Positions 1 to 21,800 of a DNA stretch of 21,800 bases are shown here, piece by piece (the first letter of the stretch is position 1; the number at the start of each line of letters is the position of its first letter). The notes beneath the pieces were generated by a model. It did not search any database. It was given only the letters and a program-made list of their open reading frames with translations, and was not told where the DNA came from. Location of the stretch: NCBI GenBank assembly GCA_964493715.1, contig CAZBPC010000057.1, forward strand, positions 1 through 21,800, written 5' to 3'. The DNA comes from an uncultured archaeon. GTDB lineage: Archaea; Asgardarchaeota; Lokiarchaeia; Sigyniarchaeales; SOKP01. The translations under genes were made by a program, and so were the position numbers.

Positions 1-9
1 TATACAAAA

Positions 10-891
10 ATGAATTCTTTAAAAAGGTATAAAAAATGGTTGATAATTTGGATTGTATTTATCGTTTTATTTTGTATCATTTTAATTGTCAATGCAGGAC
101 TAATAGGACATTTTAGCGTATATAAGATTTTAACCCACAACTTAGCAATTGATACAGCAATATTATTTTTGTTGATTCCAATAGCATGTATAATAGGATT
201 TTTTATCGGAGGATATCTATTCACGCCTTTATTCATATTTGTGCATAAAAAAATTCTAGGACGCAAGTTAATTTATGGTATTAAGGAAATGCATAAACCT
301 AAAGAGTTTAAGGGTGCCTTTCTAAGCGTTCTCTTCCCAGCATTGTTGGCATTCAATTTTGGGATTCTTCTCAGTGATGAGCCCATTCTTCATGAATTTC
401 TTTTCAGTGAAACTTTTATGGATGCGGGAGATGCTATACTTCAAATTCTCACGTTAGTATTTCTTTTTCCAATTGTCTCTGGAATTGCTATTTGCGTATT
501 TTCAGCAACATATTTTTTGCTAGATTCGGGGATTGAATACACGAATAAAAACCAGAAAAAAGTGCTTAGAGGTTCTTTTCCTGCCGAAGTTAGGTCAATG
601 GGTGGATTCTATTTGTACTATCTCAAAGGTTATGCTGGTATCTCGGTAGTAATCAGCCTAGTTAAGTTATTAATATCATTTTTCTCTACAATAGGAGATG
701 TAGGTGGTGCGATTTACATCATAAATGCCATAACGTGGCCTTTAATTCCATTTGCAATTACTTTCTTCATGATCCCTGTCAGTATAATTCAAGATGTAAC
801 ATATGAAAGAAGAAAAAAATATACCATAAAATGGGCAGAAAAATTCGAGATTCGTGGACAATTAGAAGATCCTTTGGGAACAAATCAATAG
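10..891 (+). CDS. Hypothetical polytopic membrane protein (~6 TM)
   Basis: 293-aa ORF with about six long hydrophobic stretches separated by charged loops; no family motif recognised. Confidence 0.8.
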   Translation: MNSLKRYKKWLIIWIVFIVLFCIILIVNAGLIGHFSVYKILTHNLAIDTAILFLLIPIACIIGFFIGGYLFTPLFIFVHKKILGRKLIYGIKEMHKPKEFKGAFLSVLFPALLAFNFGILLSDEPILHEFLFSETFMDAGDAILQILTLVFLFPIVSGIAICVFSATYFLLDSGIEYTNKNQKKVLRGSFPAEVRSMGGFYLYYLKGYAGISVVISLVKLLISFFSTIGDVGGAIYIINAITWPLIPFAITFFMIPVSIIQDVTYERRKKYTIKWAEKFEIRGQLEDPLGTNQ

Positions 892-905
892 GCTAGCTGT
901 AACTT

Positions 906-1424
906 TTATCCATCAAATTTAACTATTATATCTCCCACACATTTTTTTTTAGAATATAACAAGCATTCCTTGATCTCGGGTTTTAATTCATATTTAATTC
1001 CTAATGCGTCTAACCAGCAACATACTCGAAAAACTACGCCACATTCATAACCTTGCTTTACTCCAATCATTTTCATTCCTTCAAATGCGAAACATGTATC
1101 CATCTCCCAGTGCATTCGATTTTTTTCAGGAAAAGTATATTCAAATTTCATGAAATCTCCCTTTAATATGCTAAAGCCATCATCGATGAATTTTTTAAGT
1201 TGTTCGAAGGTAGATATTTTCGTGTTATCCATTCCCAATGCTTTTCGAATTCTTTGCATTTCCAAAACAGATAAGTTTTTTATAGCACCCTTATTGAGCT
1301 TGTTTGCCGCATCGATTCCATATTCTTTTACTGCGTTATAAAACCACGCGCCATCATGCGTCATCCAACATTTAACAAGAAGTTCCTTTAATTCGTGCTT
1401 ATTAAGTTTTTCAAATAACGACAT
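906..1424 (-). CDS. DUF6125-like protein (V4R/ATC-hydrolase-like small ligand-binding fold)
   Basis: 172 aa; N-terminal KCWMTHDGAWF motif and spaced Cys residues (DTCFA, YECG, KECL, KCVG) as I recall for this family. Confidence 0.65.
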   Translation of the reverse strand: MSLFEKLNKHELKELLVKCWMTHDGAWFYNAVKEYGIDAANKLNKGAIKNLSVLEMQRIRKALGMDNTKISTFEQLKKFIDDGFSILKGDFMKFEYTFPEKNRMHWEMDTCFAFEGMKMIGVKQGYECGVVFRVCCWLDALGIKYELKPEIKECLLYSKKKCVGDIIVKFDG

Positions 1425-1579
1425 TTAATACTCAAAATTAAGCTTATATATAGTTAAGCATGATAAAAAGCTATTTAATTTAAAATATTTGGAAAATGAG
1501 GACGACTAACAGATAACTATCTAAAATAATAAATTATAATTTATTTTTGATCTTATCTATTTTAAAGGTATTAATTCGA

Positions 1580-2449
1580 ATGACTGACCAAGATACCTTA
1601 ATTCTAGAAGAACCAGAATATTTAAAGAAGTTGGAATTGACTATTGGGAGAATTATTCCAATTTTGAATGAAATCAATGAAGATTCATTTGGAATTCAAA
1701 TTAAGGCAAAAAAGATTATTGGATTAGGTTTGGCAAAATGTGGTTTGGATGTTTTTCCGGATTCAATTTCTACAATAAAAACATTGAAAATCTTGACATT
1801 AAAGAGCAATAGGATCGCGAAAATTCCCGAATCGATAGGGAATCTTAATGCATTAACCAGTTTAGATCTGAGAAACAACAGATTGGAACGCCTTCCAAAT
1901 AATTTTTGGAAATTAAAGAATTTAAAATTTTTATACATGGAAAATAATAACTGGATGGATGAATGGAGGTTAATCCAAAATTATGATATTGCTTCAGTCT
2001 TGGAGTTTTGTAGAGGAAACACCCCATTATTCCTCTATGCAGCATTTCCTTCAGCATTTGGACAAGTTTATAGAATAGAAGAATTTTTAAGTCTTTTAAA
2101 AAGTAATAAAGAAATTCTCGAAATTTATCACGATAATGCTGAAAAATTGGTTGAATCCCATATTTTACTACTTTTTTGCACCAAGAATTCACGAGATGAG
2201 GATTATTTCATTGAAAGCTTGAGTTTAGCATTAAGACACCATATTGAAATCATCCCCATTAAAGATACGAGCATTGATTGGGCTGATTTAAATCAGATTG
2301 ATCTAAGTAAGAAAAATTTGGGATACCATGATCTAGGCAATAAAAAAGGGTTTATTATAACAACTAATAATGTTAGAAGTTTAGCAGCTAAAATTAATGA
2401 TTTTATAATGCAATACAAGCGCACTGTAAACTTATTTGAAAAATTTTAA
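1580..2449 (+). CDS. Leucine-rich-repeat protein with C-terminal degenerate TIR-like domain
   Basis: About four 23-aa LRRs (LKILTLKSNRIAKIPESIGNL, LTSLDLRNNRLERLPNNFWKL, LKFLYMENN) followed by an alpha/beta domain (ILLLFCTKNS...LSLALRHHIEIIPIK...IDWADL). ATG 1580 preferred over TTG 1547 because AAGGT lies at 1565-1569. Confidence 0.75.
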   Translation: MTDQDTLILEEPEYLKKLELTIGRIIPILNEINEDSFGIQIKAKKIIGLGLAKCGLDVFPDSISTIKTLKILTLKSNRIAKIPESIGNLNALTSLDLRNNRLERLPNNFWKLKNLKFLYMENNNWMDEWRLIQNYDIASVLEFCRGNTPLFLYAAFPSAFGQVYRIEEFLSLLKSNKEILEIYHDNAEKLVESHILLLFCTKNSRDEDYFIESLSLALRHHIEIIPIKDTSIDWADLNQIDLSKKNLGYHDLGNKKGFIITTNNVRSLAAKINDFIMQYKRTVNLFEKF

Positions 2450-2473
2450 TCCTACCAAATATTAATTAACCGA

Positions 2474-3307
2474 ATGATTATCATGATTTTTGAGGAAGAA
2501 AAGAAGAATTTATTGGTATTTTTTATTGTATCGTTTTTAACTTCATGGCTTCTATGGTTACCTAGCATCTTAGTCTCTGCTGGATTAATTGCTCCGGGAC
2601 CAATAGAAATTCTGGGAAACCTTGCGATTTTTGGACCTTTTATTGCTGCATTTCTGCTAAGTTCCCTAAAAGGAGGAAAAGGAGAAGCAAAGCGATTATT
2701 TTTAAGCGGATGGAATTTTAAATTTAAGAAGGTTTGGATTTTTTCATTATTTATTCCCATTTTTACTTCAGGATTAGCAATATTTATTGTGAGCATTATT
2801 GAACCCATGGATAGATTTCAGTACGCAACTCCATTAATCTTGTGGATCCCAAACTTCATTCTATTCTACTTTATTGGAGGCCCATTTACAGAAGAATATG
2901 GGTGGAGAGGATATGCTTTAGATCGCCTGCAGTCAAAATTTAACGCTTTATTTTCAAGTCTAATTTTAGGGTTGATTTGGGGAGTATGGCATTTACCGCT
3001 ATTCTTTATCAGTGGAAGTGTGCAAAGTCAGTCAAACATGCCAATATATGAATTTGTATTATTGCAAATGGTTTTGTCCATCCTCTATACATGGATACTC
3101 AATAATAATAGAGATAAAGGTGGAAACATCAACGTATTTTTAGCGATCATGTTCCACGCAATGGGAAACTTCTCTTCAATGATTTTTCCTTACTGGGTGA
3201 CTGGCTTAGGAAGATGGATAATTTTCATCATTAATCTCCTCATCGTGGTAATAGCATGTATAATCTATGGAGTAAAAAGACTTTCAAAAAACTCAATTAA
3301 TACCTAA
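2474..3307 (+). CDS. CPBP (CAAX/Abi) family intramembrane glutamic endopeptidase
   Basis: Motifs TEEYGWRG (EExxxR), WGVWHLP, MFHAMGN (HxxxN) in a multi-TM protein; start may be 2483. Confidence 0.92.
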   Translation: MIIMIFEEEKKNLLVFFIVSFLTSWLLWLPSILVSAGLIAPGPIEILGNLAIFGPFIAAFLLSSLKGGKGEAKRLFLSGWNFKFKKVWIFSLFIPIFTSGLAIFIVSIIEPMDRFQYATPLILWIPNFILFYFIGGPFTEEYGWRGYALDRLQSKFNALFSSLILGLIWGVWHLPLFFISGSVQSQSNMPIYEFVLLQMVLSILYTWILNNNRDKGGNINVFLAIMFHAMGNFSSMIFPYWVTGLGRWIIFIINLLIVVIACIIYGVKRLSKNSINT

Positions 3308-3327
3308 AACTGTAAATGGTTTTGAAA

Positions 3328-4122
3328 ATGAACACGACAATATATTATTTTACTGGGACCGGTAATTCCTTAAAAATTGCCCAACTCTTATGTGATAAAC
3401 TTAAGGAATGTGAATTGGTGTCGATTGCAAGCATTTGGGAAGAGGAAAGTATTAAATCTAATAGTGAAAAAATTGGATTTGTTTTTCCATTATATTATGC
3501 GGGATTGCCCAAGATAGTAAAAGATTTCATAAATAAAATGGATTTTAGTAATTCTGAGTACTTTTTCACTATTGTTACAAGTGCAGGAGATATAACTGAT
3601 TTACCATTATTTCAAATTGAGAAGATCTTGGTCAAAAAATCAAAGAAATTAAATGCAGGATTTTTTATAAGAATGCCTAATAACTATATTATTGGGTATG
3701 ATGTTGATCCCAAAGAAAAAGAGTCGGAACTCTTTGAGATTGCAGATAAAAAAATTGAAGAAATTTTCAAAATTATAAAACAACAAGTTGATAGTATTAG
3801 GATTGACTCTAATGAAAATAAAAGAAATCGAAAAGCAAAATTTAATCAAGAATTTCATGACAGTGTCAATCAGAACGATAAAAATTTCTATACTGATGAA
3901 AATTGTAATAGTTGCGGAATTTGTGAAAAAATCTGTCCAGTTAAAAACATTATTCTAGTTGATGGTAAACCTGAATGGCAGCATAAATGTCAGCAGTGTT
4001 TAGCTTGTATTAATTATTGTCCTGAAAAAGCGATACAATTTGGATCCCTAACTTTAAAAACTCAAAGATATCATCATCCAGAAATTAGTATTAAGGTTTT
4101 AATGGAAACAGTTAAGAAATAA
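3328..4122 (+). CDS. EFR1-family flavodoxin / 4Fe-4S dicluster ferredoxin fusion
   Basis: YFTGTGNS FMN-binding loop, GFVFPLY, MPNNY, and two CxxCxxCxxxCP motifs (CNSCGICEKICP, CQQCLACINYCP), C-terminal RYHHP. Alternative start 3316. Confidence 0.92.
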   Translation: MNTTIYYFTGTGNSLKIAQLLCDKLKECELVSIASIWEEESIKSNSEKIGFVFPLYYAGLPKIVKDFINKMDFSNSEYFFTIVTSAGDITDLPLFQIEKILVKKSKKLNAGFFIRMPNNYIIGYDVDPKEKESELFEIADKKIEEIFKIIKQQVDSIRIDSNENKRNRKAKFNQEFHDSVNQNDKNFYTDENCNSCGICEKICPVKNIILVDGKPEWQHKCQQCLACINYCPEKAIQFGSLTLKTQRYHHPEISIKVLMETVKK

Positions 4123-4247
4123 CTCGATAGAGAGATACATTATATGGATAATTATTCAGAATTCCTTATCTGCATGATTGGTCTCCATTTACTTTATAAA
4201 CGGAGAAATTATTTATACTTTAATTTTAATAGTGAAAATTAATAATT

Positions 4248-5156
4248 ATGATAATTAAAGAGAAAATAAAAGCATATATTGACTTAACCAGAGCTCATTT
4301 TGCTCCCGTATGGCCGTTATTGTTTGTATCCGGGCTCATGCTTGCGTTTAGAAATGAAGGTTTCTTTTCTGGGGAGATTCTTATTTTAGCAATTTTCATA
4401 GGTCTTATTGGTTTTGAAGCTGGAATGGTATTAAACGATATTGTTGATCATAATGTAGATAAAAAGGATACTGACAATACTTTAACTAATTATTGGCGAC
4501 CGTTTAATGAGCGCCCAATTCCTTCAGGAATAATATCGCTAAAAGAAGCTATTGCTGTTTTCCTTATCTTCGTATTGATCACGGTCATTTTAATAGCATT
4601 TTTACCGTTTCCCAATCTTATATATGTATATCTCATTATGGTTTATGCATACTCCATGGAAGTCTTCTATCAACTCGTTAAAAGAAAGCAGAAATTTCCA
4701 TTTGCTCAATTATTAGGAAGAACTGATCTCGTCATGTTTCCAATCGCAGGGTATTTAATTATTGGCCAATTTGATTTTACAGCAGTATTATACATACTAT
4801 TTCTCTATCCCTGGGCTCTTGTTCATCTCGGTGCGAATGATATCGTAGATACTGTAAATGATGAAGCAAAAGAATTGAAGACTGTAGCTGGATTGTACGG
4901 GATCAAAGGGAATAAATTATGGGTAATCATTTTTACTGTTATTCACCTTATTACATCAGCAATGTTTGTCTTATTGGATATGGGAACGATTGCCTTGATC
5001 GGATTTTCCATAGCATGGGCATTACTTATAATCGCGAATATACTCATCGTAAAAAGTAAGGATTCAAAATCAAGATTGAAGGCTTTACCTCTATTTCATG
5101 CAACATTATTGATTTACATCTTATCAATAATAATCGATTCAGCAGTAATAATTTAG
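4248..5156 (+). CDS. UbiA-family prenyltransferase
   Basis: Asp-rich motifs NDIVDHNVD and NDIVDTVND, RPIPSG, multiple TM helices; substrate not assignable. Confidence 0.9.
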   Translation: MIIKEKIKAYIDLTRAHFAPVWPLLFVSGLMLAFRNEGFFSGEILILAIFIGLIGFEAGMVLNDIVDHNVDKKDTDNTLTNYWRPFNERPIPSGIISLKEAIAVFLIFVLITVILIAFLPFPNLIYVYLIMVYAYSMEVFYQLVKRKQKFPFAQLLGRTDLVMFPIAGYLIIGQFDFTAVLYILFLYPWALVHLGANDIVDTVNDEAKELKTVAGLYGIKGNKLWVIIFTVIHLITSAMFVLLDMGTIALIGFSIAWALLIIANILIVKSKDSKSRLKALPLFHATLLIYILSIIIDSAVII

Positions 5157-5348
5157 AATCAAATCTGAATAATACCTTTTTTATTGAAATTTAAATTATT
5201 TCAGAATGCTATTTTTTTAATATAGTTTATTCTTCTCGTATCTTGATTAATTCTCATTTCATATAAAAATATAAGCGAGTTTATCTAGATTTAAATCAAA
5301 ACTTGCTAAAAAATTTTAAAAATATCTAAAGAAGGTTAGTGAAAAAAC

Positions 5349-7106
5349 GTGTGTGCCCAAGAAAGTACTGAGGGTGATAGAAACAACCCTTATTCATTTG
5401 ATGATTATTTATTCGTTAAAAATCAATTTAATTTCTATAGAGATGATGATTTTTTAAAAGCATTACTTAAAAAGTATACGGGTTCAGAATTCGAGAGAAT
5501 AGATGCAGAACTTAAGGAGATGTCGGATAAAATTTCCTATCGTTGGAGAGATTTAGCAGATGAGGCAACTCGGCTTGAAAATCGAGCTAAGTGTACGGTA
5601 GTACAACATTATGATGCTCATAATCATAGAATAGATAGGATAAAAAGAGCTGCTGAAACCGAGCAGCTCGAAAAGGAGATATTTAGTTTAGGCTTATTCG
5701 ATCCTAAAAGAAATACCGCTTGGAGTAGATTTGCGAAAATGTTTCTCCTATATCAGTTGGGAGAGATGGGAGTGATGTGTCCTGTTGCTTGTACCCATGG
5801 AATGGTTTGGTTAATGCAAAAATATGAAGATGAATTAAGTTCAGAAGCAAAAAAGTGTCTAGCAGCCGTTCGAGATGGCATCAATGGAGAATACAGTTTA
5901 GGTTCACAATTTATTAGTGAAATTCAAGGAGGGAGTGATGTAGCAGCTAATTTAGTAGAAGCTGTTTATGAAGAGGAAGAGGGTCCTGATGGAATTTCAA
6001 ATTGCTGGCGTTTATACGGTCAAAAATTCTTCTGTTCTGCAATGCAAGCAGATTATTCTATCGTCACAGCAAAACCTAAGAATGTTCCATCATCAACAAG
6101 AGTCGCTGCATTTGCTGTTCCAGCTTGGCTTCCCGGAAATAAAGAAAAGGAAAAAAGAAATTCATATACTATTGATCGACTCAAACAAAAGCTAGGTACG
6201 GCTGAACTCCCCACAGCAGAGATAACTTACAATGGTGCAGTCGCATATCCCGTAGGTCCTTATGAAAAAGGATTAGCAGATGTCGTTGGAATTGTCCTTT
6301 CTCTATCGAGACTTCATATTGCTTTTGGCATGGCAGCAGGAGGACTTCGTGTTGCAAGGGAAGCTATATTATATGCACAGTATAGAAGTGCCTTTGGAGT
6401 TCCAATTGCATCTTTTCCATTAATGATGACTCAGATTAATGATTTAAAACATGCTGTCATGAGAACAACGGCAGGTGGGTTTAAATTATATTCAGAGTTT
6501 ATTCATTTTGGTGAGAATTTAATTAGTGGGATAAGAGAATTACAAAAAATTGATGATATTGAAGAACGAAAACGACGATTCAGATTACGTGAGCTTATAA
6601 TGCTATGTAAGATTGCTGTTGCTGATGAAGCTCCCGCACTGATACGTACGGCAATTTCATTTTTTGGTGGTCATGGAATAATGGAGGATTTCATAGCATT
6701 ACCGCGCTTCCATCGAGATTCCATGATAATGGAACTTTGGGAAGGTCCCAGAAATGTTCTACTCACTCAAATTCATCGTGATCTCCAAAGAGTCGCTGAA
6801 TGGTATTCTGCAGAAGAATTTATCAGAGACGTGCTGGAGGGAGCCGATAGTAGTATCGTAGAACCTTTAGCAAAAAGGTTTGCAAGGATTGTTTCTCATG
6901 ATAGCCTTTTAAGAAGCGACGAAATAACGTTAAATATTTGCAAGGATTGGCAAGAACTTTCTAATAAGATTGTTAGAGTATATCAAGAACAAGCTTTAGT
7001 TGATCTTAATTACGAAGAAAAACCATTGAAATTTTCAAAATTATTCCGGAAATTTAAAAAGAGATTAAGCGAGAAAAGAGAAGAAGACCTTGTAGTTCTT
7101 GTATAA
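5349..7106 (+). CDS. Acyl-CoA dehydrogenase, AidB-like subfamily
   Basis: GVMCPVACT, SEIQGGSDV, WRLYGQKFFCS, RLKQKLGT, GGHGIMED, RDSMIMELWEGPRNV correspond to AidB/ACAD motifs; GTG start. Confidence 0.88.
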   Translation: MCAQESTEGDRNNPYSFDDYLFVKNQFNFYRDDDFLKALLKKYTGSEFERIDAELKEMSDKISYRWRDLADEATRLENRAKCTVVQHYDAHNHRIDRIKRAAETEQLEKEIFSLGLFDPKRNTAWSRFAKMFLLYQLGEMGVMCPVACTHGMVWLMQKYEDELSSEAKKCLAAVRDGINGEYSLGSQFISEIQGGSDVAANLVEAVYEEEEGPDGISNCWRLYGQKFFCSAMQADYSIVTAKPKNVPSSTRVAAFAVPAWLPGNKEKEKRNSYTIDRLKQKLGTAELPTAEITYNGAVAYPVGPYEKGLADVVGIVLSLSRLHIAFGMAAGGLRVAREAILYAQYRSAFGVPIASFPLMMTQINDLKHAVMRTTAGGFKLYSEFIHFGENLISGIRELQKIDDIEERKRRFRLRELIMLCKIAVADEAPALIRTAISFFGGHGIMEDFIALPRFHRDSMIMELWEGPRNVLLTQIHRDLQRVAEWYSAEEFIRDVLEGADSSIVEPLAKRFARIVSHDSLLRSDEITLNICKDWQELSNKIVRVYQEQALVDLNYEEKPLKFSKLFRKFKKRLSEKREEDLVVLV

Positions 7107-7111
7107 AAATT

Positions 7112-7780
7112 TTATATTTTTTCAAATTTTCTTCCACAATTTTTACAAAAGTGGTAGTTGTAGTTTCCTGCAGTACCACAAAAGGTACAATATCTAATCC
7201 TATATTTATCATCTTTCAAAGCCTGAGAAGGTTTTGGTGTTTGGTAAGTATTTTGAGGTGGATTAGATGTTTGAAGAGGGATTGATGCTTGAGGGGGAGC
7301 AAATTTCTGGGGTTGGGGTGTTTGTATTAGTTGTGAATCAACTTTGATTGGTTGTCTAGGCTTAAATTCCTCCACTTGTCGAGTTCTTCCTCCCGGAATT
7401 TTGTCGAAATCAAAGAATTCTTCATTTGTCCTCCCGGATAGATAAGTAGGAGTGATGTTCAATTCATTAACCCAATTATTAATTAATTTTTTTGGCGTTA
7501 ACCATTGAATTCCATAACCAAGTGCAAGTGAAACTTCAATTCTGATATATGTCTTAGAATCTCTGAGATTAAAGGAAAAATCGATTATATAATCCTCTCC
7601 GTTTGATGTTAATGACATTCCACGATGAATTTTTAATGTCTTCACTAATTTATCAGATGATACGCTTTCTTGTTCGATATTTCCTTTATTCCTATGCCAA
7701 AAAGTTGATGTTTGTTCATATATCTCTTCCAAAGGTGAACTTTTAATAAAATAGAAATATTTATGACCCATTTTTTTCAC
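7112..7780 (-). CDS. Hypothetical protein with Pro/Gln-rich linker and C-terminal zinc ribbon
   Basis: CTFCG...FCKNCG at the C-terminus; QTPQPQKFAPPQASIPLQTSNPPQ low-complexity linker; start may be ATG at 7771. Confidence 0.8.
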   Translation of the reverse strand: MKKMGHKYFYFIKSSPLEEIYEQTSTFWHRNKGNIEQESVSSDKLVKTLKIHRGMSLTSNGEDYIIDFSFNLRDSKTYIRIEVSLALGYGIQWLTPKKLINNWVNELNITPTYLSGRTNEEFFDFDKIPGGRTRQVEEFKPRQPIKVDSQLIQTPQPQKFAPPQASIPLQTSNPPQNTYQTPKPSQALKDDKYRIRYCTFCGTAGNYNYHFCKNCGRKFEKI

Positions 7781-7839
7781 GCTCTAATATAATAGAGATC
7801 AAAGTTTCATTAATGAATTTAAGCCTAAATCACTTTTTT

Positions 7840-8679
7840 TTATTCGTGTGGTAATAGAATTATTAAGAAGATGATCAGTAATATACCACCTATAAAGATT
7901 AATGCTTGAATAATAGATTTTTTTAGATTTTTCTCCTTTATAAGTTCAGGCATAAGTTCGGTACTAGCTATGTATATAAATCCTCCACCGCTAAATGCTA
8001 AAAAGAACATATTAAACAAAACAAATGGACTTGAAAAAATTAATGCTACTAAACCACCAATTAAAGCAACCATTGCACTAATGAAATTGAATATGAGAGC
8101 TTTCTTCTTTGTAAAACCACCATATAAGAGAATCCCGAAATCACCAATTTCTTGCGGTAGTTCGTGAAATAACACAGCAAGCGTAATCACAATACCCGTT
8201 GCGGGTCCGTTTAAAAATGCTACCATAATTATGATCCCATCTAAGAAGTTATGTAGACCATCACCAATTAAATTAAGGAGTGCAAAACTCTTTATGTTAC
8301 TCCCTTTTTCCAAGACTTTACTAGAACCTTCAGTTAGATTATCATAACAAACTAATTGATTTTCGTGTTCATGAGCGTGACCATGAAACCAATAAATGAA
8401 TCGTTCTAAAATGAAAAAAGTCACGAATCCGAAAATAACATTAACAAATATGAAAGCGTCAGTAATTCCAGCTCCTTCAGCATTAAGTTCTTCAAGATGG
8501 TGTAAGGATTCTGGTATTAGATCAAATAATGCTGTAGCAAGTATCGAACCCGTAGCAAATGCGACAAGGATAAATAGTATTTCATCAAGGGTTCTTTCTT
8601 TCAAGGAGATCATAAACACTCCAATTAGACTTACACAACCAATAAGAAAAATCATTAAAAATCCTAATATTGGATCCAT
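7840..8679 (-). CDS. ZIP-family divalent metal transporter
   Basis: GDGLHNFLDG (TM4), HELPQEIGD (TM5), His-rich loop HGHAHEHE, about eight TM segments. Confidence 0.95.
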   Translation of the reverse strand: MDPILGFLMIFLIGCVSLIGVFMISLKERTLDEILFILVAFATGSILATALFDLIPESLHHLEELNAEGAGITDAFIFVNVIFGFVTFFILERFIYWFHGHAHEHENQLVCYDNLTEGSSKVLEKGSNIKSFALLNLIGDGLHNFLDGIIIMVAFLNGPATGIVITLAVLFHELPQEIGDFGILLYGGFTKKKALIFNFISAMVALIGGLVALIFSSPFVLFNMFFLAFSGGGFIYIASTELMPELIKEKNLKKSIIQALIFIGGILLIIFLIILLPHE

Positions 8680-8691
8680 AATATCACTAAT

Positions 8692-9138
8692 CTAAGAAGA
8701 TTTCTTTAAAAATTTAATTCCTTCCGAATCAAGACGTTCATTGCACATCCGATCACATATAGAAATGAATTGATTATCTCTCGGGACTCGAATAAACTTC
8801 ACCTTCTCATATTTCCCTACAAGTTTATGTATTTCTTTATTCAATTTCTTCAAATGGGGATAATTAATTTTCCAGTTTCCATTAATTTGTTGTATAGCAA
8901 GATTACTATCTGAAAAAAGTTCTATTTCCCCTTTAGAATATTCTTGAGCTAATTTTAATGCATTAGTAATAGCTGTATATTCAGCAACGTTATTGGTAGT
9001 TTTTCCAATATATTCGCAATTCTCATGGAGAATTTTATTATTATATACAAAAATAAAGGCACTTGCTGAAGGACCCGGATTACCCCGAGAAGCTCCATCG
9101 ACGTAAACTTTTAGAAAACTTAATCCCGTCTTACTCAT
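8692..9138 (-). CDS. rnhA: Ribonuclease HI (archaeal/actinobacterial-like type 1)
   Basis: YVDGASRGNPGP, TNNVAEY, FSDS and terminal D (ICDRMCN) supply the four acidic catalytic residues; 12-bp gap to the ZIP gene suggests an operon. Confidence 0.93.
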   Translation of the reverse strand: MSKTGLSFLKVYVDGASRGNPGPSASAFIFVYNNKILHENCEYIGKTTNNVAEYTAITNALKLAQEYSKGEIELFSDSNLAIQQINGNWKINYPHLKKLNKEIHKLVGKYEKVKFIRVPRDNQFISICDRMCNERLDSEGIKFLKKSS

Positions 9139-9183
9139 AATATTCTTATTCTCAAGATTTAAAAGGTCAGATTTTATAGTTTC

Positions 9184-9207
9184 TATTATTATATTATATT
9201 ATATTAT
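9184..9207. repeat. Short (ATATT)n microsatellite
   Basis: tattattatattatattatattat read directly; abuts the left edge of the 98-bp repeat copy A. Confidence 0.7.
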
Positions 9208-9341
9208 GCTAATAAATCTATAAATTTGACCACATTTTCATTTGGTTTATTTAAGTTTATTAGTATTTGAAATTGAATTTTAGTTTTATGTCTCAAAATT
9301 TTTCTTTTTTCCTGATTAGGTCGAAACCAAACTTCACCTTG
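9204..9341 (-). pseudogene. Possible 3'-end remnant of an unknown gene
   Basis: 45 open codons with no ATG (QGEVWFRPNQEKRKILRHKTKIQFQILINLNKPNENVVKFIDLLA) ending in TAA exactly where similarity with copy B ends; copy B ends in TAG at the equivalent position. Confidence 0.35.
9205..9302 (+). repeat. 98-bp direct repeat, copy A (partner 12394-12491)
   Basis: Manual gap-free alignment gives 84/98 identical positions (86%). Confidence 0.9.
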
Positions 9342-9412
9342 CTACTTTTATGAATTATCTATAAATCCATTTCAGCATTTTGTATTTTTAATCAAGAATA
9401 CCTTGAGTTATA

Positions 9413-12091
9413 TTATTTTGATGCAGATTTTTTATCAATTATTGTGATTTGCCCCGTCGACCCATTAACCCGTAATAATTGTCCTGTTTTTATAAGAGTG
9501 GTTGCATTCACTACACTTACCACGGCGGGAATATTATGTTCCCTTGCAATAACGGCCCCATGCACCATCATCCCTCCTACTTCCATAATTAAGCCTTTAG
9601 CAATGAGAAATAGGGGCGTCCATGAGGGATCAGTTGCTGGACATACTAAAATCTCTCCTGACCTCAGTTCAGACTTATAAGGGTTATGAACTATTCGTGC
9701 ATATCCCTCTACTACTCCAGGAGAGACAGGGGAACCTATTAATAGTCCGGGTTTTTTTGAAGATAATTGTTCATCTGAAACTGAACTAGTATAAAAAACT
9801 CTACCATCATTTGCAATCACACGTGGAACCAATTTCCGCAGCTTTTCACGATCAAATGATTCCTTACGTTCCTCAATTATTTTTTTCCAATTTTGCGTTT
9901 CTTCATTTAACATTTTTTCTATTTCCTCGTAATGTATGAAAAAGACATCACTTGGTTTACTGATAATCCCGTCATTGACAAATAAACTACCTAATTTTAA
10001 GAATAAAGAATGAAAAATCCAGAACATTCGTACTAAAACGAATTTAGGATATTCCCTAAATCCCGCTAAATTTCTTATACGGTAGAAGAAAAAGTTCAAT
10101 AGTTTTGCTTTGAAATACCCAAATCGAGAATTTCTCACTAAAGAGAATAGACGATGATATGCGATATAGGTTGATTTCCTCCCCTTTTTAAATAATGAAT
10201 CAGGACTTTCATCATCAGGTAAGAGCATATATGATTTAATTGTATCTATAACTACTTTAGGTTGTTCATTCCATCTTTCTCGACCTAAGTCAATTTCTGC
10301 TAATCCGCGGAATCCATAAGCAGATATAAATTCTTTAATGCCTTTTTGAGCGATCTTAGGTAATGATTCATTTAAAAAATTCATTGTTAATTCATCGGAA
10401 TCTGTTTGTTTGAAGAGAAATAACAATTCTGGATCTTTTTTTAAAACTGCTGCTGTTTTTCCAAGCATTAAGTTCATACTTGTGGTTGGATTAAATGATA
10501 AACTTCGCGTAAATTCTAACGGAAGAGAAGTGTTTCCTGTTAAGATTGAGAGAATTGACAATGGAAGGTACCCCAATGCTATTATGGGAATTACCGAAGT
10601 TAAAACATATTTTCCTGAACGTTCCATCCATTTTGTATAAAAATTAAAGATTTCTAAAGGAGTTGTTATTTTTTGACTTTTTTGTTGTATAAGATTAACG
10701 AATTTCTCGGTGAATTGATATCTATTTTCACGCTCATTGATGGGATCCAATATCATTTTTCTAAATTGTGGTAACATGAAAATTAAAAATCTAATTAAAT
10801 GCTTTATGGCTGAAAAAGGGGGTCGTTTCTTCTTTTGAAGAAATTTCTCAGATAATAGTTGTTGGAATATTTCTAATGCAACAGGGTCTATGATTATGAG
10901 CAGCCTAGTTGCGATACTCCTAAGTCCTACATGCGTTAACGCTGATGTAAAGTCCATCCAGATTCTTTCACCATTGTGACGTAAAAACTTTTGGGTTTTA
11001 TAGGTTAGTTTAGATGCGAATAATTTTGCGACGCTTAATATGAAATGAGTAATATTATCCCTCCCGAGTGGTGTCATTGGCTCTAACATTCCTTGCACAG
11101 CACCAAACGATAGATAAACTTGAGGAGGTCCGTTTAAAAAGTCTTTAGTTAGGGGATACAGAGTAGTTACAGGTCTAGATTGAATTAAATAAAGAGTTCC
11201 ATCTGCAAAAGCCCATTCGATATCTTGCGGACTATGAAAGTAATTTTCAACTTTTTTCCCAAGAATTGTTAACTGTTTAACTTGTAATTCATCTAAACTA
11301 CTTTTTTTATGAACATCTCTAGAATCTGGTTGGATCCCACCTTCTAATTTAGGTAATATTGAAAATTTCTTTGACCCTACCTTTTGATCAATAATTTTAT
11401 TTGCTATTGTATCTATGACGTAATGATCTGGCTCAATTTGACCAGATACTAGAGCTTCTCCTAAACCGAAAGTTGCATCAATAACATATTCTGATCTTTT
11501 TTCTGTTAGTGGATTGACTGTAAAAAGTACGCCTGAAATTTCGCTCGCTATTAACTGTTGAACTACAACTGCAAGAGCAAGATTTTCGGAACTAATATGA
11601 TTAATTCTCCGATAATATATTGCACGAGCGGTAAAGAGACTACTCATACATTCAATAATTGATGGAATTAAACTCTTAGAATCTACAACATTTAAAATTG
11701 TATCATGTTGTCCTGCATAGGATAGATTTATTGTATCTTCAGTCGTTGCTGATGATCTCACTGCTACGGGTGGAGATCCCAATTTCTTATACGCATCAGA
11801 AATACCCTTGAGTAATTCTGGAGGTAGATTACACTCGGCAAAGCGATCTCGAATCGTTTTAGATAATAATTCTAATGCATTATAATCATTGGATGGACTT
11901 TCTTTTAGTTTTTCAGAGATAAATCTATCTAAATTATTTTCTTCTATAAAGAGTTTATAAAACTCTGTTGTAATAATAAACCCTGGTGGAACAGGAAATC
12001 CTGCTTTAGCCAGCAGCGCAAGATTTAATCCTTTGCCTCCCGCAAGCTCAACTGTTAAATTGTTTTCATCAAAAAATCGAATCATATTCAT
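9413..12091 (-). CDS. PEP-utilising enzyme with rifampicin-phosphotransferase (Rph)/PigC domain order
   Basis: N-terminal ATP-grasp (GGKGLNL, VAVRSSATTED, SYAGQHDT, GLGEALVSG, QDIEWA, QSRPVT), large central helical domain (YGFRGLAEIDL), C-terminal His-swivel domain (TDPSWTPLF, GGMMVHGAVIARE). Confidence 0.9.
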   Translation of the reverse strand: MNMIRFFDENNLTVELAGGKGLNLALLAKAGFPVPPGFIITTEFYKLFIEENNLDRFISEKLKESPSNDYNALELLSKTIRDRFAECNLPPELLKGISDAYKKLGSPPVAVRSSATTEDTINLSYAGQHDTILNVVDSKSLIPSIIECMSSLFTARAIYYRRINHISSENLALAVVVQQLIASEISGVLFTVNPLTEKRSEYVIDATFGLGEALVSGQIEPDHYVIDTIANKIIDQKVGSKKFSILPKLEGGIQPDSRDVHKKSSLDELQVKQLTILGKKVENYFHSPQDIEWAFADGTLYLIQSRPVTTLYPLTKDFLNGPPQVYLSFGAVQGMLEPMTPLGRDNITHFILSVAKLFASKLTYKTQKFLRHNGERIWMDFTSALTHVGLRSIATRLLIIIDPVALEIFQQLLSEKFLQKKKRPPFSAIKHLIRFLIFMLPQFRKMILDPINERENRYQFTEKFVNLIQQKSQKITTPLEIFNFYTKWMERSGKYVLTSVIPIIALGYLPLSILSILTGNTSLPLEFTRSLSFNPTTSMNLMLGKTAAVLKKDPELLFLFKQTDSDELTMNFLNESLPKIAQKGIKEFISAYGFRGLAEIDLGRERWNEQPKVVIDTIKSYMLLPDDESPDSLFKKGRKSTYIAYHRLFSLVRNSRFGYFKAKLLNFFFYRIRNLAGFREYPKFVLVRMFWIFHSLFLKLGSLFVNDGIISKPSDVFFIHYEEIEKMLNEETQNWKKIIEERKESFDREKLRKLVPRVIANDGRVFYTSSVSDEQLSSKKPGLLIGSPVSPGVVEGYARIVHNPYKSELRSGEILVCPATDPSWTPLFLIAKGLIMEVGGMMVHGAVIAREHNIPAVVSVVNATTLIKTGQLLRVNGSTGQITIIDKKSASK

Positions 12092-12214
12092 CTATGAAAT
12101 TAATTAAATGGCATAAAATTAACATTATGGCTTATGTGTCAAAAAGGTTTTAAAGAATTTATTTATAAAATAATCTGATCGTATAAGTTCACTCTTATAT
12201 TTAAAACTAGTTTA

Positions 12215-12228
12215 AAACTCTTAGTATA
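12215..12228 (+). repeat. 14-bp direct repeat aaactcttagtata (partner 13699-13712)
   Basis: Exact match read by eye; both copies are preceded by ttt(a) and followed within a few bases by caacta. Confidence 0.6.
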
Positions 12229-12284
12229 ATTCCAACTACAATATTAATAGAAAAAATTCAAAATCGCTTAAGAAATAATATAAA

Positions 12285-12393
12285 TTTTATCTCGGGTTTA
12301 TCAAAATATTGAGCAATGTTATCGTTAATGATTTTGGCTAACTCTTCAAAAGGAGGAACTTGATCATCATAAGGTACTAGGAGGAGATGCTCC
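12285..12393 (-). pseudogene. Duplicated internal fragments of the ornithine decarboxylase gene
   Basis: 12298-12378 is identical to 15550-15630 (81 bp); 12285-12297 matches 15537-15549 at 10/13; 12382-12393 (aggagatgctcc) is identical to 15825-15836. Confidence 0.9.
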
Positions 12394-12491
12394 TATGTTA
12401 ATAATTCTATAAATTTAACAGCATTTTCTTTTTGTTTATTTCAGTTTATTATTATTTGAAATTGGATTTGAGTTTCATGTTTCAAGATTTT
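12394..12491 (+). repeat. 98-bp direct repeat, copy B (partner 9205-9302)
   Basis: 84/98 identity, no gaps; begins immediately after the 12-bp ODC fragment. Confidence 0.9.
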
Positions 12492-12767
12492 GGTATCAAT
12501 ATGACATTGTAGCTTGTTGCTAATTAAAAGAAATTTTTAGTATTAAATTTTTTATTACCACTTTCATTAATTTTAGAGATCCGTAGAAAAACTTTAATAC
12601 TAGATTACATTTGCAAAATACTAATAAAGTAATGATCAAATTAAAGGGATCATATATTTAAGACGATCTCCAAAAAAGAAAATATAATATGATTTTACTT
12701 TGTAATTTTCTTATTAAATATGCATAGAAGAAATTTAGGATAAAATTTTAAGCATAAGGTGTTAAAT

Positions 12768-13700
12768 ATGTTAAAAGATATGGATATTTTAAAAAAAAGC
12801 TCAGTAATTAATACCAATAATTTATGTGATGAAATGATGAACCAGAGTAGTCAGATCATTGATAATACTCCTCTTTTAGGCTCTAACAGAATTGAATCAA
12901 ATGATGATCAAGAAAAGCTCTATGAATTTTATAATTTATCGAGGTATTATGATTTGGCATTTGAAAGAGATGCGAATCGTGATATAGAGTTTTTCAGCAG
13001 ATGTTTCAAGCGTTATTCTAATATTAATATAAAACAATTATTAGAACCAGCATGCGGACCTGGTTTATTCTTGGAACACGCACCTAAATATGGATATAAT
13101 ATCTTAGGATATGACTTAAATCCCTCTATGATTGAATTTTCTAAGGAGAGATTAGAGAAGTGTAATATCCCTAGCCATATTGCTGATGCTGTTATTGGTA
13201 ATATGGTTAATGAGAAATTTGAGAAGAAATTTGATGCTGCTTTTATATGTATCAACAGTTTAGGATATTTAAGAAAAGATGTGGATATTGAATCACATTT
13301 TCATAATATTAGTAATTCTTTGAATGATGGTGGACTTTATATAATTGAATTGAGTTGCATGTGTAATGATATAAGAAATGAGAAAAAAATTGATGATATA
13401 TGGCATGTAAGTAAAGAAGGCATAGAACTTGAGGTGCAATGGGCAATAAATTGGTATGATTTTGAGAAAAGAATTAGACACGTCGATTTTAAAATGAAAG
13501 TTAATGATAATGGGAATAGTTTCGTTGTCGAAGAATCTCATGATCTTAGACTTTGGATCTATGATGAGTTTAAAGAATTTGCTAGATCAGCTGGATTCGA
13601 AATTGTTGGAATATTTAACCAAGATTATCAAGAAGTTTCAATACATGAACCAATTACTGGTGAACTAGGAGCTTTATTCTTTATATTGAAGAAAATTTAA
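12768..13700 (+). CDS. Class I SAM-dependent methyltransferase (small-molecule type)
   Basis: LLEPACGPG (motif I), GYDLNPSMIEF, FDAAFICINSLGYL, LNDGGLYIIEL, beta-rich cap. ATG 12768 chosen from AAGGTG at 12756-12761; the track gives GTG 12759. Confidence 0.9.
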   Translation: MLKDMDILKKSSVINTNNLCDEMMNQSSQIIDNTPLLGSNRIESNDDQEKLYEFYNLSRYYDLAFERDANRDIEFFSRCFKRYSNINIKQLLEPACGPGLFLEHAPKYGYNILGYDLNPSMIEFSKERLEKCNIPSHIADAVIGNMVNEKFEKKFDAAFICINSLGYLRKDVDIESHFHNISNSLNDGGLYIIELSCMCNDIRNEKKIDDIWHVSKEGIELEVQWAINWYDFEKRIRHVDFKMKVNDNGNSFVVEESHDLRLWIYDEFKEFARSAGFEIVGIFNQDYQEVSIHEPITGELGALFFILKKI

Positions 13701-13748
13701 ACTCTTAGTATAGCAAATTCAACTAATTAACAGATTTATATATATTCT

Positions 13749-15125
13749 CTAGCTTTTTGTGTTACTTTTTTTCATTTTTTTTGAGATTTTACTTTCATTT
13801 CTTAGGGTTAGATCATAGAGCCACCTATAAACGGTAGAATTTTTCAAGTTTAATATTGGTTTAGTAGTTACTCTAACTTCTTTAATCATTGGTAACATGA
13901 CTATGACAATCACGATCCGAAAAATTCCTGAGATCAAAAATAAAAAATGATATCGGTTCATAAAAGTGATGGGGATGTAGGTAATTATGATGCTTCCTGC
14001 CAATCCTCCAATTAAAATAGCTACTCCTAATAAGACATTGTAGAAAGCAATATATGTACCCCTGTTTCTTCCTGGAATATTATCATAAATAAAATTTGAT
14101 GTTGCTAAATTAAAAGATGTCCACCCAATTCCTCCAAGCAATTGGGGTCCTAAGAGAATCCCTATTGGTGTATCGAAAAAGAGCCATAATACAGGGAGTA
14201 ATGGAATGAGAATTGCTCCAATTTGAAGTAATCGAACATTTCCAAGCTTATCTGATAATTTACCCAACAACGGAAAGATAAATAATGCAATAAAGGACGA
14301 AAACAGACTGATAATAATAAATATGGAGTAATCGAAATGTAACTCAGATAACATGTAGACAGAAAAAAATGGACCGGCAATCCATTGTCCTAATGTTAAT
14401 AAGGAAACAAATAATGTAAATTTTCCAAAGTTACTTTTTGGTATTTCCTTAATTATCGTGCTAAATTTAATATGATCAGCGACTTCAAAATAAAATGGAG
14501 GATAATAGTGTTTTGTAAAAAGTAAAGCAGAGACTCCACGTGTCAAAAACCCAAAAATGAATATCAAAATGAAACCAAACAGAATATTTCCTTGGAAATT
14601 AAACCAATCCAATAAATATGATAAGATTAAAATGCCCATTAAGGCAATCGCATTTGTTAAAAGATTACGTTTAGCAAAATATCTACCCCTGAAATTATCG
14701 GGAACTACATCTCCCATTACTGAAAACCAGGGAGGGTTCATTATCCCAGAAAATAACATGTAGAACAAAAAAAAAATTATCAAAATCCAAGGAAGAATCG
14801 TTGATAAAATTCCTAAGGAATATAATATTGCAATTATAAGGTAAAAGGGCCAAACACTTCCCATACCGATAATACCACTCATTAATACTGACTTTCTTGA
14901 ATTTTTCTCAATTCTGCGTGACCCAATAATTTGTCCTATTGGCGATAGTAAATTTCCCAGAGAGGATAGAATCCCAATTTGAAAAGGTGATGTATTAATA
15001 CTGAGTGCGAAAGGTACGATATAGTTATCAGAAAGCATGCTACTAAGTACTCCAAAAGATCCTTCTGCGATTGAAACTCGCATTGTTTTCTTTTTAAGAA
15101 TCTCATCATTATTAGGAGTATCCAT
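13749..15125 (-). CDS. MFS transporter
   Basis: About 12 TM segments, motif A-like GKLSDKLG, GDVVPDNFRGRYFA and its repeat YDNIPGRNRGTYIA. Confidence 0.92.
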   Translation of the reverse strand: MDTPNNDEILKKKTMRVSIAEGSFGVLSSMLSDNYIVPFALSINTSPFQIGILSSLGNLLSPIGQIIGSRRIEKNSRKSVLMSGIIGMGSVWPFYLIIAILYSLGILSTILPWILIIFFLFYMLFSGIMNPPWFSVMGDVVPDNFRGRYFAKRNLLTNAIALMGILILSYLLDWFNFQGNILFGFILIFIFGFLTRGVSALLFTKHYYPPFYFEVADHIKFSTIIKEIPKSNFGKFTLFVSLLTLGQWIAGPFFSVYMLSELHFDYSIFIIISLFSSFIALFIFPLLGKLSDKLGNVRLLQIGAILIPLLPVLWLFFDTPIGILLGPQLLGGIGWTSFNLATSNFIYDNIPGRNRGTYIAFYNVLLGVAILIGGLAGSIIITYIPITFMNRYHFLFLISGIFRIVIVIVMLPMIKEVRVTTKPILNLKNSTVYRWLYDLTLRNESKISKKMKKSNTKS

Positions 15126-15167
15126 TAGAAAATCAACTAATAAACTAATTAATAAATGAATAAAAAA

Positions 15168-16304
15168 TTAAGTATTAATATGGAGCACTTTTGCTGGAGG
15201 AAATCCATTAAAATGAGTAGCTGAAGCATTCGTGTAAGCACCAATATTTTCAGAATAAAGCAAATCTTCAACATCTAGATCTGGTAGTTTTTCATCAAGA
15301 GATATTTTGTCTAAAGCATCACAAGTAGGTCCTACAACCGCGCTATCCATTAGAACTCCATCCTTGAATGATTTGAAATGATACTGAATGTGATCAAAGA
15401 TAGCTCCAGAAAATGTATTATAGACCCCATCATTAATATAATAATATGTTTTACCGTTTCTTGTTGCTTTACCGTTAATTTCTGCTACCAAAGTTGCACT
15501 TGTTGCGACTAAAAAGCGTCCAGGTTCCGCAATGATTTTTATCCCCGGCTTATCAAAATATTGAGCAATGTTATCGTTAATGATTTTGGCTAACTCTTCA
15601 AAAGGAGGAACTTGATCATCATAAGGTACTGGAAATCCTCCTCCAATATCTACTATAGATAATTCATTTCCAATCTGTTTAGATTGTTCAAAAAGATCAT
15701 GGGCAATCTTAAACGCTTGGACATAATTATCAAAATTGCTGCATTGGCTACCTACATGAAAACTTAGCCCTTCTACTTTAAAACCCATCTTATTAGCATA
15801 TTTTATCAAGTCAATACAAATATCAGGAGATGCTCCAAATTTAGTTGATAATTCCACAACAGAGCCCGTGTTTGGGACATCAATTCGCAGAATTAAGCGA
15901 CTGTGTTTACAATGTTTAGCAACTTTCTCAATTTCAATATAATTATCAAACGTCATTTGAAGGAAGTAGTTATTGAGATTTTTTAAAGAATCTATACGTT
16001 TTACAGGATTCGCATATATCACGTTTTCATTCATAAAATGACTCTTCCTCTTTTGATTCCCTTCAATCACGTCATGGACGATCATGAATTCTTCCCACGA
16101 CGCAACATCGAATCCAGAACCCATTTTATACATTGTTCTAACAATTTCTGATTCTGGATTAGCTTTTATTGCGAAATAAGGTCGCACTCGAGGAAGATTT
16201 GAGCAAAAAAGGTTATAGTTATTCCTTATTATTTGATGATCAATTACCAGCGATGGAGTTCCAAATTTACTTGAAAGTTCTAACAGTTTAGACTTGTCTG
16301 TCAT
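15168..16304 (-). CDS. Ornithine (or lysine/ornithine) decarboxylase, PLP fold type III (eukaryotic-ODC-like)
   Basis: PYFAIKAN (PLP Lys), GFDVAS, IYANPVK, KFGA, SFHVGSQ, DIGGGF, AEPGRF, YYINDGVY, GPTCDALD, GAYT, FNGF. Confidence 0.93.
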   Translation of the reverse strand: MTDKSKLLELSSKFGTPSLVIDHQIIRNNYNLFCSNLPRVRPYFAIKANPESEIVRTMYKMGSGFDVASWEEFMIVHDVIEGNQKRKSHFMNENVIYANPVKRIDSLKNLNNYFLQMTFDNYIEIEKVAKHCKHSRLILRIDVPNTGSVVELSTKFGASPDICIDLIKYANKMGFKVEGLSFHVGSQCSNFDNYVQAFKIAHDLFEQSKQIGNELSIVDIGGGFPVPYDDQVPPFEELAKIINDNIAQYFDKPGIKIIAEPGRFLVATSATLVAEINGKATRNGKTYYYINDGVYNTFSGAIFDHIQYHFKSFKDGVLMDSAVVGPTCDALDKISLDEKLPDLDVEDLLYSENIGAYTNASATHFNGFPPAKVLHINT

Positions 16305-16486
16305 AATATTTTATTTTCGTGAATTTGCATGAACTAATATTACATGGTAAAAAACTTTTTCCACTTAGTAGAAAGGATAAAAAAGCAAATGAATTTTAGG
16401 AGTCCATTTCCCTACAAGTTTACTACTTAAATCCTATAATCATTACCCTTATCGGGTTATTTAAGAGCGTTTTCGAATTTGTTCAA

Positions 16487-16503
16487 AATGAATGAGATTC
16501 ATT
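16487..16503. promoter_or_regulatory. Perfect 7-3-7 inverted repeat AATGAAT-gag-ATTCATT, possible operator
   Basis: Read directly; lies in the divergent intergenic region between the ODC and SIR2-TPR genes. Confidence 0.35.
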
Positions 16504-16558
16504 AACTTTTTAACATTGTATTCGTTTTTTCTTAAAAAAATTAAAGAAATATCTCATA

Positions 16559-18997
16559 ATGAAAGAAATTTATCTTGAAAGCTATATTATAAAAGTTCCA
16601 GAAGAAGAGAAAGTAAAGGAGATTGCAAACCTATTTTCTGAAAAACGTGCTTACACCTTTTTAGTGGGTGCTGGGATCTCAATGGATCCTCCATCTTGTG
16701 TACCTTCTGCAAGAATGTTTGTAAATGAATTATTAAAGTATTATGCTCCTGATAACGAAATTGAGGATTTAACCAGGCTTGATTCGCTGAGATATGAATT
16801 ATTAGTAGAAAAGATACAAGATTTATTTGATAAAGACATCAAATTTTTAGACTACTTGGATGAGGTAAAAGAACCGAACGCTAATCATGTTTTCTTAGCT
16901 AACATGATAATGAGATATAACTACGTTGTAACAACCAATTTCGACTTTCTCATTGAAATAGCACTGAAGAAAAAGCTAACACTATTTCCCATGTTTCATG
17001 ATTATCATAAAAAAGTCATAGCCATCATCACAAAAGATGATTACGAGAAAGATGTGCGATTTCAATTTCCTATCATTAAGATACATGGTTCAAAATGGGA
17101 TTGCATTAAAGGGAGATTAACTAAGAATTCATTAATTACTACAATTAGTGCTCTTGGAAAAGATAGGGAAAAAGGTAAAACTTTTGCTATTGAACCATAC
17201 AAGAAGAAGCTAATTGATTCGATCATGCAATACCGAGATCTTATAGTCATGGGGTATTCTGGTAGTGATGATTTCGACATTGGTCCTATGTTAAGAGAAT
17301 TAACAGGTATTAAAAGGTTGATTTGGATAGATCATGATCAGGATCTTGAAACTGAGGATATTTATAAATATAAACCCATTAAAGTCTCAAATTTATCTTC
17401 GGATTTAGATCTTTCGAAACATGATAACATGCTATTAGAAATTGCTACTGAAAATAAAATAGAAGTACATAAAATAAAAACGAATACGATACATTTTGTG
17501 AAGACTAGATTAGCTCCCATATTTAATGAAAAATTCGATACTCTTAAGGAAGATCCTTCAAAACAAGTTCTTAGTTTTAGGGATTTTATGAAAGAGAATC
17601 ATTTTAATGCTACAGAATCCTCCAAGAATAGGTTTGCTCACGAAATTTATACTGAACTAGGAGAAACTGTGCTTGCTGAAAGAACTGCGCTGGAAGGTTT
17701 AACTCTTTCAAAGAAAGAATATGATGATATTAACGAGATGTATTTCACAAATGCGTTAGGATTAATTTATTCCACTAAAGGGGAATTAGATAAAGCGCTT
17801 GAAAAATTTAATGAAGCCTTGCAATTAACAACAATATCAAATCAGAAAAATGAGAAGATTGGAGTTCTTATTAATATCGGAGAGAATTATCGGAAAAAAG
17901 GGGATTTTAAAAATGCAATAAAATACACAACCCAAGCTTTAAGTCTTATGAGTGAAGATACTCCTAACTTGTTAAAATTTTCGATATTAAACAGTTTGGG
18001 AGTAATATATCGAGCAAATGGGGATGTTCAGAATGCAATTAAGAATATTGAATTGGCTCTAGAAATTGCTCAAATTATGGGAGATTTATCGAGAAAGGCC
18101 TTATGCTATAATAATCTAGCAGGAATTTACGTATCACAAGGACTCTTAGATCCTGCCTTGAAAAAAGCTTCTGAAGCGCTTAAAATAGATGAATTACTTG
18201 GAGATTTAGAAGATATGGCTTCCAATTTGAATACAATCGGTAATATTTATAGAATCGCTGGAAATTATCAAGAAGCATTGAAGAATTTAGAGCGAGCATA
18301 CCAAACAGCGGACAAAATTAAAAAATTAAGAATTAAGGCACTTGCAGGGAATGCCATAGGAGTGATTTACTTTAACCTCGGAAAGATTGATGATGCTATG
18401 AGGAAGTATGATGAATCCTACGAAATAAGAAAAATTATGGGAGATTTATCGGGTCAAGCAACTAGCTTGAACAATATGGGATTAATTTATAGGGCAAAAC
18501 GAGATTATAATAAAGCTTTCGAATTATTCAATAAATCAATTGAAATAGCTGAAAATATTGGAGAGAAAACGCATTTAGCAGTGCGTTATGGAAACATTGC
18601 TTCAATATATGAAGCTAGAAGAGAGTTTCAAAATGCGCTCGAAGTTTACAGGAAAGCACTCGCAATCGAAAGATCGCAACAAAATTTGCATGGAGTAGCT
18701 AAGCAACTTTTAAATATCGGAGGAATTTTGGGAGATCTTGCCCAACAGGATGAATGCATTCAAAAATATACAGAAGCACTCAATATCATGGAAGATCTAA
18801 AGATTAAACCAGGAATTGCGAATGCGCTCAATAATTTAGGTACAGTATATTATAAATTCAAAAAAGATTATGAGAAGTCTATTAATCTCTTAGAAAGAGC
18901 TCTTGAAATCTATAAAGAAATAGATGATACTCAAATGCTATTAACAACTCAGAAAAATCTTAACTTTATTAAAATGCAATATGAAAGCCAAAATTGA
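16559..18997 (+). CDS. SIR2-like domain + TPR-array protein
   Basis: SIR2_2-type motifs FLVGAGIS, PNANH, VTTNFD, KIHGS, MGYSGSD (approx. 16650-17340); ten clear ~40-aa TPR units (e.g. SLNNMGLIYRAKRDYNKAFELFNKSIEI) from approx. 17740 to 18920. Confidence 0.92.
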   Translation: MKEIYLESYIIKVPEEEKVKEIANLFSEKRAYTFLVGAGISMDPPSCVPSARMFVNELLKYYAPDNEIEDLTRLDSLRYELLVEKIQDLFDKDIKFLDYLDEVKEPNANHVFLANMIMRYNYVVTTNFDFLIEIALKKKLTLFPMFHDYHKKVIAIITKDDYEKDVRFQFPIIKIHGSKWDCIKGRLTKNSLITTISALGKDREKGKTFAIEPYKKKLIDSIMQYRDLIVMGYSGSDDFDIGPMLRELTGIKRLIWIDHDQDLETEDIYKYKPIKVSNLSSDLDLSKHDNMLLEIATENKIEVHKIKTNTIHFVKTRLAPIFNEKFDTLKEDPSKQVLSFRDFMKENHFNATESSKNRFAHEIYTELGETVLAERTALEGLTLSKKEYDDINEMYFTNALGLIYSTKGELDKALEKFNEALQLTTISNQKNEKIGVLINIGENYRKKGDFKNAIKYTTQALSLMSEDTPNLLKFSILNSLGVIYRANGDVQNAIKNIELALEIAQIMGDLSRKALCYNNLAGIYVSQGLLDPALKKASEALKIDELLGDLEDMASNLNTIGNIYRIAGNYQEALKNLERAYQTADKIKKLRIKALAGNAIGVIYFNLGKIDDAMRKYDESYEIRKIMGDLSGQATSLNNMGLIYRAKRDYNKAFELFNKSIEIAENIGEKTHLAVRYGNIASIYEARREFQNALEVYRKALAIERSQQNLHGVAKQLLNIGGILGDLAQQDECIQKYTEALNIMEDLKIKPGIANALNNLGTVYYKFKKDYEKSINLLERALEIYKEIDDTQMLLTTQKNLNFIKMQYESQN

Positions 18998-19058
18998 GTA
19001 ATTAATCAAAATTTTTAAAACTTATAAAAGATAGAAAAATCTAAAGGTGAATTAAATA

Positions 19059-20195
19059 ATGGTTATATCAGACTTATATGAGAAATTGCGTCTATTGTTG
19101 AGTAAGGGGGAGAATGTTATTGGATTGCCAAAACATGAAGTAACATTGAAATTATTGAAAAACATGTTTACTCAACAAGAAGCTGAAATTTTAACTTCAA
19201 GTTTTAGTAAAGTCAGTACTCCAATGAATGTAAAAAAGATTTCAAGGCTATCAAATATAGCTATTGATGATTTGACAGATATACTTGAAGACATGTATCA
19301 TAAAGGAAAATTAATAAAGTTAGGCACTCTGTATGTCTTATTACCTTATCTACCCGGTGGTTTTGAAGTATATTTCACCACTAATCGGGATGACCCAGAG
19401 AGAATGAAGAAGGCCGCAGAAGCACACTTGGAATTATTTAAATTAGGATTTCCTTATGAATTAAGTGCTAGCGATTATACGATTTATCGCGTAATTCCTA
19501 CAATAAAACCCACTGAAAGATTGATTGAAATAGAAAATTCAATGGAATTGACACATCAAATCTTACCTTTTGAAATTTTAAAAGAATATTTAGAAAAGGC
19601 AAATCCGAAAGTATATGCCGTCGTTCCATGTAGTTGTAGAAATGCCGCAAAGTTAGCTGGAGAGCCATGTAAACAAACAAATGAAAATTTTTGTGTTACT
19701 ACGGGAACCTTGGCAAAAATGGTTATTGAACAAGGAGTTGGACGTGAAGTTTCTTTAGATGAATTAATGGATGTAATGGAAAGGGCAGAAAAGGAAGGTT
19801 TAGTTCATGAAACATTTAACATGCAAGATACGGCTACGTTTGTGTGCAATTGTTGTTCATGCTGTTGTGGGTTTTTAAAATCTGTAAAGGAACTTAACAA
19901 TTACAATTCTATTACAAAATCCAATTTTGAACCCCATGTTCAACAAGAAGAGTGTACGTTGTGTGAAAAATGTTTGGAAATTTGCCCAATGGGAGCAATA
20001 TATCATCATTGGCCTCACAAAGAAGATTCATCTGACAATGAAATCAAAATTCGACTAGATCGTTGCATAGGATGTGGGTTATGTGCTTCTAATTGTCCCG
20101 AAGAAGCTATTGTTTTAGAAAAGGTTCGAGAAGTTGTACCTGTTAAAAGTCAGATTGACTTGCTTACTCAAAGAGCTGCAGGGAAAACTCATTAA
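19059..20195 (+). CDS. Cys-rich 4Fe-4S dicluster protein with putative N-terminal winged-helix
   Basis: PCSCR, CNCCSCCCG, CTLCEKCLEICP, CIGCGLCASNCP; RBS AAGGTGA about 8 nt upstream. Confidence 0.88.
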   Translation: MVISDLYEKLRLLLSKGENVIGLPKHEVTLKLLKNMFTQQEAEILTSSFSKVSTPMNVKKISRLSNIAIDDLTDILEDMYHKGKLIKLGTLYVLLPYLPGGFEVYFTTNRDDPERMKKAAEAHLELFKLGFPYELSASDYTIYRVIPTIKPTERLIEIENSMELTHQILPFEILKEYLEKANPKVYAVVPCSCRNAAKLAGEPCKQTNENFCVTTGTLAKMVIEQGVGREVSLDELMDVMERAEKEGLVHETFNMQDTATFVCNCCSCCCGFLKSVKELNNYNSITKSNFEPHVQQEECTLCEKCLEICPMGAIYHHWPHKEDSSDNEIKIRLDRCIGCGLCASNCPEEAIVLEKVREVVPVKSQIDLLTQRAAGKTH

Positions 20196-20380
20196 AGTTT
20201 TTAATATCATTTTCCTCTACTAAAAAGATTTATATAGATAATCTATTTCAGTTCAATACTTAATTAATAAATAAAGATTTCTTGAAAATACTTACATAAT
20301 CATAATCATAAGAGATTTATTCTTGATATCACTTTTTAAAAGGAATTTTAATAGAAATTAATAGAGAGGTAGATGGAATT

Positions 20381-21800
20381 TTGAGTAATCGTAATAAAAA
20401 ACCAAAGGAGGAGCCTAAGGGAAGACTTGATGAAACAATTATTGATAGATTATCTGAATTCTGGCCTGAACCTCGAGAACAACTTCATTTTGGTGGTTGG
20501 AAAACTACTTATGAACTTGTTGAGAAATTAGACTTAAAAAATGTAAAAAATGTGCTGGATCTCTGTTGTGGTGAAGGTAGTACAGCCTGTTGGCTAGCAA
20601 AAGAATATAGATGCAATGTAAGTGGGATTGATATATTAAGTAAAGCAATAAGTGTTGCTAAAAGTCGAGCAAAAGAACTTGGTGTATCTGATTTAGTAGA
20701 TTTTAAAGAAGGAGATATTTTTAAACTACCTTATGAAGATAATTCATTTGATGCTGTATACGGTCAAGATCCAGATGGTATTGCTCACAAGGATAGAAAA
20801 TTAATATTCAATGAAATACGGAGAACCCTCAAACCTCAGGGGAGGTTTGGTTTCCAATTGTGGATCCCTTTTTCAACGGTTTCAAATGAAAGAGTAAAGT
20901 ATTTTGAAGAAGTTACTTCTGAAGTCGGATTTTCGGAAATGATAAGACTTTCTGTTCATGATTTTATTCAAGATTTGAAAGAAGCAGGGTTTACAAATAT
21001 AATCGTTGAGGATCTTAGTGAAATTTATAGTAATCATATGCGAGGAATGGAGAAGAAATATGGGGAAAAACTGGCAAGTCCGGATAAATGGCATAAAATG
21101 CTCCTGGAAATGGTAGATGATGGATTGAAATTTGGAGTAAGAATAATTGCTAAAGTTGTCAAAGATCAAAAACAAGCAAGCTTTTCAAAAGATTTACCTA
21201 AAGCAGAAGAGCTATATTTCTATGGAACTGGAGTATTCAGCCTAGATCATATATTTGATTTTGATACAATCGCAGAAGAAAGAAAATATAGGAAAATTAT
21301 ATTAGATTATTTGGTTAAAAATCATTCTAAATTTGATTGGTCTGAAGAAGGTTCGGGAGTGTTGGCTTCTGGTGCAGTTGATAATTATTCACCTCCTAAG
21401 GTAGGCAATTTTTTAAGTGTAGATATTACAGATGTTGTTGAATCAAAAGAATTTAATATTAGAATTAGTGATGAAAAATACCTTGATGTGAGGATTGATG
21501 AAATTTATATAGATATATACCACTTTAATTGTGCTATCCTTCATTTCATGGCATATATCCCAAAAGAATCTTGGCAGGACAAGGAAGTTTTAAAACGGGT
21601 AAGATTTTTTATTCAAAGACATTTGCATCCGTTAACAGAATTTGGTATAGACATGGAATCCATTTTTGCTCCTACAATCATTGAATTAAATTTGATTTTT
21701 AATAAGGTTGTAGATGAGATTAATCCTCCAATTTTAAAAACTCCGATTATGGATTTTACTCAATTGAGCGATGAAATGACTACTCAATTATTTTGGACAC
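20381..21800 (+). CDS. Class I SAM-dependent methyltransferase fused to an unknown C-terminal domain (3'-truncated by window; absent from ORF track)
   Basis: Manual translation from TTG 20381 (GAGGT at 20366-20370) is open for 473 codons to the window end: LHFGGWKTT, VLDLCCGEG, VSGIDI, GDIFKLPYEDNSFDAVY, RTLKPQGRF, then about 200 further aa. Confidence 0.9.
   Translation, partial: MSNRNKKPKEEPKGRLDETIIDRLSEFWPEPREQLHFGGWKTTYELVEKLDLKNVKNVLDLCCGEGSTACWLAKEYRCNVSGIDILSKAISVAKSRAKELGVSDLVDFKEGDIFKLPYEDNSFDAVYGQDPDGIAHKDRKLIFNEIRRTLKPQGRFGFQLWIPFSTVSNERVKYFEEVTSEVGFSEMIRLSVHDFIQDLKEAGFTNIIVEDLSEIYSNHMRGMEKKYGEKLASPDKWHKMLLEMVDDGLKFGVRIIAKVVKDQKQASFSKDLPKAEELYFYGTGVFSLDHIFDFDTIAEERKYRKIILDYLVKNHSKFDWSEEGSGVLASGAVDNYSPPKVGNFLSVDITDVVESKEFNIRISDEKYLDVRIDEIYIDIYHFNCAILHFMAYIPKESWQDKEVLKRVRFFIQRHLHPLTEFGIDMESIFAPTIIELNLIFNKVVDEINPPILKTPIMDFTQLSDEMTTQLFWT

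Follow-up and report, generated by a model that had tools for sequence, protein, structure and literature searches.

Templated filler DNA at illegitimate junctions arises by microhomology-mediated end joining or by template switching of the MMBIR/FoSTeS type; to our knowledge, no templated-filler enzymes have been described in Asgard archaea. The locus presented here resembles such filler in holding short pieces that keep the orientation and order of a template close by, at the edge of an insert, with more than one snippet, few untemplated bases between them and an imperfect patch of homology at one end. It differs in that its main snippet, at 81–99 nt, is long, and in that the mechanism is read here from anatomy only. 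Like gene remnants of segmental duplication, the locus shows homology to a neighbouring intact gene, a lost reading frame and neutral-looking drift; unlike them, it keeps only 111 nt in two pieces, with no other duplicated part clearly detectable. With trans-encoded antisense small RNAs and pseudogene-derived antisense regulators it has in common an extended perfect complementarity to an mRNA encoded elsewhere, but it is not conserved, and in the only relative open to this check it does not co-vary with its target. Direct repeats flank the block, as in a Campbell-type integrative element, but the block has no mobility gene. Finally, as in homology-facilitated illegitimate recombination of foreign DNA in bacteria (PMC3240628), one end appears homologous (the side of the RNase H gene and of a 98-nt repeat, D2) and the other illegitimate (the snippet side). 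The candidate for the homologous end is the left-hand repeat copy, D2-A, whose 14% divergence would fit a donor origin and in which a crossover is putative. That process has been described for linear DNA entering bacteria by competence or conjugation, whereas here both the donor and the route of uptake are hypothetical.

Two pieces of a decarboxylase gene lie in an intergenic spacer

The window is the whole stretch of DNA analysed, a 21.8-kb contig (C57) of 21,800 nt from a 3.68-Mb, 160-contig genome bin of an Asgard archaeon. Its archaeal nature is borne out by ribosomal protein L31e, a family that among the control genomes is matched in the four archaea alone. The genes and the gene-derived pieces are as follows.

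9413..12091, minus strand: PEP-synthase / rifamycin-phosphotransferase-like enzyme of 892 aa, with PPDK_N and PEP-utilizers domains
12194..12251, unstranded: possible third remnant, with weak collinear similarity (score 39) to 13680-13734, the 3' end of the methyltransferase gene and the adjoining spacer
12280..12297, minus strand: imperfect 18-nt patch at the left end of the homology, 13/18 identical to 15532-15549, which may be a microhomology or junction patch
12298..12378, minus strand: perfect 81-nt copy of decarboxylase codons (VPYDDQ...QYFD in translation), 0/81 mismatches to 15550-15630
12379..12381, unstranded: 3-nt linker (agg) between the gene-derived pieces
12382..12393, minus strand: another piece of the decarboxylase gene (GASP codons), matching 15825-15836 at every position and lying in a different frame from the 81-nt piece
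12759..15125: methyltransferase (12759-13700, plus strand) and MFS transporter (13749-15125, minus strand), which with the decarboxylase form an ancestral block common to relatives
15168..16304, minus strand: parent gene and template of both snippets, an intact lysine/ornithine decarboxylase-type PLP enzyme of 378 aa (Pfam Orn_Arg_deC_N and Orn_DAP_Arg_deC)

The snippet sits in a 667-nt spacer (12092-12758) between the 892-aa PPDK_N / PEP-utilizers gene and the SAM methyltransferase gene. Its perfect core has the same orientation as the parent segment and lies 3252 nt from it, start to start, exactly as the initial annotation had described. On the minus strand the block reads VPYDDQVPPFEELAKIINDNIAQYFDKPEIK at a position between the GGGF and EPGR motifs, and the gene has ...DKPGIK. 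Identity falls away abruptly on the left, again as previously noted: 3 of 13 positions mismatch in 12285-12297 and 5 of 18 in 12280-12297 against 15532-15549, while 12250-12279, compared ungapped with the gene, shows 11/30 matches, which is background (random mean 8.5). Because ungapped similarity further left is at background, the homologous block is 99 nt long (12280-12378). Within it the core is cleaner than the left patch (0/81 versus 5/18, p = 1.2e-4). A 13/18 match at the left border has P = 2e-4 for a random pair of 18-mers, and the right border is without clear microhomology.

The 12-mer that makes up the second piece, AGGAGATGCTCC, occurs at only two places in the 3.68-Mb genome, counting either strand, so the additional decarboxylase fragment reported earlier is real. 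The two gene-derived pieces are collinear, with 194 nt of gene missing between them and the linker in their place. For the possible third remnant, a score this high came up in 2 of 200 shuffles and in 4 of 300 chunks of the genome.

Among solved proteins, the parent gene product matches lysine/ornithine decarboxylases (2.8e-68) and eukaryotic ODCs (~1e-63) far ahead of diaminopimelate decarboxylases (1e-26), and by sequence comparison it belongs to the ornithine/lysine decarboxylase group. As none of the NCBIfam models reaches its cut-off, 'ODC' is used as a family-level name only. A second decarboxylase paralogue was rejected as the source of the snippet, the genome's other paralogues being distant (23–24%). 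The closest species of the genus, G011, has two decarboxylase-plus-MFS modules (contigs C16 and C64; loci L020 and L021) at 90% and 72% protein identity, so the module has been duplicated in some relatives; neither G011 decarboxylase fits the snippet flank better. A blastn search of the genome (word size 7, E <= 1) for further copies of the repeat found only the parent gene and D2-A, which rules out a dispersed repeat family. Separately, a 24-nt inverted repeat with 92% complementarity (10326-10349 / 12139-12162) links the 892-aa gene and its upstream spacer; it is probably due to chance (blastn E = 0.047).

Independent assemblies reproduce the arrangement

We considered whether the metagenome assembly could have produced the arrangement, by a chimeric join or by collapsing a repeat. 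The bin was built with k = 55, its 160 contigs overlap at their ends by 55 nt, it holds 12 odd exact 55-nt repeats spaced 155 nt, and an exact repeat of 81 nt exceeds k; each of these features would be compatible with an artefact. Against this, Logan contigs of all four of the other salt-marsh runs examined reach into the repeat from unique sequence on each side (for example 9000-12327 and 12349-13559, 0 differences), although at k = 31 such contigs break 30 nt into the repeat and so cannot span its 81 nt. Run X4 also contains a variant strain in which the snippet can be followed as far as 12374. The locus of a sister strain diverged by 3.9% (L041), separately assembled, spans the entire arrangement in the same layout, and because its copy and its gene differ, no repeat ambiguity arises there. 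A swapped resolution of the repeat would, moreover, truncate a decarboxylase gene that aligns full length with its relatives. The arrangement is not an assembly artefact, an explanation to which we give practically no weight, and the possibility of misassembly raised in the initial annotation is thereby contradicted.

Three other irregularities of the bin and runs were recorded. The twelve exact 55-nt direct repeats, 155 nt apart, lie on contigs C1, C6, C9, C15, C19, C21, C28, C29, C52, C71, C83 and C105 and are probably assembly artefacts, since their length equals the assembler's k. The segment 18997-21800 recurs at C70 1-2804 (2.8 kb, 98.9% identity), either as a strain variant kept in the bin or as a real duplication. 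In runs X1–X4, contigs of co-occurring organisms cease matching at 15172 and 15580, bracketing the 3' part of the decarboxylase gene, with unlike sequence beyond. These loose ends probably come from decarboxylase genes of related organisms, and the breaks reflect either mosaic decarboxylase alleles in the community or a mere drop in similarity.

The snippet abuts the edge of a lineage-specific insertion

Searching metagenome contigs with the methyltransferase protein returned five loci (L041–L045). Over 12,820 aligned columns (window 6878-19695) the sister-strain locus L041 shows 96.1% identity; it carries both the snippet and the 12-mer, and holds the ZIP, RNase H, PEP-synthase-like, methyltransferase, MFS and decarboxylase genes, with the snippet between the PEP-synthase-like and methyltransferase genes. 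In L044 (~80% identical) and L045 (85–87%), the RNase H gene directly adjoins the methyltransferase gene and the insert is absent; L042 and L043 start inside the same short spacer, also without it. The comparison defines three further features.

9208..12431 (from L044) or 9178-12487 (from L045), unstranded: lineage-specific insertion of ~3.2 kb, from BLAST coordinates and alignment
9205..9302, unstranded: D2-A, left-hand copy of a 98-nt repeat, upstream of the RNase H gene, 86% identical to D2-B
12394..12491, unstranded: D2-B, right-hand copy of the repeat, flanking the insertion and closer to the single copy of L044

Because the RNase H and methyltransferase genes lie side by side in more distant relatives, alignment identifies the PEP-synthase-like gene, the snippet and one D2 copy as a lineage-specific insertion of ~3.2 kb. 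The two D2 copies are direct repeats that flank the extra 3.2 kb and differ at 14 of 98 positions, in agreement with the adjoining 86% repeat of the initial annotation; in L044 only one D2-like element is present. Immediately next to D2-B, at the insertion's right-hand junction, lies the snippet; the breakpoint there is set by L044 and L045. One run contains a joint from 9198 to 12534 that resembles an empty-site relative, with only 21 letters on its shorter side, too short to count.

Across the other 40 genomes of the genus, neither the spacer nor the inserted gene found a match by DNA. A second copy of the snippet was found in none of the 41 genus genomes, the sole match being a relative's intact decarboxylase gene. 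One genome, G023, retains the gene series Fer4, TPR, decarboxylase, MFS, methyltransferase; upstream of the last of these, its homology ends near 12571, and it has no second decarboxylase piece. The insertion's only gene is the PEP-synthase-like enzyme, and no integrase, recombinase or other mobility gene was found in the block. Two other constructions were dropped. The 81-nt repeats do not bracket a mobile block, as the genes between them are ancestral synteny common to G023, L043 and L044. A diversity-generating retroelement with a template/variable pair, brought up by an RVT_3 match, was rejected because the gene encodes an ordinary RNase HI and the repeats show no difference from each other.

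The inserted gene has no orthologue that we could find in the genus or the order. Within the order its best full-length matches reach 29–32% identity, and a match at E <= 1e-50 exists in 63 of the 149 genomes; in a species-representative collection the best matches are Anaerolineae bacteria, at 39–43%. By sequence, the gene may be a bacterial-to-archaeal transfer that has since adapted to the host's base composition. None of the 60 homologue loci examined has a decarboxylase beside the gene, so the snippet did not travel with it, and joint arrival of the two was rejected.

In the sister strain the copy does not track its gene and diverges about like spacer DNA

A copy held identical to its gene would be expected to follow it in other strains, and the initial annotation had read the perfect core as a recent copy or as active homogenisation, with the snippet as a possible gene-conversion donor. 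The filled site is represented by two fully assembled strains and one contig of a variant strain. In L041 the copy differs from this genome's gene at 3 of 81 positions, all of them private changes to A (12339, 12368 and 12373), and the L041 gene has four other changes, leaving the L041 copy 7/81 off its own gene. Where this could be checked, in L041, the copy does not track the gene, and the homogenisation proposal is not supported. Nor did a copy that follows its own ODC turn up elsewhere: it is missing from L042–L045 and from the other 40 genomes of the genus.

Between the two strains, the differences number 4 in the 99 positions of the relic, 9 in 188 of the adjoining left-hand spacer and 93 in 2679 of the inserted gene, figures from one strain pair and thus of low power. 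The copy is neither conserved nor unusually fast, and it diverges about like the surrounding spacer. In the left patch, three or four of the mismatches are common to the copies of both strains and therefore date from the snippet's origin.

Strain comparison also reveals a strongly mosaic locus. The TPR gene differs between the two strains by 0.2%, the ZIP and RNase H genes by 1.6%, the inserted gene by 3.5%, and the methyltransferase, MFS and decarboxylase genes by 8–10%, with boundaries near 12600 and 16400; the L041 decarboxylase block is 8.5% divergent against 0.2% in the next gene. The L041 three-gene block was, on this sequence pattern, probably imported by recombination, and the time available for tracking may therefore have been short. 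The three changes in the core all arose on the L041 branch, an outcome with a 1-in-8 chance if the branches are equally long, so gene conversion may have taken place on this genome's branch.

The snippet has no coding capacity and matches no RNA family

The snippet has lost its coding capacity. On the gene's strand its frame reads T-stop-EHLLLVPYDDQVPPFEELAKIINDNIAQYFDKPEIKFILFLKRF-stop (T, stop, EHLLLVPYDD...KRF, stop), with stops on either side and without an ATG, GTG or TTG start codon. No open reading frame of at least 20 aa crosses the snippet on that strand, and the 12-mer and the 81-nt piece are in different frames. Rfam searches over 8600-16700 at E <= 1 gave only two chance snoRNA matches, below gathering scores, and a tRNA scan gave none. 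Folding of the snippet is not unusual (z-scores -0.46 and -1.19 for the two strands), nor is that of D2-B (-1.19 to +0.44 over the snippet and D2-B, each folded on both strands). Nothing in these searches points to a function for the stretch.

The initial annotation had raised a trans-encoded antisense RNA that would pair with decarboxylase mRNA and control polyamine synthesis; a variant would have the snippet act in sense, as part of the inserted gene's leader. The geometry stands: a plus-strand transcript would be perfectly complementary to the mRNA over 81 nt, the spacer is AT-rich with many TATA-like words, and the snippet is present in both filled-site strains. The biology fares worse, as the copy's absence from L042–L045 and the other 40 genus genomes argues against a regulator, as do the 7 mismatches in 81 (3 of them derived in the copy) between the L041 copy and its own target, a divergence rate about that of the flanking spacer, and the want of any Rfam match or of structure beyond that of shuffles. 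Among the literature matches listed for ornithine decarboxylase, antisense RNA and archaea, none describes such a system by its title. We regard a functional antisense RNA at this site as highly improbable.

The same low standing applies to a broader proposal, in which the snippet would be a newborn, strain-specific plus-strand antisense RNA that damps decarboxylase mRNA, or the 81-nt direct repeats would serve as a recombination switch; judged from the sequence, we give this very little credence. Were the first variant true, transcription would start in the divergent promoter region of the insertion and a regulator would have been caught just after its birth from filler DNA. Under the second, loop-out of the methyltransferase gene, the MFS gene and the decarboxylase tail would turn polyamine synthesis off in a subpopulation.

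A recombination scar is the probable origin of the stretch

In our judgement, the stretch is probably a young, non-functional recombination scar, and its anatomy suggests that template switching accompanied an illegitimate joining. The ancestor that this strain has in common with L041 gained ~3.2 kb in the spacer between the RNase H and methyltransferase genes. A broken end would have annealed to the decarboxylase gene at the imperfect 13/18 patch (12280-12297); synthesis would then have copied 81 nt, jumped 194 nt along the template and copied 12 more, and the end would have been joined beside D2-B, so that the illegitimate junction holds templated filler. D2-A, at 14% divergence, could reflect a diverged donor, in a one-ended homologous integration, or an earlier event.

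On this account identity drops abruptly because the patch is the annealing site and not a decayed copy, which is the reading that we prefer, although the microhomology interpretation of the 13/18 patch was made post hoc, after the data had been seen. The perfect core would likewise reflect a recent origin of the copy and no maintenance of its identity with the gene. An old relic with later conversion, suggested by a tblastn extension to 12261, was dropped as the main reading since ungapped identity left of 12280 is background. The core and D2 differ in divergence (0/81 versus 14/98; Fisher p = 1.5e-4), which counts against this account: a single event is insufficient unless D2-A was already diverged, the snippet came later or the core was later converted.

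That contrast also fits an old duplication followed by conversion, and a tandem duplication is the main competing origin, though to our minds an unlikely one. In it, ~12394-15836 would have been duplicated head to tail and the left copy gutted, losing the methyltransferase gene, the MFS gene and the decarboxylase tail and gaining the PEP-synthase-like gene, with the intact gene afterwards renewing the decarboxylase core through gene conversion; the product would still be non-functional. Three blocks are collinear between 9205-12393 and 12394-15836 (D2 at 86%, the weak match of 12194-12251 and the two decarboxylase pieces), their spacings are similar (3189 and 3252 nt), and a decarboxylase piece adjoining the start of D2-B is the junction expected of a tandem duplication. 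The similarity of 12194-12251 to 13680-13734 fits this origin better than filler, as a weak pointer. Against it, 9139-12400 contains no methyltransferase or MFS remnant at E <= 1e-3, and homology ends at D2, as 460 of 500 shuffles score as well as the real comparison of 9303-9412 with 12492-12758. Three further events (deletion, gene replacement and conversion) would also be needed; conversion into a copy without homology on its right side is awkward, and L041 shows no conversion.

The stretch is a scar under the filler and the tandem-duplication readings alike. The initial annotation's internally deleted ODC duplicate survives in part: there are two collinear pieces with 194 nt missing, no open frame and a perfect core, but they lie at the junction of a 3.2-kb insertion and are not a standalone, decayed duplicate of the whole gene.

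The snippet alone is of little importance, and the antisense control of polyamine synthesis proposed for it is not borne out by the comparisons. The modest value of the locus is as a dated and bracketed example of gene uptake by Asgard (Loki-type) archaea, with filled and empty sites known, with a junction that keeps its flanking repeats and copied filler, and with marked mosaicism (0.2% against 8–10% in adjacent genes).

Conserved elements near the insertion

Two observations concern the surroundings of the insertion. A palindrome-like word, ATGATYAAMTTAAAGRGATCRT, at 12640-12665 of the window, is conserved in each of the six aligned sequences (the window and L041–L045), where it precedes the methyltransferase gene by ~100 nt; from this conservation, it may be a regulator binding site. 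Beyond the decarboxylase gene, 16559-18997 encodes an 812-aa protein with a SIR2-like domain and long TPR arrays, 99.5% conserved in L041, whose architecture resembles that of defence or NAD-consuming sensor proteins.
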